Source: a virus | Lineage: Duplodnaviria; Caudoviricetes | Virus record (IMG/VR): IMGVR_UViG_2925282926_000001 | Span: 1-64,000 of that record | Length of the DNA: 64,000 bases | Strand: one strand, 5' to 3' | Shown: in pieces, positions 1 to 64,000 of the stretch | How the letters are laid out: each line of letters starts with the position of its first letter | Position numbering within the stretch: position 1 is the first letter of the stretch | Made by a program: the position numbers and the translations under genes | Notes under the pieces: generated by a model | What the model saw: the letters and a program-made list of their open reading frames with translations, nothing else | What the model was told of the DNA's origin: nothing | The model's database searches: none

Positions 1-1158
1 TTAATCCCCCTTCTCCTTAATAAATATTTTATCCCATTCTGAATGCCATCCTATTTCTGCTTCATCTGCTAACGCATGATATGTGCCAGGAATAGTAGAG
101 GCTGGGGGAGTCATATCTCTTATTGTTTCTAACCTTGAATTGCAATCAGACAAAAGTAATTGCCCCTGCTCTACCGCATTTAAATTCTTTTCAGTAATTC
201 CAATTCTTTTCCTTTGATTCTTCCAAAACTTAGTCAAACGATCTTCAAAATCCAAAGCAATATCATAATCAATAGTTTCATTTTCTATCCATCTTTCAAG
301 ATTTGCATCTGCTCTTAAAAAATCAGAAATTGCCTCGAGCATTTCATTTTCAGTAAGTTCTATAGCTTCAAGCTGTTTTAAGTATATTGGCCGTTCTTTA
401 AATTGTTTTTTGACTTTGTCATGTTCCTTATTATAATTCATAGTAAAATCAATGAGTTCTCTAGAACGTGAGCGATCAAGCAACACTTTGAATTGTTTAT
501 CAAAGTCTTCCCAAGTCATGATCGCACTTCTACGTGCTGCTATACTTTCAACAACAATCTTTAATACCCAACCGTTTAAATTTTCCATAATAAAGTCAAT
601 TTGTTTTTCAGAAACATGTTTTTTTTGTATTTCAATTCTAACAGCATCGTATCCGGCTCCACTCTCTATTTGCAAATTAAAGCGTTGGATAATTTCCATG
701 AATTGAATCTCATTTTCATTTACTACGTAGTTATAATATTTCCATATCTCATGTTCAACGTCTAACTCTTTAAGTTTATCTTTTGCTTTCTTCAAAGCAG
801 TTGAAGCTTTCAATGGATCTTGTGCTTCATCAAACTCATTAACCAGCCCTCTTCTTCCAGACTGATTTGTATATAGTACAAATTGGGTCTTTTCTATATC
901 AATGAATCCTGAATTAGAAGCTTCTATCCAATTAGATAGTGTCTTCCATAAATCTTTTGATCTATCGGTCAATACATTCCCTAATACTGACGACTTATCT
1001 TCTTCTGTAAGAAGTTCACCATTAGAGTATCGGATTGCAACATCACCAACAACTTCAACACAAACAACATCATTAGGCGCACTCCTAAGAAGATGATAAA
1101 GTGCCCTAGGAAATTGTAGTGCGTATCCTAATAACTGACCAGGAGCATTCGATTTCAT
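1..1158 (-). CDS. Lamassu/ABC-three-component system effector (LmuA-like; N-terminal PD-(D/E)xK Cap4-like nuclease plus ABC-3C C-terminal domain)
   Basis: N-terminal GQLLGY..Q, E..GDV, EEDKSS, LTDRSKDLWKT..NW and C-terminal GTYHALAD..IGWH..W patterns match this family; AT-rich; partner genes would lie left of the window. Confidence 0.7.
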   Translation of the reverse strand: MKSNAPGQLLGYALQFPRALYHLLRSAPNDVVCVEVVGDVAIRYSNGELLTEEDKSSVLGNVLTDRSKDLWKTLSNWIEASNSGFIDIEKTQFVLYTNQSGRRGLVNEFDEAQDPLKASTALKKAKDKLKELDVEHEIWKYYNYVVNENEIQFMEIIQRFNLQIESGAGYDAVRIEIQKKHVSEKQIDFIMENLNGWVLKIVVESIAARRSAIMTWEDFDKQFKVLLDRSRSRELIDFTMNYNKEHDKVKKQFKERPIYLKQLEAIELTENEMLEAISDFLRADANLERWIENETIDYDIALDFEDRLTKFWKNQRKRIGITEKNLNAVEQGQLLLSDCNSRLETIRDMTPPASTIPGTYHALADEAEIGWHSEWDKIFIKEKGD

Positions 1159-1358
1159 ATATTGCCCTCCATAAAACGATATAGCTACTACACTTCCTAA
1201 AAATACATAATTACATTTTCTACATAATAGGACTATTTTCCTCTTTATCCAACAATATTTTTATCTTCCAGTCTCGTAGAACTACAAAATTCATCTATAT
1301 ATTATATTCTTAGGATTAAAAAGAAAAGTATTGATAATAAATAGTCAGGAGGAAAAAT

Positions 1359-1920
1359 ATGAACATCCGCACTGAGGAAATGAAGAAGTTGCTCTCAGAA
1401 TGTTTGCATGAGTATACGAATAGTTATCTCATTGAAGATTTACTTGAACAATTTCCTACTATTCAAGAGCTTATGGATGTTTCAGAGCAACAGCTTGTTT
1501 ACATTAAAGGATCAGATTAAACAAAACACGTCAATTGAGTGCCATACTGAAACTTGCCAAATGCTAGCATCACCTGTCTGTCCAGTTCCTCGAATCTGAG
1601 TTCCACTTCTTAAAAGTGGGGACACTTTGTCTGCCTCTTCTTAAACACCAAAAATAAAGTAATCTGTAAAGAAGTTATTTCCATCAGCTCATTGAATGCC
1701 ACCATTGTTTGTTCACTCAAGAGGAGTATTTCATGCGCTATCAAGCATTGTAGTACTTCTATTATTGTGCTTCTAATCATCCCAGCGGAGACTAGACACC
1801 ATCTCCAGAAGATCTGAATAATTAAATCGACTTGTAGAAGCTGGCGAAACTATTGGGATGAACGTGCTCGATCACGAAATTATCGGCCATAACAGCTATA
1901 CCAATCTACGTGAGAAACCC
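1359..1920 (+). pseudogene. radC: Degraded RadC/JAB-domain gene
   Basis: AGGAGG RBS and ATG at 1359; broken frames still read NHPSGD, PSPEDL, RLVEAGETIGMNVLDHEIIG; several frameshifts and stops. Confidence 0.75.
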
Positions 1921-2029
1921 TATTCCTTTAAATTCATCTTATCTAAACGTGTAAAATCTAAAACTCATAATTCAGTTGTTGTTCATCAGAGGAAAATGCC
2001 TGCATTAGTTGCTTTACCTTTTCCGTGTA

Positions 2030-2148
2030 ATAATGCTGGGCATTCGGGCATAAGAAGAGTATCGCTGGATATTTACTCTCATGTTTTACCTGTCGTTCAT
2101 CAACAGACTGCTTCTCAATATGAGGATATGTTGTTTGGTTCGCAATAA
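2030..2148 (+). pseudogene. C-terminal relic of a tyrosine integrase
   Basis: GHSGIRRVSLDIYSHVLPVVHQQTASQYEDMLFG resembles GHASVKITIDLYSHVLPNMQKETAERFGDFLFG of the intact integrase at 56205-57386; same position relative to an att copy. Confidence 0.7.
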
Positions 2149-2293
2149 TAATTCGACTTCAATTCATCAAAGTATTATGTGAATTTGGGGAATATTATGT
2201 ACCATTTTGGACTCACACAATATAAAAAATCATTTAAAGAATTCTCCTCTGTGACCTATTCGTGTGACCACAACAAATCCAATCCATTTTTTA

Positions 2294-2340
2294 CATAATT
2301 AAGAACGCCATCACATAACGTGATGGCGTTCTTAATTATG
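2294..2340. terminator. Perfect 21-bp inverted repeat abutting the att core (likely terminator downstream of tRNA-Ala before prophage 1 inserted)
   Basis: CATAATTAAGAACGCCATCAC-ATAAC-GTGATGGCGTTCTTAATTATG. Confidence 0.6.
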
Positions 2341-2385
2341 GAGCCTAGGGGGATCGAACCCCTGACCTCATCGCTGCCAGCGATG
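2337..2385. repeat. att core of prophage 1, left copy (3' part of tRNA-Ala)
   Basis: 49-bp TATGGAGCCTAGGGGGATCGAACCCCTGACCTCATCGCTGCCAGCGATG identical to 57433-57481. Confidence 0.95.
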
Positions 2386-2497
2386 GGATTACTTCCTTAG
2401 TAATACGGCCCTGTACTTGAAACCCTTGATACATCAGGGTTTTTACTTTTGTGTTTACTTACTAATCCGTGTTCATTCTTAGTGAAACTTGATAATC

Positions 2498-2519
2498 TGG
2501 CACCATTTATGGCACCAGA
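2498..2519. promoter_or_regulatory. Integrase arm-type sites (GGCACCA repeats)
   Basis: TGGCACCATTTATGGCACCAGA; matching TGGCACCATTTCGGCACCAGA at 57341-57361 and related copies at 57311-57330. Confidence 0.65.
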
Positions 2520-2537
2520 TTTAGAATTCTATCACCC

Positions 2538-2732
2538 TCAGCCCCCGTGGAGCCAAGCACGGAAAACCTCTCTTGCAACTAGTTTACTTCTTCCCGATTG
2601 CACCACATAGAATTTACCAGAGCTCATCAGTTCATATGCCTTATCCCTGCTGATACCAAGATACTCCCTGACGTCTTTCGTTTCCATAACCTCATCGTAT
2701 TCATCTAGTGAACGTTTCTTCTTGTTGTCCAT
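2538..2732 (-). CDS. Excisionase-type HTH protein
   Basis: DVREYLGISRDKAYELM..GKF..V..GRSKLV pattern; last gene before att. Confidence 0.75.
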   Translation of the reverse strand: MDNKKKRSLDEYDEVMETKDVREYLGISRDKAYELMSSGKFYVVQSGRSKLVAREVFRAWLHGG

Positions 2733-2734
2733 AG

Positions 2735-3196
2735 CTACTCTCCTTCCGTTGGTTTTTCCACAACAATTCTTAAATCCAAGGCCAGCTTATAAAATGCTCT
2801 CCAGCGAATTTCGATGTACTTCGGTGCACTGATCGGCGGTTTGAACTCGAAGGTGTAAACCTTTTGATCCGTGATGTAATCATGCTCAGTTGTCATATAT
2901 CGTGCTTCAATCAGAAACCGCTCCATACGAGGCATACGCTTCACAGCACGTTCCACCCTGTCACAGTAGTCTTGTCGATACATTTCTTGGTCAGCGTTAT
3001 AGATGGCGATACTGGCTGTTTGGTCGCTTGTCTGGTTTGTTGGACCGTGAAACCGTTCAGAGTATCCTGCTGTTGTACTTGCTTCCCGCGCCTCGAATGT
3101 CATGTATTTAAATATCCTGTACTTCTCTAATGCAGCCTCTACAGCAGCTTGAGTCAGTTTCCGGTCAATCTCCGGTAAGAAGCTTTGTTGACCCAC
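2735..3196 (-). CDS. ArpU-family late/packaging transcriptional regulator
   Basis: MGQQSFLPEIDRK.T..AVE..LEKYR ... ERFLIEARYM ... RAFYKLA. Confidence 0.85.
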   Translation of the reverse strand: MGQQSFLPEIDRKLTQAAVEAALEKYRIFKYMTFEAREASTTAGYSERFHGPTNQTSDQTASIAIYNADQEMYRQDYCDRVERAVKRMPRMERFLIEARYMTTEHDYITDQKVYTFEFKPPISAPKYIEIRWRAFYKLALDLRIVVEKPTEGE

Positions 3197-3255
3197 CTTT
3201 GTATCACCTCAATGTAAGGATGGTTCCCCGACCGGAGCCGGGGAGTGAAACTATA

Positions 3256-3939
3256 TTAGAACGGCAGATCATCGTCAGAGACAGGTACCTTAACACCTTC
3301 TTGAGTTGTTGCGATGATTGCGGCGGCTGTGGCTTCTTCACCTTCAATCGGAATCTTTGCCTGGTTCGGATCGGTGATAAGAATGTTACCCTCTGCATCA
3401 GTTTTTGGACCTTGTTGTTCTTGGTGTTCTTTCTCCTGCTTCGCCTGTTCTTCAGCAGCCATTTCAATTGTGAGCTGTTCAACATTGACCTCTTTAATTG
3501 CGAATGCGAGGCGTTTCACATCCTCGCTTACAGCACCATGACGTGTGATTACTGCAAAGAACGCTTCAATGTCAGGCGGAAGAGTTTTAAGCAATGGGCG
3601 ACCGTCAGGAGCTTCCAAGACATCATCGTGTTTATCCATTTTGACATCAAGAGTGCAGAGAGCATGATCAATTACATAACGTTTCTGAGGGTCAGTCATT
3701 TGGTTCCACATGTCCGCATTGAGATACAAGATTGCGTCCTTATCCATGCTCATGCGGATTGCCTCATTGAGAACTGCAACACCACTGAATTTTGTTTTCC
3801 CTTTGGACTTCCATCCTCCATGTTTCATAATCACTAAAAACTCACTGTCATCAAGGTGTGTATGATTTTTTGAAATAATATCTTGAAGCAATTCGTTAAC
3901 TCCTGCTGGTGCATCTGTAATGAATTTATCGTTTGCCAT
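3256..3939 (-). CDS. Putative phage metallopeptidase-like protein with acidic DDDLPF tail
   Basis: W..MTD.QKRYVIDHALC...DIEAF..VI.RHG pattern; motif reads HAL rather than HEL. Confidence 0.6.
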   Translation of the reverse strand: MANDKFITDAPAGVNELLQDIISKNHTHLDDSEFLVIMKHGGWKSKGKTKFSGVAVLNEAIRMSMDKDAILYLNADMWNQMTDPQKRYVIDHALCTLDVKMDKHDDVLEAPDGRPLLKTLPPDIEAFFAVITRHGAVSEDVKRLAFAIKEVNVEQLTIEMAAEEQAKQEKEHQEQQGPKTDAEGNILITDPNQAKIPIEGEEATAAAIIATTQEGVKVPVSDDDLPF

Positions 3940-3995
3940 GGGTTGTTTCCCCTCTCAATTTAGGTTTTATAAGATTAGTAGAATAAAGTCGTGTT

Positions 3996-4373
3996 CTATT
4001 GCTGATCGGGTTCTATTGCCGGTTCATTATCATCTGGGACCCATTCGACCAGTCCCTCAAACATGCTTGGATTGATTCCGTACAAGGTGGCTGCCTTCAC
4101 CAGTCCGTCCGCAAAATCTTGACTCTTGGCACCAATGTAAGCATCCCGCAAATTGTCTTCAAGCGAGGGTTCAACTGTAACTTTGTCCGGGTTATACAGC
4201 AGCAGGGCCATCTTCTCGTTTGACAGATCATTCAGACCCGCTATGCCCCAAAACTTTGTCATGCCTTTCGCCTTTGCCTCGGTATGTTTGTTCAGAATCG
4301 TTTCCCGACTCATTGTTGTAAGCAGTGTTTTCACACCTTCTGATTGTTCTTGAGTTACCATCACTGTTGTCAT
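3996..4373 (-). CDS. Hypothetical phage protein
   Basis: ORF with GGAG RBS in the early operon. Confidence 0.55.
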   Translation of the reverse strand: MTTVMVTQEQSEGVKTLLTTMSRETILNKHTEAKAKGMTKFWGIAGLNDLSNEKMALLLYNPDKVTVEPSLEDNLRDAYIGAKSQDFADGLVKAATLYGINPSMFEGLVEWVPDDNEPAIEPDQQ

Positions 4374-4600
4374 TTGCTCCATTCCTCCCAATTATTGAAT
4401 TGGTAATATTAGTTCGTTGTTTCACTATTGAATGAATGATATAAATTAATAAGGGCCGCACACGCCTACATTCCGTTGTTAGTAGGGCTATTCTAGATAA
4501 CCTGAACACGTTACATTAATTAGTATGGGACAAGTGGCGGTCCTTTCGCATGCCTACAGACAGTGTTGTATATCCTCCTTAGTAGGGAGAGGCCCACGCC

Positions 4601-4819
4601 TCAACCCTTGATAAATGGATCAAAACTAACTATTCCTGTTAAAAATCCACCTTCTTTTCGATTGAACAATTCATATGAGCAACGCGCTATATCTGCTTTT
4701 GTCGATCCCAGAAGGTTAACACCTGTCAGCGACCAGTCCTCACCGACTCCATTTTCTTCTCTGGACAACTTCTCAACTTCATCCCAAAGCACGCGCCCCG
4801 TTTTCAGCTCTCTACCCAT
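4601..4819 (-). CDS. Hypothetical phage protein
   Basis: Start overlaps the end of the upstream ORF; coupled operon. Confidence 0.45.
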   Translation of the reverse strand: MGRELKTGRVLWDEVEKLSREENGVGEDWSLTGVNLLGSTKADIARCSYELFNRKEGGFLTGIVSFDPFIKG

Positions 4820-5312
4820 CTTGGTTCCCCTCTCCTTCCTGACCCACCGGATCAATCTCTTCACGCTCAACAGCTTCACGCAGTACATTATAAATCTGCG
4901 ATGCAATCACCATGTTCGACGTGTTGTGCATTAGCTCGTTAAGGTAGATCGACATTACATTCTTGGCGCGTTCCGATTCCAAGTACAATTCATGCCAAGA
5001 ATCGGCTTGTTTAGCTTCTTCGGTTATACTTTGCCGAACCTCTTCAAGCTCCTTGCGGAGCCGTTCCAACTCTTGGTCGCCTCTCGCGGCCTTAATTTCA
5101 AGCTTTGTTACGTATTCAATGGAGTACTCTTTAGCTATTTGGCAAAGATCCTTTGGCAAGTTGTCGCCTTTGTAAATCCCATCGGAAACGATTTTATAAA
5201 CGTTCGCATAGCTTACAACTTCATAAATTCCAACAGGAATCACTTTGTGGAAACTACCCAGACCCGTGATTTCATATTTTTTGGTTAACAAAACTTTTTT
5301 CGTTTCACTCAT
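4812..5312 (-). CDS. Hypothetical coiled-coil phage protein
   Basis: 166-aa ORF, ATGA overlap with the upstream gene. Confidence 0.6.
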   Translation of the reverse strand: MSETKKVLLTKKYEITGLGSFHKVIPVGIYEVVSYANVYKIVSDGIYKGDNLPKDLCQIAKEYSIEYVTKLEIKAARGDQELERLRKELEEVRQSITEEAKQADSWHELYLESERAKNVMSIYLNELMHNTSNMVIASQIYNVLREAVEREEIDPVGQEGEGNQDG

Positions 5313-5932
5313 GACTGTTCTTCCTCCTTCACATTAACTGTGTTTATATACCGTTCAAAGTTCTTATCAATGATTTCCTTAGCCTGTTTGACGGCCTGCT
5401 TGTATTTATCCGAACTTGCAATTCTCATCCCACAAGCTGCATCCGATACTGTCCAACGCCAGCCCCATGGATCTTCTGTCCGATGTATGAAGAATTTATA
5501 ATCGCGTTTGGTGAAAACCACTTCCCCGGTAACCTCACTTTTCTCGTAGTGCTTATTGGTTATGAGGAACGTCTCGGGCTTTCTCAGCTTGCGTACAGGT
5601 GTTTCTTTGATCTTCCTTGGCTTGCGTGCCTGTTTGCGTTTAACCTTCTTGAAATCAGCCGCCAGACGTTGTGGATGCAATCCGTAAGATACTTCTTTGA
5701 AAACTACATCAGCATCACTATAAGCTTGCTTCAGGTATGCCTTGAAGTCTGATTCAGGGATCTGTTCGAATCCTTCCCACCATTCCGGGCCGATGATTGT
5801 TAAATATCTCCGGTCATACCATGCGTGCATCAACTTACGTGCCTTGGACAAGTAGAATTTCGGTGTTTCCTGCCCCTGCTGCTGATCCATAACAACACGT
5901 TTGTAAATTTTCTTGTTAAGTCGTTTTGACAT
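5309..5932 (-). CDS. Hypothetical basic phage protein
   Basis: AAGGAGG RBS before ATG at 5932. Confidence 0.6.
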   Translation of the reverse strand: MSKRLNKKIYKRVVMDQQQGQETPKFYLSKARKLMHAWYDRRYLTIIGPEWWEGFEQIPESDFKAYLKQAYSDADVVFKEVSYGLHPQRLAADFKKVKRKQARKPRKIKETPVRKLRKPETFLITNKHYEKSEVTGEVVFTKRDYKFFIHRTEDPWGWRWTVSDAACGMRIASSDKYKQAVKQAKEIIDKNFERYINTVNVKEEEQS

Positions 5933-5964
5933 TGTATATCCCTCCTTGGTTAGAGGCCGTAGCC

Positions 5965-6240
5965 TCAATACTCTTTCAGTTCAGCAAGATTTATCTTCAT
6001 CAGGTCCCAATTCTCTGAGTAGGATGGGACAACCGTTTGTGTGATCATTTGTTTCACCGTTTCAACTGGAACTGGATAAGTGCTCGTATTGCGGTAATAG
6101 AAAGGACGTTTTGCAAGGTCTTCTTCCGTATAGACTCCTGCTTTGTTCAGATCTTCGGTATACCCAGCGGAGTCAGGACCCCACCAAACGTATTTGCCTT
6201 TACCGTTCGACCATTTGAGACTGAGAATGTAATACTCCAT
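5965..6240 (-). CDS. Hypothetical phage protein
   Basis: AAGGAG RBS; WWGPD..GYT.DL.KAGVY motif. Confidence 0.6.
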   Translation of the reverse strand: MEYYILSLKWSNGKGKYVWWGPDSAGYTEDLNKAGVYTEEDLAKRPFYYRNTSTYPVPVETVKQMITQTVVPSYSENWDLMKINLAELKEY

Positions 6241-6275
6241 TGTGTTATCTCTCCTTTGGTGGGCCTAAACCCAAC

Positions 6276-6446
6276 CTATTTTTTAAATCCTTTGATCCAC
6301 TGGTTATCCTTGTATATCTCAACTGCCATGTTTCCCGGAATGTTTAGTAAGTCGAGCGCCTTCTTCATGCAACTAAGCATGCCGTATTCGTGATTAACTT
6401 CTTTGATGATCTTGCCAGCACTGTTGTATATGTCGATTCGATACAC
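6276..6446 (-). CDS. Small hypothetical protein
   Basis: AAGGAG RBS before GTG; 3' part of ORF 6276-6689. Confidence 0.4.
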   Translation of the reverse strand: MYRIDIYNSAGKIIKEVNHEYGMLSCMKKALDLLNIPGNMAVEIYKDNQWIKGFKK

Positions 6447-6510
6447 GCTCACAGCTCCTTTATGTGGTATGTGGTGGGAAGAGGCTCTGCCCCTTCCTCT
6501 TTGGTATCCC

Positions 6511-7371
6511 TTATGCAACTCCGAAATAACGTTTGACTGCTTCTCCGGCCCATCTACCCATTGGCACCGCAACTGCATTCCCAATCTGTCGATAAGCATC
6601 GTTATCCGTGCCGGCGAACTGGAACCAATCAGGGAATCCTTGCAGCCGAGCATACTCTCTAACTGAATACGGTCGGATGGACTGCCCATCGTTGACCAGC
6701 CGCGTTGACCGATCCTTTGCGTAATGCGCCACGCACGTTGGCGCTCTGCCTTCCAAGTCCGTGATGATTGGTAAATCCCTGTACTCGCCGTTCAAACGCT
6801 TCTGGACGTAATCTGGAGCGTATACTTCTGTTCCTACATCGATGATGTCCTTCATGCTTGCCGGGCTTGATTCGGGATAAGGCAGATCGTTTATTGGTCG
6901 CTTGCTACCGATCACAATTAGCCGTTTGCGTTCCTGTGGAAGCCACATATTTGCGTTAACCGGACACTCGACCCGGACGTAATAGTTTGGAAGTCGGGTC
7001 AAACACTCCATAACAACTTGGAACTTCTTCATCCCGGGTACGTTCTCCACGATGTACATCTCTGGTTGTGCCAGTGCTACATGCCGAAAGAAGTGGAGGA
7101 ACAAATCGTCACCCGTCCGGGTCCCATGAATGTCTGCAATCGTGCTGTATTTCGTGCAAGGGAATGTCCCGATATATACATCTGCGTCCTGTTGGTCCAA
7201 GACGGTGATTTTGGTGATGTCTGATTCATTTACCGCGTGTCCGAAGTTCTGCCGCAGCGTGTCGCAGGCTGTTTTGTCAATCTCGAAGGATTCAACCATG
7301 TGAATGCCGGCCTCCATCATGCCGAGATCCATTCCGCCAGCTCCGCTGAAATAACTTTTCGCTGTAATCAT
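6511..7371 (-). CDS. Orphan C5 DNA cytosine methyltransferase
   Basis: Motifs FSGAGG, FPC, ENV, PQERKR, RLQGFPD, QIGNAV. Confidence 0.92.
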   Translation of the reverse strand: MITAKSYFSGAGGMDLGMMEAGIHMVESFEIDKTACDTLRQNFGHAVNESDITKITVLDQQDADVYIGTFPCTKYSTIADIHGTRTGDDLFLHFFRHVALAQPEMYIVENVPGMKKFQVVMECLTRLPNYYVRVECPVNANMWLPQERKRLIVIGSKRPINDLPYPESSPASMKDIIDVGTEVYAPDYVQKRLNGEYRDLPIITDLEGRAPTCVAHYAKDRSTRLVNDGQSIRPYSVREYARLQGFPDWFQFAGTDNDAYRQIGNAVAVPMGRWAGEAVKRYFGVA

Positions 7372-7404
7372 GTGTGTCTGTACTCCCTTCCTGGGGATGC
7401 TCCC

Positions 7405-7722
7405 CTAAACCACTTTGTTGCATATCCTGCATGCGTAATGGTCAGGCTGCATAACCGCCTCGCCTGGGATGTAACTGTATTGCAGTTCGACCATATGCTC
7501 GGGATGCTGGCAACGCTCCTGCAAGTTGCGTGAGCGTCTTTCTCGATCTTCTTCTTGGTACTTGCATCTTGGACACATGTGGTGAGTGAAGCCCGAGATT
7601 TTACCGTCATAGTCGTCTGTCCATACTTGGCGATGCTGCCAATACGGATCACCCTTTTTAAACGCCTTCCCGCAGTAGATGCAAGGTTCTTTTATCTTGC
7701 GGGAAGCAAACCTGAGTTTCAT
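7405..7722 (-). CDS. Cys-rich zinc-binding hypothetical protein
   Basis: CxxC pairs (CIYC, CPRC, CRIC). Confidence 0.55.
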   Translation of the reverse strand: MKLRFASRKIKEPCIYCGKAFKKGDPYWQHRQVWTDDYDGKISGFTHHMCPRCKYQEEDRERRSRNLQERCQHPEHMVELQYSYIPGEAVMQPDHYACRICNKVV

Positions 7723-7745
7723 GGCTGTATCCTCCCTTAGATGGT

Positions 7746-8288
7746 TTAATATCCGTTTGCCTGGCGCTCATGGTTGACTTTGTTCTTATCCAAGTACGCC
7801 GCCTCGATCTGTTCAAGTGTGAAGTTGAATCGCTGCTGACCAAGAGCAAAGAACATGTTAAATGCCATACGGAATGACGTAATGCTGGAATACGGGCTGT
7901 ACTCCATGCCAATGCCGCCAGCGTGATAGATCAATCGGGTGAGCACATTAGTTGTGCTACCTTCTAGGTAATCGTCAATGATAGTAAGGTCTGTTTCATC
8001 CAGGCCAAGTTGCCGGGCGATGCTCAAGAAGAAGTGGACGCAATCGACGTATTCCTCAAGAAGCAGGTTTCTGTATGGCGTGCCCCATGCTGTTGCGGGT
8101 ACCTTTACCCTTGGTCCCTGATCGTTAGACCAATGCTTGAACCCGCGCCATTCGTTCGCCATCTCGCCCAGTTCAACTTGAAGTGCAAGGATCGTGTTCG
8201 GGAGCAAGTCTTTACCCCGCAGTCCCTTTTCCTCAATAATCCTTGCATCCAGTGTCTTCTGCATTTCGTACAATTTAGCTATGTTCAT
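7746..8288 (-). CDS. dut: Dimeric (all-alpha) dUTPase
   Basis: LALQVELGEMANEWRGFKHWS, LLEEYVDCVHFFLS, KNKVNHERQANGY. Confidence 0.9.
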   Translation of the reverse strand: MNIAKLYEMQKTLDARIIEEKGLRGKDLLPNTILALQVELGEMANEWRGFKHWSNDQGPRVKVPATAWGTPYRNLLLEEYVDCVHFFLSIARQLGLDETDLTIIDDYLEGSTTNVLTRLIYHAGGIGMEYSPYSSITSFRMAFNMFFALGQQRFNFTLEQIEAAYLDKNKVNHERQANGY

Positions 8289-8689
8289 GCAGTTTCAGCC
8301 TCCTGAATCTCAGCCTCTGTTGCAGGCCGGATAACGAATTTTTTATCTCCAATGTGCAGAATGTGCGGCTCAGTTAACTTATAAATAGCGGCTTCGGTTG
8401 AATCAAAGCCTTGTGCGATTTGGTCAGCCGTTTTAAACTCCGTTCCCTCGGTACCATCGACCGTTACCATCTTCAAGCCGTCCCACACTTCCCGGATCTC
8501 TTCTGCCTTGAGTAACACCTGATTGATCATCGGCTTGCTGATACGTGGGTGGCAACTCATGGCATCTGTCATGTGCTCAATACCAAGTGCATAAGCTCGG
8601 GTGTGCAACTGGTTCATCCATGACCAGAACGTATCTTTCGACATGGCTTTCACCTTTTGGAATGTCCGGCGCTTTTGATCTTCATCCAT
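8285..8689 (-). CDS. Hypothetical phage protein
   Basis: AAGGAGG RBS; coupled ORF. Confidence 0.55.
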   Translation of the reverse strand: MDEDQKRRTFQKVKAMSKDTFWSWMNQLHTRAYALGIEHMTDAMSCHPRISKPMINQVLLKAEEIREVWDGLKMVTVDGTEGTEFKTADQIAQGFDSTEAAIYKLTEPHILHIGDKKFVIRPATEAEIQEAETA

Positions 8690-8693
8690 ACTG

Positions 8694-9197
8694 CTATCCC
8701 TCCTTAATGTCCATGCCTACATACAAGGCATTTATCAGATCCCCCAGTGTCATGCCGTTCAAGGCTTCTGCTTCATCCCGCCAGTCATTTGGTGCATTGG
8801 CATGCTCTCCAACCAGTTCATCCTCATTCCAACCGCCCTCGATAGGCTGGAGAAGGAAAACGATCGCTTTCGCCTGTTCAGGACTCACTTGGACCGTCTT
8901 TCCGCGTGGCTCATAGTTGATTTTTGGTTCGGCAATTACCTTTGGTGGTCTGCCGCGTTTTCTTTGACTTGGATCGACGTTTCTGTTCGCCAGACTGATA
9001 GGAGGCTTATCCTTTTTGCCTGTCATTGGTGGAGTAGGTGGTAAAGCAGCCAATTCTTCAGGAGTCAATTTGTACTTTATGACCTCGCTAGAACCCGATG
9101 AGATAGATTCAATTCTTCGGTTTGGAATTGGTGTTCCCAAGGGTATTCGCTCCTTTCTGGCTAAAATAAGCACGTCTGTTCCGTATTTTGGGCGCAA
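8694..9197 (-). CDS. Hypothetical protein (C-terminal DUF1642-like segment)
   Basis: LNGMTLGDLINALYVG segment; start uncertain. Confidence 0.45.
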   Translation of the reverse strand: MRPKYGTDVLILARKERIPLGTPIPNRRIESISSGSSEVIKYKLTPEELAALPPTPPMTGKKDKPPISLANRNVDPSQRKRGRPPKVIAEPKINYEPRGKTVQVSPEQAKAIVFLLQPIEGGWNEDELVGEHANAPNDWRDEAEALNGMTLGDLINALYVGMDIKEG

Positions 9198-9850
9198 CTG
9201 TCCGCCGTACGGGGCTTCCCCCGCCGTTGGTTCGTGTTTTCAGTTTTCTTTTTCCTCGGCTTCTTTTTAGGCGGAGGTGGATTAATAATCGAATCAATGA
9301 CTTCCTGTTGATGCTTTGGATAATCAGATAACGGTTTTCCCTGCCGGACTCGGTAGACTGCCTCACATATTTTGGCGATGATATATGCGTCCACCACGTT
9401 ATTGTTCGGATGAGAATATCCAAAGTACTTAAGCGCACCTTCCGACATTGCTCCCTTCTTTTCTTCTTCTCCCTCAAGCCTGACGCTCTTACCATCGACA
9501 ATTTTAAAGCCTGTAACTCCGACGTATTTTTTAACTGCAGTCGGCGCCACTTCTTTAAGAAACAAACCTTTCCGAACGATCATGCTCTCAAGGCCGCCAT
9601 GGATCTTAGCTGTGGTGATCAACATTTTATTTCCGTTCGCTATTCCTTCTTTCAAAATCTGATCGCCCGGTAGCAAAAGTCTAAACAATTGGTTTTCGAG
9701 TGAGATACGCTGTTCAAGGGTGATCCCTCCCGGCCGATCCTTACCTTTACCTCTAAAGCTGGTTTCAAGCACCGGGTTACCATCTTCGTCCAATGCTACT
9801 ACTCCCGTTTCCGTTGCTGGATCTACACCAACAAATCTCATGTTCTTCAC
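9161..9850 (-). CDS. RuvC-like Holliday junction resolvase
   Basis: RFVGVDPATETGVV, VAPTAVKKYVG, NNNVVDAYIIA. Confidence 0.8.
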   Translation of the reverse strand: MKNMRFVGVDPATETGVVALDEDGNPVLETSFRGKGKDRPGGITLEQRISLENQLFRLLLPGDQILKEGIANGNKMLITTAKIHGGLESMIVRKGLFLKEVAPTAVKKYVGVTGFKIVDGKSVRLEGEEEKKGAMSEGALKYFGYSHPNNNVVDAYIIAKICEAVYRVRQGKPLSDYPKHQQEVIDSIINPPPPKKKPRKKKTENTNQRRGKPRTADSCAQNTEQTCLF

Positions 9851-9852
9851 CT

Positions 9853-10230
9853 CTAATCATCCAACCATGATGATACTTTAGATGCTGTTTTTGGCGGCTC
9901 CGCCGGCTGTTTTGGAGCCTGTTTCGCCTCGGTCGGTGTATTTGTTTTCGGTGCTGTTTGAGGTGTCTCAGTAGGCTCTGAAAGGTCCTGATACGACCAC
10001 CCCATCTGGTCGTAATATGCAGCCCTTGATGGGTCCGCCTGCACTTCCTTGCCTCGGCTATATTCCTGGACCAGTTTCGATGTCACAATCAGCACATTCC
10101 TGTTCTTCTCGTGTTTGTCGTGGTTGAGTGGGTCAGGCGTGTCTTCAAAGTCTTCGATCTCATCAGACAACCGTTGCATACCCTGGATAGCCTTTGCCAA
10201 CTGTGTGTCATTCTCTATGCGACGACTCAT
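9853..10230 (-). CDS. Hypothetical protein
   Basis: ATGA overlap with the helicase gene. Confidence 0.55.
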   Translation of the reverse strand: MSRRIENDTQLAKAIQGMQRLSDEIEDFEDTPDPLNHDKHEKNRNVLIVTSKLVQEYSRGKEVQADPSRAAYYDQMGWSYQDLSEPTETPQTAPKTNTPTEAKQAPKQPAEPPKTASKVSSWLDD

Positions 10231-11612
10231 GATGCCAGGTCCTTTTCTCTCCGCTGCTTCCTGATCTCTTCAGTAATGTTCAGGAACTTCATGAACGGTT
10301 TGTCGAAGACCATGCTTACTGTTCCAGTACCAGCGTTTCTACCTTTAGCAACAATCAGATCTATCAGCCCTTTCCTGCGGCTTGAAGCATCATAGTAATC
10401 TTCTCTGTGCAGAAGGATAATGACGTCGCCGTCAGACTCGATGTTTCCACAATCTCGAATGTCGCTCATACTCGGACGCTTATCTTGCTTCTTCTCAACC
10501 TCACGGTTCATAGCAGCCAGGGCCACAACCGGGATATCAAAGTCACGAGCAATCTTTTTGAGCTCTGCGGAAATGTGAGCATACTTTTCGGCGTTGCTTC
10601 TGAATTTCTCGTTCGTAGTAAGGTGTTGCAAGTAATCAACATACAGAATCATTTTCGGGTAAATCTTGACCATTTCAGCAACCATAGCTCGAATTGCCTC
10701 AATCTTAGGCGAAACTGTATCATCAATGAATATGTTTCGTTCTCCTATTAACTCAAGAGCCAAGAGGTATTTGTTCCAATCCGATTCACGCATCTGGCCT
10801 GACTTCATTCGGGATAGTTCAATCCTGCCAACTGCTGAAATCATTCTTTCAAGCATATTTATTGACTTGTCTTCACCGGATATCATCAGAGCAGCCGTAC
10901 CATCTTCTGTACTGGCAAAGGCATCGTTACACATCCACGCCGACTTACCCATAGATGGCCTTGCAGCAACGATAATCAAATCCTGTTTCTGGTGGCCCTT
11001 GCTCAATCGGTTGAAGTCGTCCGAACAGCTCTTGATACCAGTGACCTCGCCCTTGATCATTTCACGCCTGCGAAGCTCCTTCTTGTGTTCAGCGAACAGA
11101 GAAGCGATATTTGCAGCAGGATTGCCCCTTGCCGTACGTTGCGCTATGTCCTCAATCCGGTCCAGTTCCTCCCGAATCTCCTTGGCACTAAGTCCACTGT
11201 TAGCAATTTCATTCCGAGCCTTTTCCATTTCCCGTCCAGCGTGGGCCGTGTTTATGATCTGTTCGAAGTGCCGGAAGCTTTCGATATTCTCTGTAATCGT
11301 TGCTTCATGAATCTTGAGAAAATACGATGGACCGCCGACCTCGAACAACTTTTCTTTCCAATGGCTTGCCATAATTGCTAAGTTAAACGGGTCGGGTTCT
11401 TTACCGAACTTCTTGTAAGCAAACTTGAGCATTTGAAAGATCGTTCCATGATTCCATGCAGGGCTGAATGATTGGCTTGTTAACCTCACATCTTCCATCC
11501 TGTTTTTGTTCTTTAAGATGGAACCCAGGTACTGTAATTCAGCTTCGTACAGTGGGTTGTACTCCGGTACAATCGGTCTGTCGTCACGAGGATCGTCAAA
11601 GTGGTCAGTCAT
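10227..11612 (-). CDS. Replicative DNA helicase (DnaB family)
   Basis: Walker A AARPSMGKS, YVDYLQ, RPSMSDIRDCGNIESDGD, KGRNAGTG. Confidence 0.93.
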   Translation of the reverse strand: MTDHFDDPRDDRPIVPEYNPLYEAELQYLGSILKNKNRMEDVRLTSQSFSPAWNHGTIFQMLKFAYKKFGKEPDPFNLAIMASHWKEKLFEVGGPSYFLKIHEATITENIESFRHFEQIINTAHAGREMEKARNEIANSGLSAKEIREELDRIEDIAQRTARGNPAANIASLFAEHKKELRRREMIKGEVTGIKSCSDDFNRLSKGHQKQDLIIVAARPSMGKSAWMCNDAFASTEDGTAALMISGEDKSINMLERMISAVGRIELSRMKSGQMRESDWNKYLLALELIGERNIFIDDTVSPKIEAIRAMVAEMVKIYPKMILYVDYLQHLTTNEKFRSNAEKYAHISAELKKIARDFDIPVVALAAMNREVEKKQDKRPSMSDIRDCGNIESDGDVIILLHREDYYDASSRRKGLIDLIVAKGRNAGTGTVSMVFDKPFMKFLNITEEIRKQRREKDLAS

Positions 11613-12021
11613 CTATATCGTCACCACCGAACCGCGTAGCAGACATTCTACTTCCCATCTGATCAATAGCTCTTTCCACCGCATCCGGCATAGGCACACA
11701 TTCATTTTCAGGTGTTTCGATGGAAAGCATGAGTTCTTTATGCTCTATCGCCTGCTGATCGTAAACTGATAACTGCTTTTTACCTTTTAAGATGTCTGAA
11801 ATGGTTGGTTCAAAGTGGACGTTATCAATATGCGTGTTCAACGCCTCTAACGCTTCATTAAGCGTGATTCCGTTCAAACTCAACCGTTCATGCCATATCT
11901 CAGCAGTAGGGCTGGAAACGACTCTTCCTTGCCCATCCTTATTCGTTATAAGGGTAAAGTTCGGGTAAGCTCTCTTGATCTTGGACAGCAGTCCGATTGT
12001 CTCCGCCATCGTTATGACCAT
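11605..12021 (-). CDS. Replicative helicase loader/inhibitor (G39P-like)
   Basis: LL..IKRAYPNF ... W...L ... HIDN..FEPTISDI; lies between initiator and helicase. Confidence 0.7.
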   Translation of the reverse strand: MVITMAETIGLLSKIKRAYPNFTLITNKDGQGRVVSSPTAEIWHERLSLNGITLNEALEALNTHIDNVHFEPTISDILKGKKQLSVYDQQAIEHKELMLSIETPENECVPMPDAVERAIDQMGSRMSATRFGGDDIDD

Positions 12022-12838
12022 TACCGTTCACCTCGTTCATGTACAATTGTTTCATGTCCTCAAAATCATCATGAGCCTGTTGACTACGGTTTTTGTAACC
12101 ACCTGATTTCTGTTGGTCAGAAAGATGTTTCTCGTATTTCATTCGCAGCCAACCACCTTTCTTGAAGACTGCATAATCGCTTGCGTAAAATTTATCAACG
12201 GAAAGTTTATAAGAGCTGAGTACATCTATCATCCAGGTAAATCCTTCTTGCCCAAACTCATTCAGTAGCTTTGTGTGTTCCTCCGGTTTGAGCCACACTT
12301 CCTCTGCGTACTCCTGCTTGCCTTCACGACTCTTTGCCAGCTTGGTTTTAGAAGCCATTTCTTTAGCAGCTCCCTTATTGTTTTTATTATCTTTCTTTAT
12401 ACTTTCTTTCTTTTCTTTCTTAGGTGGTCTATTGTCCACCACTTCTGGTGTATGATCGTCCACCTCATAGGTGGGCAACTGTCCACCAGTAGATTTATTT
12501 TCTTGTGGTGGACTATTGTCACCCACTAGCCATTGATCCGTGTACTTATTGAATCCAATATAGCGCCCATACTTTCCCTTGGCTGGTCTGTGAACCACCA
12601 ACACTTTTATATCCAACAAGTGATTAAGTTCTTTCTTTACACCCCGTAGGTCGCTCTGCAAGGCAGTAGCAAGAAAGGTGGCTGACAACTCGGCAGATTT
12701 CCGGCGCCACCCGTATGTCTGGCGCCAGACGATCAAGAGAATTCGAAGTTGTGTGCCGTTAAATTTGTGCCTGGCAACCTCTTCAATGACCTCGTTTGCC
12801 ACTCGGGTGAATCCATCGGAAAGCTCCGGTCCTGCCAT
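11939..12838 (-). CDS. Phage replication initiator (lambda O-like N-terminus)
   Basis: DGFTRVANEVIE...Q.RILL..WRQTYGW..K; internal iterons. Confidence 0.85.
   Translation of the reverse strand: MAGPELSDGFTRVANEVIEEVARHKFNGTQLRILLIVWRQTYGWRRKSAELSATFLATALQSDLRGVKKELNHLLDIKVLVVHRPAKGKYGRYIGFNKYTDQWLVGDNSPPQENKSTGGQLPTYEVDDHTPEVVDNRPPKKEKKESIKKDNKNNKGAAKEMASKTKLAKSREGKQEYAEEVWLKPEEHTKLLNEFGQEGFTWMIDVLSSYKLSVDKFYASDYAVFKKGGWLRMKYEKHLSDQQKSGGYKNRSQQAHDDFEDMKQLYMNEVNGNGHNDGGDNRTAVQDQESLPELYPYNE
12380..12530. repeat. Replication origin: four ~20-bp iterons plus a pyrimidine/AT tract inside the initiator gene
   Basis: GGTGGTCTATTGTCCACCAC, GGTGTATGATCGTCCACCTC, GGTGGGCAACTGTCCACCAG, GGTGGACTATTGTCACCCAC. 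Confidence 0.75.
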
Positions 12839-12851
12839 TCAATTCACCCGC

Positions 12852-13571
12852 TTACTGTACTGTTGTATGACGTTCTGCAATACGTCCTCTCAGCCGATCT
12901 ACCAATTTCTCTAAGTCAGACTCCTTCGCGTCAATGTCGTGCTCCTTCCACCACTCCAGCACCGTTTCTGCAATGCCTGAAGGGTCTTCCAACTGCGGCT
13001 CAACCACATATCCGTTAATCATTCCGTTAATGAGTTTCCGTCCATTCTCAATAGAGAACCTACGAAGAGTGTTGATTTCATCACGCCATATGTCATCACA
13101 CTGATAAGGACTAATCATCCATCTCATGACCGTATCCAAGTCATCACCGTTACGCTTGAATGATTCCAGCGCCTGCACTACCTCGCGTGGTAACGTCTGA
13201 ATTTCGTTGTGAGTGACGGCACGTTCCACAGTGTTAAGCAGTGCAAGCTTGTCGTTATGCAATTCAACGATTGTCTGACCATGCTTCGTCAGATCTGATA
13301 ACGCCCTGTCACGCTGCCCCAGTGCTTCGTCCCGTTGCGCCAAGATTTCGTCATATTGCTTCTGGCTGTATGTTTTAACTTCTTTCAGGACGATTGCATT
13401 TTTATATGGGATTTCGTGACCAGAACGGTTCCCATCAATGAGTTGGAATGGAGTCGTTAAATCAAGCACTCCAATTGTCAATCTGCGGGCGTTGTATTTC
13501 TCCCCTGCATGGAACCACACGCCACCTTTTGCCTTATAATTTGCCACTATTTTAATTTGAACTGTATTCAT
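12852..13571 (-). CDS. Hypothetical protein (DUF1642-like C-terminus)
   Basis: LPREVVQALE...LINGMINGYVVE. Confidence 0.55.
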   Translation of the reverse strand: MNTVQIKIVANYKAKGGVWFHAGEKYNARRLTIGVLDLTTPFQLIDGNRSGHEIPYKNAIVLKEVKTYSQKQYDEILAQRDEALGQRDRALSDLTKHGQTIVELHNDKLALLNTVERAVTHNEIQTLPREVVQALESFKRNGDDLDTVMRWMISPYQCDDIWRDEINTLRRFSIENGRKLINGMINGYVVEPQLEDPSGIAETVLEWWKEHDIDAKESDLEKLVDRLRGRIAERHTTVQ

Positions 13572-14329
13572 GTGCTGACCACCTCGATTTCATAATGTGT
13601 TCCTGCTATAAAACCCTTCTGCCGGAGCGCCGCTTTCACGGTCATTTCCGCCAGGATCGGACTGTTGTTATTACTGGATAAGTGCGTCAGATATATGCGT
13701 TCTCCCTTGCCTCTGATAAGCTTCTGTAGGGCTTCCGCTGTCTGTTGGTTGCTTAGGTGTCCCAAGTCGCTGAGGATACGAGATTGGACGCTGAGAGGGT
13801 AATCCGATGCGACCACCATGTCTGGGTCGTGATTGCTTTCAACGATGTATATGTGTCCTTCCATGAGCGACAACATATCGTCATCTACCTTACCTGTATC
13901 AAACACCACACAAGTCCGTAGTCCGTTATTATCTGGTTCGATCGCATAGCCTACTGGCTCATATGCATCGTGGTGAGTCTTGAAGGGGTACAAATGCACC
14001 CCGCCAAGCTCTATCATTTCGTACTTGCTGTACCTGGTTTCAACCACCCGACGCAGATCCTCGTCTACACCAGAGATACCTTTCCACTCACCATCTGTTG
14101 CCCATACTTTAATCCGGTACTTGTTCGCTAATGGAAGGCCCTTGATGTGGTCACCGTGGGCATGAGTGATAAAGATGTCCGTTACCTGGTCTGGTCGAAT
14201 ACCACACTCAAGCAGCCGCTTGGCAATCTTGGTCTTGGCAACACCTGCGTCAATCAGGATCGTGCGTCCTTCATTTGTGAGTGCGATGCAGTTTCCGCCT
14301 GATCCGGATGCAATGATATCGACCTTCAT
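13568..14329 (-). CDS. Metallo-beta-lactamase-fold hydrolase (YycJ-like nuclease)
   Basis: ASGSGGN, THAHGDH, HDAYEP, ESNHD, GHLSN, HLS. Confidence 0.9.
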   Translation of the reverse strand: MKVDIIASGSGGNCIALTNEGRTILIDAGVAKTKIAKRLLECGIRPDQVTDIFITHAHGDHIKGLPLANKYRIKVWATDGEWKGISGVDEDLRRVVETRYSKYEMIELGGVHLYPFKTHHDAYEPVGYAIEPDNNGLRTCVVFDTGKVDDDMLSLMEGHIYIVESNHDPDMVVASDYPLSVQSRILSDLGHLSNQQTAEALQKLIRGKGERIYLTHLSSNNNSPILAEMTVKAALRQKGFIAGTHYEIEVVST

Positions 14330-14931
14330 GATTCGGATTGTCCTTCAAACAAGGCCGCCTTCTCTTGTAAACTTTTGAGCATGCTCGGGATATTCAATCG
14401 ACCGATCATATCGGCAGACAACTGGTCACGCAGATTCTTTTCAAGTGTGTTAATCACGCTTTGTTCTGCCTTTTGCCGTGCTTCCGCAATTAATGTAGAT
14501 ACTTTACTCTCAAGTTCTTTGCCGAGCATATCTTTGACAAAGTACTCATGAATCGTGAACTTTGCGTCCCTGTCGTAGCTTGGAGTTCTGCCATGTTCGT
14601 CAAACACTTTCCGTTTAAGGAAGTCGTCATACTTCTCACCCACAAACTCACTAAACGATAAATGCTTGGTTTCAGAGCTCCAGGTACCTGTTTTGACTGG
14701 GATGGTGATGTCCTTAATCCGTTCTTCAAACACTTTCACAAGGAATTCATCCGATACTTTATCAGCAGCTTCTTTAATTTTTGTTTCAATAGATTCACGA
14801 GTCTGGGTTTCCACTTTACGTATAAGGCGATCCTGCAACCCGCTTATTACTTGATCTTTGATTGCATCTGAGACAGTTCCACTTTCCTCATCAAACCAAT
14901 CTAATTCCAATTCAATTTTCAATTTAGCCAT
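14326..14931 (-). CDS. Hypothetical phage protein
   Basis: Long coupled ORF. Confidence 0.6.
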   Translation of the reverse strand: MAKLKIELELDWFDEESGTVSDAIKDQVISGLQDRLIRKVETQTRESIETKIKEAADKVSDEFLVKVFEERIKDITIPVKTGTWSSETKHLSFSEFVGEKYDDFLKRKVFDEHGRTPSYDRDAKFTIHEYFVKDMLGKELESKVSTLIAEARQKAEQSVINTLEKNLRDQLSADMIGRLNIPSMLKSLQEKAALFEGQSES

Positions 14932-15150
14932 TTATATAGCACGCTCCCTTTTTATTCGATTCTGCCATTCCTTCGGATGTTTGCACCCGAGGGCAGGCTC
15001 TTCGTAATGCCGCTTGCCAAGCATGAAAGATACAAACTTGTCAGTGGCCTTTTCGTAATACATTCCGTTTAGTACTGGGGCCGGAGGCGGCCCCTTTGGT
15101 TCGGTCAAGCTGCTGAACAAGTCGAGTTGCACGGGCTTGCCGTCTTTCAT
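14932..15150 (-). CDS. Hypothetical protein
   Basis: GGAGG RBS; QLDLF motif. Confidence 0.5.
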   Translation of the reverse strand: MKDGKPVQLDLFSSLTEPKGPPPAPVLNGMYYEKATDKFVSFMLGKRHYEEPALGCKHPKEWQNRIKRERAI

Positions 15151-15292
15151 CGGTTATCGCCTCCAGTGATGTCTTGCAATCGCCGCATACGCGCCGGCCC
15201 CTATTGTACTGCTCACGCCCTGACGATATTTCTTTCCCGCACACCTGACAGTCCGGACAAAGCCTGAATATTTCGACCTTGTACCCCATGGC

Positions 15293-16180
15293 TTACACAG
15301 GAAGGTCGTCGGCGGCAGCTTGGATTTGAAGATCCATAATTTTCAGATAGCCCTTGATCTCTGCAATGGTCGGTTCCGAACCTTTTGTCTTGCAAAACTC
15401 CTGCATGTGAGCTCCCATAGCTTCTTTGTCAGTAATTCCGAGCTGTTTATACTTCTGCTTCATTTCAGCTTTCAGTTTTTGTTTTTCCGATTCTTCTGTA
15501 CCACCGTCAGTAGTTTCAGGCTGTGTAATAGCTGGAGTTGGTGGAGTTTCTGGTGTGATGTCTCTACGCTCATATGGTGAGTTTTCAGCAGGTGCTGCAG
15601 TTGGTTCATCCTCTGATACCTCGATTCCATATTGGCGTTTAAAGGCTCTTTTAATGGCGTGCTTTACGATCATGTCGTCAAAATAGTCCTTCCACATCTG
15701 ACCATTACGGCCTTTAACCAAATGCTCAATTTGATCCCTACGGACGATGACCAGAATATTAGGTGCATCCTCTCTGTAAGCGATGCAGTACGCACCGATG
15801 GTTTCCCCAGGGTTCATTACATCCGGTTCGTGTTCCACTTCTCCCGTATGCATCTTAGCTTTGAAAAGGTCATTAGCTCGAATCTCAGAAGCAATAAAGC
15901 CTTTGTACTGTGGGTGCTTCTTCGCGAGGGCCACAATCCCCTCAACAGCAATCTGCATGCTCATGACAGGGCCGTCTTTTCCGTTGTATACGATGCAAAA
16001 GATTTGATTAAGAAACGGGTCCAAACCTGTTCTGACACAAGTCTGAACGAATAGAGCGAATTGCTCATTGCTCGTTCCTTTTGCAATGGTTGATTTCAAT
16101 GTGTCCAGGTGTTTTTGTGTGTAGCTACCTACAACCACCTCTTCATTAATGGCTTGCAGTTGGTTATTGGAATTTGACAT
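15293..16180 (-). CDS. RecT/Bet-family single-strand annealing recombinase
   Basis: FALFVQTC..TGLDPFLNQI, W.DYFDDMIVKHAIKRAFK. Confidence 0.85.
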   Translation of the reverse strand: MSNSNNQLQAINEEVVVGSYTQKHLDTLKSTIAKGTSNEQFALFVQTCVRTGLDPFLNQIFCIVYNGKDGPVMSMQIAVEGIVALAKKHPQYKGFIASEIRANDLFKAKMHTGEVEHEPDVMNPGETIGAYCIAYREDAPNILVIVRRDQIEHLVKGRNGQMWKDYFDDMIVKHAIKRAFKRQYGIEVSEDEPTAAPAENSPYERRDITPETPPTPAITQPETTDGGTEESEKQKLKAEMKQKYKQLGITDKEAMGAHMQEFCKTKGSEPTIAEIKGYLKIMDLQIQAAADDLPV

Positions 16181-16194
16181 GGGCTTGTAGCCTC

Positions 16195-16347
16195 CTATGA
16201 TTTAATGATTTTGGTGGATTGAGTATTGCGGTTAACGATGTGCAGTGAGCCAGGTTCTGCTTTGTATACGAGCCAGTTGTCTGGAACAAGTTTGGCAGCA
16301 GCAATGGCCTGTTTCTGGCGGCGTGATGGGTTCTTTCCGTTCTTCAT
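16195..16347 (-). CDS. Small basic phage protein (not in ORF track)
   Basis: MKNGKNPSRRQKQAIAAAKLVPDNWLVYKAEPGSLHIVNRNTQSTKIIKS; ATGA overlap with the upstream gene. Confidence 0.6.
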   Translation of the reverse strand: MKNGKNPSRRQKQAIAAAKLVPDNWLVYKAEPGSLHIVNRNTQSTKIIKS

Positions 16348-16736
16348 CGAACGTTATCCTCTGGTGACCAGGCAATTGGCAATCCCAATATATCAGCGGC
16401 CATTCTTAACGCTATACGTGCTCCCCGATCTTTTTCGGAGTTGGTCGAAAATCTATCGAACAAGCCACTGAATGCACTCTGATCGGAAACAGATACCTGT
16501 GTTGGTGGAAACAACTCTGCTGCCGGGGCTGGAAGTGCAAGAACCTCTCCAATTAAATCGTTCAAGGCATCCCTCAGATCCATTGCCTCTGCTATAGTCA
16601 GGTCAAAATTCGGAGTATCTTCAAGGAAAGGGAATGCAACTTGGACAATTCCCTCCCGCTCCACTTTCCTAAGCACCATTAGGTTCAATGCTCTATTAAA
16701 GGCGGTCCAACCTTTGTAAACTACTGTTCTAATCAT
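16344..16736 (-). CDS. Hypothetical protein
   Basis: GGAGG RBS, coupled. Confidence 0.5.
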   Translation of the reverse strand: MIRTVVYKGWTAFNRALNLMVLRKVEREGIVQVAFPFLEDTPNFDLTIAEAMDLRDALNDLIGEVLALPAPAAELFPPTQVSVSDQSAFSGLFDRFSTNSEKDRGARIALRMAADILGLPIAWSPEDNVR

Positions 16737-18313
16737 CGCAACGCTACCTCCGCATCTATTTTCAGTTCTTGGTCTTCAACTACTCGCCCTGTAATCAGTT
16801 GGTCGTACACAGCCACACGGCCTGTGTAACTCTCTATGTTGTCGATAAAGGTCGGTACGATCAGTTCTGATTGCTTGAACAAAACTTCTGTCAGTTCAAG
16901 ACCTGCTTCAATGCGTTCACCAGTGGATAACGCCAGGTAATCCTTGCCGTCCATTTGGATGCTGAAATCAGGTTCGTATTCGCCTTTTGTCTTCACGTAC
17001 TTGAAAAGGCGGATCGTAAGAGTTGTGAAGAGGGATTGCACCTTCTTGGCTTGCAGTTCAGCTTCTTTGGCTTTATAGGACTTAATTGCGTCCAGGATAA
17101 AGACCGATTCTTTCAGGGTAGTAAGCGTGTCTGTTTCGGCCTGCTTCGCTGCTGCAACATCTGCCTCAAGTTGAGCCCGGGCATTCTGATTTCGGATATC
17201 AGACAGAACAACTTCCAACTGATCCTCGAACTCACGAACCTGTTTTGGAAGGTCACCCACATCGATAGGAACAATGGCGGCGAGCTCTGTTTCCAGTTCA
17301 TTGCGCTTGTCGATCAAGGCTTGATGTGCTTCTCGGGCTTTAGCTACACGAGCGTCCTTGTTTTCTCGTGCTGTGGTGACTGCCTTTTCATCTAATCCCT
17401 GATTACATGTCGGGCATTTATCTTCAATCGCTTCCCCGTGAAGTACCAGGAATCGTTCCTTGCTTTGTGCAATTTGATCTTGTTGCAGTGCAATCCGGCT
17501 TTTCAGTTCAAACTGGGCTTTCTGAACTTCATGTGCTTTAGCCGGAAATTCATCAGCCACCTTGATCTGCTCTCGCAATTCAGCTTCCAAAGCCTGCAAT
17601 GACTCAATATTCTCACCTGAACTTGCGGGTAATTTATCAAGTTGCTCCTGTAGCGTCTTTGTCCGGCTCTGAGCGGCAATGTGCTGTTTCTCCAGCTTCG
17701 ATTTCTGCCCCCCGGTGCCGCCGTGAATCTTCTGCAGATCATCCAGTGTGTGTTTCTTCATTAGCTCATTCAACTTCTCAGCTGCAGGGTTAAGTGTGAT
17801 TTCCTTTGGTTTCTGGTCTGGTGCTGTCCGGCTCATTTCTTGAGAGACTTCTTTCTTGGCAGGCTGTGTGGTGTACTTCATAATCTGCTCCCGCTGCTTG
17901 CTCCAGTGCTTCCCGAAAAAGTAAATGGGGTTGTAGAAGGACAAGAATTCATCTTTGTCAAACAACTCGGCTACCGCAGCCTCGAACTCTTTGGCCTTCG
18001 TTGGAACGTCATTGATGTAAAACGAGTTGGTTCCGTTCTCGATCTCCCGAGCAAACTTGATAGGCACCCCATCAACTTGGAGAATCGTAGAAGCAAACAC
18101 CCTGTCAAACTCATAGTTGGTTGGTGATGGGTTGTATTTGTTGCCGAACAGATCTGTTCCGTACAGTGTCCAGACTGGAGCTGTACCAATTGAAGTTTTA
18201 CCCTGACCGTTCTTACCTGACAGGCGAGTAACATCCCCGTACTCCACTTTCTTGGACCGGAGTCCCGCGAAGTTGATAACCTCTGATTCGATTAAGCGCA
18301 CATGCTTTGCCAC
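16733..18313 (-). CDS. Rad50/SbcC-like ABC ATPase
   Basis: Walker A GKNGQGKT, coiled coil with CPTC zinc hook, LSTGE signature, FIDN Walker B. Confidence 0.85.
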   Translation of the reverse strand: MAKHVRLIESEVINFAGLRSKKVEYGDVTRLSGKNGQGKTSIGTAPVWTLYGTDLFGNKYNPSPTNYEFDRVFASTILQVDGVPIKFAREIENGTNSFYINDVPTKAKEFEAAVAELFDKDEFLSFYNPIYFFGKHWSKQREQIMKYTTQPAKKEVSQEMSRTAPDQKPKEITLNPAAEKLNELMKKHTLDDLQKIHGGTGGQKSKLEKQHIAAQSRTKTLQEQLDKLPASSGENIESLQALEAELREQIKVADEFPAKAHEVQKAQFELKSRIALQQDQIAQSKERFLVLHGEAIEDKCPTCNQGLDEKAVTTARENKDARVAKAREAHQALIDKRNELETELAAIVPIDVGDLPKQVREFEDQLEVVLSDIRNQNARAQLEADVAAAKQAETDTLTTLKESVFILDAIKSYKAKEAELQAKKVQSLFTTLTIRLFKYVKTKGEYEPDFSIQMDGKDYLALSTGERIEAGLELTEVLFKQSELIVPTFIDNIESYTGRVAVYDQLITGRVVEDQELKIDAEVALR

Positions 18314-18899
18314 TTGCTTTCCTCGCTTCCTGTGATATGATGATTGCGAATAGTTTTCTTATGGACCGCTCTCTAATGGGCGGCTTTTTTTGTGTCTTCT
18401 GGTCGTTCCATTTCCCACGGATCAAGTCTGCGAACCGGTATTGCTATCGTGCAATTGACAGCCACTAGCATGCACCTCAGACAGTGCGGCTGTGCTGATT
18501 CATACACCGCATACTCGGCACCCTTTTTGCCGCACTTACAATTTACTCTCACTGCTCCCCTCACCTCCTCTCAGTTCCTTTCTGATTCGGTTGTACTTCA
18601 TCTGGTGAGCTTCGCTTGGGAAAGCGAACTTGGGATAGCGCAGATCGTACAAGTGCTGTCCTCCAGATTGAGCCAGTGCTTTAAGGTCCAACGGATCGTC
18701 ACTTGCTTTGATTCGAATTGACAGGTGCATCGGATTGGATGGAGTGCTCATAACCATCACCGCTTGCCGGAAAGCTGCCGGTTGTACTTGTTGTACTGCC
18801 CCCGGGCATGCAGGGCGATTAGCAGACGGCCTTGCTGGTACATCTTGCCTTCGAAGGTTTCAAAGAATGAGCATAATTCCTGCAATTGCTGTTCCGTTT

Positions 18900-19274
18900 T
18901 CATTTGGTCACCGTCTTTCTTCTGGGTTTAGGCGCTGCTTTTAATCCGAGGCTGATCATTAATGGATGCTCCATCTGCTTCAAAATCTCAGGTGTGAGCG
19001 ACCCGAACTGGTAATCTAATCGGGTTTTGTCAATCGTCCGAATCTGCTCAAACATTACAACCGATGGTTTGCGCATCCCCTCTTTGATCCCGATAGGGAA
19101 GTGAGTCGGCATCAAGCGTTTGTCCTCACCATCTGTGATCGCTACAACAATGACTGTTGGGGAAAACTCATTGCCCACATCGTTCTGGATAACCAGACCC
19201 GGACGGTAACCCTGTTGTTCGCTCCCTTCGCCGTCTCCGTAATTGATCATGAACAGCCCACCGCGTTTGATCAT
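18900..19274 (-). CDS. PemK/MazF-family endoribonuclease
   Basis: GSEQQGYRPGLVIQNDVGN.FSPTVIV.AIT, EQIRTIDKTRL. Confidence 0.9.
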   Translation of the reverse strand: MIKRGGLFMINYGDGEGSEQQGYRPGLVIQNDVGNEFSPTVIVVAITDGEDKRLMPTHFPIGIKEGMRKPSVVMFEQIRTIDKTRLDYQFGSLTPEILKQMEHPLMISLGLKAAPKPRRKTVTK

Positions 19275-19525
19275 GTCAGTTGCGCCTCCAGCTCATCGAG
19301 TAATTGCGTGAAGTGCTGAACTAAATCCATTTGGTCATTGCACTGAGCGGCATAAGCAGCTTCTTTGTAACCATCTAACTTGTGGACCAAAGTGGCGTTA
19401 GCTTGCAGACAGTGCATTAACTCCATCCATTCGGCAGGTGGAAGTTTAAACGTTCCTCCTGTTTTTCCTGCTTTGATCGTCAGTTCTGCCAAGCGGCGAT
19501 GAACCGGGTGAATTGCGATAGACAT
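19271..19525 (-). CDS. Hypothetical protein
   Basis: ATGA-coupled to mazF-like gene. Confidence 0.6.
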   Translation of the reverse strand: MSIAIHPVHRRLAELTIKAGKTGGTFKLPPAEWMELMHCLQANATLVHKLDGYKEAAYAAQCNDQMDLVQHFTQLLDELEAQLT

Positions 19526-19550
19526 GTGTGTGTGCCCCTTTCAATTCGGT

Positions 19551-20018
19551 TTAATCTTCTGACCTAAGTTCGATCATGGCATCTACAATGACATCAACAA
19601 TTGCCTGTGCCTTTGGTTGATCTTCTTCTGTCAGGTCGTTTATTTTTGGGATACCGACCGTATTCCTCACTATCACGGACAACGCATTAATCATTTGATA
19701 TCGATTCGGTGAACTGAGAGGAGTAAGTCTTTCTAAAGCACTTTCCTTGATCGGTCTCCAAATCGCTGGACTTGTTTGATCAAGTTGAGTTAACGCCTTT
19801 TCCTGATCCTTCTTTTCTCCTAAAGGAAGCTTATTGAGTGCGTCTCTCAATTCTCGTAGCCCTTCTATGTTGTTGATGGAGAAGGAAGAAGCTGGCGTTT
19901 GTTTTCCTGTCTCAAAGTCCGAACATGCCACCTCCATAAGGTTCAAGGTGATTGCTGTACCTCGCTGTATGACTATCGCTGCCTGATCGTCAGTTAATGC
20001 AATTGCTTGTCGATTCAT
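19551..20018 (-). CDS. Hypothetical protein, possible ORF6C-like regulator
   Basis: Directly downstream of cro; GGGGTG RBS before ATG at 20018. Confidence 0.5.
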   Translation of the reverse strand: MNRQAIALTDDQAAIVIQRGTAITLNLMEVACSDFETGKQTPASSFSINNIEGLRELRDALNKLPLGEKKDQEKALTQLDQTSPAIWRPIKESALERLTPLSSPNRYQMINALSVIVRNTVGIPKINDLTEEDQPKAQAIVDVIVDAMIELRSED

Positions 20019-20057
20019 GTAACACCCCGTCTTTCTAAGAAAATACGGACAATCTAG

Positions 20058-20087
20058 TTGACTTTTCATACGGTTTTGCCGTATACT
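20058..20087 (+). promoter_or_regulatory. P_RE-like sigmaA promoter, antisense through cro towards cI, with palindrome ATACGG-N5-CCGTAT
   Basis: TTGACT-18bp-TATACT; palindrome at 20068-20084. Confidence 0.6.
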
Positions 20088-20100
20088 TCTATTAAAGTTA

Positions 20101-20517
20101 TTCCTAGATTCTAAGAATTCTTAGCCAAAAAAATTTCCTTCGGGTCTAACTCAAGACCTTCAATCTTACATAAGAGTTCAACTTCATCTGCGCTCATCAT
20201 AGAAGTCCCATCCATCAAGCGATAAAAACGCTTTTCAGGTATACCAGCTTTTGCTGAGATAGACTTCATAGAAGTGCCGGATGTAAGGATGTGAGCACGA
20301 ATGCGTTTGATCAAAGGAGTCAGGTAAGGTTTGCTTTTATCCTCAGCAACTTGACTCATTAGGTCACCTCCAATTCTTAGGTATTCTGTGTGAATTCCTA
20401 ATTTCTAAGAATCCGTGAGTCAAATATAACTCCTAGTATCTAAGAATGCAACCCCCTTTTTAAAATTAATTTTCTGATTATCCGAAAAACTAAGAATGGT
20501 TTCCATGTTTCTAGGAC
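20101..20517. promoter_or_regulatory. Immunity operators (TTCCTAG-N3-CTAAGAA-like) and leftward lytic promoter
   Basis: Copies at 20101-20117, 20395-20411, 20430-20446, weaker 20501-20517; minus-strand TTGCAT-17-TATATT at 20451-20423 spans the third copy. Confidence 0.7.
20111..20359 (-). CDS. Cro-like XRE HTH protein
   Basis: SMKSISAKAGIPEKRFYRLMDG; divergent from cI, first gene of the early operon. Confidence 0.75.
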   Translation of the reverse strand: MSQVAEDKSKPYLTPLIKRIRAHILTSGTSMKSISAKAGIPEKRFYRLMDGTSMMSADEVELLCKIEGLELDPKEIFLAKNS

Positions 20518-20559
20518 ATTATGGTAATATCAATAACCAAGGAGAGGTGAAGAAAAACC

Positions 20560-20943
20560 ATGCTCAAGTTGTACAGTGAACGCCTAAAAGAAGCGCGTTT
20601 AAAGGCGGGTTTGACACAAATTCAAGTGAGAGATCATACGGGGATCAACAACAAGACATTGAGTGGATACGAGAACAAAATCAGTGAACCGGATTATGAA
20701 ACATTAAAAGCATTGTGCGACTTATATGGAGTTACAACGGATTGGGTTTTGGGACACACAAATAACCCCCACAGCAAGTTAACCGAGGCTGAGAGGGTTA
20801 TGGTTGAAAAAGTGGAATTGAACGATGATTCTTTCATCAAGGGAGATTTTACTTTTGACGGAAAGGAACTGACAGAGGAACAGAAGCGCAAGCTACAGGC
20901 TATGGCTCGTCTACTTCTGAGTCAGTATCAACAAGGGAAATAA
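20560..20943 (+). CDS. CI-like XRE repressor lacking an S24 autopeptidase domain
   Basis: RLKEARLKAGLTQ..V...TGINNKTLSGYEN..SEPD..TL..LCDLYGVTTDWVLG. Confidence 0.85.
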   Translation: MLKLYSERLKEARLKAGLTQIQVRDHTGINNKTLSGYENKISEPDYETLKALCDLYGVTTDWVLGHTNNPHSKLTEAERVMVEKVELNDDSFIKGDFTFDGKELTEEQKRKLQAMARLLLSQYQQGK

Positions 20944-21025
20944 GAAACTCATCAATCAACTTTTGGTTTTCTGGCGTATCGGCTGCAATGGATTTCAAAA
21001 AATGCTCGGCATCAATGCTGTTCAT
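20900..21025 (-). CDS. 41-aa acidic protein, candidate SOS-inducible antirepressor (not in ORF track)
   Basis: MNSIDAEHFLKSIAADTPENQKLIDEFLISLVDTDSEVDEP; GGGGG RBS; TATAAT at 21061-21056. Confidence 0.5.
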   Translation of the reverse strand: MNSIDAEHFLKSIAADTPENQKLIDEFLISLVDTDSEVDEP

Positions 21026-21063
21026 AAGGCAAGACCCCCGGTATGTAGTATTGTAATTATATA

Positions 21064-21077
21064 CGAACGATTGTTCC
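21064..21077. promoter_or_regulatory. LexA (SOS/Cheo) box
   Basis: CGAACGATTGTTCC fits the Bacillus consensus CGAAC-N4-GTTYC. Confidence 0.75.
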
Positions 21078-21116
21078 TATGGAAGACTTAAAACTTAATA
21101 TGGAGGCATACATAAT

Positions 21117-21344
21117 ATGGCGCTTACCTTCGGGAAGTGCCTGTTGCGCGACATCCGCATCCAAGCCGGTTACACTCAGGATCAACTATCTGAGGCACTG
21201 CTTGAAGTGTGCGGATTAAATGTATCCACCACTCTATTGTCCTTTTACGAGACTAACAAGCGACCCATCCCAAGCCTTACTATGCGCGGGATCTGCATTA
21301 TTCTCGGATGCAATGAAAAGGACATATACGAGTGGCCGATGTAG
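21117..21344 (+). CDS. Small XRE HTH regulator
   Basis: GGAGG RBS; LRDIRIQAGYTQDQLS...LLSFYETNKR. Confidence 0.8.
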   Translation: MALTFGKCLLRDIRIQAGYTQDQLSEALLEVCGLNVSTTLLSFYETNKRPIPSLTMRGICIILGCNEKDIYEWPM

Positions 21345-21562
21345 CGTAACAGGCCGGGGCATTTACTGCTCCACCCGGAGGTTTTCTTTACCCCGTTGTA
21401 AAGTTGATTAAACGTCAACAGGAAATCATGTTCCTATTTCCCATTTAACCCCACATCACAAGATTTGTAAATTAAAATTGGGTCGTCCGAATTGAATCCA
21501 TTCGACACCACCATTCGACAACATATTACATTAGACTTGTGCTATAGTTTATAATCGAACGC

Positions 21563-21604
21563 AAAAAAGAGGGGCCCCCGCATTACGACGGAGGCCCCTC
21601 TTTT
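21563..21604. terminator. Bidirectional intrinsic terminator ending the agr-like operon
   Basis: AAAAAAGAGGGGCCCCCG..CGGAGGCCCCTCTTTT. Confidence 0.7.
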
Positions 21605-21999
21605 CATTGGAGTATTGGAACAAGTTTTTGTTGTTGTTTAGTCGCAACAGATAGTTCTTTTTCCAGATCGGTGTATCCTCTTGCGGACATAGAGCATCGC
21701 AATTCGTTTATTCTCCGGAACTTTTCGAAGTATGCATAATATGGCTTTGTCTCAGTCCGCCTTACCTTCATCACATTAACCGAATTATGCCGGTCTACGT
21801 CCATGAAATTTCCACCGCTGTTATTCATAACCTCAGTCCAATGCTCCTTGCTTCCCACAAAATAATAGGTTGCATCGGAAGTGTAAAAAGCGACCTTCCT
21901 ATACGTTTTTATATAAGAAAGATACAGTATGTCGGCGATCTTAACCTGAATAACATCGGTTTTTCCTTTATGATCAGCCAGAAGTGATACGTATTCCAT
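21604..21999 (-). CDS. Stand-alone LytTR DNA-binding protein (no receiver domain)
   Basis: IQVKIADILYL...VAFYT...NFMDVDRHNSVNVMKV is a divergent LytTR signature; only 131 aa. Confidence 0.8.
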   Translation of the reverse strand: MEYVSLLADHKGKTDVIQVKIADILYLSYIKTYRKVAFYTSDATYYFVGSKEHWTEVMNNSGGNFMDVDRHNSVNVMKVRRTETKPYYAYFEKFRRINELRCSMSARGYTDLEKELSVATKQQQKLVPILQ

Positions 22000-22014
22000 A
22001 TATGTTGTCCTCCA

Positions 22015-22143
22015 TTATTTTTTAAGCAAGTGTTGTGGTGGCTTAGGGTTGTTTACGAAGATCAAGCTTGCTGGCATTACAGACAGAGCTGCTACTGCAC
22101 CCAATCCAGTTGCGATTGCACCATAGATAGCTGTTTTAAACAT
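22015..22143 (-). CDS. agrD: AgrD-like cyclic lactone autoinducer precursor (not in ORF track)
   Basis: MFKTAIYGAIATGLGAVAALSVMPA-SLIFV-NNPKPPQHLLKK: hydrophobic leader, Ser-initiated pentapeptide, P-x-P..L tail; GGAGGTG RBS; overlaps the agrB stop. Confidence 0.85.
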   Translation of the reverse strand: MFKTAIYGAIATGLGAVAALSVMPASLIFVNNPKPPQHLLKK

Positions 22144-22678
22144 GTTTGTCACCTCCCTTCATGAAATGTTCGTTGGCTACTAATGTCAGAGCTTGTACGA
22201 AAAATGCTATTGCTGCCATAGACGATCCGAACCAAAGGTTTGATGCAACGATCAAAAAGGACACGATTTTAAGGGCTGGATAGAACCTCTCCGGAATACG
22301 GGTCTGGTTTTCAATTCCTGTTGGTGCATAGAAAAGCATAATAAACATACTGATTACTGTAAGGATAACAGTCCACTCTGAACCAATACTGAACATAGAC
22401 AGTGCAGTTGCTGCACCAGCCGTTATGATTGCGCACCCCATGCTTGTCTGTAGGTGTACTCCCCCTGAGAACAAGCGTAGAAAGGCAAAGCATTTTAACA
22501 GCATTACTGCTTCATTCAAACGACCAGTTGCCAAGCCTGCCAATACTGTTAAAACGACCACTGAAACAAAATTAAGAATAATGATTAGCGAGTGCCGCAT
22601 GCTGTCTTCTGGTACTGGGTGATTCGGAACTACTGACTTGATATGACGCGCCATTCTCCCCGCCACTACCTCAATCAA
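22136..22678 (-). CDS. agrB: AgrB-family peptide-processing membrane protease
   Basis: LRLFSGGVH...C catalytic pattern, YAP motif, several TM segments. Confidence 0.9.
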   Translation of the reverse strand: MIEVVAGRMARHIKSVVPNHPVPEDSMRHSLIIILNFVSVVVLTVLAGLATGRLNEAVMLLKCFAFLRLFSGGVHLQTSMGCAIITAGAATALSMFSIGSEWTVILTVISMFIMLFYAPTGIENQTRIPERFYPALKIVSFLIVASNLWFGSSMAAIAFFVQALTLVANEHFMKGGDKHV

Positions 22679-23256
22679 CGTGCTTCACGATCCTTTCTGA
22701 ATGCATAGTACAGAAACAGTGCAGATGCTCCCCCGAAAAACAATATGTTAGCCCATGACTCTTGCACGTACATTGTGATTGCAGTGAGTACGAATGCCGT
22801 AATAATGACGGTCACGACAATAGCTTTCTCTCGGGGGAGTTTCAGTTTTTGATATGGCGCCTCGATGCCCAAGCCGAATTTGTAGAGGAGATATGAAGCT
22901 ATTAAAAACAGAATACTTGTCACAAGCTGTAGGAGCTCTCCGCCAATTTTTTCAAATAGCAATGCTTGTGCAACTCCGTAGGGAAAGAATCCACTACCGG
23001 ATATAATTATTGACCATAGGATCGGAAGCCGAACAATAGTTGCAAGTATCAGGACATAGAACATTAAGTTTATCACCACAGCTAGAAATCCCAGATCTAG
23101 CCCTCGTAAGAAATGACTCTGCATGCCCATGAGTACAGACACTGACAGTGCCTGCCAGATGAATTCCATTGGATTCTCCCTGTATAACACCATCATGAAT
23201 ATAAATACCGTCAGTACTTCTATTGTTGAAAACAACATAAACGTGACCAGTTCCAT
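22675..23256 (-). CDS. Multi-pass membrane protein resembling an AgrC sensor region without kinase domain
   Basis: About 6-7 hydrophobic helices, no H-box or ATPase motifs; coupled to agrB. Confidence 0.65.
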   Translation of the reverse strand: MELVTFMLFSTIEVLTVFIFMMVLYRENPMEFIWQALSVSVLMGMQSHFLRGLDLGFLAVVINLMFYVLILATIVRLPILWSIIISGSGFFPYGVAQALLFEKIGGELLQLVTSILFLIASYLLYKFGLGIEAPYQKLKLPREKAIVVTVIITAFVLTAITMYVQESWANILFFGGASALFLYYAFRKDREAR

Positions 23257-23271
23257 CGTGCCTTATCCCCT

Positions 23272-23586
23272 TTATTCTGGCTTGTCTTTGCTACGCCACT
23301 CTTCCATGCGCTCTTGGTACTCATCAATCGACGGTTTAAACCAGAACGGCCTTGTCCCAACCATAACGTCAGGCTCTGGGAACATCTTGTTTTTGCGCAC
23401 ATGATGCATGTTCTTTGGGTCTGCGCCAATCTGTTCTGCTACTTCCTTACTCCCCAGGAGAGGTGGGTACTTTTTACCACGTATGATCTGTCTGGACTCT
23501 TCTAACTCTTCGACCAGTGCAGCGATCCGTTCTCCGACCTCTCCTCCCAGTTGGTCCGCCAAATCTCGGTACTGATTCAAGGTCAA
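23272..23586 (-). CDS. AlpA/MerR-superfamily HTH DNA-binding protein, first gene of the agr-like operon
   Basis: LLGSKEVAEQIG...FPEPD..VGTRPFW; AGGAGG RBS before TTG. Confidence 0.7.
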   Translation of the reverse strand: MTLNQYRDLADQLGGEVGERIAALVEELEESRQIIRGKKYPPLLGSKEVAEQIGADPKNMHHVRKNKMFPEPDVMVGTRPFWFKPSIDEYQERMEEWRSKDKPE

Positions 23587-23628
23587 TGCTCATACCTCCT
23601 TAATTTTCCTGTTTGTTTGTCTGCCATA

Positions 23629-23657
23629 AATATACGGTAAAGCCGTATGTATTGCAA
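23629..23657 (-). promoter_or_regulatory. sigmaA promoter of the agr-like operon with ATACGG-N5-CCGTAT operator
   Basis: TTGCAA-17bp-TATATT; palindrome at 23632-23648. Confidence 0.7.
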
Positions 23658-23746
23658 GAAGTATTTTCCTGATTCCCATAATAAATATAGAAACATTTTC
23701 CTAGTTCTGTTAGACTATACCCAAAACGTTCGAAGGGGAAATAACT

Positions 23747-23953
23747 ATGCGCTATTTACTTTGTTTCTTGCCACCACTTGCAGTATTGTCCTGTGGTAAA
23801 GTTGGTCAGTTCTTGCTTAGCTGTATCCTAACGCTATTCTTTTATGTTCCTGGTGTCATCCACGCCATATTGGTCGTTAACTCCTACAACGCAGATAAAC
23901 GTAACGACAAGCTTATCCGCGCCATTCAACATCAGCAGCGTCCACCAGTTTAA
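23747..23953 (+). CDS. YqaE/Pmp3-family small membrane protein
   Basis: MRYLLCFLPPLAVLSCGK..Q..L..ILTL..YVPGVIHA. Confidence 0.85.
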   Translation: MRYLLCFLPPLAVLSCGKVGQFLLSCILTLFFYVPGVIHAILVVNSYNADKRNDKLIRAIQHQQRPPV

Positions 23954-23966
23954 ACTATCTACTACA

Positions 23967-24006
23967 TAAAACGCCCGTATCCATTCTCTCTGGATCGGGC
24001 GTTTAC
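23967..24006. terminator. Bidirectional terminator
   Basis: TAAAACGCCCG..CGGGCGTTTA between convergent genes. Confidence 0.6.
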
Positions 24007-24012
24007 TATTAT

Positions 24013-24348
24013 TTAAGTGGTAGCCGACATAATATCAGCGATTTTTATATACTTCCAATCTTTATCAGGAAAAACAAGTTTGATTTCCATTCGAACCGTG
24101 TTTACAACAGATACAACACCCTCATACATCTTATCCTCTATTGGATCGAATTCAGTGATCTGTATACGTAACCGTTGATGAAAGGAATCATTTATTGCCC
24201 CTTGAATTAATTGCATCTCCTGTTCATCCAGAATCGGTTTTTCCTTCTCCAATGCTTTCGCTTGATGCTCAAGCCAGGCCTCCCTGTGCTCAGGCAATAT
24301 CATCCGAGATGACTCAAACAATCCGTTTCCCGCCAACTTGCTACTCAT
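24013..24348 (-). CDS. YolD-like protein
   Basis: KLAGNGLFESSRMILPEHRE...KPILDEQE. Confidence 0.85.
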   Translation of the reverse strand: MSSKLAGNGLFESSRMILPEHREAWLEHQAKALEKEKPILDEQEMQLIQGAINDSFHQRLRIQITEFDPIEDKMYEGVVSVVNTVRMEIKLVFPDKDWKYIKIADIMSATT

Positions 24349-24361
24349 AATAAGCGCCCCC

Positions 24362-24661
24362 TTAGTATTGAGTCCAATAGTCAGTATTACTGTTGTTGAC
24401 TGGCGGCTTCCTGTGCTCAACCTTAGGACGTTCTCCCTCTCGTTCCCAACCTTCCAAAATGACTAGATTAGCCGTATCCGACTTATCCTCCCAATGTATG
24501 TATCGTGCAGTTATTAGAGCCTCCAGTGCGTCCATAACGTCTGCTTTATACTTGCCTGTTTTAACGGTTAATTCGTGGACAGTAGGAAAACGCCGCCGTC
24601 CGCTTTTGTAGTTATATAAGATCCGTAACACCTTTCGCTCGTAATCAGATAACATATTCAT
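24362..24661 (-). CDS. SOS-regulated winged-helix protein
   Basis: LSDYERKVLRILYN...RFPTVHEL..KTG; AGGAGG RBS. Confidence 0.65.
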   Translation of the reverse strand: MNMLSDYERKVLRILYNYKSGRRRFPTVHELTVKTGKYKADVMDALEALITARYIHWEDKSDTANLVILEGWEREGERPKVEHRKPPVNNSNTDYWTQY

Positions 24662-24673
24662 CCCTCCTGAATA

Positions 24674-24710
24674 AGAACAACTGTTTGTATTATATGCGAA
24701 CAATCGTTCG
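24674..24710. promoter_or_regulatory. Two LexA boxes
   Basis: AGAACAACTGTTTG (24674-24687) and CGAACAATCGTTCG (24697-24710). Confidence 0.75.
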
Positions 24711-24770
24711 TTATTCAAGAAGAAAATAACTCCATCAGCGATAGGCCAATGGAGTTAGAGTGTTGCCCAT

Positions 24771-25205
24771 TCAAGGCTGAACTGCCTTTTCAATCTCTGC
24801 TCGCAACGCTTCAGTTAGTTGATCCGGATCCATAGATTTTTGATTTGGGATCTTGTCCAACTTAACCCAAGCCTCCTGTATCTTTGCCCTAATTACATCA
24901 GCACTAACCGTGATCCCCAAAGCCCGGAGACGTTTCACCGCATAATTAATAGCCAGATCCATTTTATCTGATCCAGCCAATTCACCAAGTGCCGCCTCAG
25001 CTTTAGCATATGCTTCCTGTGCAACACTCCACAATGCATTCTGGATAGACTCAGCAGACTTAGCTTCTGCCGCTGCCTTTCGTGCTGTGATCCACGCCCC
25101 AAGTTGACGCCACTCTTTCAGCAGGAACACGAACAGCAGGACAGCCAGCAAACACGCAATAGAGATAAGGGCATTTGTCACAACCGATTGGATTATTTCG
25201 TTCAT
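24771..25205 (-). CDS. Holin (LL-H-like)
   Basis: N-terminal TM, then AQEAY..AE...G..K...A...IRAKIQEAW. Confidence 0.7.
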   Translation of the reverse strand: MNEIIQSVVTNALISIACLLAVLLFVFLLKEWRQLGAWITARKAAAEAKSAESIQNALWSVAQEAYAKAEAALGELAGSDKMDLAINYAVKRLRALGITVSADVIRAKIQEAWVKLDKIPNQKSMDPDQLTEALRAEIEKAVQP

Positions 25206-25208
25206 CGT

Positions 25209-26039
25209 TTACACCTTCCTTTTGTATGATCTGACCATCTCAATGAACCGTGGTTCGAAAAGACCCATATTGTACATCATTTGAAGGATCTTCAATGCAG
25301 ATTGATCCTTGTCATTCGTAGTGGTAATTGCTTTAACAAACTTAGCTGCCTCTAGCGCCTCGTGATAGACTTTAGGTGGTGTTTGGTCACCGTTGATGTT
25401 TACGCGCGTCTGAAGGTCCTTCACGTCCGCCTTGAGCTGTTCAAATTCCTTCTTTTCATCTGCTGTCATGGGTTCACCCTCCTTTGATGGTGTAGCTGGT
25501 AGGATTATCGGTTTAATCGCCTGATACAGACGAGTCCATGGGAACTTAGGACCTGGACAGAATGGTTTACGTTTCGGATCCACTTGGAAATGTCCAATGA
25601 CATGTCGCTCATCCAGAATCATATCTTTGCCGTAGATCCTCTTAACTTCGGTTTGGATGTAGAAGTGCAGCCAAACAGATGCTTGGAACTGTGCATCTGT
25701 CAATTCACCGTCTGTACCCTCGTGCTCTATTGACACTGAGTATTTGTTTGGATTAGTCGGTGCGCGCTCTTTGATAATTGGAGCTGTCGCATTCTTGATT
25801 GCATCAACTTTCAAGCCGTTCGCCCAGGCCATCTTGTCAATTGCAACATACTGGTGAATCTCTCCGGACTTCGATACGCCGAAGTGAGCCGATGACACAG
25901 TGTTGCCGGAAGATTGGAACCATGAGTCCATAGAAGACATAGAGCCGCCGCTGATGTGGTTAACGATAATAACCGGGACGTTACCATCCCGGCTACTGAA
26001 ATTGGTGTTCTTATTTCCCTTCTGAGTGATCTTATACAA
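25209..26039 (-). CDS. Endolysin, N-acetylmuramoyl-L-alanine amidase (Amidase_2)
   Basis: IVNHIS, SAHFGV, AWANG, SIEHEG, IGHFQV, CPG. Confidence 0.9.
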   Translation of the reverse strand: MYKITQKGNKNTNFSSRDGNVPVIIVNHISGGSMSSMDSWFQSSGNTVSSAHFGVSKSGEIHQYVAIDKMAWANGLKVDAIKNATAPIIKERAPTNPNKYSVSIEHEGTDGELTDAQFQASVWLHFYIQTEVKRIYGKDMILDERHVIGHFQVDPKRKPFCPGPKFPWTRLYQAIKPIILPATPSKEGEPMTADEKKEFEQLKADVKDLQTRVNINGDQTPPKVYHEALEAAKFVKAITTTNDKDQSALKILQMMYNMGLFEPRFIEMVRSYKRKV

Positions 26040-26438
26040 CTACAATCCCCCCTTAACAAAAATAGCCGTTACAATTGCAATGACTGTCCCGCCCAAAACA
26101 AACTGTAGGAAGCTCATCCACTGTTTCTGGCTGGTTGTCCTCTCCTTCACACTGTCCTGTTGTGTTTGCTGGAGCCAGCTAAACAACTTCATTTCAAGCG
26201 TATCGATCTTCGTCATGACCTGATCAAATTGCAGTTGCATCATGCGAGTGGAATCCTTGAGCTGCCGGATCTCGTCATCATGCCGGCCTGTTGTTTGTTC
26301 GATAAGTTTAAACCTGGCTTCGTCTGATAATGTCTGTGCTGTCAATCGTGTGAATTCAGCACTTAAATTACTTAATTGTGCTGTTAACTCGTCTGTCTTC
26401 GTGCGCAACTTTTCAATTGTCAGCACCTCCTCTGGCAT
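26040..26438 (-). CDS. Coiled-coil protein with C-terminal TM (XhlA-like lysis accessory)
   Basis: Lies before the amidase; C-terminal FVLGGTVIAIVTAIF. Confidence 0.6.
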   Translation of the reverse strand: MPEEVLTIEKLRTKTDELTAQLSNLSAEFTRLTAQTLSDEARFKLIEQTTGRHDDEIRQLKDSTRMMQLQFDQVMTKIDTLEMKLFSWLQQTQQDSVKERTTSQKQWMSFLQFVLGGTVIAIVTAIFVKGGL

Positions 26439-26660
26439 GACCTTCTCCCCGCTCTCTCTCTGAATTTGATTTATTACAGACCACTCCAGACACAACAAAA
26501 AACACGCTCCGGATCCCGGACGTGTTACATACTCGATTAAGTTTCCAATCACCCCCTTGAAACTCTTTCTTTTTCTATTGAGCTATACACCACCAGGACA
26601 TTCCCCTATCAATGAATTTTCCCGGCTCACAACGTCACACCCTTTCCCCCTGCTATCTCT

Positions 26661-27191
26661 CTATGCCGAAACCACCCTCACATTAGAACAAAAAAGTTGT
26701 AGATTGGCAGATGGATTAACTGTATTATATGACACGTATAAGCATAATTTCATGTTGCCCTTCATGTTAAAACCTGTTGGCATATTATTGGATACTGATG
26801 TCTTAGCTGTTGCGTTGCTCAATAAGGCGCTGTTATTTTCGAAAATACAAATTGCGCTTGTTGCTTCTGATATTTGCAAGGCATAATAAGAAATAGAAGT
26901 ATTAGATGTAGCTCCCACTATCCATACTCGGTTAGCATCATCAAGCAAAGCTAAATGGTAGCTTAAGTTGGTGCTACTCGATGTAACGCCTATCTTCCCA
27001 TTAGATGCGTTGATAGACGATATTGATATTAAACTAGACGGAGGTATATCAGCAATTGTACGTACGTTACCAACGGATGCAGGATTGATTGCTATAGTTT
27101 CACTTATAGAAGGAGTTTGTACTAGCGCACTACTTTGTACAAACCCACCCAACCCGTAATTGCCCAGTGAATAATTATCAAGTGTCGGCAT
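26661..27191 (-). CDS. Hypothetical tail-fibre-associated protein
   Basis: Ser/Asn-rich, follows fibre genes. Confidence 0.55.
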   Translation of the reverse strand: MPTLDNYSLGNYGLGGFVQSSALVQTPSISETIAINPASVGNVRTIADIPPSSLISISSINASNGKIGVTSSSTNLSYHLALLDDANRVWIVGATSNTSISYYALQISEATSAICIFENNSALLSNATAKTSVSNNMPTGFNMKGNMKLCLYVSYNTVNPSANLQLFCSNVRVVSA

Positions 27192-27829
27192 TAGATCGTC
27201 ACATCCTTTGTGACGATGTGACACCATATAACGTTACTCTCATTGACCCAGGCGGTTAAAGTATCTGTTCCTAACAAGATAGTATCAACAAACGGGATGT
27301 GAATTGTCTCATACGGGGCCAGTTTGTAATTTCTTATTAGTGTGTAATTGTCTGCGAAATAACCAATCCTCATATTCAAGCTGAGCGGTATGCTGTAACT
27401 GTTGCAAAACACCATTGATTTAATAATGCTAGGTTTTCCTTTTGTTGTTATGATTTCTCTTGGAGTGCCGTTTACACCCGATGAGGTAGCTATCAGATAC
27501 AATCCGTTCTGATCCATTGTTCCATCTAGCTCAACGCCAGTGATTCGAACAGCGCAAGTACCAGAAGAAACCCACGCTCTGAGTTGTGCGGTAGGTCTTA
27601 AAACTAAGTCGGCAATAGGAATTACCAAAGTTTCGTAGCCCTTCAGCGGTCTGCTACCTATAACCGGGGTTCCCTCAATTTGCATGTTTAAATTGATTGG
27701 CGTGTCCTGTAAATTGCAAACTATAACGGATTTTAAAACAACAACTTTGTTAATCGGCGCTGTATAGATAACTGTATTTGCTGTAGTAGAGAGATTGTTT
27801 CCGTATAACAAAACTGGAGTTTCAGCCAA
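27191..27829 (-). CDS. Hypothetical tail-associated protein with two internal repeats
   Basis: KSVIVCN..LKGYETL.IP and KSMVFCN..LAPYETI.IP. Confidence 0.6.
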   Translation of the reverse strand: MAETPVLLYGNNLSTTANTVIYTAPINKVVVLKSVIVCNLQDTPINLNMQIEGTPVIGSRPLKGYETLVIPIADLVLRPTAQLRAWVSSGTCAVRITGVELDGTMDQNGLYLIATSSGVNGTPREIITTKGKPSIIKSMVFCNSYSIPLSLNMRIGYFADNYTLIRNYKLAPYETIHIPFVDTILLGTDTLTAWVNESNVIWCHIVTKDVTI

Positions 27830-28840
27830 TTACAACGCCCCCCATACTCTTTTGTTTTGCGTCACCCATAGGGACCATGTTGTTCCGACTAGACTTCGAA
27901 CATAGGTTTCGGGTATAGCCGCTTGAAAAGTAGCTTTTTGAACTAAGTTAGTTGCACTCTGCGCCATGATTTCGACATGGTAAGGACCGAAACCAGCAGG
28001 ACCATTCACCGGGTTAAATACGTAATAATGACCTGTTTCTTTGGCTGAATTAAGATCATAACCACCAGACAAGGTTTTCACCATGCCGTTATCCTGTGTC
28101 AGCTTGAATTTTTGCCACGGTCGTTCGTTGACGTAAGTAGCGGTGTTCTCTCCAGCTAAGTTAAGGATTGTTGTTCTTCCGAATTCTTCCGCCGCTATAA
28201 TAGCCGCCTGCCTTGCGTCACTAACGGCCTTTGCTGTCGCCGCAAGTGATTGGCTAGTGCTGTCAATCGCATTAGATAGTTGTACCTTGCCCTTCTGTGT
28301 TAGTGATGCATCCGGTATAGTTGCGCTGGCAAATTTGCTATCCGTGTACGCTTTGGAGTCTGTGAGAACCTGGTTCATTTCTGTGATAGTCACGAATACA
28401 AGTGATTGGCTCACCGTAGAGCTTACATTTTGAGCAGTACCCACAAATACCATAGTGTCAAAAGTCTGTTCTAGGATTTCACTTCCGCCACCAACAGGGA
28501 TCACGGTACCAGTCACATCGTAGCCGTACCAGTAAAGTATTTCTCCCTCGTCTGGATCAAGAGCGTACAATCCAATTTCCCTCCAAGTGAACGCCGTGGT
28601 CACGTCTGCATTCGTGAAGTACATGCCGACATTGGCCCGTTGATCAGCAGGGACAACAAATACTCTCGTTACTGTGACTGTCTTTTTGGGACTGATAACA
28701 TTGGTTAGGTTGCCGATGGACTGGTTCCCGAGTACGCCATCACCCATGACGAATTTAGTGTATTTTAATTCCGCCCCGGCCTGAGCTTTGGCTTGGAGGT
28801 TACGCCCCTTGCTTGTTAAACCCTTTGCATCAAAAGCCAT
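27830..28840 (-). CDS. Tail fibre (collar N-terminus, fibre repeat, knob-like C-terminus)
   Basis: LTSKGRNLQAKAQAG, WREIGLYA.DPDEGEILY, ASLTQKGKVQLS..ATAKAV, DLNSAKETGHY. Confidence 0.85.
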   Translation of the reverse strand: MAFDAKGLTSKGRNLQAKAQAGAELKYTKFVMGDGVLGNQSIGNLTNVISPKKTVTVTRVFVVPADQRANVGMYFTNADVTTAFTWREIGLYALDPDEGEILYWYGYDVTGTVIPVGGGSEILEQTFDTMVFVGTAQNVSSTVSQSLVFVTITEMNQVLTDSKAYTDSKFASATIPDASLTQKGKVQLSNAIDSTSQSLAATAKAVSDARQAAIIAAEEFGRTTILNLAGENTATYVNERPWQKFKLTQDNGMVKTLSGGYDLNSAKETGHYYVFNPVNGPAGFGPYHVEIMAQSATNLVQKATFQAAIPETYVRSLVGTTWSLWVTQNKRVWGAL

Positions 28841-28844
28841 ACTT

Positions 28845-29408
28845 CTACCCCCTCATAACTACACGTTTACCCGTGTGTATGCCCGTACCGATGTACAGGT
28901 CTAAACGTTCAGTCTGTGACAAGCTGACTCGTTCCAACCAAGCTGAAAGCCTGGTCACTGATCGAATGGCCCGAACAAACTCTTGCGCCCGTTCTTCTGT
29001 TACATCTGAATTGTTGGTGATAACCTGGTAATACCCAGGTTCGCCTCCATACTCAAACCATTCCTGTACGTATCCATCCCCGAAAAGTATCTTGACCAGG
29101 TTCTCGATTGCAGCAGGCGTACCCTTCGATTGATTAGTCTCGAATGCTGTCTTGAGCAATTCAATTTTAACTTCAATGGGCAACGCATCGTCATAGTAAG
29201 CGAGCTTGTACTGCCAGGCTCTTTCATCTGCTTCAGCATCCGTAATATTACCGTTCTGGAGCCTCCGGAAGAAATTGATTTTATCGATCCGCTCATAAAG
29301 GTCAGCCAACTGCCCGTCAAGTGACCGGGCAGCAGCAACGATATTGCGGTCACCCTGCACATTAGGCGGAAGTAAATCGTATAGGCTGGTGTCCTTGAGC
29401 ATCTTCAC
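28845..29408 (-). CDS. Tail protein I (P2 gpI-like)
   Basis: KGTPAAIE, EWFEYGGEPG. Confidence 0.85.
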   Translation of the reverse strand: MKMLKDTSLYDLLPPNVQGDRNIVAAARSLDGQLADLYERIDKINFFRRLQNGNITDAEADERAWQYKLAYYDDALPIEVKIELLKTAFETNQSKGTPAAIENLVKILFGDGYVQEWFEYGGEPGYYQVITNNSDVTEERAQEFVRAIRSVTRLSAWLERVSLSQTERLDLYIGTGIHTGKRVVMRG

Positions 29409-30538
29409 TTGGACAGACCCCCGAACGTGATGATTGTATTTTCCGTTTCTCTCGCCACCTGCAAATCGGTGACCTCTGCATACAGCGGCAACAATCCAGT
29501 CTGTTCAACCCGATCAGCTCCGGCGTTGATCATACGCCGAACAAGCTCGGAAGGATTTATATCCCTCCCGAGCTTTGATTTCTGCCAAATAATATACTCG
29601 CCCACCGCTTGCTCCACTGCGGTCTGTATCGACAGCAGATTGGCAATGTTGTCCTCATGCACGTAATAGGTGACTGCAATATCGTACGCGACAATCTCCG
29701 GCCTTTGGACTGTAACCTTATCGGTCAGCGGCCTGCGGTTACGTGGGCTGAGTGCTGAAGTGACCGCATCCAATATCTCTTGAGTTGGGAGCTCGCCATT
29801 CTCCAGCAAAGGAATGATAGTGACTTCCATAGGGGCGGGAGTAACTGCGGCAACGTCAACAATTGCGGCGCTGGCTGTCTTGGCCCAATAGATGTATCCG
29901 TCTTCCGGTCCAGCGGTGGAATAAGAGTCATTTGATAACCGAATTCGTTCCCGGTACGGCTCGTCTTCCTCTTCATCTGCACCCGCTGCGCTCTCGGTCA
30001 GGTTGGATACTGATAAGACGAACGGAACGGGGTCAATCAGCGTGTTTATGACTCCCGGAAGGAATCCATTCCCGATGTCTCCAGCCTGCAAGCAACGAGC
30101 CGATACGGTGCCTATTAGCTGTCCGGCGGGTATTACAATTGTACTGTTGGTGGCGAAGTATATTTCACCCTCCGCACCCTCGGGGCTTACCCTGGTTCCT
30201 ACTGGAATGGCCTGAGCTGAAGCAAGCGGCGCTGTCAAAGTGAACTGTAATGTGGTTGTTGCGAATGCTGCAGCCAGGCGTGGGGTGTTTGCGAAGTCTC
30301 CCAGGTAATCAAGCATGGTTTTTCTCGCATGCCTGAGTAGCTGCGCTTTGGCTGTCTGATCGATCAGCACCCGCTGAAGCAAGATCATTTTAGCCAGGGC
30401 ATTCAGGACCAACATTTCCGGGTCTGCCCGGTTCAGTGTCCTACCTGTAGCCCCTTCGAATAATGTACGAACCTCGGATTGGATACTTAGTACGTCCTGT
30501 TCTGTAAATTCGATATCTGGCAAGTCTACCAAAGCCAT
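29405..30538 (-). CDS. Baseplate J/gp47-family protein
   Basis: GAD.E.DE.YRERI...STAGP..GY.YWA. Confidence 0.9.
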   Translation of the reverse strand: MALVDLPDIEFTEQDVLSIQSEVRTLFEGATGRTLNRADPEMLVLNALAKMILLQRVLIDQTAKAQLLRHARKTMLDYLGDFANTPRLAAAFATTTLQFTLTAPLASAQAIPVGTRVSPEGAEGEIYFATNSTIVIPAGQLIGTVSARCLQAGDIGNGFLPGVINTLIDPVPFVLSVSNLTESAAGADEEEDEPYRERIRLSNDSYSTAGPEDGYIYWAKTASAAIVDVAAVTPAPMEVTIIPLLENGELPTQEILDAVTSALSPRNRRPLTDKVTVQRPEIVAYDIAVTYYVHEDNIANLLSIQTAVEQAVGEYIIWQKSKLGRDINPSELVRRMINAGADRVEQTGLLPLYAEVTDLQVARETENTIITFGGLSK

Positions 30539-30862
30539 TTATTCAGCACCCCTTTCCCGGAACCGGACGTATGCAATCGCGCTTCCTGATTCGTTCGCAT
30601 CGTCAGACTCAATGTAATATACCTCTGTAACTTCTGCTTGCGGCTCAAATTGTTCCACCGCATCAATGATCCGACCCCGGAGCAGCAACCTAGCGCTCCC
30701 TTCCGGTTGGTCGAATATAGAACCATCGATACCCATTTCCCTGTCCAACACTGCCTCACCAGCCACAAGGGTAGCAATGATTCGCACCCTTTGTTTAAGG
30801 CTCTCAATGCCAGTCAGCCCGAATTTAGTTTCAGGCATGGTTGCCGGTACTGTAATTTCCAT
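30539..30862 (-). CDS. Baseplate gpW/gp25-like protein
   Basis: GEAVLDREMGID...AVEQFEP. Confidence 0.75.
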   Translation of the reverse strand: MEITVPATMPETKFGLTGIESLKQRVRIIATLVAGEAVLDREMGIDGSIFDQPEGSARLLLRGRIIDAVEQFEPQAEVTEVYYIESDDANESGSAIAYVRFRERGAE

Positions 30863-31275
30863 CAGGCGTATTCCTCCAAATCTATAGAGATTTCGCCGCG
30901 AAGAACATCGCCTTTGGGGTCTACGTGGGTCCAGGTCTGTGACAGACCTTTAATGACCCATTTGTTAACGCCTAGCTTCTTCCCGCCGATCTCAAGCGTC
31001 AGTGCTTTTCCATCCCGACTGTACCCCACGAGCTTATCCATTTCTTTGCGGGGATTCATGCCAAGGCTCACATCCAGCACGATGATGAAAGAAATCGCAT
31101 CAAGCCCCGGACCGAGGTATTGTTGGCGCGGTTTTTTGAGGTGTATATCTGAGGCTGTCCAGCGATCAGCCGTTACCCTGGTGAAATCCTTGAATGTCCT
31201 AACTTTTACCCGGTTGCGGCTCATAACGGATATGAACCCGATGTCTCCGAGACTACCAAGTCCAGGCGATGCCAT
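30862..31275 (-). CDS. Tail protein gpU-like
   Basis: KPRQQYLGPGLD.ISF, WVIK, I.LEEYA. Confidence 0.8.
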   Translation of the reverse strand: MASPGLGSLGDIGFISVMSRNRVKVRTFKDFTRVTADRWTASDIHLKKPRQQYLGPGLDAISFIIVLDVSLGMNPRKEMDKLVGYSRDGKALTLEIGGKKLGVNKWVIKGLSQTWTHVDPKGDVLRGEISIDLEEYA

Positions 31276-31287
31276 TGATACCCCCCC

Positions 31288-31815
31288 TTATATGTTCGTT
31301 CCAGACACCGTGCCTGTGACGCTCAGATTGCCGTCTATGCTCACATTGCCTTTAATGCTGGTTGTTCCCTCTAAAGCTACGGTTGTGGCCTTTAAAATTA
31401 CGTTTTCGGCCTCTGCTGTTACGCTTTTGGCCTTTACAAGTACACTTTCTGGGCTTTCAAGTTCCGCGCCCCCCATGGCCTTGACCATGAGTTTTCCGGC
31501 TTCCTGATCGTAATAGACGTAACTCCCATCTTCGAAATACGTCCCTTGCTGTCCCTCTTCACCAGGCAAGTCATCGTCCGGCAACACGCCAAGACAAACG
31601 CCAGTAGACTTCCCGTTTGGGAGGAATAGACAGACAACGGTGTCTCCCACTTGCGGAAAATTGTTCGTAACCCCGAACCCTCCGGGCCTAACGCATTCCA
31701 TCAATTCAGATACAGCATCTTCACGGTCGGCAAATGTGACGGTAACCATGTTGTTCTCTTGGTCAGAATAATCACACTCGCCAACCCTGATCATGTCTTC
31801 AGGTTTCATCCCCAT
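31288..31815 (-). CDS. Baseplate assembly/spike protein V
   Basis: PQVGDTVVCLFLPNG, FEDGSYVYYD, C-terminal beta-helix-like repeats. Confidence 0.85.
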   Translation of the reverse strand: MGMKPEDMIRVGECDYSDQENNMVTVTFADREDAVSELMECVRPGGFGVTNNFPQVGDTVVCLFLPNGKSTGVCLGVLPDDDLPGEEGQQGTYFEDGSYVYYDQEAGKLMVKAMGGAELESPESVLVKAKSVTAEAENVILKATTVALEGTTSIKGNVSIDGNLSVTGTVSGTNI

Positions 31816-32978
31816 GCTAACACCTTCCTAATCTTCACATCCGTTTGAAACGCTCCGCCGACAACCTTTTGGTCCACTGATAAAACCAGGTACTTGCCAT
31901 CGAACATCCCGTAACCCTTCACCCATACAGTAACGCCGGAAGCAAGCTGCGTGTTCCCGTCCAAACTGAACGAGGCAACACCAGCGCCTTTGTTTTTCTC
32001 GCGAAGCTTGTTCTTTGCGAGCCTTTGGGCTTCGGCTACAGAAGCAACTTCCTGATTGATCCTCAATACCGGACCATCAACTCCAGGGATTCTGTATGTC
32101 GCCGTTATCGGTACCTTTTTCTTGGCTTCCTTCTTCTTGTCCGCTGCTGCTGCGATGGAGAATGTTTTGGGTGTAGGTAAGTCAGGATCAAGAGGAATGT
32201 CCGGCTTGTCGGTCTTCCCCTTTTTCTTCTTGTCCGCTGCTTTCTTTTTCTTGGCTGAAGAAACAGGAGGCTTGTAAGTGACCACACAAGCACTGTAAGC
32301 CGTGTCGGAATCGGACATTGAAAAGCTCCAACTCAGGATATTAGACTTGCCATATTCAAGTTGCATGACTGGGGTTGTCTTCTCGAACTCTGCTTCATCA
32401 AAAAGAACCAGTGACCCGGTTGTTATCTTGATCGCCACACCTTCGTCTGAACAAAGCTTGGTCAGAAAGTCCAGGTCAGTTTGTTCGTTCTGGTCCAACC
32501 TGTCGTATGTCGGATTGATCTTGATGTTATAAGACAGCTTGAGTTTGCAACGATTGGCAATCTCCTGGGCTACAGAACGGAACTTAACCTTTTCCCACCC
32601 TTTCGTCCTAACCTGTCTGAGTGCAGCCGAACCGCCTTTAGGCAGTGCTGTAGCTGTCAGGGTGACCAGGTTAGGAGGGCCGGACAGGTCAATTGATTCC
32701 AATTCAAACGATCCGCATTTGATTTTCCCTTTGTCCTTCGCCTTTTCCCAATCTGTTGTATTGACCTCAGCCACAATCCTATCACCAAGAACAGGTTTCC
32801 AGGCTTTTATCCACTTACGTTCCCTGTCGTCCAGGTTGATAGTGATTTTGTCTTGTTCACCTGGGGCAGCATCATTGTAAGAAAATCCAGTTAAGAACGC
32901 CGCCAGTTGTTGCGTGACGTTCTTCCCGGCGTATTTAACAGCAACAGTTGCCCTTCGAGCATTTTGGATACTACTCAA
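31806..32978 (-). CDS. Late control D/baseplate hub protein
   Basis: QNEQTDLDFL.KLC..EG, G.FDGKYLV; start uncertain. Confidence 0.85.
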   Translation of the reverse strand: MSSIQNARRATVAVKYAGKNVTQQLAAFLTGFSYNDAAPGEQDKITINLDDRERKWIKAWKPVLGDRIVAEVNTTDWEKAKDKGKIKCGSFELESIDLSGPPNLVTLTATALPKGGSAALRQVRTKGWEKVKFRSVAQEIANRCKLKLSYNIKINPTYDRLDQNEQTDLDFLTKLCSDEGVAIKITTGSLVLFDEAEFEKTTPVMQLEYGKSNILSWSFSMSDSDTAYSACVVTYKPPVSSAKKKKAADKKKKGKTDKPDIPLDPDLPTPKTFSIAAAADKKKEAKKKVPITATYRIPGVDGPVLRINQEVASVAEAQRLAKNKLREKNKGAGVASFSLDGNTQLASGVTVWVKGYGMFDGKYLVLSVDQKVVGGAFQTDVKIRKVLAWG

Positions 32979-33189
32979 CGCCTTCCGCCTCCGTTCTCCA
33001 TGGTGGAAGGTCAGAAGCAACTTCCACCTCAAAATCAGGAACCTGAAGAACTATTCCAGCCGGGAAAATAACGTACTCAATGTAATCCGGGTTGGATTGC
33101 AGCAGTGCTGTTGTACCAGCGATGGAGCCAGTGAGCTTATACGCTATCTGGTCCCACATGTCGCCTTGAATAGTTGTGTATGTCGTCAT
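32971..33189 (-). CDS. Tail protein X
   Basis: YTTIQGDMWDQIAYK...LPPWR. Confidence 0.9.
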   Translation of the reverse strand: MTTYTTIQGDMWDQIAYKLTGSIAGTTALLQSNPDYIEYVIFPAGIVLQVPDFEVEVASDLPPWRTEAEGVE

Positions 33190-36100
33190 TGCGATAAGCT
33201 CACCCGCTTTCTATCTCTTTCATATTGGGCCATGTAGTTCTTGAACTCTTGGAATCCTGTGGCGTTAGCCTGAGACAAAGTATTCTTGTCTGCATTGCCA
33301 TGGATAACGATGTTCGGGGCGTATGTGACTTGCATTGGTTCAGAAGAACCGCCACCACCATAACCCATTTCTCTATTGGCAGAAGCCAAGAGAGCATGCG
33401 AACGAGGCTTGTTGTTCATCGGGATAACATACTCTGGATTTCCGCCCTCACCTATCTGAGCGATTTCAGGACCTGATACCCTTCCGCCTTTGGCGTATCC
33501 CTCAATCTCCGGTATCTTCGCCACGCTAACACCAAACGTACCTCCGCCGAGGAAATCAGGTATATCCAGGGAAATAGAGTTAATCCGGTCAATGGCTTTG
33601 TTGATCAACCGAATAACGGCGTTGATAGGTGTTGCCACCAAGCCCTTGAGCGTTCCCCAAATACCGCCGAACGTCTGGACGATACCTTCCCAAGCCGTGG
33701 ACCAATTGCCCGAGAACACGCCTGTTATGAACGTGATTATGCCGCCGAAAGTATCCCACAATCCATTCACAACGTTCATGATGGTCGCTATGGCTGTTGT
33801 TACCGAATATTTAATGAGAGGCCAAGCATAATTAAACGCCGCTACCAGGCTGTCAAGAACAGGCTTTATGGAATTCCATATCGCTGTAATTAATGGCCCT
33901 ATAAGGTTGACCACGTTCTGGATGTGCGGGACCATTCTTCCCCATGCAGCCAGAAATTGCGGTATTACAGACGTTCCAATGAATGTGAAGACCTGTCCGA
34001 TGATCGGACCAACCTTACCAGCGATATAAGTTACGATTGGGGTCAAAGCACCAACAACCTGTTTACCTAGGTTGACAACGACTTTAGCCATCGCTGCAAT
34101 CACTGGAGCCGCGAGCTTGACATTGTCACGGATAACATTGAACACGTTCATAAAGATCGTTTTCGCCTTTTCAAGAGCCGGAGCCGATGCCTTGACAAAG
34201 GATTGGACATCCTTCTTGATCTTGTCGAATCCCCCGCCTCCCCCGCCAAATAACTTCTTGAAATCGATGGCACCTATGAACTTCTTAACCTTCGGCATGA
34301 CATCACCGAACCAGCTCGAAAATGCAGACAAGGCAGGCAAGGCCAGTTCCGTGATCGGGATAATAACAGAGGTGCTTATCTGTCTACCGATCCCCTTGAA
34401 TGCATCTCCCATACTGCTGTACTTGATCTTGGCAATCTCATTCATCGTATCCTTGGTCTTATCAAACTGACCCCCGGCCTCACCCATGGCCTTGATCGCT
34501 GAATACTCCAGGTCTTCAAACTGCGTGCCAAATAGCGCAACACCTGCGGCGTTACGCTTAACTTTGTCATCCACTTTGGATAGGGCTTGGAAAATCTTCT
34601 GCGTCGCAAGCTTGGCGGCATCCCCGCCACCTGCGATGGCTTGTTCATACTGTACGGCATTGAGTCCCAGGGCTTCGTAACCTTCGTAACTTGTTTTAGA
34701 TTGGTCCTTAGTACGGATACCAAGTTCCTTGATCGCGTCCATTTCTGTTCACATGGTGTCGCTAATACCATGCCGCCGATCGGCAGCTGTATGTTTCCAT
34801 ACAGATCAGACTATATCTTCATCCAAGCAATAAAAAAAGAAGGCTTGGATGCCTCCCGTTTCGAGCCGCTTGGCCCTACGTCTTTCGACTAGTCGTTGAA
34901 GGTTCTGCCCTCGTTGTATTTAAATAAAAGATCATCCATCGTATCTTTGTCAGTCACATCTTCTCTGAAAAGTTTGTATCCCCTGGTATGACGATACTTG
35001 CCTGTTAAGGCATTATATAAGTTGGAATAACTGGTCTTGGAACCGACTCGAACATCAAACCAACTTTTCAAATCAAACCACGAGTCAAACTTATAAATTT
35101 CTCCGTTTGATACGTCCACAGCATAAGAAGAGACTGATTTTGCATTTGGATGGATACTGCCTTGTCTATGATCTTTTATTACAACTGGTTCAATGATTCC
35201 GTGTTTGAATTTATGTTCAATCTCAGTTAGGACTCGGTGATCTGTGACATCTTGGCGAAAAAACATATGACCTTTAAAAGTCTTTCGACCTTTTCCGCCT
35301 CGCATGACTGCAAGAACACCGCTACGGCTCAATTTTATACCTCTCTTTTCAAATGAATCTCTTAAATCAAAAAAAGAGTTGAATTTCTCAATTAAACCAG
35401 TCGAACACTCCAAGGAATAACATATTACAGCCTTTATAGATGGATTAGCGTTACCTTTTAAGCGTCCTCTATTTGAATTACCGATCTTCTCTTTTGTGTC
35501 TATTGACATCTTAGTTCCAAATAGAGGATGGTTTATTCCGCTAACAAGGTGTCCCTTTCCATACTTAGGATTAGATTCCCCAGACCAGCTTCCGCGCTTC
35601 TTGTGGGTGACGCTGATTTTCTTCCTCGTCTCCTTTGAGAAAACCGCCCCATTCATTCCTTCGCCCCCCAAAGTCGCGTTATATCCATGCGCATCCTTGT
35701 TATGAGCAAAGGTTTTCATTTTTCCAATGAAGTGTTTTTCTCTTTCAGCAGCTTCCGCGAGTGTTTCGACTTGTTCAATTAACTCGGTATAAAATTGGTC
35801 TTTCCCATATTTCCTTATAGCTCGGCAGAGATACCTTTCGCTTGATCCACGAGATTGTTTGATATGATCATTGAATCTCGACTCATATCCCTTTGACGTG
35901 TATCCTACATATCTTTTGCCGTTCACTTTATTTGTGATTACATATATATCATACACGGAATAAATCCCCCTCAGGCAGCTTCCCTGCTGATTGTCTTCCC
36001 TAAACCAATCATACCAAACTTAATTCCTTGATGGTATCTTTTGGATGGGTTAAGACTTCCCAGCATAAAGAGAGGTTTAACGTGAGCTATACGATAACCC

Positions 36101-37125
36101 ACCTTGTCGAGCTGGAATACCCCATCTTTAGCCCCTGCACCGAACATATCAAACATGTCCGTTGCATCATAGCCAAGCGTTTTAAAGTAAACTGAGTATT
36201 CGGAAATGCTATCTAAAAGCTCGCCGGAAGTGTTCAAACCCTGCTGTGTCCCCCGTGCCATGAGGTTAAATGCTTCGTGCTGCGATACTCCAAATTGCTT
36301 GGTCATTTGATCTGCTGCACGTATAGACTGCGTTACATCCTCACCGAACGTATCTCGGTAGGCGATAGCGTCCTTGGTGGCCTGCTGGAGTGCTGCACCG
36401 GACAAACCCGTGACTTGCTTTACCGTGGAGATGGATTGCGCCATGTCGTTCCAATTCTCGCCTAAACTTTGGCTGTACAAGTCTTTGGCGATATTCTTCA
36501 TTTCCTCCAACTCTTTGTTGGACATACCTGTTGCAACTTGCATTTGGTTCATCGCTTTTTGATATTGGTCAGATGCACTAGCGATAGCGAAAGCGCCAGC
36601 ACCTGCAGCAACTCCCGCCATTAATGACGGGTTGCCCAAAGCAACTATTCCTCCAGATCCACCATCATCACTGTTTTCATCGCCTCCACCACCGCCACCT
36701 CCAGGACCGCGGTTTTGGTTGATGCGCCTCATGCGTTCCTCAAGCTCTCTAATTTGACGAACATATCTTTCGATACCATCGTTAAATCTGTTATTAGGCT
36801 GACGGATACGGCTGATCGTTTCCATGGCACGTTGTATCTGGCGCAGCTCAGGCAAGACATGACCGATCTGTTGTTTCAGCTTGGTGAAATAATCGTTAGG
36901 ACCAGGAATGCGGTTGATCTGCCTCATGTCCTGTTCCAGCTTAGCGGTTTCTCGCTGGAGGTTCTGTAGGAGGGTCCCGCTTATGCGTGTTCCCTCGATA
37001 TCTTTTATCTGTCTCTCCAGCTTTTCAAAATCCCGTTCCACCTTGTTAAAGACCGTGTGAAACGTGGAGTCCATAGCCGCTGTCATGTCGAAATTAATCT
37101 TGTATTCCTTGCGACCTCCAGCCAC
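33186..37125 (-). CDS. Tape measure protein, two exons (37125-36097 and 34739-33186; 860 aa spliced)
   Basis: Spliced junction restores QLDKVG|DAIKELGIR; ALFGTQFEDL and W-periodic TMP repeats. Confidence 0.9.
34740..36096 (-). mobile_element. Group I self-splicing intron (1357 nt)
   Basis: Exon ends in U in a P1 U-G pair (GUGGGU|UAU..AUAGCUCAC); P AUGCUGGGAA, Q AAUCAGCAGG, R UCAACGACUA, S AAGAUAUAGUC; terminal omega-G. Confidence 0.92.
34889..35956 (-). CDS. Intron-encoded GIY-YIG homing endonuclease with NUMOD3-like repeats
   Basis: IYVITNKVNGKRYVG, RF..H, E..FI, GYN...GG, SKETRKKIS. Confidence 0.9.
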   Translation of the reverse strand: MYDIYVITNKVNGKRYVGYTSKGYESRFNDHIKQSRGSSERYLCRAIRKYGKDQFYTELIEQVETLAEAAEREKHFIGKMKTFAHNKDAHGYNATLGGEGMNGAVFSKETRKKISVTHKKRGSWSGESNPKYGKGHLVSGINHPLFGTKMSIDTKEKIGNSNRGRLKGNANPSIKAVICYSLECSTGLIEKFNSFFDLRDSFEKRGIKLSRSGVLAVMRGGKGRKTFKGHMFFRQDVTDHRVLTEIEHKFKHGIIEPVVIKDHRQGSIHPNAKSVSSYAVDVSNGEIYKFDSWFDLKSWFDVRVGSKTSYSNLYNALTGKYRHTRGYKLFREDVTDKDTMDDLLFKYNEGRTFND

Positions 37126-37645
37126 TATTTATCCCCTTCTTTCTTGTCCTCAGGGCTTATGTCATTTATGGCCTTTTGCCACTGCCAAAGTTCCAGGAGT
37201 GGGCAGGACATGAAGTATTCAAATCCGCCGTTGAGGTGGTGAGAACACGAGGCGACAATTTTAAAAGCGTTTCGCCTCGGCTCATCCCCTAACCCCGCGA
37301 GAGCAAAAAACCTTGCATCTGACCCCCGAGTTCAAGAGCATCAGGTCCGTTGAGGTTGAGCATAACGTCAGGAGTGATTCCAGCAGCGCGAGCCGCCACA
37401 ACCATCTGATAAGCGAAATTCGTTGCCTTGAGGATCATGGTCGCCACCTCTTGTGCAGGCAACACCTGGAGCAAGTCGCTTTCAGCAGCGATGAGGCCGC
37501 GCACATTCAGTTTGCTGTAATCAAGGTACAATTCATTGTGTACTGTGTCGCCATCCACCAAAGGTTCAGATAAGGGAAACTTAATCCCTGGTCGTTTCGC
37601 ATCTTCTACTGCCTGTTCAGGTTGTTTTTTATCCAAGTCGCTCAT
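37125..37645 (-). CDS. Tail assembly chaperone (E, stop at 37289) with -1 frameshift extension (E+E', stop at 37125)
   Basis: Slippery GTTTTTTG at 37311-37304; -1 frame open (..GGFEYFMSCPLLELWQWQKAI..) to a TAG overlapping the TMP GTG. Confidence 0.75.
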
Positions 37646-37660
37646 GTGTTTACCCTCCGA

Positions 37661-38179
37661 TTAATATCCTAAGATTTTTTTGATATCTGAATTCTGGTCC
37701 TCGCCATTGATCCGGAAGACGTAAGCGAGCTTGTCAACCTCCAGAACAGCAACGCCATCGATAAAGATTTTGATATACGTCATTTCCAATTCGGTCGTTC
37801 CGCCTGTCGACTCATTTTTAGCAAGCGAACCCAGGTTACTGTTTTTGCTGAGTCCACGGAATGTGATTTTGATACCTTCAGCAAGCACCGCACCGGATGT
37901 GTTATCCACGATCTGTTGAGCGGACCGGAATTCCAATGCAATTTGACCGGACTTCATCATGCTGAAAGCTTGCCGCACGATAACGTTCCAGTTGATGGTC
38001 AATGTCTGAGAAGCGAATTGACCAGGGGAAGGTACCTCGATAATACCCATAACCCCTGCGCCGCTGATCTCAGTTGTCAGTGTCTCAAAACCCGGAAGCT
38101 CGATATTTGCGGTTGCGAGACGGTCAGCCTTGCCTTCTTCGAAGACTGAGAAGTCGATTGTTTTCAAAGGAATTTCCAT
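37661..38179 (-). CDS. Major tail tube protein (P2 FII-like)
   Basis: ISGAGVMG, YIKIFIDG..VLEVDK...INGED. Confidence 0.9.
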   Translation of the reverse strand: MEIPLKTIDFSVFEEGKADRLATANIELPGFETLTTEISGAGVMGIIEVPSPGQFASQTLTINWNVIVRQAFSMMKSGQIALEFRSAQQIVDNTSGAVLAEGIKITFRGLSKNSNLGSLAKNESTGGTTELEMTYIKIFIDGVAVLEVDKLAYVFRINGEDQNSDIKKILGY

Positions 38180-38195
38180 ACTTCGTTAGCCTCCT

Positions 38196-39653
38196 TTATG
38201 CGCCGAAAAAGGCGTTCATATATGATGTGTCGTACTCGAAAATACCTTCGATTTCTTGGAAAGGTCCTGGTGGCGTGATAAAGAAGTGGAACCGTGCTTT
38301 ACCTTGCATCAGGTCCGCGATTGGATTCTCTGTCTCCAGGAACTCAACACGACCCCCAAGCAGGTATCCAGAAGCGACCAAACCGTTAAGCCATATGTTT
38401 GCACCGTCCGTAACTTCTTGGACGACACGAGTGTTCATCATGTCATCAACCTTGCTCCAAAACTGAATTGCAAAGTTGTTTTCCACCCAATCGAACATGC
38501 CTCGAACCGGAATGAAACCGCGCTGCGGGTCACGGAAGTCAGGGAATGCACCAGTCCTATTTCCCCAGGCAACAATGGTACCTGTGAAGTTAATCGCGGT
38601 TACGATACCTTCGGCGTTGATTTCATCGGCAATACTCTTGCCGATAACCATTTCTGTACCATCAGAGTAAATGATTGCATCAGCCATCAAAGGCTTGTTC
38701 GATGCAGATTCAGCAGGTACACCATCGTTACTTGCGTCAGTTGCACATGCAGCGCCGGTGTATAAAGTGGACATACGATACCTGCGACCGGATCGAACCG
38801 CCATCGGGTACGTATTGATCTGGCGTTCATCTCGGTATCCATTATCCTGCTTCCACTGAGCGATGGCATTCCAGCGAACTGAAGCGTCAAGGTCAGTAAC
38901 AGCACGAACCCTGAACATACCATTAAGGCTTTGTGAATTCCGAACCATAGCCGCTGCAACCATAGGCTCTTGTGAATAACCAGGAGCCGCAAGATAAGTA
39001 GGGGCATGTTGAAATCGTGGGAAAACTTCCTCCAGCAAGTCCAGTCCAGAACGGATCCCAGTTTCATCATCAGTACCGCCGATGATGTCAGTCCCGGTTA
39101 CGCCAGAAGCGTCCAATTTACTGAATGCAACACTCAAGGAATTCGCATCGGCTGGAATTGTTCCCGATCCGAGAACCGAGATAACAATTTGTCCATTGGC
39201 ATCGAATTTAACGCCGTAATCCGTACCGAGCGTGTATGTTGAAGCAGCATCGGCGGACTTAACAACCAGGCTGTTACGTAAAACGCCTTGCTCCTCGATT
39301 GTCACTGTCTTTTTAATGATCGGTTTGACTGAAGCAGCAACAACTTCTGTATGAACAGCCGGATCCAGAACGTTGATTAACACAATCGGGCTACCCAATT
39401 TATGCAACTCGAAATGTGAATGGATCGCCTCGGACAGCGTGAAGTTTTCGAAATCGTAAGAGAAACCAAATGCAGCAACAGCTTCGTCATATGAACGAGC
39501 CAACACCGGGACGTTGAGAGCCGATGAAGGATCATTCAACAAGTTCACCGGAGCCGTACCCACGAAAACAGGAGTGCTATACGCTGGCGGTCGTGCAGCC
39601 TGCGGCGACATCGGTTTTTCAGTGAGCGTAAAACCATGTTTTTCAATAGCCAT
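38196..39653 (-). CDS. Tail sheath protein
   Basis: PVFVGTAPVN, APGYS, SASNK, WGNRTG..P. Confidence 0.92.
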   Translation of the reverse strand: MAIEKHGFTLTEKPMSPQAARPPAYSTPVFVGTAPVNLLNDPSSALNVPVLARSYDEAVAAFGFSYDFENFTLSEAIHSHFELHKLGSPIVLINVLDPAVHTEVVAASVKPIIKKTVTIEEQGVLRNSLVVKSADAASTYTLGTDYGVKFDANGQIVISVLGSGTIPADANSLSVAFSKLDASGVTGTDIIGGTDDETGIRSGLDLLEEVFPRFQHAPTYLAAPGYSQEPMVAAAMVRNSQSLNGMFRVRAVTDLDASVRWNAIAQWKQDNGYRDERQINTYPMAVRSGRRYRMSTLYTGAACATDASNDGVPAESASNKPLMADAIIYSDGTEMVIGKSIADEINAEGIVTAINFTGTIVAWGNRTGAFPDFRDPQRGFIPVRGMFDWVENNFAIQFWSKVDDMMNTRVVQEVTDGANIWLNGLVASGYLLGGRVEFLETENPIADLMQGKARFHFFITPPGPFQEIEGIFEYDTSYMNAFFGA

Positions 39654-39982
39654 TAGATCTCACCTCTCTTGATCATGTCTTGTAAATCTTTGTAGCATCC
39701 AGCCTCAAACGAGTCCGGTTCGTAGTTCATCGCGATGCTAGCCGACAGAGATCCCGTGAGGGGTAGCAACAATGCTCTGACTTGATAAAGCTTGTCATAA
39801 AGCGGACGTGCTCTTTCAGGGAAACCGCTCGTCATGTTTCCGGGACGGAGCTTGATGCTGGAGATTTGCGGACCCAACCACGTCCATGTTTCTTTACCTG
39901 TTGCGAACGTCTCCACTGGCGGAGATGCTGTTTTTGTAGCCGGCTTTGTCACCTTTACTTCTTTCTCATCTGGTGTAGCCAT
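39653..39982 (-). CDS. Hypothetical structural protein
   Basis: Position before the sheath gene. Confidence 0.55.
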   Translation of the reverse strand: MATPDEKEVKVTKPATKTASPPVETFATGKETWTWLGPQISSIKLRPGNMTSGFPERARPLYDKLYQVRALLLPLTGSLSASIAMNYEPDSFEAGCYKDLQDMIKRGEI

Positions 39983-40529
39983 TAATAAAGTCCACCTTTC
40001 GTTCTAAAGTTGGTATCGCCCATGTGGTCATGAACTCACCAGACCAGTAAGGATAGGCTTGTTCCTCATGCAAAACAAAAGAGACGGGCCTTTGTAAATC
40101 GGCAGCCGCCCCCATTGTTCCAGTTGTTATGAAGTTCTGTCTGATCACTTGTGCCAGGTGCATAACATCCCGATACCCATCCTCGTCGTACGAATACGTG
40201 GCAATGAGGATTTTTACGGGAATATCAGCCTGCGCTTGTCCGTCTTGGTCGTATTCCGAGTCATCGACTCCGGTTGCGCGGATGATGATAAACGGGAAAA
40301 CGTCCTTGGTAAGCTCCTTGTCTAATACCTGATTGTTTTTGTTGACCCCGGTGATTGTGACAGGAACAGCGGGATCGGGCGGTTGTTCTTTTGGACCTGA
40401 GATTTTTTGCGGCAAATATCCGATGTGTACATTGGGAGCCTTTTTGTTGTCTCCGATCTGCATATCTCTGGTCAATTCAATCAATCGCTCTTTCATGTAA
40501 TCCAATAATTCAAGTGGCGTAAGGCTCAT
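39966..40529 (-). CDS. Putative tail terminator/completion protein
   Basis: FPFIIIR...YPYW pattern; synteny. Confidence 0.6.
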   Translation of the reverse strand: MSLTPLELLDYMKERLIELTRDMQIGDNKKAPNVHIGYLPQKISGPKEQPPDPAVPVTITGVNKNNQVLDKELTKDVFPFIIIRATGVDDSEYDQDGQAQADIPVKILIATYSYDEDGYRDVMHLAQVIRQNFITTGTMGAAADLQRPVSFVLHEEQAYPYWSGEFMTTWAIPTLERKVDFINGYTR

Positions 40530-41086
40530 AGGTTAATCCTCCCTAAATTGCGTCCCAATTCGTGCATCATCCTTGTTTCAAAGGCTTCTTTCAGTACCTT
40601 TTCAGTCTCTTCTCGTACCTCTTGCTTGTTGACCATGACAGGGACAGCAGGCCCGAGCAATTCTTTGATCGGTAAGCGTTTCTTAGTCTTCCTTTCAAGG
40701 ACACCGATATGGCTTCCTACCTTGGTCACAAATGCACCAGGAACGACCTTTTTGCCACCGTTTAGGATAGAGGCTTTTAGTACTTTAGGAAGCTTTTTAG
40801 GCGTTGGCTTGCTCGGGTAGGTCTTGAACCTGATCAGAGGCATAGAACCATCAGATGATACCAGCTTAGACCGCAAACTACCTGCGCTCGCTTTGCCTGC
40901 GCTGAACGTCTTGGTAATCGATGCGGCCTTGACTGTGTACTTTTCCCTCACCTTCCGAGAAGCGGCTGTACGAGCCATTTGTGTAGCTCTGTTCATGGCT
41001 GAGGCCGCTGATTTAGGGACGGAAGTCTCTACTTTCGATCCAAAGTTTCTTACTCTACGGGCATTACTTTTAATCCTGATCCTCAT
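40526..41086 (-). CDS. Minor tail protein Z-like
   Basis: AMNRA...YTVK...RLPIKELLGPAVP.M. Confidence 0.8.
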   Translation of the reverse strand: MRIRIKSNARRVRNFGSKVETSVPKSAASAMNRATQMARTAASRKVREKYTVKAASITKTFSAGKASAGSLRSKLVSSDGSMPLIRFKTYPSKPTPKKLPKVLKASILNGGKKVVPGAFVTKVGSHIGVLERKTKKRLPIKELLGPAVPVMVNKQEVREETEKVLKEAFETRMMHELGRNLGRINL

Positions 41087-41087
41087 T

Positions 41088-41435
41088 TTAAAAAGTCCTG
41101 TTTGCTATCAATGAGATTTTAATGACTCCAAACTCGTTGAATGCGCCCGTAACTTCGTACTGCTGTCCGTCGACTTTGACAATATCGCCATCGGAAGGGG
41201 TGTAGGCCAAATGTTCATGGGGGATATGAACAACGGCGTTATTTACAACAACACCCTCAACCATAACAACAGGTTTACCGCTGAAATCGAATGACTCGAA
41301 GATCATCGGCAGGTTACGGGCAGTCCTCTCGTCTTTCGGATCGTTTTGCCAAGAATGAAGCTCAGCAAACTCCAGCGGATTAAAGAAAACCCTCTGGATA
41401 TCTATCCTCATTTGATCCCTAAGAGACATGGACAA
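41088..41435 (-). CDS. Head-tail joining protein
   Basis: DIQRVFFNPLEFAE.H, VDGQQYEV. Confidence 0.65.
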   Translation of the reverse strand: MSMSLRDQMRIDIQRVFFNPLEFAELHSWQNDPKDERTARNLPMIFESFDFSGKPVVMVEGVVVNNAVVHIPHEHLAYTPSDGDIVKVDGQQYEVTGAFNEFGVIKISLIANRTF

Positions 41436-41448
41436 TCACCCGCCTTTT

Positions 41449-41661
41449 TTAATCCTCTGTTGCTCCTCCTTCTTCAAGCTGCTTAAGGCGCTCTGCCTCA
41501 GCCTTTTTAACCCGCTCTTTTTCAGCATCAGGATTGATAATCGCCTTTGCTTTGATTAACCGTTCAAGGTCTGCCTTTTCCACACCTTTTGTCGGGAAAT
41601 CAACATCCTTTTCGTACTGAACTCCATCGTGCTTGATTTTCATTGTCGTTTTATATGCCAT
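41449..41661 (-). CDS. Small head-associated protein
   Basis: IKHDGVQYE...ERLIKAKAI; follows the capsid gene. Confidence 0.55.
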   Translation of the reverse strand: MAYKTTMKIKHDGVQYEKDVDFPTKGVEKADLERLIKAKAIINPDAEKERVKKAEAERLKQLEEGGATED

Positions 41662-41685
41662 GGTTAAATACCTCCGATTTTTTAA

Positions 41686-42732
41686 TTACATTGCCTTAAC
41701 AACGTACCAGCCATTGACGTTTTCCGGGATGCAAAGTGGCTTGGACAGCAGTTCCAATTCTCGTTTGATCGGACGTTTTTGCGTGAATACTTGCGGGTAC
41801 ATGTCTGTGTCTGCGTATTTCACATTACCTTCATCATCCATAACTTCGATTGCGCCGTAGTCAAACCGGAATGGTTCTCCATCAGGAAGCATTGCAAGTG
41901 TTCCCTCTGGAATATAATCAACCTCATTCCCCGCTTCATCCGTATAGGAATTGGTGTAGGACCAGATATGCAGCGCTGCTTGACGCAGGTAACCGTGATA
42001 GATAACACCATTGGGCAGGCCGTCCACTTGCTGATTCAGGTTACCGACATCAAGCGTTTCTTTCTTAGCATCGATTAAAGCGAGCAATGTTGGGTGAGTA
42101 ACGATACGCTGTGCCACCTCGAATGTTGCCAGTACTTTACGGGTCGACAAACCTGAACCTTTCATAACATCCAGTTTCTTCTGTGTAAGGTATCCAACAA
42201 CGTCAAACGAATCGTCAGCAAAAGAAGATGTACCGGACAGGATTTCAATGTTTTCGAATTCCCAATCAAGGATTTGAGATACACCTTCACCGATTTGTTC
42301 TGTTTTACCAGTGAACATGATTTGCGCCAATTGTTGCACTTTACGGCGGTGGATAGACGCTTTCAGATCAGCCAAATCTTGAATGATCAAATCCTCGTAT
42401 CGCTCTGCTGGAGATTTAGGATTAATCAGTGTTTCGTTGACTCCTGCAACCTTCAAATCATGCTTCGAAATGATGCGAGAAGGTCTGAGCATCGCAGGTT
42501 TGAATGTCTTTGCAGACCATTTTCCACGAGCGATAACTTTACCTGGAAGTAGTTCGCTAACATATGGTGCAAGCGGACGGTTACCTTTCTTCGTTCTGAT
42601 TTCCACCTCTTCTGTTTCGAACTTCGTTCCCTCTGTTGAGAAACTGTCGGTCAGGTAAGATGAATCTTGTGGGAAAGATTCCAGAGTTTGAATAAGTGTT
42701 GGAATCTCTAAAATTTCATGATAATCAGCCAT
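41686..42732 (-). CDS. Major capsid protein (lambda E family)
   Basis: KGNRPLAPYV, SKPLCIP; synteny. Confidence 0.9.
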   Translation of the reverse strand: MADYHEILEIPTLIQTLESFPQDSSYLTDSFSTEGTKFETEEVEIRTKKGNRPLAPYVSELLPGKVIARGKWSAKTFKPAMLRPSRIISKHDLKVAGVNETLINPKSPAERYEDLIIQDLADLKASIHRRKVQQLAQIMFTGKTEQIGEGVSQILDWEFENIEILSGTSSFADDSFDVVGYLTQKKLDVMKGSGLSTRKVLATFEVAQRIVTHPTLLALIDAKKETLDVGNLNQQVDGLPNGVIYHGYLRQAALHIWSYTNSYTDEAGNEVDYIPEGTLAMLPDGEPFRFDYGAIEVMDDEGNVKYADTDMYPQVFTQKRPIKRELELLSKPLCIPENVNGWYVVKAM

Positions 42733-42747
42733 TTTTATAATCCTCCC

Positions 42748-43143
42748 TTATTTAACGATCCGTTTTGTGATGATACCGATGCGGCGCAATGCTTGTTCAT
42801 GCTGTGCCACTTTGTCAGTGCCGCCGAACTTAAGAGCATCGCGGTTAAACTCTCCGTCAAGGTAAACGGAGCAACGAGCATCCGCTGTAGTAGCATCAAC
42901 GACAGTATCAGCCAGGACAGCATAGACATTCTGCGTACCATCCGTTTTAGTGGAGTCAACCGGAGCACCAACAGGTGTACCAGCGTACAAATCAGACTCA
43001 GCAAGCTGCGAAGAAACACCGACAACAGTACCGCGAGTTACAAGCCCGGAGCCAGCCTTGATGATAAAAGCCGTCATACGTTCCGATCTATCACCGCCAC
43101 CTGCAAACAACTCGTCAAAACCTGGGGAAATGTACTCAGCCAT
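42748..43143 (-). CDS. Head decoration protein (lambda D-like)
   Basis: RGTVVG, YLDGEFN..AL, LRRIGI. Confidence 0.85.
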   Translation of the reverse strand: MAEYISPGFDELFAGGGDRSERMTAFIIKAGSGLVTRGTVVGVSSQLAESDLYAGTPVGAPVDSTKTDGTQNVYAVLADTVVDATTADARCSVYLDGEFNRDALKFGGTDKVAQHEQALRRIGIITKRIVK

Positions 43144-44237
43144 TATTTACGACCTCCATTTTTGAACGCTGCTGCTTTTGCTGCCATACGAGCAGTTACA
43201 GCGTCTTTTTCTTCTTTTTTCTTCTGGTCATCGTTCTTAGCTTCCAAGTTCTCTACACCCTCTGCGCCAGAATCCTTTGCATCGTCCTTGCGGTTTTGAA
43301 GCTCGGCTCCGTTCCGCTTCATGGATGCTTCCATGAATTTGAGCGCTACACTAGCAACGTCACCGCCGTTAGCGATAGCCTCGTTCACGAAAGACTCTGC
43401 ACCTGGATGCTTGGCGTAAGCTTGCAGGGCAACCACACGGTCGCGCTCTGCCTTCTCAGCATCGTTTGAAATCTGTGCGAACAAATCAGGATGTTCGGCT
43501 TTAAATTGGTTCATATCCATCTTTTTCGGTTCCTCCTTGTTTTCCGGCGTTTTCTCCGGTTGTATCGTTGTTGGTTTTTCTTGTTGTTCGCTGACCATGT
43601 TTTTAATGTCAGCCGGTGTTAACTTAGCCTGTATAAGCTTGTTTTTGATCTTGTCCATGACCTCATTAGAGAAAAGCGGTGCTGCAAAAGATGCTGCGAC
43701 TTTCTCTGTTTGGGCAAACATAACTTCATCGGCTAAACCGTTGGCTACCGCTTCCTGAGCGTTGAAGAATGTTTCTTTCTTCATCAAACCCATGATTTCC
43801 TCACGGCTTTTCCCGGTTTTTTGCTCGTAAGCGTTAATGATTCCTTCGTCTACACTGTCCAGCATTTGCCCAGCCTGATCCATTTGATCCTTGTTGCCAC
43901 GCGCCACGCTTAACGCCCTGTGGATCATAACCTGCGCTGTTGGTGACATTAGCACAGTGTCAGCTCCACACATTCCTACAGACGCAGCACTGGCAGCAAC
44001 TCCCACAACCTTAGCGACTGTTTTTCCGGTGTACTCCCTTAGAGCTGTGTAAATCTCTGACCCCGCCCAAACATCACCACCAGGAGAGTTAATATATACC
44101 TCAACGTCCTGTCCGGCTGCCTGTTCAAGTTGTTTGGAAACTGATCGAGGTGTGACATGATCCATATCGAACCATTCATATAACCATGCATCATCGTTGG
44201 AAATGATAGCCCCAAACATATTAATCCTAATCGCCAT
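43143..44237 (-). CDS. ClpP-type head maturation protease with C-terminal scaffold
   Basis: INSPGGDV..G, AASAAS, MIH, ET.FNAQEAV..GLAD; internal AAGGAGG plus ATG at 43520. Confidence 0.9.
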   Translation of the reverse strand: MAIRINMFGAIISNDDAWLYEWFDMDHVTPRSVSKQLEQAAGQDVEVYINSPGGDVWAGSEIYTALREYTGKTVAKVVGVAASAASVGMCGADTVLMSPTAQVMIHRALSVARGNKDQMDQAGQMLDSVDEGIINAYEQKTGKSREEIMGLMKKETFFNAQEAVANGLADEVMFAQTEKVAASFAAPLFSNEVMDKIKNKLIQAKLTPADIKNMVSEQQEKPTTIQPEKTPENKEEPKKMDMNQFKAEHPDLFAQISNDAEKAERDRVVALQAYAKHPGAESFVNEAIANGGDVASVALKFMEASMKRNGAELQNRKDDAKDSGAEGVENLEAKNDDQKKKEEKDAVTARMAAKAAAFKNGGRK

Positions 44238-45919
44238 TAGTTTTGTTCACCCCCTTCCCCGTCTTCATCGTCGTTGTCCTCATCGTCTATATTTGATGGT
44301 TCAGAAGGCGTTGCAGGTGCAGCGCCCTCTGTTAATCCAAGTTCTTTCAGGCGCTTTTTCTCGTAGGATCGTTGTTGGACGTTGTCCTCCCACGATCCAC
44401 CGTTGATCTCGGCTGTCTCCCTGGTAGCGGTGGAAAGGTTGTTCTCCATACGCATGACTGAGGCTTGCACTTCCTTGGTTGGATCGAGCAACCCCTGGCT
44501 CGGACCATGCCATTCAGCTTTTGTGTACGCAGCAAAAATAGCCGGATCATCAAAGATTCCCGGCGCACTTATACGTCCTTTTGCTACAGCCTCAACAAAC
44601 CATTCCTCATAGATCGGTTGACAAAAATTCTTTGACAACCAGGCGCGGCGCATGCGGTACATTTTCCAAGCTTCCAGGAGCGCGCCGCGAGAAGCGGAGT
44701 AAGAGCTGGTGAACTGCTTTGTCAAAATCTCATACGGAAGTTCCAGCGCCGCTGCTATTTGCTTAAGCAACGCCCGGACAAACGCCTCGTAGTTCGGGTT
44801 TGGTCGGGTAGGGTCTGCAAACTTAACATCCTCACCCGGATCGGTGCGGACGATAGCTCCAGCTCCCATTTTCAACTCGTTGCCTGTAGCATCTGGCCTT
44901 TCCTGCGCCTCCGGTAATTCATCCATCGGCATACCTACCGTTTCAAACGGATCATCTCCGTCATCCTCGGTTGGGGTTGTAATAAATACGGTGTACATTG
45001 ACGTGACCACCGCGGCGGTCAACTCAGCGTGGGTGTATTGCTCCAGCAGCTTCAAGGATTCAATGATCGGAGACACCACGGGGATACCACGGCGCTGTCC
45101 AGGCCGTTCGGACTCGAACAGGTGGATAACGTTCACCCTTCCGGTCTTGGAACCGTATTTTTGCACCCTCTGCCAGTCATTTGCCCCGGTCAGATTGTAT
45201 CCACTGGCTCCAGGATGTCGATTGCTAAAATGATACGCGACAACCATCCCGTCACTATCTACCTCCACGCCGGATTGAATCTTGTTTCCATCGGTGTTGG
45301 CGCTGCTGTTCGGTGTGTCACAGCGGTCAGCCTCAATCAAATTCACTTTGAGGTCATAAACCGACCACTTACGAGGCAGAAACGGCATAAGCGCGAACAC
45401 ATCACCGCTCATAAGGGTCGAGATAAAGGCCAGGGCTTGAAGCTCATAGAAGTCATTGACCCCGGCTGCATCACATTTGGTTGTCTCAGCCCACAACGCC
45501 CATTCACTTTGAATGGACCGGCGCAATTCCTCGGCCTGTTGTTCATCCAATCCCAACCTCTCAGCATCAAAAGCAGGGCTGAGTTTGAGTCCGGTACCAA
45601 CAATGTTTGTACGTAAACCCTTATGGGCAGCGGCGACGATATCGGAACCCATGTGCAAGTCCCTGGAACGTTCGCGCAGGGTCTTAACATTCTTGTGGAT
45701 ATCCGTATCGGCATCCCCTGCCTTCGCTCCCCAAAAGAACATATTCTTTTTGGTGCGACTGGCTCCATGCTTTCCGTAACCTCTACCATTACTTCCGGCA
45801 CTGTAGTTGTTCGTCACCTTACGGATGGCCTGTTGTCTGACAATTTCTGTACGTGCTATTTCGCGCCTAGCAGCTACACCAGGAGCGAAGGCTGCAATTG
45901 CTTTGTCGATAATATTCAT
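44237..45919 (-). CDS. Portal protein, lambda family
   Basis: LRERSRDL, RPGQRRG.P, SSYSASR.ALLE, LDPTKEV. Confidence 0.93.
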   Translation of the reverse strand: MNIIDKAIAAFAPGVAARREIARTEIVRQQAIRKVTNNYSAGSNGRGYGKHGASRTKKNMFFWGAKAGDADTDIHKNVKTLRERSRDLHMGSDIVAAAHKGLRTNIVGTGLKLSPAFDAERLGLDEQQAEELRRSIQSEWALWAETTKCDAAGVNDFYELQALAFISTLMSGDVFALMPFLPRKWSVYDLKVNLIEADRCDTPNSSANTDGNKIQSGVEVDSDGMVVAYHFSNRHPGASGYNLTGANDWQRVQKYGSKTGRVNVIHLFESERPGQRRGIPVVSPIIESLKLLEQYTHAELTAAVVTSMYTVFITTPTEDDGDDPFETVGMPMDELPEAQERPDATGNELKMGAGAIVRTDPGEDVKFADPTRPNPNYEAFVRALLKQIAAALELPYEILTKQFTSSYSASRGALLEAWKMYRMRRAWLSKNFCQPIYEEWFVEAVAKGRISAPGIFDDPAIFAAYTKAEWHGPSQGLLDPTKEVQASVMRMENNLSTATRETAEINGGSWEDNVQQRSYEKKRLKELGLTEGAAPATPSEPSNIDDEDNDDEDGEGGEQN

Positions 45920-46155
45920 GAGTCAACAGGGTACAACGATGATGTGCGAGAGCGGCGTTTCCCTCCATTTTCGTAAGCGTCAATGATCCTTCTATATCTC
46001 CGCTTCATCATCTGGATTTCCTCCATACTGGAGTACGTCACACCTCTACCACTAATGTTATAGCTGGCACCTGCTGAACGAGCGTCCTCGGCTTCTGACC
46101 ACATTTGGTATTTCCGCTTTGCGTCCTCGTATGCTTCCAATGTAATCTTTCGCAT
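45916..46155 (-). CDS. Head-tail adaptor (gpW-like)
   Basis: GASYNISGRGVTY; between terL and portal. Confidence 0.7.
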   Translation of the reverse strand: MRKITLEAYEDAKRKYQMWSEAEDARSAGASYNISGRGVTYSSMEEIQMMKRRYRRIIDAYENGGKRRSRTSSLYPVDS

Positions 46156-46182
46156 TTTCCCTTTTCACCCCCTTATTTTGGT

Positions 46183-48042
46183 CTACACTCCACTAGAAAC
46201 CATGCCGCCTTTTTTCTTTTTCGGCTGCTTCCGTCCTGCTCCTGGTTTACTCGGATCAGGCAAAGGAAGGTTAAAGTTAGGGTTTGCCATCTCGATTGCT
46301 GCTCGGTTATAAACCGCAAGGTCAAGTGCCTCGTTTCGTGCCCTTGTTTGCACCCATGCAGTATATGGTTTTCCGCCCTTGTACCTCGTAACAAGCTGCT
46401 CCGCTGTCATTTGCTTGAAATATTCCTCGTCATAAACGAACGGATCGGGATTGTCGGGGTGAGGCAGAGGGAAACGACACGAACCAAGCTCTCCAGGATC
46501 GAGGCTGAGGGACGCAAAAACTGCCGCCTTACCTTCGGATACCCCAACACGAATAACTGTCGCTTTCGGGACGTTGTTCGTGCTGAACCCGTTCAGTAGC
46601 GGGGTCTGTGTTCCGTCTCCGGCTTCCTCGCCCTTCAAGGCGTAAACGTTCAATGCTTGCAGCGGCCTGCAAAACTTGTACACCCTCAAAGTGTGGTGCC
46701 CCCCGGAGTCTATCAGCGTTCGAACAGATCTGAATGGCCTGCCCTCTGCATCGTGCCACGTCCTGGAGAGAAATTCCCGTAGCTCCTGCCAGACTTGCGG
46801 TTGATTGAGGTCGCCAGGGATGATGTGGCGCTGTATTCTCCAGCTTGTGAAGCCTGAACCCCACCCAACTACATCAATTTCAAAGCGTGTATCCTGCGTA
46901 TCGACCCCGATTGTCAGGAATTTAACCCCTTCCGGCACCCTTGCGCGGTACATTTCGCGGCGATTAAGAAGGATTTCGTGTTCAAGCTTCTGCCCTTCTT
47001 CCTCCCAAAGCTCTGCCAAAACCGTATTTATGAAGACTTTTACGGCTTGTTTCCCCTTCTTATTTGCCGCTACCCACTCCGCTACTGCCATTTTCCATGT
47101 GTAATTGATGGTTGCAGCGAGTGCGGAAAGGTGAAATCCACGAGTTGTGGCGTGTTTTTTCTCGGCTATCCACTGAGTACGATCCGCATAATCTCGCTTC
47201 CACTCGTGTTCATGGTGCATTGCCCCGCATTCCTCGCAAGCGTGTGTCACTTCTGTACACTGGCTCGTTTCTTCATCGTAGGTGTATTTCATCCGTTGCC
47301 AACTCAGCGTTTGAAGGTGGTCGCAGCTCGGACACATGAAGTGCAGGCGCTCTTTGGTGCTGTCTTCATACTGCTTCTCAATCTCCGAGTGATCTTTGGT
47401 TGTTGGAGTGGAAACGAAAATCATTTTCCTGTTGTAAAAGGTTGTCGTCCGCTTAAAAGCAAGATCGATAGGCGAACCCTCGTTTCCTGCCGATGCTGCG
47501 AAACGGTCAACCTCATCCGCTAGTAGGATTCTGATCGGTTTGGATGCCAAAGAAGCCGGAGCATTTGACCCAGCTATATTTATCCGTCCGCCTTTGAAGC
47601 TTTTGTAATAAATAGTGTTCCTGCTGTCTCGCGTCTTGGCGGTTGTAAACAGCCTGTTGAGTTGTGGCGAGTCCCGATACATCGGCATGAGTCGGTCATT
47701 AGAGAAATCCTTGGCGACCCCTAGGTCCGGTTGAACCATCATGATAGGCGAAGGATCGTGACCAGTGTAATATCCAATGACATTGAGTTGAAAGGCTGTT
47801 TTACCAAGCTGCGCTCCCATCATTAAGACAACTTTCTCAACGGTGGGGTCAGATACAGCATTCATCGGCCCAACCATGTAAGGGACACGATCAGTACGCC
47901 ATGGACCTTTTTCCGCCGAGTCCTCAGCAGACAAAACCCTGTGCTCATCCGCCCAATCCGTTAGGTGTAAAGGTTCAGGCGGAGCCACAAGGTACATCGT
48001 TTCCTTCAATAATCCGAGCGTTTGCCGTTTACCTGCATTCAC
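46183..48042 (-). CDS. Terminase large subunit (GpA family)
   Basis: AQLGKT, LLADEVD, STPT, GVDTQ, IDSGG, RNEALDL. Confidence 0.95.
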   Translation of the reverse strand: MNAGKRQTLGLLKETMYLVAPPEPLHLTDWADEHRVLSAEDSAEKGPWRTDRVPYMVGPMNAVSDPTVEKVVLMMGAQLGKTAFQLNVIGYYTGHDPSPIMMVQPDLGVAKDFSNDRLMPMYRDSPQLNRLFTTAKTRDSRNTIYYKSFKGGRINIAGSNAPASLASKPIRILLADEVDRFAASAGNEGSPIDLAFKRTTTFYNRKMIFVSTPTTKDHSEIEKQYEDSTKERLHFMCPSCDHLQTLSWQRMKYTYDEETSQCTEVTHACEECGAMHHEHEWKRDYADRTQWIAEKKHATTRGFHLSALAATINYTWKMAVAEWVAANKKGKQAVKVFINTVLAELWEEEGQKLEHEILLNRREMYRARVPEGVKFLTIGVDTQDTRFEIDVVGWGSGFTSWRIQRHIIPGDLNQPQVWQELREFLSRTWHDAEGRPFRSVRTLIDSGGHHTLRVYKFCRPLQALNVYALKGEEAGDGTQTPLLNGFSTNNVPKATVIRVGVSEGKAAVFASLSLDPGELGSCRFPLPHPDNPDPFVYDEEYFKQMTAEQLVTRYKGGKPYTAWVQTRARNEALDLAVYNRAAIEMANPNFNLPLPDPSKPGAGRKQPKKKKGGMVSSGV

Positions 48043-48596
48043 TCTGCATCACCACCAGAGCCGTTCAACGGATCGTACTTGGATAGAGCGACCAAAGCTG
48101 AGGTTATTCGTTGTTCCAGCATTGTCCTAATCTCTTTTTCGTCTGTCATGTACGTTAACTTAGCAGCAATGGACGGAGGCAAAACCATGAGCATTCCGCG
48201 GAAATTAACCAGCAGGTCGCCCCACGCCTCCTGCACATCTTTGGTGCTGTGAAGGTTCTTCCGCTTTTCCTCCAGTTCCAACATGGCAATCTCTTTCTTG
48301 ATCTGCTCATGCTGGGCTTTCTCGTCGTTGTAACTTATCTTCCCTTCCTCCGCCACGCCTGTAACGTGATTGATGTAAGCCTTGATCGTTGGGCCGAGCA
48401 GGTATTTACCTCTCGATATCTGGCTCAAAACTCCATCCCTCGTAAGCTGCGCAACCCACTGTGTTGTTTTACCAATACAAGCAGCAATATCGGAGGTTCC
48501 AACGATGGCTTCAGAGGATATTTTTTTTTCAATTTCTTTCGAGGGCTGTTTCCTTTTCTTCGTCATCTTACTTTCTGTTTTGAGCGCCATATTCAC
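48039..48596 (-). CDS. Terminase small subunit (Nu1-like)
   Basis: N-terminal HTH IA..IGKT.QWV.QL..DG plus coiled coil. Confidence 0.85.
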   Translation of the reverse strand: MNMALKTESKMTKKRKQPSKEIEKKISSEAIVGTSDIAACIGKTTQWVAQLTRDGVLSQISRGKYLLGPTIKAYINHVTGVAEEGKISYNDEKAQHEQIKKEIAMLELEEKRKNLHSTKDVQEAWGDLLVNFRGMLMVLPPSIAAKLTYMTDEKEIRTMLEQRITSALVALSKYDPLNGSGGDAE

Positions 48597-48758
48597 ACAC
48601 CTCGTCAGACCGATTTTAAGGCGGTTTTCAGGCCGCGCATTAGATGAAGGTAAATTTATATTGATTAGATATAAAAAAGGCGCTCATGACCTAATTATCG
48701 GCCTGTGAACGCCTTTCAAGTGAAAGTGATTTTGAAATTTAAAAACTGGCGGTATTTT

Positions 48759-48803
48759 GGGCTCGCAAGCACCCGCACTCATTTCCCAGCTCCAGAGGGA
48801 CCC
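48759..48803 (-). other. Candidate cos site
   Basis: GGGTCCC-N17-AGTGCGGGTGCTTGCGAGCCC upstream of terS resembles the lambda cosQ (GGGTCCT)-cosN layout. Confidence 0.45.
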
Positions 48804-49024
48804 AAAGTTCTCAAAACCTCGGACGTTTCCTGAATTTCTCAGGCAAAATGCTATCAACTGAACCAATAATCTTGTCGTGTTTTCTACAAAGCATCCTCGC
48901 TGTTGGCTTGGCATAGGGCATGGGGTCAAGCTCAACAGGTTCGTTACAGAAGAAGCATAGAGGGACGCTGGTGTTATTGATGAGTACGTATTGAATCATT
49001 GATCTATCCTTACATCCTCACCTC

Positions 49025-49522
49025 TCAGAACAATGTGTTGGATGCGTTGGTTATCAACTGATCAGGTGAAACAATGATAACCTCGACACTATCTGTAACG
49101 GATGTGCTACCTAGCTGTACACGCCTGTATGCATGTTCCATAGTCTCGCCTGGCCTAACTTCTACAGGTGACCACTTATATCGACCTATATCACATCTGG
49201 CTATGGTGAACAGCAGCTTGAGTGCCCAATACTTAATCGGTGTACGTGTCTCGATGAGGTACATGATTGCAGCCTGCGCATCTGCCTGGTCTATATCAGG
49301 GTATAGATTGCCACGCTTGATATCCATGAGCCTATCCATAATAGCTGTGTTAATGGTCATATCGCTTAGCGTTACACTATGTGTGTATGAATAAGGCAGT
49401 GGTATAGTTACCTCTCCAGATATAGGCACTTCAGTAGGCCGATATACTTCGAACTCTCCACCATGAGCCATAACATTATTTATGAGTATCTTCAGTGGCA
49501 CTTTGTATGGTTCAAATGGCAT
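49025..49522 (-). CDS. Hypothetical protein
   Basis: 165-aa ORF. Confidence 0.45.
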   Translation of the reverse strand: MPFEPYKVPLKILINNVMAHGGEFEVYRPTEVPISGEVTIPLPYSYTHSVTLSDMTINTAIMDRLMDIKRGNLYPDIDQADAQAAIMYLIETRTPIKYWALKLLFTIARCDIGRYKWSPVEVRPGETMEHAYRRVQLGSTSVTDSVEVIIVSPDQLITNASNTLF

Positions 49523-49619
49523 TTAAATCACAGTCCTTTTTGTTTAATAAAAAACACCCGCTTTTTATACGAGTGTTTATGCATGGATTGGATATGCAGT
49601 TGGTGATTCTCTTATATAT

Positions 49620-49753
49620 ATCTTTATATCTTTTATTCTTTTATTTCTTTTTTCTTTCTTGGGGGTATAATCGTCCACCACTAGAGGGGTACAATTGTCC
49701 ACCACTAAGTATATTTTCATGGTGTTATTTAGTGGTGTATGATTGTCCACCAC
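49620..49753. repeat. Second array of origin-type iterons with pyrimidine tract
   Basis: GGGGTATAATCGTCCACCAC, GGGGTACAATTGTCCACCAC, GGTGTATGATTGTCCACCAC. Confidence 0.8.
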
Positions 49754-49829
49754 AAATATTCATGAATCTGCATAAAACATGAATAAAGTGTATAACAAGT
49801 CCATCATTTTTCGACGGATTCAATTATCT

Positions 49830-50096
49830 TCATTTACTCATGGCCCTATAAAACTCAAGTGCTTCCTTGTCGACCTCAAGGGACTTTTTCTGAACCTCAA
49901 TGGAACGCTGAGACAATTCCTCATTGCGCTTGTTCAGTTCTTTTGTTTGTTGCAGCAGTTCCGTGCTTTCATTGTAGTATTCGATCCTTTCCAGGCGTTC
50001 GATCGAAAACAATATTCCGGAGATGAACCAGCAGACGACGGTTGCAAAGATTACACCTGTCAGCACATGTTGTCTGTACTCTTTCATGCTCTTCAC
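49830..50096 (-). CDS. Hypothetical membrane-anchored coiled-coil protein
   Basis: GAGGTG RBS; one TM. Confidence 0.5.
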   Translation of the reverse strand: MKSMKEYRQHVLTGVIFATVVCWFISGILFSIERLERIEYYNESTELLQQTKELNKRNEELSQRSIEVQKKSLEVDKEALEFYRAMSK

Positions 50097-50112
50097 CTCT
50101 TCATGTAATTTG

Positions 50113-50421
50113 TTAGCAAGTGCTGCGAGCGGTAGCCCGGACTTTAGGGAAATACGTCCGTTTCGGCATGTTGAATTTGGCTTTGAAATACGGAGTTTCC
50201 AGCGCGAACGACGGTACTTCTGGAGTGCTGATATACTCCATGTATTCCTCTTTCATTTCTAAAATACCCGCCGCCATCCTGCGAAGGCGTTCCAACTCCA
50301 CGTCGTAATAGTCCACAAGTGGTTGTAAAGCGACCAACAAGGCTTTCTCTAACTCCCTCATTGATTGCCTGAGATTTTCAAATGCTTCCCCGACCGTGAT
50401 GTCTGCTCTGATAACCTCCAT
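50113..50421 (-). CDS. Hypothetical protein
   Basis: GGAGGTG RBS. Confidence 0.5.
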   Translation of the reverse strand: MEVIRADITVGEAFENLRQSMRELEKALLVALQPLVDYYDVELERLRRMAAGILEMKEEYMEYISTPEVPSFALETPYFKAKFNMPKRTYFPKVRATARSTC

Positions 50422-50501
50422 TCCTACACCTCCGATATTTAAGGGTACGCCCTACTTCGCCGCCACCTCTAACAGCTTTTCAGGTATAGATTTACCCTGG
50501 T

Positions 50502-51236
50502 TTAGTTACTCCACAATTCCACCTTAACTTTAGATGTCTTGATGTATCGTTCTGGTTGTTCTGCTGGAAGTCCCAAAGGACTCAGACGAGCTGTGCAAAT
50601 GTATTCTCCTGGTGTAAGTAATCCGGTTATCTCTTCATATGCTCCCACTTGATCGTCATTCATTACCAGTACAAATTGTCTTTCCTGTGCCGCGTTGTAC
50701 TGTTTTCCTGTGAGCAACACCAAGGAAATGTTCTTTCTGTTCTGTCCTTCGTCGCCTGCAAGACCAACCGTGTGCAGTGCCATTTTGATAGGTCTGTCCA
50801 CATTTCCACCTGCTCCTGCTGAACGATAAATCCTGATCACCGCACCAGCTCCCGATGTGTTGGACTGCAACATTGTGATGCCTGCGGTGCTGTCGGATGT
50901 CTTTATGCCTATTTGCGCTGTCTGCCATGTGTTCCCGGCGAACTGCAACGACTCAAGCGTGAATTTAATCGCTGTAAACTTGGTCGGATCGAACTTTACC
51001 TTGGTGCGAATATCTGCGTATGAGTTGTTGGTCCGTGGAGCTGTGACAGTCATTTCACCTCTGCCTGGCAATGGTTCGAATGTCGTACCAGCTCCCACAA
51101 CCTCCGTAGCGTCCGCCGCAAGCTTGGTAGCCGTTTCTAGCCACGCTGGGATTGTACCGTCTGTGAAATCAGCCACCAAAGACTTGTACACCTTACCGTA
51201 TGGGATTAATTTGCCATCAGGTCCAGTAATATGCAT
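50502..51236 (-). CDS. Hypothetical beta-rich protein
   Basis: GGAGGTG RBS; coupled to the upstream gene. Confidence 0.6.
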   Translation of the reverse strand: MHITGPDGKLIPYGKVYKSLVADFTDGTIPAWLETATKLAADATEVVGAGTTFEPLPGRGEMTVTAPRTNNSYADIRTKVKFDPTKFTAIKFTLESLQFAGNTWQTAQIGIKTSDSTAGITMLQSNTSGAGAVIRIYRSAGAGGNVDRPIKMALHTVGLAGDEGQNRKNISLVLLTGKQYNAAQERQFVLVMNDDQVGAYEEITGLLTPGEYICTARLSPLGLPAEQPERYIKTSKVKVELWSN

Positions 51237-51239
51237 GAC

Positions 51240-52244
51240 CTACACCTCCACTGAGTAGGCAAGGCCCACATTGTTGTCCGTATTGTAATACACATAGATT
51301 GTCCCATCGAAAACCGCGACTGTCATAGACTGCATGTTGGTTGTTTCCCAAGGCAGTGTCGGAATGTCCATAATAAGTTTCGGCTTATCCTTGAGCGTTC
51401 GCCAGTCATCCGATATTAGGGCAATGGCGGGACGGGCTACGGTTGTTACCCCGCCAGAAGCGTATGCGGAAAGCATACCCAACCACCACGTTTGTCCTCG
51501 GTACACAAATAATCCAGCATTGGACCGAGAGAAGTTTTCGGTACTATTGAGGGTTGCATCATTTCCGCCGAGCATCATTCTCGGATCACACAACCATTGT
51601 CTACCGTTGTGGGATACCCACATGGCCTTACGACCAAAGTCACCGCCGCCCATTACAGAAAACCCGTACCATTTTTCTGCTGTGCGGAACACTGCGAAAT
51701 ACCCTGTGTGTCCGTCTCCTGGGAAGTTTGGGGGCTTATCAAGCAAAAGTCCGACTCTTGTCCATGTGATCATGTCCGTAGATGTCGCAAGTGCCGTTGA
51801 TTGATTTATACCAAGTCCACTTTGTTGGTAGTACATGAAGAACAGTTTTTCCGTCTCATTCCACATGACAAAAGGCGTTTCCGTTGAATTACCTTCGACT
51901 GTATCGACGTACACCTCACCATGTCTGATCCACGGCCCTTTAGGATCGTTGGCATAAGCTAATCCGATGCCACCACGGGCATTATGGTTCGTGGAGTACG
52001 TTGCATAAAAACGGCCTTTAGCGTTCGGGATCAAATGACCGACCTCAATAGGTCTGAACCAATATATACTCCCTGTTTGAGCCTTTGCCGCCGTATAGAT
52101 TGGGTCACCCTCAAGCTTTACGAACTTAGGAATGTACTGTTCCCTGCCCCTGGTGTCGGAAAATCCATAAGGAGCAATACCTCTGTTGGCTTTCTGGGCT
52201 TCGCCCATCGCCGCCGCGCCCATCTTATAGCCTTTATCAGCCAT
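51240..52244 (-). CDS. Five-bladed beta-propeller glycoside hydrolase-like protein (GH32/GH43/GH130-like fold)
   Basis: IGLAYA.DPKGPW, ETP.V, LATSTDMITW, WVSHNGRQW, DGTIYVYY..VGLA. Confidence 0.6.
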   Translation of the reverse strand: MADKGYKMGAAAMGEAQKANRGIAPYGFSDTRGREQYIPKFVKLEGDPIYTAAKAQTGSIYWFRPIEVGHLIPNAKGRFYATYSTNHNARGGIGLAYANDPKGPWIRHGEVYVDTVEGNSTETPFVMWNETEKLFFMYYQQSGLGINQSTALATSTDMITWTRVGLLLDKPPNFPGDGHTGYFAVFRTAEKWYGFSVMGGGDFGRKAMWVSHNGRQWLCDPRMMLGGNDATLNSTENFSRSNAGLFVYRGQTWWLGMLSAYASGGVTTVARPAIALISDDWRTLKDKPKLIMDIPTLPWETTNMQSMTVAVFDGTIYVYYNTDNNVGLAYSVEV

Positions 52245-52247
52245 CGC

Positions 52248-52718
52248 CTACACAACCCCCTTGATGGAAAGCGTACCGCCACCTGTTGGCGCTGTGTACT
52301 CAATACGTAGTCTGCAAAGAGCCGGGATAGTGTATGAAACAACGTCACCCACATTGGCTGTATTCACCTGCGAGATACTTGCCCCGTTTTCGCGAATGCC
52401 AGGCAAGGCCGTTTTCCGATCGTTGATGTCGATTAAGCATGATGTAAACGTTCCAGTTGTGCTTGCTCCACCACCAAAATAGATAGTGATATCCGTGTCT
52501 TTGGCTACTGCACTCTCGGCTGTCGGTGGATACGTTGCACTACCTGCCGCCGATCCAGCACCTAAAATAGTCACCGTTCTAGGGCCACCAGAAGAACCGC
52601 CTTCAACTTGCTTCATCGGTAGCGGGAAGTCTGCACCCACCGCCCTCATTTTCCCGTTTTCGTCTCGCGCATAAATCTGCTGATTTGCAAGCAAATGACT
52701 ACCATCATACTTCGACAC
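52248..52718 (-). CDS. Hypothetical Gly/Thr-rich protein
   Basis: AAGGAG RBS before GTG at 52718. Confidence 0.55.
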   Translation of the reverse strand: MSKYDGSHLLANQQIYARDENGKMRAVGADFPLPMKQVEGGSSGGPRTVTILGAGSAAGSATYPPTAESAVAKDTDITIYFGGGASTTGTFTSCLIDINDRKTALPGIRENGASISQVNTANVGDVVSYTIPALCRLRIEYTAPTGGGTLSIKGVV

Positions 52719-52764
52719 TGATACCACTCCTTTGTTATTATTTGTCTGACTCGTCACGTTGTAA

Positions 52765-52832
52765 GGCTCCCTGGTGGAATCGAACCACCACATGCCGGAT
52801 CTCTCCGGACTCTACCGTTGAGTTAAGGGAGC
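52765..52832 (-). ncRNA. tRNA-like RNA with the anticodon loop replaced by a GAGA tetraloop
   Basis: GCTCCCT/AGGGAGC acceptor stem, ACTC-AACGGTA-GAGT D arm, CCGGA-GAGA-TCCGG, GGTGG-TTCGATT-CCACC T arm. Confidence 0.75.
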
Positions 52833-52863
52833 GCAATAAAAAAAGCCGCCTTTGGCGACTTCG

Positions 52864-53025
52864 CTACTTACTCCAAACTTTATCAATAACTTTGCCTTTT
52901 AAATCTTCAATAACATTGACCCATACACCACACTTCTTGCATTCGTATGCTGTACGAAACTCACTACCCATTTTATTTGGTCCCGCAAGACGACCCATAT
53001 GTTCGCCACAGTTTTTACATAACAT
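52864..53025 (-). CDS. 53-aa zinc-ribbon protein (not in ORF track)
   Basis: MLCKNCGEHM...YECKKCG; AAGGAGG RBS; followed by a terminator at ~52836-52862. Confidence 0.6.
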   Translation of the reverse strand: MLCKNCGEHMGRLAGPNKMGSEFRTAYECKKCGVWVNVIEDLKGKVIDKVWSK

Positions 53026-53319
53026 GTACAACCCTCCTTATGAATTTCAGGAAGACTATACCACACTAAAATTTACATGCAACAAAAAAGAACAGCATTC
53101 CCGCTTTTGCTACCCTTGCGGCTCTGGACCGTCAAACAGGTATTGGTTAGTGTCGGGTGCTGTTCTCTTTTTGTTCCATGCTATAACTATAAACTATAAA
53201 TAACCTAACGGTTTATAGGTTTATTAAATAAATCGTAAAACTTTCTTAAATGTTTGTTAATGCGATTTTCTAAGAATATGGCAGGATTGGAACGGTGATT
53301 TATAGAATTACCGTTTGAG

Positions 53320-53538
53320 GTGAACAGTATGAACCATACATATAGGGTGTTGAGAGAGGACATAGATTTTTTTGTTGCAGCGTTAAGTCAGGATCGGGTA
53401 GCGGTTTGGCATGTCTTGGAGGATGAGGATCATCTGATTGACTATGGAGGGATTGTAGAAGGGTATAGTCCAATAGCTGTAAATATCATGGGCAAGAGGT
53501 ATTTGAGAGGAACTTTCGAGTTCAGAATAAAAGGATAA
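53320..53538 (+). CDS. Hypothetical protein
   Basis: 72-aa ORF followed by a terminator at ~53537-53571. Confidence 0.55.
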   Translation: MNSMNHTYRVLREDIDFFVAALSQDRVAVWHVLEDEDHLIDYGGIVEGYSPIAVNIMGKRYLRGTFEFRIKG

Positions 53539-53573
53539 AGAGCAGTGAGGTTAATCCCTCCTGCTCTTTTTAA

Positions 53574-54245
53574 TTATCCAACATTCTTTATGAGGTCTTC
53601 ACTGTTGTTCCGCACATTACCGACTTCCTTCGGTACCTCGTAAGCTCGCATTTCTGACGCTCGATACGGCTTGAGCATTCCGAGCAATGACTCGACATCA
53701 TCATTATCTTTTCCAAGCCACTCAGCCTCATCCTCGGGCCGCAGTATAACCGGCATACGATTATGAATGTCTTCCATGAGACTGTTTGGCTCCGTTGTAA
53801 TAATTGTACATGTGCTCAGCTTGTTTCCGTCCGGATCCGTCCAGGTATCATACAGACCAGCAAGCGAGAATATACGGTCATCCTTCATCAAGATGCGCAT
53901 TGGCTGCTTTGCCGTTCCTTCTTTCTTCCATTCATAAAATCCGTTCGTGGGGATGATGCAGCGTTTGGAACTGATCAGACGTTTGAAGGCTGGCTTCTCT
54001 GCCAGTGTCTCGGCTCGAGCATTGATCATCTTATTCCCGATCTTGTCATCCTTTGCCCAAACGGGTACCAGGCCCCATCGGAGCGAACCCAATCGATTTC
54101 CTTCCTTGCTGCCTATAATTGTCGGGATGTACTGCATGGGTGCTGCGTTATAATTAGGCTTGTACTCAAATCCTTCAGAAACGGAAGCATAGTACCTGTC
54201 CATTATTGCGTCTAAAGGGTCAGTAATTGTGAATCTACCACACAT
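53574..54245 (-). CDS. SRAP/HMCES-family abasic-site protein (YoqW/YedK-like)
   Basis: MCGRF start, WGLVP.W, INARAET, FYEW, IHNRMPVIL. Confidence 0.95.
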   Translation of the reverse strand: MCGRFTITDPLDAIMDRYYASVSEGFEYKPNYNAAPMQYIPTIIGSKEGNRLGSLRWGLVPVWAKDDKIGNKMINARAETLAEKPAFKRLISSKRCIIPTNGFYEWKKEGTAKQPMRILMKDDRIFSLAGLYDTWTDPDGNKLSTCTIITTEPNSLMEDIHNRMPVILRPEDEAEWLGKDNDDVESLLGMLKPYRASEMRAYEVPKEVGNVRNNSEDLIKNVG

Positions 54246-54281
54246 ACAAAGCACCTCCTGTATTGTCTTTACAATATATAA

Positions 54282-55139
54282 TCACACTATAAATTGATCA
54301 AACACTGGGATACGTAGCAAGCCGGATTTGGTCCAGTTTCGTATTTTGACCCTGGCTTGTATCCTTGGCTCCAGGTAAACGTTGTTCTTGTCCTCACCAG
54401 TAACGAGCTGCTGGCATACTCCACGAAACGCCTGCTTATGTTTAGGACTTGGGCCATGCTCGATGATTCCTACCGGACGCATCTTGCCTGACGGATCTGG
54501 AACAGCAGCAAGCCACCCGAATTCAGACTTTTTGTATCCTGTAATGAACACATCAGCATATGACCAGTTAATGACCTTCTGCCACTCTCTGGACCGCCTG
54601 CTGACGTACTGACTGTCCTTGTGCTTGCCAACCACACCCTCCATACCCATTGCCTCTATTTGGGCGTATAGTGCCTCTCCTGCGCCTTCAATATGCGGTA
54701 CCACTCCAAAGCTATTAGACGGTAGTTGGAGCCCTAGCAGAATTGCCTTGCGCTCTATAAGAGGTAGTTTGCGGAGATCCTGGCCTCGAAAAAAGAGAAT
54801 ATCAAATATGGCGAACGTAGCCGGCAATGTCTTGGTGAGCTGCTGAACCTTCGAGTGTTGCCGAGTGCTGAACCGGCTCATGACTGCCTCAAAGTCGTTC
54901 AATCCTGTCTCTGGATCGGTGCAAGCAACCTCTCCGTCCAAGATAATGTCAGAGTCAAAGGGCAGTAGTAATTCAGGGTACTGCCGAGTGCAATCATTGT
55001 TGTGGCGTGTATATAACCGGACGTTGCCGGATTGTTGCGAATATATAAGCCGGTGACCGTCTACCTTCGGTTCAAAGATGTAATCCGAATGCGAGAATGG
55101 ACCCGGTGCTGTTTCAAGTAACATAGGGCTAATAAACAT
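54282..55139 (-). CDS. ATP-dependent DNA ligase
   Basis: EPKVDGHR, LDGEV, FDIL, EGVVGK, W.KV, LR.P.F. Confidence 0.9.
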   Translation of the reverse strand: MFISPMLLETAPGPFSHSDYIFEPKVDGHRLIYSQQSGNVRLYTRHNNDCTRQYPELLLPFDSDIILDGEVACTDPETGLNDFEAVMSRFSTRQHSKVQQLTKTLPATFAIFDILFFRGQDLRKLPLIERKAILLGLQLPSNSFGVVPHIEGAGEALYAQIEAMGMEGVVGKHKDSQYVSRRSREWQKVINWSYADVFITGYKKSEFGWLAAVPDPSGKMRPVGIIEHGPSPKHKQAFRGVCQQLVTGEDKNNVYLEPRIQARVKIRNWTKSGLLRIPVFDQFIV

Positions 55140-55202
55140 AAAAAAACACCTCAACCCAATTATAGCGGTTTGCTACAAAGGATTGAGACGGTAAGTTTTG
55201 GT

Positions 55203-55904
55203 TTACTCAGAAAATGCTTTGCGAAGATCTGCCTTCAGTATATCTTTGAATTCATCAAGCAGACCTGGTAAGTTCTCTCTTATATCTTGAGCTTGCTTAC
55301 GAATGTCCGAGTCGAATCTATAGTCAGGATGTAAATCTATCCAATATTCGTACAACTTTTGTAATAAGTTATGGGTAACTGTTGCGATCTCATCAGTTAG
55401 GAAAAGTTCATTTATCTTGAAAAAGTCCAGTGCTTTAGCGTGAATTTCCCCTGCCTTATAATAATTCTGTTCATGTATTTTTGAACGGATTAATTCAATG
55501 GCTTCATCCTTTCTCACTGTGAACAAGGCTTTGATCCGTAAAACATCCTTGCTAATAAAATTATGACTTCTTAAATACTCCTCAATTTCCAATTCATCGT
55601 ATTGGCGTAAATCTACAGAATGGAACACTCCACGCAATCCAATCACTTCTCTATAAGCATGGTCGACTTCCTTATATAGTTCAGGGTAGATCTGATATCG
55701 TTTAGTGGAATATAAATCAAATTCTTTTAGTGCCTTTTGTTGCTTGTGTTTAACACCCTCAATCTCTCTGTTCACATCACCTTTGTGGGATTCTAACTTT
55801 TTTTGAAAACGATTTGTGATGTATAACTGAATAATTGCTACAAGAAGAACTATGATGACACTGTCCTGGTTTCGCTCAATGAACTCTAAAATGTAATTTA
55901 ACAA
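55203..55904 (-). CDS. AT-rich membrane-anchored hypothetical (moron-like)
   Basis: N-terminal TM plus helical body. Confidence 0.6.
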   Translation of the reverse strand: MLNYILEFIERNQDSVIIVLLVAIIQLYITNRFQKKLESHKGDVNREIEGVKHKQQKALKEFDLYSTKRYQIYPELYKEVDHAYREVIGLRGVFHSVDLRQYDELEIEEYLRSHNFISKDVLRIKALFTVRKDEAIELIRSKIHEQNYYKAGEIHAKALDFFKINELFLTDEIATVTHNLLQKLYEYWIDLHPDYRFDSDIRKQAQDIRENLPGLLDEFKDILKADLRKAFSE

Positions 55905-56012
55905 GTGACCCCTCCTGTTCTCTGTACGCTTCCAGTATAATGCAAAAATAAGGAATTATAAATCTTTATTTTGAATTCAAATATTGTTATAATGATTTCA
56001 TAAAATAAAGAG

Positions 56013-56204
56013 GTGAAATCTATGGAACGTAAAGTAGCAAATGTTTACGAGGATACGCGAGCACTATTGAACCAAGTGAAAGATGAATTTGATTTTAAGT
56101 CTGACGATCAAGCAATTAAGTTTTTATGCCAGATGTTTATGGCGGACAACCGTAATGATGTACTGAAGAAGTACATTGATGTCAAAAGAAAGGTGGCTGA
56201 GTAA
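56013..56204 (+). CDS. Small putative DNA-binding protein co-transcribed with int
   Basis: Abuts int start; TTGAAT..TATAAT promoter upstream. Confidence 0.55.
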   Translation: MKSMERKVANVYEDTRALLNQVKDEFDFKSDDQAIKFLCQMFMADNRNDVLKKYIDVKRKVAE

Positions 56205-57386
56205 ATGCCTGTCTATAAGGATGAGAATGTAAAGAAAAATCCGTGGTTTTATGTGCTGGAAATTGGCAAGGGGAAAAATAGAAAGCGGACTAAAAAGCGC
56301 GGTTTTAAAACAAAGAAAGAAGCTCAGGCTGCACTTGTTGAAGCCGAAAACAACGTTAACAACGGTACGTTTATAAAACGTGAAAAGACACTCCTTCCGG
56401 ATCTGATGAATCTATGGCTCAAGACCAAAGAACACTCTATAGCGGATGTCACATACAAAACTTATGGACGACACATATCTTTGCACATAAATGACTATTT
56501 CGAAGATTTCCAAGCAATGGATTTGACTGACGAGGACTGTCTTGATTTCATCAAGCATCTGCGTGTTGAGAAGGAACTCGCTTCTCGATCAGTTAAAGAT
56601 GTATTCAAAGTGTTACGCTCGGCTCTTGATTGGGCTGTGCTGAAGAGTAAGCTTCAAAGAAATGTTACCCGCCTCATTGATATGCCAGCAGTCGAGCGTC
56701 AAGAAATCATGGTCTGGAACGCTGATCAGGTTCGGGAGTTTGATAAGCACATACAAGAACATCACGATTATGTTGCCTTCCTTCTTGCTTATGGGGCTGG
56801 CTTGAGACAATCAGAAGCATTGGCACTCAGATTCAAGGATGTCAATTACGAAAGCAAAACTATATCTGTTGTTCAAACCTTATCACATGATGGCAAGAAG
56901 ATCAGAACGGGTGCAAAAACTGCCTCAGGAACGAGATTGGTTTCTGTGGATGATAAAATCATCAAGGAGATTCAAAAGAGAAAGCGGGTGGTTGCTGCTG
57001 AGAAGTTAAAAGCGGGTGGAGTATACCAAGACAACGACCTGATTGTGGCAACCTCTGTAGGAACTCCTGTTACACCCAGAAACCTACTCAGGACGTTCTA
57101 TAGATACATGGAGAAGCTGGAGATACCAAAGATCACAGTCCACGATCTGAGACATACACATGCCACTCTGTTACTCAAGCAAGGTGAGCATCCGAAGATC
57201 GTTCAGGAGCGACTTGGACATGCCAGCGTTAAAATAACAATTGATCTTTATAGCCATGTTTTACCGAATATGCAGAAAGAGACTGCGGAACGATTTGGGG
57301 ATTTCTTGTTTGGTACCAATTTAGGCACCAAAAATACGAATGGCACCATTTCGGCACCAGACACCGAAAATAGAGAACTTATTTAG
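56205..57386 (+). CDS. int: Tyrosine integrase with N-terminal arm-binding domain
   Basis: KRGFKTKKEA, GLRQSEAL.L, KT, HDLRHTHAT, RLGH, Y. Confidence 0.95.
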   Translation: MPVYKDENVKKNPWFYVLEIGKGKNRKRTKKRGFKTKKEAQAALVEAENNVNNGTFIKREKTLLPDLMNLWLKTKEHSIADVTYKTYGRHISLHINDYFEDFQAMDLTDEDCLDFIKHLRVEKELASRSVKDVFKVLRSALDWAVLKSKLQRNVTRLIDMPAVERQEIMVWNADQVREFDKHIQEHHDYVAFLLAYGAGLRQSEALALRFKDVNYESKTISVVQTLSHDGKKIRTGAKTASGTRLVSVDDKIIKEIQKRKRVVAAEKLKAGGVYQDNDLIVATSVGTPVTPRNLLRTFYRYMEKLEIPKITVHDLRHTHATLLLKQGEHPKIVQERLGHASVKITIDLYSHVLPNMQKETAERFGDFLFGTNLGTKNTNGTISAPDTENRELI

Positions 57387-57432
57387 ACCCTATAAATAGT
57401 AAAAAACCCTTGTGTACCAAGAGTTTTTCGAG

Positions 57433-57481
57433 TATGGAGCCTAGGGGGATCGAACCCCTGACCTCATCGCTGCCAGCGATG
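57433..57481. repeat. att core of prophage 1, right copy
   Basis: Identical to 2337-2385. Confidence 0.95.
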
Positions 57482-57507
57482 CGCTCTCCCAGCTGAGCTA
57501 AGGCCCC
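57435..57507 (-). tRNA. tRNA-Ala (GGC), CCA not encoded
   Basis: GGGGCCTTAGCTCAGCTGGGAGAGCGCATCGCTGGCAGCGATGAGGTCAGGGGTTCGATCCCCCTAGGCTCCA cloverleaf with G3-U70. Confidence 0.97.
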
Positions 57508-57728
57508 GTATTTTACTTCGGAATGTCAACGGTCAGTCAGCGTACAAACCTCGTTGTATCAACGTTTTGTCAGCGTTCAGTCATCCGTTCTTTTTCTTTC
57601 CGCTCGATTAATATAGCATACGGGAGCGCATCGCTGCAACTATTAATTTCGTATATCTGCGCAATTCATTTCGTTCGACGTCGAACGATTTGTCCGCTTG
57701 TATATTCCGCCACTCCCGCGCTATACTA

Positions 57729-57742
57729 AGAACAAACGTTCT
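57729..57742. promoter_or_regulatory. LexA box just downstream of a TTGTAT..TATACT promoter
   Basis: AGAACAAACGTTCT. Confidence 0.65.
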
Positions 57743-57782
57743 ATAACGCTAACTACGAAGGAGAAAGCGAGGCCCGCCGCAA

Positions 57783-58184
57783 ATGATCGACATCACCCCG
57801 CACGACCACGCGCTAATCAAATCGCATATCATACTGCCGCGCGTATTGACCGCATTCGAACGGGACATCGCGCTTATTAACGAAACGCTCAAGACGCCGG
57901 GTCCGTACGTCGACGTAATCGCGGAGGCTCAGCGTAAACTCACCGCAGACCTCTACGAGATCCGCAAGCAGTTCCGTACACGCGGTATCAAGGTCTACGA
58001 AGAGGTGGCGGATAACGACGGCGTAACGGCGCGCTATAAATGCCGCGGCTATGAGTCGGAGAAGCGGATACGGTGGGCGTTTATGGCGGCGGAGGCTGGC
58101 GTGTTGATGCGGAAGTATCTCGGTGTGAGTACGGACCAATACGTGGACCCGTCGGTTCCGGAATGGTTGCAGCGCGATCCGTAA
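57783..58184 (+). CDS. SOS-regulated hypothetical protein
   Basis: 133-aa ORF followed by a hairpin at ~58208-58245. Confidence 0.65.
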   Translation: MIDITPHDHALIKSHIILPRVLTAFERDIALINETLKTPGPYVDVIAEAQRKLTADLYEIRKQFRTRGIKVYEEVADNDGVTARYKCRGYESEKRIRWAFMAAEAGVLMRKYLGVSTDQYVDPSVPEWLQRDP

Positions 58185-58255
58185 ACGTAGCTGGATGCTC
58201 CGCATACAAAAAAAAAGAGCGCCCACCTCCGGAGAGATGAGCGCTAGGTCTTGCG

Positions 58256-58468
58256 TTATGAAGTTACGAGTTCTCCGCTTGCTGCGCGAGTAACACGCGT
58301 TTTACACTTCGGACATTTGACGCTGCCGTCCATTAACCGGAAGGAGTGACCGCAATGTGGACACGATATCTTTTCCGAGCGGAAGTATTTTATGTTTACC
58401 CATATCGCTACTATTGGCGCGGCTACGAAAAGAGTTATAATAAATCCGATAAGAAACATTGCGGTCAC
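58256..58468 (-). CDS. Membrane-anchored zinc-ribbon protein
   Basis: TM plus CPHC...CPKC. Confidence 0.55.
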   Translation of the reverse strand: MTAMFLIGFIITLFVAAPIVAIWVNIKYFRSEKISCPHCGHSFRLMDGSVKCPKCKTRVTRAASGELVTS

Positions 58469-58502
58469 CTCTCTTATTTACGTTACTTCCAGTATACACC
58501 AA

Positions 58503-58748
58503 CTAATTGCGCGCGTCACGAAGTTTTCTTAATCGCCTTCGCCCGATATCATACAGTTTACACGCGGCCAGTCCCGTCATGAGCCCCGTCATAATTCCGT
58601 CCGCAACGGAGTCCACCGGAATGTAGAAGAGTCCCGCGCCTAATCCGAGCGCCATCGATAACAGCGGAATCCATTTCGCCGCCACGTATAACTTCGCAAA
58701 CTCACCGATCGCAATAATCACCGCAACCACTACGCCGATTTCGTACAT
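58503..58748 (-). CDS. Holin
   Basis: Three short TMs, KWIPLLS..LG, GL..GLAA..LYD.G. Confidence 0.75.
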   Translation of the reverse strand: MYEIGVVVAVIIAIGEFAKLYVAAKWIPLLSMALGLGAGLFYIPVDSVADGIMTGLMTGLAACKLYDIGRRRLRKLRDARN

Positions 58749-58749
58749 A

Positions 58750-59655
58750 TTACTTCGCCTCCTTTACGGGAACAGCGTCAACAGCTCCGAAGAATCCGCG
58801 CCGATACATTACGGTAATAACGCGGTAAAAGTCATAGCTTCCGTCGTTCGCGGTATCAATTGCGCCAACCTTTTTCGCAGCCACGCACGCAGCTTCGGCC
58901 CACGCCGGCACTTTCGCCATTTTGTCGCGTCCCTCTAACGTTTCAATCCGTTTGGCCTGCGCGGCTACCGTTTCCTGTAGCGCTTTAAACGCGGCTTTCT
59001 CTTCGATTGTCATCGCGTCATCATCTCCGTTCTTTAATTTCGCAAGCTCGGCCACAATGTCCGGAATGAACGATTTCTGCGCAGCCTCTTTCGAATTGCC
59101 TGCGCCCCAAAACGCTGTGCCCGGACACGTCTTCGATGACTTTCCGGCCGTATAATCGCCGAGCCACGTTCCGTCCGCTTTATACCACGCGTGATAAACG
59201 ATGGTGTTAACGGAAGGCGTAATCGATAACTTTTCGCACAGACAAGCGTACATGTGAGCGATTGTGTCCCGCTGCGCCTCCGTCATCGTATCCGCGCCCT
59301 TATCGAAGTTACCTACATGCTCGATACACAACGCGCCAGTGTTCGCGCCTTTAATGCCGGCTGGCGTTGAGTTGAGATTCCGGTCGAGACTAATCGCAAT
59401 CTTTCCGTCCTCGAACGTCGTGATATTCTGGCCTGTTCCGGACCACCCTTGTGATAAGTGAAACCTCCGCATGCCTTCAAGACAATCGAAATGATCTTGT
59501 TGCGCGAGGCCGGCGACCATTCTACGCGTGATGTAGTTAGGCGCGGCTGTGTGGTGAACTTGGAGGCGTTCAATTTTACGCGTAATATTCTGCGCCTTGA
59601 GCCAATCGCGGAACTCTCGCTGATCCATTAGTAGGAAGTTACCCTTCGTAATCAC
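58750..59655 (-). CDS. Endolysin, N-acetylmuramoyl-L-alanine amidase
   Basis: QVHHT, CIEHVGNFD, YHAWY, KTCPG. Confidence 0.88.
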   Translation of the reverse strand: MITKGNFLLMDQREFRDWLKAQNITRKIERLQVHHTAAPNYITRRMVAGLAQQDHFDCLEGMRRFHLSQGWSGTGQNITTFEDGKIAISLDRNLNSTPAGIKGANTGALCIEHVGNFDKGADTMTEAQRDTIAHMYACLCEKLSITPSVNTIVYHAWYKADGTWLGDYTAGKSSKTCPGTAFWGAGNSKEAAQKSFIPDIVAELAKLKNGDDDAMTIEEKAAFKALQETVAAQAKRIETLEGRDKMAKVPAWAEAACVAAKKVGAIDTANDGSYDFYRVITVMYRRGFFGAVDAVPVKEAK

Positions 59656-59656
59656 G

Positions 59657-59965
59657 TTATCTCTCCCCTTTCATTACGGACTTGATCTCCGTTACATCTA
59701 ACGAAAGCCCTTCATACTGAGACGCAAGCGTTTCGAATCGTCCCGTTAAATCTTCCGCCAAACGCATGAGTCGTTCTTCTCTCCGTAGCGCGTCCGAATA
59801 CATCTGATCCTCGCGTTCTTTAGCGGCGGCCATCATGCGGTCTTCCCGTGCGCGCCCGTCGTCTTGTATCCGCGCCATCTGACGCCACAAAAGGAATCCC
59901 GCCACGACGAATAGGACTGCAAATAGGCCCTCTTTAACCGCGCTATTAAATATCGCTTGCTCCAT
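59657..59965 (-). CDS. BhlA/UviB-like holin-like protein
   Basis: EGLFAVLFV..G...REDRM. Confidence 0.75.
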   Translation of the reverse strand: MEQAIFNSAVKEGLFAVLFVVAGFLLWRQMARIQDDGRAREDRMMAAAKEREDQMYSDALRREERLMRLAEDLTGRFETLASQYEGLSLDVTEIKSVMKGER

Positions 59966-60161
59966 CGCCGGCCGCCTCGCTTTCCGCCGCCGCTTTTGTT
60001 TCTAACGCAGCTAATGCCGTTCCAATTTCGTAATCTAATGCGCGGAGAATTTCCGCCTGACCGTCCGTATGATACGCAAGGACTGCGGATATGACTGCGG
60101 CAAGCTCCGGTGCCGGTTGCGCCAGGTCTACGGTACATTCGAGTAGTGTGCGTGATTTCAT
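59946..60161 (-). CDS. Hypothetical protein
   Basis: GGAGG RBS. Confidence 0.5.
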   Translation of the reverse strand: MKSRTLLECTVDLAQPAPELAAVISAVLAYHTDGQAEILRALDYEIGTALAALETKAAAESEAAGDGASDI

Positions 60162-60237
60162 TGCGCGATTCCTCCGTTTCTATGCAACGCAAATAAGGCC
60201 CCGCCAATGTTGGCGAGACCCTGCGTTATTTATTCGT

Positions 60238-60777
60238 TTATTTTAGCGCGGCGAGTGCGGCTTCGGCTTGCGCGATATCCGCTCTTGTTGACGCGATTCT
60301 TTCGTCATAGCCCGCCAGTTGTGTTTCTCGCTCCTTGATTAGCGCTGAATCTGCGTTATCTTTCTTTAACGTAGCCAACTCCTCCGCGACCTCTTCGCGT
60401 TCCTTAAGATTCGGAGCAAGGATGCGGTCTTGTAGTATCGCCAAAGACTCCTGTATGCTCGCGGCTGATCTTCCGGAGTACTTATTCTCAGTTGCTTCGA
60501 CCGGAGATTCCTCCTCGCTTGTCGTCACGTTTATAGTCTTTCCGCTCACTTTTATATCCGCCCCTAACGCCTCAGATATTCCGCGAACAGGTACGTTGGC
60601 CTTCCCGTCGATAACAACACCTTTGTCAGCGAGCTTTTCCCCGTTAACTATAACGGTATACTCTCCGCTAACCTTCTTGCCGACGAGTGACTTAACGTTG
60701 TCCGCAAACGCGCCGGCGGATGTCGAAAGAACGAATCCGATCAATATACCACCGGCGATGTATGCTACTTTTTTCAT
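60238..60777 (-). CDS. Secreted protein with copper-amine-oxidase-N-like (stalk) domain
   Basis: Signal peptide; IDGKANVPVRGISEALGADI. Confidence 0.7.
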   Translation of the reverse strand: MKKVAYIAGGILIGFVLSTSAGAFADNVKSLVGKKVSGEYTVIVNGEKLADKGVVIDGKANVPVRGISEALGADIKVSGKTINVTTSEEESPVEATENKYSGRSAASIQESLAILQDRILAPNLKEREEVAEELATLKKDNADSALIKERETQLAGYDERIASTRADIAQAEAALAALK

Positions 60778-60827
60778 GCTTAACCCCTCCGCGAATTGGT
60801 GTATGGTTCATATTTCCTATACTACCA

Positions 60828-62981
60828 TTACGCGGCGGTTGTTGTGAAGGTTCCACCGCCAGATGTAGCGTTATCTGGATTACCGTGGTTGTGGTTCGGT
60901 ACCGATACAGTATGCGTATGCCCAACGGATGATTTCCCGCTTAGTGCGTTCCAGATCGAATCAAGTTCCGCACGCAATCCGGATATGCTTCCGATACCTA
61001 GACTCAATCCATTAACCGCACCGCCAAACGTAACCGCGCCCTGCAGACGGATAGGATTCGCAGTATTATTCGACCCGATTACGATGCTGTTTCCGTACAT
61101 CGTTAGCGTTCCGTTACTCGCGTAGGTGTTGATCTCTCCGACGGACGAACCGTTCGTATCCCGGAATATAAGCGCTGCAGCCGTCGCGTCGTCTGTCGTA
61201 GCGATCTGAATACGTACGCGTCCGGAGGCATCGTATGAACGGAATCCTTGTACGTCCAACTCTACACGACGCCCACTCGCAGCCGTCCGGATGAGCGACC
61301 CGGTTATCGTTCCGCCGACCGTCGTACTTCCCTCCGCGTACATATTGCCCGCGCTATCGACCGTAAACTTCCCGTTGCCGACGTTGATCGACGAGCCGAC
61401 GATCGCACCATTCGTAAAGTTAGACGAGAATATATTCGCTGAGTTCGCGGTCAAACGGTTAGCTGTGACGTTTCCCTGCATATCAACGCGGAAAGGCGCG
61501 GAGTTAAATACCGCGTGGCCTGACGCGATCCCGTTCGTGTTAATCTGCGTGACGTTATTCCCCGCGCCGATCAGTAGCGATACGAAGGAACCGAGTTGAC
61601 CGACAATGGCCGGCGCTGCTATTCCGTTCGCATTGATCGCTGTCATCGCCGTAGCTCCGCCGTCCTTGCTGAAAATGATTCCGTTAGACGTCATGATGAC
61701 TTGATTGCGCGCATCCGTTTTGTCCTGGAGAACGATACCGCGGTTATCGTACTTAACTTCGGTCTTCGAATTGTGTACATCATTAACCGCCGCCTTAGCG
61801 AACGCCTCGAATACATCCGTCCGGATTGTTCCGTTGCTTATCAGATTGCTAACGATATTCTTCGATTTCTCAAGATCCGCGATAATATCCGTCATATCCC
61901 GCAGCATCACGTTAGTAATCGTAACTTGCGATTGCTGCTCGTTACTATACGGGTATTCGACGAGCTCCGTAATCCGCGCACTAATCCCGTCAATGCCAAG
62001 CGCAGGATCAACGCATTTAACCGTATCGCCGAGGCCGGGCGCAGGTTCCGCGCTATCTAACTTGTGAATGTCCGCAGCCGAAACGGATATTTCTAGCGCC
62101 GGTATTTCGCTCTCACGGAGAGCCTTCCGTTGGGCTTCGAGCAATTCCGTATATGACGTAATGTTCTGCTCGATAATCTCTCCGTCATAAAACGTGTTCA
62201 CATCGGTCGCCCAATATTGCGCATACGGAGAAATCAGGTAATTGACCGCGAGATTGCCGCCAACAATTGCGCCAGGCACGGAGTTTAGCAGCGCCCGCTC
62301 ATCAGCCGTTAACATCGACGTAGGCTGTCCGATAAGAGTCCGCCCATCTTTCATCTGCGCAAACATACGCGTCACAAGCGTGTTCGCATCGTCATTGAAC
62401 GTTGATGATACGATATTCTTACGGATGCGGTACTGCAAGCCGACATCTCGGCCGATCTTCTTACGCAAGTGGATCACGTAATTGTCCGGCTCAATCTCCG
62501 CGCCATACATTGATACGACGGAGTTCAGCGCCTCAAGTGCGTTGCCTCGCCCGAAATCCTTAACGTCGAATAGCGGGAATGTATCGTCAATACTAAACGT
62601 GTACTTGCCGCCAGTTGCCGCGCTGATTGCCGTCGTGAGCTGCGAAATGTGAACGCCGTAAGCTTCCGATATATACGATGCGTACGGGTATTTGTAATCC
62701 GCTAGTTTAAATAATACGTGTGAGCAATCGATGCGCGCGGTTAGTTTGCGACCTTCACGCACACGGCTCCGGTTGTTGATTACGTAATACTGGCCGCGAT
62801 CATCCCGAACATGGCCTTTGAGTACGATTTTATCGAGGTAGTCCGCGGATGTCATCGGAACCGTAAACGATAGCGAGTAGTCCGAGTTGATGCGTCGGGT
62901 CCGCTGAATATCGCCCGCGTCTACGAGGATGCCGATACGCTTCCGATTCTTATCGTAGGATTCGAGGTATTTCTTCGCCAA
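60828..62981 (-). CDS. Prophage tail endopeptidase-type/tail spike protein
   Basis: RRINSDYSLSF, YRIRKNI, GLGDTV..D, RITEL..YPY, C-terminal HTH..HNH tip motif. Confidence 0.85.
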   Translation of the reverse strand: MAKKYLESYDKNRKRIGILVDAGDIQRTRRINSDYSLSFTVPMTSADYLDKIVLKGHVRDDRGQYYVINNRSRVREGRKLTARIDCSHVLFKLADYKYPYASYISEAYGVHISQLTTAISAATGGKYTFSIDDTFPLFDVKDFGRGNALEALNSVVSMYGAEIEPDNYVIHLRKKIGRDVGLQYRIRKNIVSSTFNDDANTLVTRMFAQMKDGRTLIGQPTSMLTADERALLNSVPGAIVGGNLAVNYLISPYAQYWATDVNTFYDGEIIEQNITSYTELLEAQRKALRESEIPALEISVSAADIHKLDSAEPAPGLGDTVKCVDPALGIDGISARITELVEYPYSNEQQSQVTITNVMLRDMTDIIADLEKSKNIVSNLISNGTIRTDVFEAFAKAAVNDVHNSKTEVKYDNRGIVLQDKTDARNQVIMTSNGIIFSKDGGATAMTAINANGIAAPAIVGQLGSFVSLLIGAGNNVTQINTNGIASGHAVFNSAPFRVDMQGNVTANRLTANSANIFSSNFTNGAIVGSSINVGNGKFTVDSAGNMYAEGSTTVGGTITGSLIRTAASGRRVELDVQGFRSYDASGRVRIQIATTDDATAAALIFRDTNGSSVGEINTYASNGTLTMYGNSIVIGSNNTANPIRLQGAVTFGGAVNGLSLGIGSISGLRAELDSIWNALSGKSSVGHTHTVSVPNHNHGNPDNATSGGGTFTTTAA

Positions 62982-63001
62982 GTGTGCGCCTCCTTTCCGT
63001 A

Positions 63002-63523
63002 TTAATAGAGGAATTTATCGCGATGCGTTACGCGTGTCCGAACGTTGCGCGCCGTTTCCGAATCGCTATACGTCAGTTTATTCGCGCCATAAACGAGGTC
63101 GAAGAAGTCGCCGGTCATTAAGTGCAGCGCGTTCTCCCCGTTAATCGTAATCGTCTGACGTGCGGTATCAATAACGATGACGTCGCCCGGTCGAAATGTT
63201 CCCGTTAATCCGATTTCGTTAATATGCGCGTGAGTTACGGTAACGACGAAATCGGTCGCCGTAGTTATGGACGCGCCAAATAACCGCTCACGGACTAATT
63301 GCGCAAGCATCTCGGTGGCTGTCGTTATTTCCGCCGTCATCGCCATTTCGCGGATAAACTCCGCGGTTAAGTCCGTCGCACTTTCGAATGTAACCATAAC
63401 GGGAAAGTCCACGCTGATTCGCGCAGACAAGTCCGTCGCTGATTCGATTGCTACGGTGAATAGCGCCTCGAATGAGAGTGTTCGGTTAAACGGCGAACGG
63501 TTGAACGGCGCGCGATTAAACAT
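63002..63523 (-). CDS. Tail component (distal tail-like C-terminus)
   Basis: PGDVIVIDT..QTITINGEN..GDFFDL..GAN.L.Y. Confidence 0.7.
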   Translation of the reverse strand: MFNRAPFNRSPFNRTLSFEALFTVAIESATDLSARISVDFPVMVTFESATDLTAEFIREMAMTAEITTATEMLAQLVRERLFGASITTATDFVVTVTHAHINEIGLTGTFRPGDVIVIDTARQTITINGENALHLMTGDFFDLVYGANKLTYSDSETARNVRTRVTHRDKFLY

Positions 63524-63731
63524 CAGGACCGCCACCGACCGTTTCCGCGTATTCATCCTCCGTGATCCATCCGTTAGCGAGAGCGCGGTCGAAATCCGTT
63601 TTGGTATACGTAGCCGACGCGTACTCTTTAACTGGCGTGACGTAGACGGTCATGATGTCCGGAAATGACTTCGTGCCGTGACGGTAGATTGCGGTTGAAT
63701 ACGCGACTTTTAGCGAGTTGATGATAGCCAT
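63516..63731 (-). CDS. XkdX-like small protein
   Basis: C-terminal ALANGWITEDEYAET. Confidence 0.55.
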   Translation of the reverse strand: MAIINSLKVAYSTAIYRHGTKSFPDIMTVYVTPVKEYASATYTKTDFDRALANGWITEDEYAETVGGGPDV

Positions 63732-64000
63732 TACGCAGCACCTCCGTTAGCCAGCGTTTCCCAAATGTCGATGATCGCAAGGTTAAGGCTGGCCGCTTCT
63801 ACTTCAGTGGCAGAAACACGTTGTTCCAACTCCGTTAACCCCTCAACTGGTGTACCCTGCTCTGATTCAGATTTCAACGATTCGTCCAACACCGCTTTTC
63901 CGTTTTGCCAACGAAAGTATCCAGCGTTTATCCCGATGGGTAGCGGTGTTGGGATATCAACTTCCTGGTAACCTACATATTCGTACTCAATAATATCGCG
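63731..64000 (-). CDS. Partial XkdW-like/fibre-chaperone protein
   Basis: Open frame from the window edge ..LTELEQRVSATEVEAASLNLAIIDIWETLANGGAA*. Confidence 0.5.
   Translation of the reverse strand, partial: RDIIEYEYVGYQEVDIPTPLPIGINAGYFRWQNGKAVLDESLKSESEQGTPVEGLTELEQRVSATEVEAASLNLAIIDIWETLANGGAA

Follow-up and report, generated by a model that had tools for sequence, protein, structure and literature searches.

The locus described here was analysed in a stretch of 64,000 nucleotides, hereafter the window (IMGVR_UViG_2925282926_000001:1-64000), which is part of a 123-kb provirus record and belongs to a Paenibacillus prophage. It associates a cI/cro-type switch with an agr-type peptide cassette, and its features are the following, in coordinates of the window.

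19551-20018, minus strand: gene of a 155-aa protein of unknown function, located after cro and site 1, ahead of DUF7667 and the remaining genes of the early operon
20058-20087, plus strand: P_as, predicted antisense promoter (-35 at 20058-20063, 18-nt spacer, -10 at 20082-20087, predicted start at about 20094)
20068-20084, unstranded: site 1, putative 17-bp palindromic operator (6+5+6) in the P_as spacer, overlapping the -10
20100-20118, unstranded: O_D, operator of the CI/Cro type that overlaps the stop codon of cro and covers about +7 to +25 of P_as
20111-20359, minus strand: 82-aa cro-like gene at the head of the early operon, with syntenic homologues and without a Pfam match
20373-20498, unstranded: cI-cro intergenic operators, 4-5 copies of the O_D type, with divergent P_R-like and P_RM-like promoters
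20560-20943, plus strand: cI-like repressor, 127 aa, with an XRE-type HTH (Pfam HTH_3, 9e-14; phrog_8, phrog_3)
21117-21344, plus strand: XRE75, second small XRE-type HTH protein, 75 aa, which converges with cI on the cassette
21604-21999, minus strand: stand-alone LytTR-domain protein, 131 aa, encoded at the end of the cassette and without a receiver domain (E 2.6e-4 for Pfam LytTR, slightly short of the cut-off)
22015-22152, minus strand: AgrD-like propeptide gene, about 42-45 aa, overlapping the 3' end of the AgrB gene and conserved in relatives
22136-22678, minus strand: AgrB-family peptidase, 180 aa (Pfam AgrB, 2.5e-16)
22675-23256, minus strand: multi-pass membrane protein, 193 aa, without a Pfam match, candidate kinase-less AgrC-type sensor module
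23272-23586, minus strand: HTH104, 104 aa, first gene of the cassette
23629-23657, minus strand: P_agr, predicted promoter of the HTH104-agr operon (-35 at 23657-23652, 17-nt spacer, -10 at 23634-23629, predicted start at about 23622)
23632-23648, unstranded: site 2, putative 17-bp palindromic operator in the spacer and -10 of P_agr
24013-24420, minus strand: YolD-like gene, upstream of P_agr

The cI product resembles an RstR-type repressor of NCBIfam, under the family cut-off. The generic 'CII-like' label of phrog_4836 comes down to a weak match, to cI itself only, and no CII homologue was seen. The cro-like role of the 82-aa protein was deduced from the position of its gene, divergent from cI. 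The initial annotation had placed a CI/Cro-type operator at 20101-20117, just after the predicted start of P_as, and this assignment is confirmed by the repetition of the 19-mer 20100-20118 at 20394-20412 and 20429-20447, to which is added a related 18-mer at 20481-20498; all the repeats are located in the cI-cro intergenic region, and the window holds four copies. Among the relatives, the palindrome equivalent to O_D matches the intergenic operators of its own locus in 7 of the 8 loci examined, its sequence varying with the immunity type; in L132, no O_D equivalent matches the locus's own intergenic operators at 14 or more of 17 positions.

In the lactococcal phage TP901-1, O_D is a third CI site located beyond the first lytic gene. 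We take the window element at 20100-20118 to resemble this distal operator, as it is of the CI type, stands just beyond the cro-equivalent gene and repeats the intergenic operators. Unlike its TP901-1 counterpart, it covers positions +7 to +25 of an antisense promoter, and it could act as a roadblock to P_as in addition to serving as a looping partner. In L126, a terminator-like hairpin with a T-run in the lytic direction (L126:10397-10412) marks the 3' end of cro and immediately precedes O_D and P_as; the T-run is kept in most of the relatives (not in L132 and L133) and doubles as codons for the C-terminal Phe residues of Cro. Some 120-127-aa genes of the early operon are recorded as PemK_toxin (MazF-like) in relatives (L150:9154-9537, L151:9248-9610, L168:6085-6459 and L169:6320-6700), and a 124-aa ORF of the window (18900-19274) corresponds to the L168 gene by synteny only.

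The peptide cassette is organised in the order HTH104, membrane protein, AgrB, AgrD and LytTR. The AgrD-like ORF is placed as in Brevibacillus phage Abouo, whose counterpart bears the annotation of cyclic lactone autoinducer peptide, and the LytTR-protein homologues of L148, L150 and L151 have LytTR in their records. In the Atlas structure model, about 190 residues of the membrane protein align with the N-terminal membrane portion of HATPase_c_5 (AgrC-type) sensor kinases of 422 aa (TM 0.64 by query); as a lead only, this predicted similarity suggests a sensor module deprived of its kinase. Compared with the canonical AgrBDCA system, AgrB and AgrD are present here, whereas an AgrC kinase and an AgrA protein of the receiver-LytTR type are not: the membrane protein has no histidine kinase domain and the LytTR protein no receiver domain. 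No TPR or AimR-like domain was found in the ten ORFs scanned, and the Rfam search of 19000-24500 returned nothing relevant. The same succession of membrane protein, AgrB, small peptide and small LytTR-like protein occurs in the lysogeny region of the Brevibacillus phages Abouo (gp44-47) and Davies and of the Paenibacillus larvae phages Harrison and Paisley, whose AgrB proteins share 28-33% identity with that of the window; the Abouo cassette differs by the absence of an HTH104-type gene in front. The annotation of agr-like cassettes in phages goes back to phiCDHM1 (PMC3901668), and our search of titles and abstract openings returned nothing on such a cassette in Paenibacillus phages or on its wiring to the switch.

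Directly after the LytTR gene, the Rfam model ctRNA_p42d matches the minus strand at 21561-21601 with 30.8 bits for a threshold of 50, and this match is most likely just the terminator hairpin of the operon. At the other end of the cassette, the 9-mer CAGGAAAAT occurs three times on the minus strand around P_agr (23603-23611, 23663-23671 and 23695-23703, one copy having one mismatch), at about +19, -41 and -73 from the predicted start, with just one further exact copy in the 64 kb. The copy abutting the -35 of P_agr is conserved in L123, L125 and L130, and the repeats might be bound by a second regulator, such as the LytTR protein.

The promoter of the cassette and the promoter directed at the switch carry the same palindrome. 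The initial annotation had described a promoter on the plus strand (TTGACT-18-TATACT, 20058-20087) and another on the minus strand (TTGCAA-17-TATATT, 23657-23629), each containing a nearly identical palindromic 19-mer in the same register against the -10 box. These coordinates and strands are correct, the two 19-mers (20067-20085, plus; 23649-23631, minus) agree at 17 of 19 positions, and both contain a perfect 6+5+6 palindrome, ATACGG-N5-CCGTAT (20068-20084 and 23632-23648), whose final three bases open the -10 hexamer in the two promoters, so that the register is identical. With at most one mismatch the palindrome is found twice in the window, for 0.09 matches expected, and none of 100 shuffles yielded two; the degenerate consensus of its family scanned over the window, as well as the exact palindrome searched in the entire 123-kb record, point to the same two places only. 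Sites 1 and 2 are real and non-random. Their half-site centres, as read from the sequence, are 11 bp apart, a spacing that would suit a dimer bound along a single face of the helix.

A fortuitous match, or palindromes acting as RNA hairpins or terminators, is an explanation to which we grant next to no probability. A simple scan does designate 20068-20084 as terminator-like on the plus strand, and the hairpins of the palindromes fold better than shuffles (z about -3), but their stems are of just 6-7 bp (about -8 kcal/mol) without a U-run in the gene direction, and no plus-strand gene ends at 20068-20084. This explanation is effectively refuted by the comparative data, since both positions are conserved with oriented hexamers in 18 loci, in addition to the excess of matches over expectation.

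The comparison relies on 22 loci with an HTH104 homologue (41-98% identity), which come from viral contigs, genomes and metagenomes as well as from Logan assemblies, the metagenome scan contributing two of them; L123, L124 and L168 originate from assemblies of P. taichungensis, P. hubeiensis and P. amylolyticus. The synteny HTH104, membrane protein, AgrB, AgrD, LytTR, XRE75, cI and cro is conserved across the collected loci. Site 2 is present in 22/22, always with a 17-nt spacer between a TTG-type -35 and the -10, and it forms a conserved island amid diverged upstream DNA. Site 1 is found in all 18 loci that possess HTH104, this type of cI/cro and enough sequence to judge, with one mismatch in L131, a count to be read with the close relationship of many of these loci in mind (12 distinct site-1 haplotypes in the first 16). 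The reading of the initial annotation, which called for conservation at both positions in relatives, thus comes through this comparison. When the half-sites of diverged loci vary, they do so symmetrically: position 6 is altered in both arms of site 2 in L126, and positions 4 and 6 are altered in both arms of site 2 in L135, where the position-4 change is also found in site 1. The covariation between the two sites is not strict, because half-site position 6 differs between the two sites of L126.

Additional operator copies accompany site 2 in several diverged relatives. A partial second operator is located 22 bp upstream, overlapping the -35, in L132, L133, L135, L150 and L151, and a full second operator is located 37 bp downstream, just before the ribosome-binding site, in L149 (L149:4588-4604). 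The arrangement of these copies, of a kind met with cooperative repressors, suggests that two dimers may bind cooperatively.

The two predicted promoters have the attributes of sigma-A promoters, with near-consensus hexamers 16-18 nt apart and a conserved orientation. P_agr scores 9/12, has a weak -35 and keeps its 17-nt spacer in all loci. P_as is the top sigma-70-type match within 19000-24500 (10/12), and it ranks first among the promoters of the switch region in L149 and joint first in L126. Since its -10 ends at 20087, ahead of the minus-strand cro gene (20111-20359) and of the plus-strand cI gene, which starts at 20560, P_as lies directly 3' of cro and is aimed through cro, in antisense, at cI; the same layout is found in 18 loci. 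Across these loci its -35 opens with TTG in 18/18, its spacer measures 17-18 nt in every case, and its -10 matches the consensus at 5/6 or 6/6 positions for a total of 8-11/12 (mean 10.1/12), the palindrome itself dictating part of the -10 and hence of its score. Two other assignments of site 1 were rejected. A promoter in the lytic direction reaches a mean of 7.2/12, mostly derived from the palindrome, with a TTG -35 in 0/18 loci, and a link with the downstream 155-aa gene is contradicted by L126, L135 and L131, which have site 1 without that gene.

P_as had been called P_RE-like in the initial annotation, a label that is appropriate for one of its two aspects. Its position beyond cro and its antisense direction towards cI are indeed those of lambda P_RE and of pE of coliphage 186, which likewise stand apart from the maintenance promoter. 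The activator dependence implied by the label, on the other hand, does not fit: lambda P_RE is intrinsically weak and needs a CII tetramer bound on direct repeats straddling its -35, whereas P_as is near consensus (10-11/12), has an inverted-repeat operator in its spacer and -10 and a CI-type operator after its predicted start, and therefore looks negatively controlled, that is, repressed rather than dependent on an activator.

The geometry of the region also bears on what P_as would do. P_as faces P_R head-on at a distance of about 380 bp, its predicted transcript is antisense to the entire cro gene and without an ORF (the window contains no plus-strand ORF of at least 40 aa from P_as to cI), cI is equipped with an extended -10 promoter and a ribosome-binding site of its own, and site 1 and O_D are located exactly between cro and the remaining early operon in all loci. 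P_as could be seen as yielding mainly an antisense RNA, a convergent interference or both, which would damp cro and the early operon, or else the protein bound at site 1 and O_D could be a roadblock to read-through from P_R; we judge this possibility rather improbable. No terminator is predicted in the direction of P_as up to cI in the window, in L126 or in L149, so that read-through into cI is the default expectation, and the conservation of oriented hexamers argues against a pure roadblock. The arrival of P_as transcripts at cI, which we infer from this organisation, and an antisense or interference effect overlap in that both would act as a pro-lysogenic brake; it is the target that differs.

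The identity of the protein that binds the palindrome can be approached with the help of natural controls. The chromosome of P. shirakamiensis (L127:6930-8600) carries a four-gene cassette composed of HTH104, the membrane protein, AgrB and an AgrD-like ORF, flanked by PPIase and bPH_2 genes on one side and by scpA/scpB on the other, in a neighbourhood of housekeeping genes to which GerA and a pyridoxal-dependent decarboxylase also belong. No phage genes surround it, and LytTR, XRE75, cI and cro are absent from the locus; single-protein searches of the same genome with LytTR and XRE75 gave nothing. L127 nevertheless retains site 2, with one mismatch and the same promoter architecture, and its cassette may represent either a bacterial forerunner of the phage cassette or what remains of one. 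L129 possesses the full cassette and site 2 together with another immunity module, and it is without site 1. Conversely, L155 (cI 40% and cro 46% identity) and the more distant L156 have relatives of cI and cro without the cassette; they keep an O_D-like palindrome at the cro stop and show neither the shared palindrome nor the antisense promoter, with only about 15 nt separating cro from the next gene in L155. These comparisons, which comprise few negative controls (a single locus with swapped immunity, plus two switches without the cassette, of which one is distant), show P_as and its operator as an add-on restricted to the loci that pair the cassette with this type of switch.

The palindrome is not that of a host regulon either: in five Paenibacillus host genomes, no exact copy beyond sites 1 and 2 is embedded in a promoter, all the others being located within long ORFs or in a terminator stem. 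Taken together with L127, L129, L155 and L156, the host genomes argue for HTH104 as the probable binder and against the LytTR protein, XRE75, CI/Cro and a host factor. The helix-turn-helix protein heading the agr operon was already the preferred regulator in the initial annotation, with the LytTR protein and XRE75 as alternatives, and it is the sole DNA-binding protein that co-occurs with the palindrome everywhere, L127 and L129 included, although co-occurrence alone does not separate HTH104 from an unrecognised partner or a host factor.

Binding by one of these other proteins, HTH104 being merely the first downstream gene, is in our opinion quite unlikely. LytTR and XRE75 do co-occur with both sites in almost all the phage loci, and in some of them the extra upstream copy produces a repeat with a period of 22 bp, which LytTR proteins use as well. 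However, LytTR proteins bind direct and not inverted repeats, L127 and L129 maintain site 2 in spite of the absence of these candidates in the former and of a different cI/cro in the latter, CI and Cro have separate operators of their own, and the host genomes hold no further promoter-embedded copies.

HTH104 would be suited to such a role by its predicted fold. In the AlphaFold2 model (pLDDT 87.8), a winged helix-turn-helix is framed by a long helix at the N-terminus and another helix at the C-terminus, and PHROGs assigns the protein to the DNA-binding proteins (phrog_597, 4e-10). Foldseek aligns the region of residues 42-100, approximately, with RacA, BldC, CarH, BmrR, RdfS and GlnR, with probabilities of 0.84-1.00 and TM values by target of up to 0.67 but E-values of only 0.015 or worse; TraN and a viral DNA-packaging motor are the non-MerR/Xis entries among the matches listed. 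NCBIfam Xis_Gifsy_1 matches residues 43-102 with 23.9 bits, for a family cut-off of 60. The MerR-superfamily type of HTH claimed in the initial annotation is thus in keeping with what AlphaFold2, Foldseek and, under its cut-off, NCBIfam predict as a MerR/Xis-type winged helix, while Pfam run on 19 HTH104 members with E up to 1 gave no MerR, HTH_17 or similar family, and no sequence relative was found in the PDB. The homologues come from Paenibacillus only (20 protein clusters, 54-92% identity), and no match exists in the deposited phage collection. Inspected by eye for residue-to-base covariation between the recognition helix and the half-site variants, the alignment of the homologues offers too few independent changes to be of use. 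The DNA-binding domains of RacA, BldC, RdfS and CarH/BmrR, which the predicted fold resembles, use short palindromic or repeated sites; HTH104 differs from the proteins of the MerR superfamily in that its dimerising helix is N-terminal and not C-terminal, and it has no effector-binding domain.

The model we propose, and to which we give somewhat better than an even chance, is that both palindromes are the operators of HTH104 dimers repressing their own operon and P_as; the identity of the binder and the sign of the regulation are what we infer from the arrangement of the sites. In otherwise competent sigma-A promoters with spacers of 17-18 nt, the operator takes up the spacer and the initial half of the -10. 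Its occupancy should exclude RNA polymerase, and in promoters whose spacing is already optimal repression is the simplest effect of binding. HTH104 would thereby repress its own operon, which encodes the AgrB/AgrD peptide module, the sensor-like membrane protein and the LytTR protein, and it would also repress P_as, a promoter predicted to be strong and to fire back through cro to cI. The binding of CI at O_D would be a second input that also shuts P_as, so that P_as, placed under HTH104 and CI, would be active only when both are low. The interpretation advanced in the initial annotation, namely that one regulator serves both promoters, is supported at the level of sequence comparison.

The MerR-like fold raises the converse hypothesis, in which HTH104 would bind the two sites as an activator, in the MerR manner or by recruiting polymerase, so that the peptide cassette would be under positive feedback and cI would be boosted as by CII. 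The classic members of the superfamily sit in promoter spacers and activate, the -35 of P_agr is weak, and an activation whereby the cassette and cI rise together would make simple biological sense. We nonetheless find this hypothesis unlikely. MerR-style activation requires spacers of 19-20 nt, whereas those of P_agr (17 nt) and P_as (17-18 nt) are shorter in all loci; P_as is already at 10-11/12 of the consensus and its operator covers part of the -10; and the domain order of HTH104 is reversed with respect to the MerR family, the long helix coming first and the winged helix-turn-helix second.

Under repression by HTH104, a question of logic arises: a cI-directed promoter would be repressed by a protein that shares an operon with a lysogeny-style signal, an arrangement that makes no evident sense if the activity of the repressor is not modulated. 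The gene content of the four-gene L127 cassette and the AgrC-like model of the membrane protein lead to the speculation that the membrane protein relays the peptide signal to HTH104. HTH104 would then be the output regulator of a kinase-free agr-type circuit, in which the AgrC-like membrane protein would sense the cyclic peptide of the phage and, for example, sequester or release HTH104, the extracellular peptide concentration thereby directly setting the activity of P_as and hence the establishment of CI. We advance this coupling of HTH104 to the peptide as a tentative and on balance doubtful extension of the model.

The proposed wiring may be compared with two known types of peptide signalling. 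The arbitrium system of the SPbeta-like Bacillus phages (AimR-AimP-AimX) likewise has a peptide cassette adjoining the immunity region and an operator of its regulator that ties the cassette to the lysis-lysogeny decision. AimR, however, is a TPR peptide receptor, the arbitrium peptide is linear and the output is aimX, whereas the present locus has an AgrB/AgrD module of the cyclic-peptide type, a 104-aa winged-helix protein and two operators, one of them autoregulatory, with a promoter aimed at cro/cI as the output; the two systems share no component. Staphylococcal agr and the LytTR systems HdrRM and BrsRM, on the other hand, have in common with the locus an AgrB/AgrD module (in the case of agr), a LytTR-domain protein and an adjacent membrane protein. 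At the staphylococcal P2/P3 promoters, AgrA acts on direct repeats located upstream of the -35 and exerts a positive feedback, in contrast with the inverted repeat located here in the spacer and with the negative feedback that it would mediate.

The interest of the model lies first in its being a concrete and falsifiable wire: one 17-bp operator is common to the promoter of the cassette and to a conserved promoter directed at cro and cI, a single small protein is the candidate regulator, and nature provides controls, namely a swapped immunity module, switches without the cassette and a cassette on a chromosome. The model also draws attention to an antisense promoter of the establishment type that, in a Gram-positive phage switch, would be gated by repression and not by a CII-like activator. 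If HTH104 responds to the peptide, the locus would constitute a new phage communication system; if it does not, it would still represent a compact two-input control of repressor establishment by HTH104 and CI. Should the kinase-free agr-type circuit prove true, it would give arbitrium a second counterpart, unrelated to it in chemistry, whose bacterial ancestor would be visible as the four-gene cassette of P. shirakamiensis.

Some of the relatives and of the scanned contigs display further particularities. Genes with ALP_N (ParM-type), FtsK/SpoIIIE ATPase and Replic_Relax domains precede the cassette in L149:1296-4490, L150:996-4164 and L151:761-4014, and these are plasmid- or ICE-like maintenance functions standing where many phages would have an integrase. 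A prophage of P. amylolyticus contains a gene for a 430-aa PIN_8-domain protein between LytTR and XRE75 (L168:2461-3753); the distance from operator to operator is about 5.0 kb there, compared with about 3.6, and both sites are kept. A scan of the pattern across the viral contig collection returned mostly unrelated chance matches. Several unrelated and GC-richer viral contigs nevertheless carry 2-3 copies of the same 6+5+6 palindrome (L113:2119-2170, L118:5480-5531, L006:3763-3812 and L022:6291-7830), some of which overlap a -10-like hexamer. No homologue of HTH104 or of the other query proteins of the window was found by tblastn in these contigs, whose palindromes may be operators of unrelated regulators with a convergent specificity.

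Follow-up and report, generated by a model that had tools for sequence, protein, structure and literature searches.

The phage-made peptide system characterised for the choice between lysis and lysogeny is arbitrium. Its receptor, AimR, is of the RRNPP/TPR type, responds to a linear, imported hexapeptide and acts by antitermination. An extended form, comprising aimR-aimP-aimX-aimC-aimL, has been described in phi106 and phiW23 (bioRxiv 10.1101/2025.11.23.689978), in which AimR and LexA govern the expression of AimX, and AimX binds to AimC, a short repressor (10.1101/2025.11.23.689978; LexA integration, 10.1101/2021.09.20.460909).

Cyclic peptides of the AgrD type belong to the canonical agrBDCA systems, in which AgrB carries a catalytic His/Cys dyad (His77/Cys84 in S. 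aureus; PMC10482373) and of which the characterised P. polymyxa Pp-AIP system, agrABCD, is an instance (PMC12180512). Phage phiCDHM1 carries an agr3 locus with a kinase and no LytTR gene. Receiver-less LytTR proteins are paired with non-enzymatic membrane proteins in the LytTR Regulatory Systems (LRS; HdrRM, BrsRM; PMC6193735). In 2014, agrB, putative agrD and membrane proteins lacking a HATPase domain were noted in the phages Abouo, Davies and Emery, in a study that left the LytTR gene unrecognised and contained no functional tests (PMC3901668). Our literature search, in which coverage of subscription journals was thin, found no functional study of such a kinase-free cassette.

Here we present a prophage locus in which an Agr-type signal appears to be joined to an arbitrium-type output. 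The cassette itself is neither new nor phage-specific; the antirepressor layout in which it sits makes the idea of phage communication specific and testable.

A kinase-free Agr-type cassette

The window, the whole stretch of DNA analysed here (64,000 nucleotides), covers the opening 64 kb of a provirus record of 123 kb, in which two prophages lie in tandem at a tRNA-Ala gene. The first prophage is bounded by repeats at 2337 and 57433, and the second ends at ~122860. The cassette lies in the first, with lysis genes on one side and the repressor on the other, 35 kb from the integrase gene (56205-57386). The host is probably Paenibacillus, since the membrane protein of the cassette (M) is 88% identical to a P. 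pabuli protein.

An earlier note on this DNA had described a leftward operon of five genes, and all five ORFs were recovered, each on the minus strand and with a plausible ribosome-binding site. They encode a 104-aa Xis/AlpA-like HTH protein (23272..23586; phrog_597, E 4e-10); M, a 193-aa seven-helix membrane protein without a kinase domain and the presumed peptide receptor (22675..23256); the peptidase/cyclase AgrB (22136..22678; PF04647, E 2.5e-16); a 42-aa AgrD-like precursor missed by the ORF track (22015..22143); and Y, a 131-aa LytTR-fold protein without a receiver (21604..21999). As had been reported, the middle genes overlap (M/agrB by 4 bp, agrB/agrD by 8 bp). The operon has its own sigmaA promoter-like sequence, TTGCAA-17-TATATT (23629..23657, minus strand), which is conserved in loci with the 104-aa HTH gene, sites of this kind being no commoner in the sequence than in shuffles. 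It ends in a strong, probably bidirectional intrinsic terminator after lytTR (21561..21603; -33.6 kcal/mol, z -5.6). The absence of a histidine kinase and a response regulator, claimed for the window, extends to the whole 123-kb record, in which a domain search found neither HATPase_c nor Response_reg.

M is predicted to form seven helices (pLDDT 83) and belongs to a stand-alone family, the longest protein among the best 150 matches having 238 aa; a dedicated search for longer or fused forms found none, in itself weak evidence. Its fold resembles the membrane part of GHKL (HATPase_c_5) kinases, with a TM score of 0.64 over 190 residues in the ESM Atlas, both sides being predicted models. Searches against solved folds gave no clear match for M (Foldseek, VIA-align; best Z 7.6), PDB sequence searches with M or Y gave no match, and hhalign detected no profile homology between M and local AgrC N-termini (1.3%). 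The models suggest that M is likely the sensor part of an AgrC/VirS-type GHKL kinase minus the kinase, in keeping with the kinase-free wiring that had been proposed.

The LytTR assignment of Y also stands. Against Pfam LytTR (PF04397) Y scores 21.6 bits, just below the cut-off of 22.6, and hhalign matches it with the C-terminal domains of AgrA at 97%; the fold is backed by an ESM Atlas search, and the top Foldseek matches are ComE and AgrA, with weak scores and from a Y model of low confidence (pLDDT 56). Within the Y family, an Asp (D69) is invariant at the position of AgrA His200, an Arg (R70) occupies the AgrA N201 DNA-contact position in 91%, the R233-equivalent is variable and the median net charge is 0. 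In AgrB, residues R68, H75 and C82 are invariant among 24 diverse homologs, and H75 and C82 have the spacing of the S. aureus dyad.

The 42-aa precursor had no match in HMM searches. We assign it as AgrD by its position, by its motif, S-x4-x2-PxxP with Ser at -7 of PKPP, and by the homologous peptide found 3' of agrB at 123 of 124 M-AgrB loci, a few of them by weak scores. Members of this family mostly have Ser or Cys at or beside -7 ahead of a PxxP-like tail, and there is a separate Lys-type subgroup. The predicted product is a Ser-lactone with the ring SLIFV before NNPKPP, its limits being placed by comparison with known systems. Rings differ between related phages (SLIFV, SLVFV, SFWYI).

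These features make the cassette neither canonical Agr, nor LRS, nor arbitrium. With agrBDCA it shares the catalytic His/Cys of AgrB, an AgrD-type precursor, an AgrC-like membrane fold and a LytTR fold. Unlike agrBDCA, however, M lacks a histidine kinase domain, Y lacks a receiver, the operon promoter has no 9-bp repeats 12 bp apart, and a Ser lactone is predicted. It is the opposite of phiCDHM1 agr3 in both kinase and LytTR content. A likeness to LRS, drawn in the earlier note, extends to the combination of a receiver-less LytTR protein with a non-enzymatic membrane protein; the membrane family is unrelated, M precedes Y, and peptide genes are built in. We rejected LRS membership because none of 133 M homologs has DUF3021 or DUF2154 and direct repeats are lacking: upstream of the operon -35, 9-bp direct repeats spaced by 11-13 bp showed no excess, the fraction of 90 promoter regions with a period of 20-23 being 0.02-0.06, compared with 0.04-0.06 for controls.

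The nearest relatives are in cultured phages, Abouo (gp44-47), Davies and Emery (Brevibacillus) and the P. larvae phages Harrison and Paisley, where the same order, M-agrB-peptide followed by a gene for a ~120-aa LytTR-fold protein, is found in the lysogeny region. M is homologous to their membrane proteins (E 1e-35 to 1e-44), whereas most of their peptides have Lys, not Ser or Cys, near the ring position. Homologs of the 75-aa HTH protein and of ORF X, both described below, were not detected in these five cassettes.

The region between lytTR and cI

The lytTR and cI stop codons are 661 bp apart, close to the ~650 bp given earlier. This gap contains a 75-aa HTH gene, a 41-aa ORF, a LexA box and a conserved promoter, all of which the earlier note had overlooked.

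The repressor, cI (20560..20943, plus strand), is a 127-aa, AimC-like protein consisting of an HTH only. It lacks an S24 autocleavage domain and thus probably needs an antirepressor. Divergent from it is a cro/AimL-like HTH gene (20111..20359, minus strand), the first of the early and replication genes. ORF X (20900..21025, minus strand) encodes an acidic 41-aa protein, a candidate AimX-like antirepressor, and overlaps the 3' end of cI in antisense by 44 bp. X is conserved with a coding signature: nucleotide changes fall mainly in the third codon position (34/16/87 by position), with 55 synonymous vs 46 not. Upstream of X lies GAAC-N4-GTTC (21065-21076), which we take to be a LexA-type SOS box from the consensus, beside a leftward TATAAT (element 21056..21077). 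Farther upstream, the 75-aa XRE-type HTH gene (21117..21344, plus strand) is convergent on lytTR and travels with the cassette.

Directly past the operon terminator lies a conserved, putative sigmaA output promoter, TTTACA-17-TTAAAT (21443..21471, minus strand), aimed across the 75-aa HTH gene at X; that gene and a weak hairpin intervene. Just upstream of its -35 is an imperfect palindrome of the ATTC-N6-8-GAAT type (21476..21493, minus strand), a candidate site for Y, and two TGTCGAA boxes precede that -35 by 49 and 36 bp (21501..21520, minus strand). This heptamer is identical to the Spo0A 0A-box consensus. The boxes, the palindrome and the promoter are conserved in about 20 prophage loci, the first box mostly lying 47-50 bp, occasionally 38 or 60, from the -35 in relatives. 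Of 73 de-duplicated loci, 19 have the palindrome with its -35 after Y (shuffle mean, 0.84) and the other 54 do not, the pattern having been derived post hoc from the same 73 loci. It recurred in 7 of the 9 loci that were fetched subsequently, some of which are near-duplicates. The same palindrome element is found, inverted, 3' of lytTR in the distant chromosomal tdk-sda clade.

This layout matches that of extended arbitrium: signalling genes, a terminator, a LexA box, divergent cro and replication genes are shared. In both, a repressor that is short and non-cleavable is overlapped at its end by a small ORF (29-80 aa in extended arbitrium), and X, downstream of the LexA box, is an ORF of this kind. 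Also, cI fits the extended-arbitrium repressor, an 80-140-aa HTH protein that does not cleave itself and whose gene converges on the signalling genes and diverges from cro. The Agr-like cassette occupies the position of aimRP. The differences lie in the signalling parts, where a cyclic AgrD-type peptide, a membrane sensor and a LytTR protein stand in place of an RRNPP/TPR receptor and its linear hexapeptide, in the promoter past the terminator in place of antitermination, and in the extra 75-aa HTH gene. No RRNPP/TPR AimR or linear AimP was found between the lysis genes and cI, where the ORFs are small or otherwise assigned.

The linkage was also approached from the repressor side. Nine loci fetched by cI similarity alone (at least 61%) all had X, the 75-aa HTH gene and Y, and 8 of the 9 had the whole cassette, with varying rings; in six remoter HTH loci, X and AgrB were both missing. 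The nine form one related clade, so the linkage of cassette and cI may be shared ancestry, and 4 of the 9 repeat or nearly repeat loci already sampled. The proposed association with immunity regions is tight for the repressor of this phage clade; most sampled cassettes lie outside intact prophages.

Distribution and co-variation in Paenibacillaceae

M was found, mostly outside intact prophages, in 257 of 401 Paenibacillaceae genomes (64%) and AgrB in 268, and the two run in parallel genome by genome (454 and 458 matches, respectively). Genomes with Y contain M in 94 of 98 cases, vs 64% of all genomes. The order M-agrB-peptide-Y hardly varies among the 120 loci fetched, and the 10 with AgrB and no M are all canonical, with a GHKL kinase. 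About 25 of 106 genome cassettes have no Y alongside, and six loci have an M-Y pair without agrB. A divergent GHKL kinase lies within 500 bp of three M loci, and roughly 105 others have no linked kinase.

Only about 16-18 of 110 sampled M loci lie in a recognisable prophage, in a sample that favoured the highest-scoring matches on large contigs and with prophage labels assigned by hand, so the notion of a phage-specific system had to be given up. Domesticated copies form stable chromosomal clades at tdk/dinB-sda (15 loci), where the cassette precedes sda, and at gltB; further copies are at tRNA and rsmD insertion sites, many of them resembling captured phage ends. In an M tree built by a quick method, prophage and chromosomal copies are interleaved; the label changes 14 times, and at least 9 of these changes are forced. 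The interleaving and the small number of prophage loci point to a mobile Paenibacillaceae module that is not confined to phages.

The expectation that the ring would co-vary with the membrane protein was borne out, and it holds for AgrB as well and not for the LytTR protein. Among close phages, loci L005 (SLIFV) and L009 (SLVFV) are 63% identical in M, 65% in AgrB and 98% in Y, whereas L009 and L010, with the same ring, are 93%, 91% and 77% identical, respectively. Partial correlations with the ring were 0.39 for M, 0.25 for AgrB and -0.31 for Y, values that are indicative only, the pairs being non-independent. M, AgrB and the peptide are thus inherited as a block, apart from the LytTR gene. 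Signal-specific parts co-vary in canonical agr too, and the block exchange, to which adjacency alone could contribute, fits M being the receptor. Furthermore, the module is kept across phages of differing tails and lysins.

A candidate lysis-lysogeny switch, its rivals and control of the operon

In the switch that we propose, AgrB would cyclise the precursor to a Ser-lactone, probably c[SLIFV], which would accumulate outside infected or lysogenic cells. M would bind the lactone and alter the availability of Y by contact, without phosphorylation. Y would work at the promoter directly past the operon terminator, from which a transcript would traverse the 75-aa HTH gene and the LexA box into X, a small antirepressor presumed to act on the non-cleavable cI. 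Low peptide together with LexA cleavage would favour lysis and, by analogy with arbitrium, high peptide would favour lysogeny. That M senses the peptide and controls the LytTR protein and thus X, and that this is combined with the SOS response into a lysis-lysogeny switch, is in our judgement evenly balanced between right and wrong. The wider claim is of non-arbitrium phage communication by a cyclic lactone, a kinase-less AgrC-like sensor, a bare LytTR protein and a LexA-gated antirepressor, and of a phosphorylation-free class of quorum sensing repeatedly captured by Paenibacillaceae chromosomes; for it the balance tips slightly towards the negative.

In favour of the switch are the layout, equal to extended arbitrium gene for gene except for the 75-aa HTH gene; the X and Y genes in all nine loci fetched by cI; retention of the module across different tails and lysins; the presence of M in nearly all Y-positive genomes; the palindrome and -35 after Y in two distant branches; and ring variation with exchange of the M-AgrB block. 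Against it are the many cassettes outside intact prophages, the 54 of 73 loci without the promoter pattern, the cassettes without adjacent Y, and the 75-aa gene and weak hairpin before X. The usual LytTR site is not a palindrome, which counts against Y acting at 21476..21493. Moreover, the TGTCGAA boxes suggest an involvement of host Spo0A, and X, having its own TATAAT at the LexA box, could be an ordinary SOS antirepressor that takes no signal from the cassette.

These last points lead to a rather unlikely reading that still carries real weight, in which the cassette is a lysogenic-conversion module that tunes host physiology (sporulation timing via sda or Spo0A-linked genes) and happens to be carried next to the immunity region, and LexA-X-cI is a separate SOS switch. 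The mainly chromosomal occurrence, with fixed clades at tdk/dinB-sda, gltB and rsmD, the interleaving in the M tree, the 0A-like boxes close by and the separate -10 of X speak for it. However, the cassette stays with cI and X in 8-9 of 9 loci over different virion modules, the conserved promoter after Y aims at X and not at a host gene, and many of the chromosomal copies, at tRNA and rsmD sites, look like captured phage ends. The boxes, through their conserved spacing, also bear on the idea that the peptide is read in trans, by a kinase of the host or through the Spo0A phosphorelay, with M modulating a host protein, Y serving as an adaptor and not a DNA-binding activator, and Spo0A~P controlling the promoter towards X. 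The neutral median charge of Y, its Asp at the His200 position and variable R233-equivalent, and the kinases beside three M loci agree with this; the Arg kept at the N201 DNA-contact position, the M-Y pairs surviving without agrB and the many loci without a linked kinase do not, and we consider its parts jointly improbable.

That the phage system jams or mimics host Agr signalling had been the alternative offered by the earlier note; in the version weighed here, the phage peptide acts on the canonical Agr system of the host and M serves as a decoy. The AgrC-like fold of M and the canonical agr of some Paenibacillus (PMC12180512; 10 of 120 loci) would suit it, whereas canonical agr makes up a minority of AgrB matches and has different, Cys-based rings. 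As a main role we rejected it, since three carrier genomes with close relatives of the cassette have no AgrB besides the M-linked copies, and we regard it as very improbable. Hardly to be expected, too, is a superinfection-exclusion or toxin-immunity pair in which the cyclic peptide would be harmful to non-lysogens and M would give protection, a role that the moron-type position between lysis and immunity genes and the duplication of M in Davies and Emery might suggest; the cassette gave no PADLOC defence-system match, and Y and the conserved promoter would be left unexplained.

If the proposed switch is true, phages have a second peptide chemistry by which to gauge their own numbers before lysis, and phage communication arose more than once. 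An unrelated chemistry and receptor with the same antirepressor output would mean that the sensing module is swappable. Separately, about two thirds of the Paenibacillaceae genomes that were searched would have an Agr-type system read without phosphorylation, a point of relevance to the sensing of orphan agrBD loci. A direct reporter assay is afforded by ORF X and the output promoter.

Control of the operon itself may lie with the 104-aa HTH protein, probably an autoregulator, whose gene is an optional family member found immediately upstream of M in 26 loci. A de novo motif search upstream of M yielded only an AT-rich signal. In this prophage, the spacer of the operon promoter contains a palindrome, ATACGG-N5-CCGTAT (23632-23648), a candidate operator for this protein. 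Within positions 1-58000 there is one further copy (20068..20084), just downstream of cro, and the shared palindrome hints that the 104-aa HTH protein connects the cassette to the early operon.

Cassette variants in other genomes

Outside the prophages, one clade of chromosomal cassettes (L036, L038, L039, L044, L046, L048, L049, L054, L058 and L060-L066) lies near a thymidine kinase gene, with sda (PF08970) immediately 3' of lytTR. Its peptides are of the Lys type, without a ring Ser or Cys, and it carries the ATTC-N6-8-GAAT-type palindrome of the prophage loci in inverted orientation. In the SPbeta-like prophages L041, L047, L053 and L057, the cassette stands immediately behind a gene for a 339-aa probable master repressor; a tRNA-Met gene is found nearby.

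Six loci (L092, L120, L091, L100, L103 and L082) retain the membrane protein M, the presumed peptide receptor, and the LytTR-fold protein Y without a working agrB, and two of them also have no space for a peptide gene; these are possibly listening-only versions. At L040, L055 and L059, a GHKL kinase gene is divergent from M, 220-494 bp away, and may represent an exception to the kinase-free wiring. Upstream of the cassette in P. larvae phage Harrison, at a distance of ~2.8 kb, is a gene annotated as a toxin (L002, 1-2553).

The immunity region and its neighbors

Where the position of ORF X, the candidate AimX-like antirepressor, is held by another small ORF (L091, L102, L142), it lies ahead of another repressor. 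This concerted difference resembles arbitrium, in which AimX likewise varies with AimC. SPbeta arbitrium decisions also involve MazEF; here, a PemK/MazF-like gene (18900-19274) lies within the early operon and is kept in relatives (PF02452 in L005, L006 and L009).

The palindrome ATACGG-N5-CCGTAT occurs twice in 1-58000, in the cassette promoter (23632-23648) and after cro (20068-20084), the latter copy adjoining a rightward promoter-like site at 20058-20087. Immediately upstream of the cassette, on the opposite strand, is a gene for a Pmp3-family small membrane protein (23747-23953). The second and third LexA-type boxes are at 24698 and 57730; behind the former lie both a YolD-like and a 118-aa HTH-like gene (24013-24718).

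Prophage arrangement and ends

In the first prophage, cI and the integrase gene are 35 kb apart, which puts the point at which this prophage is opened between its late regulator and its terminase side. Within the integrase-terminase interval, apparent SRAP-like and ATP-dependent ligase-like genes (53574-55154) were read by eye. Immediately beyond the left attachment repeat, on its outer side, is a match to LmuA of Lamassu (1-1158; E 2e-47). Two prophages stand in tandem at a tRNA-Ala gene, the first at 2337-57507 of the window and the second extending to about 122900 in the 123-kb record (G000).
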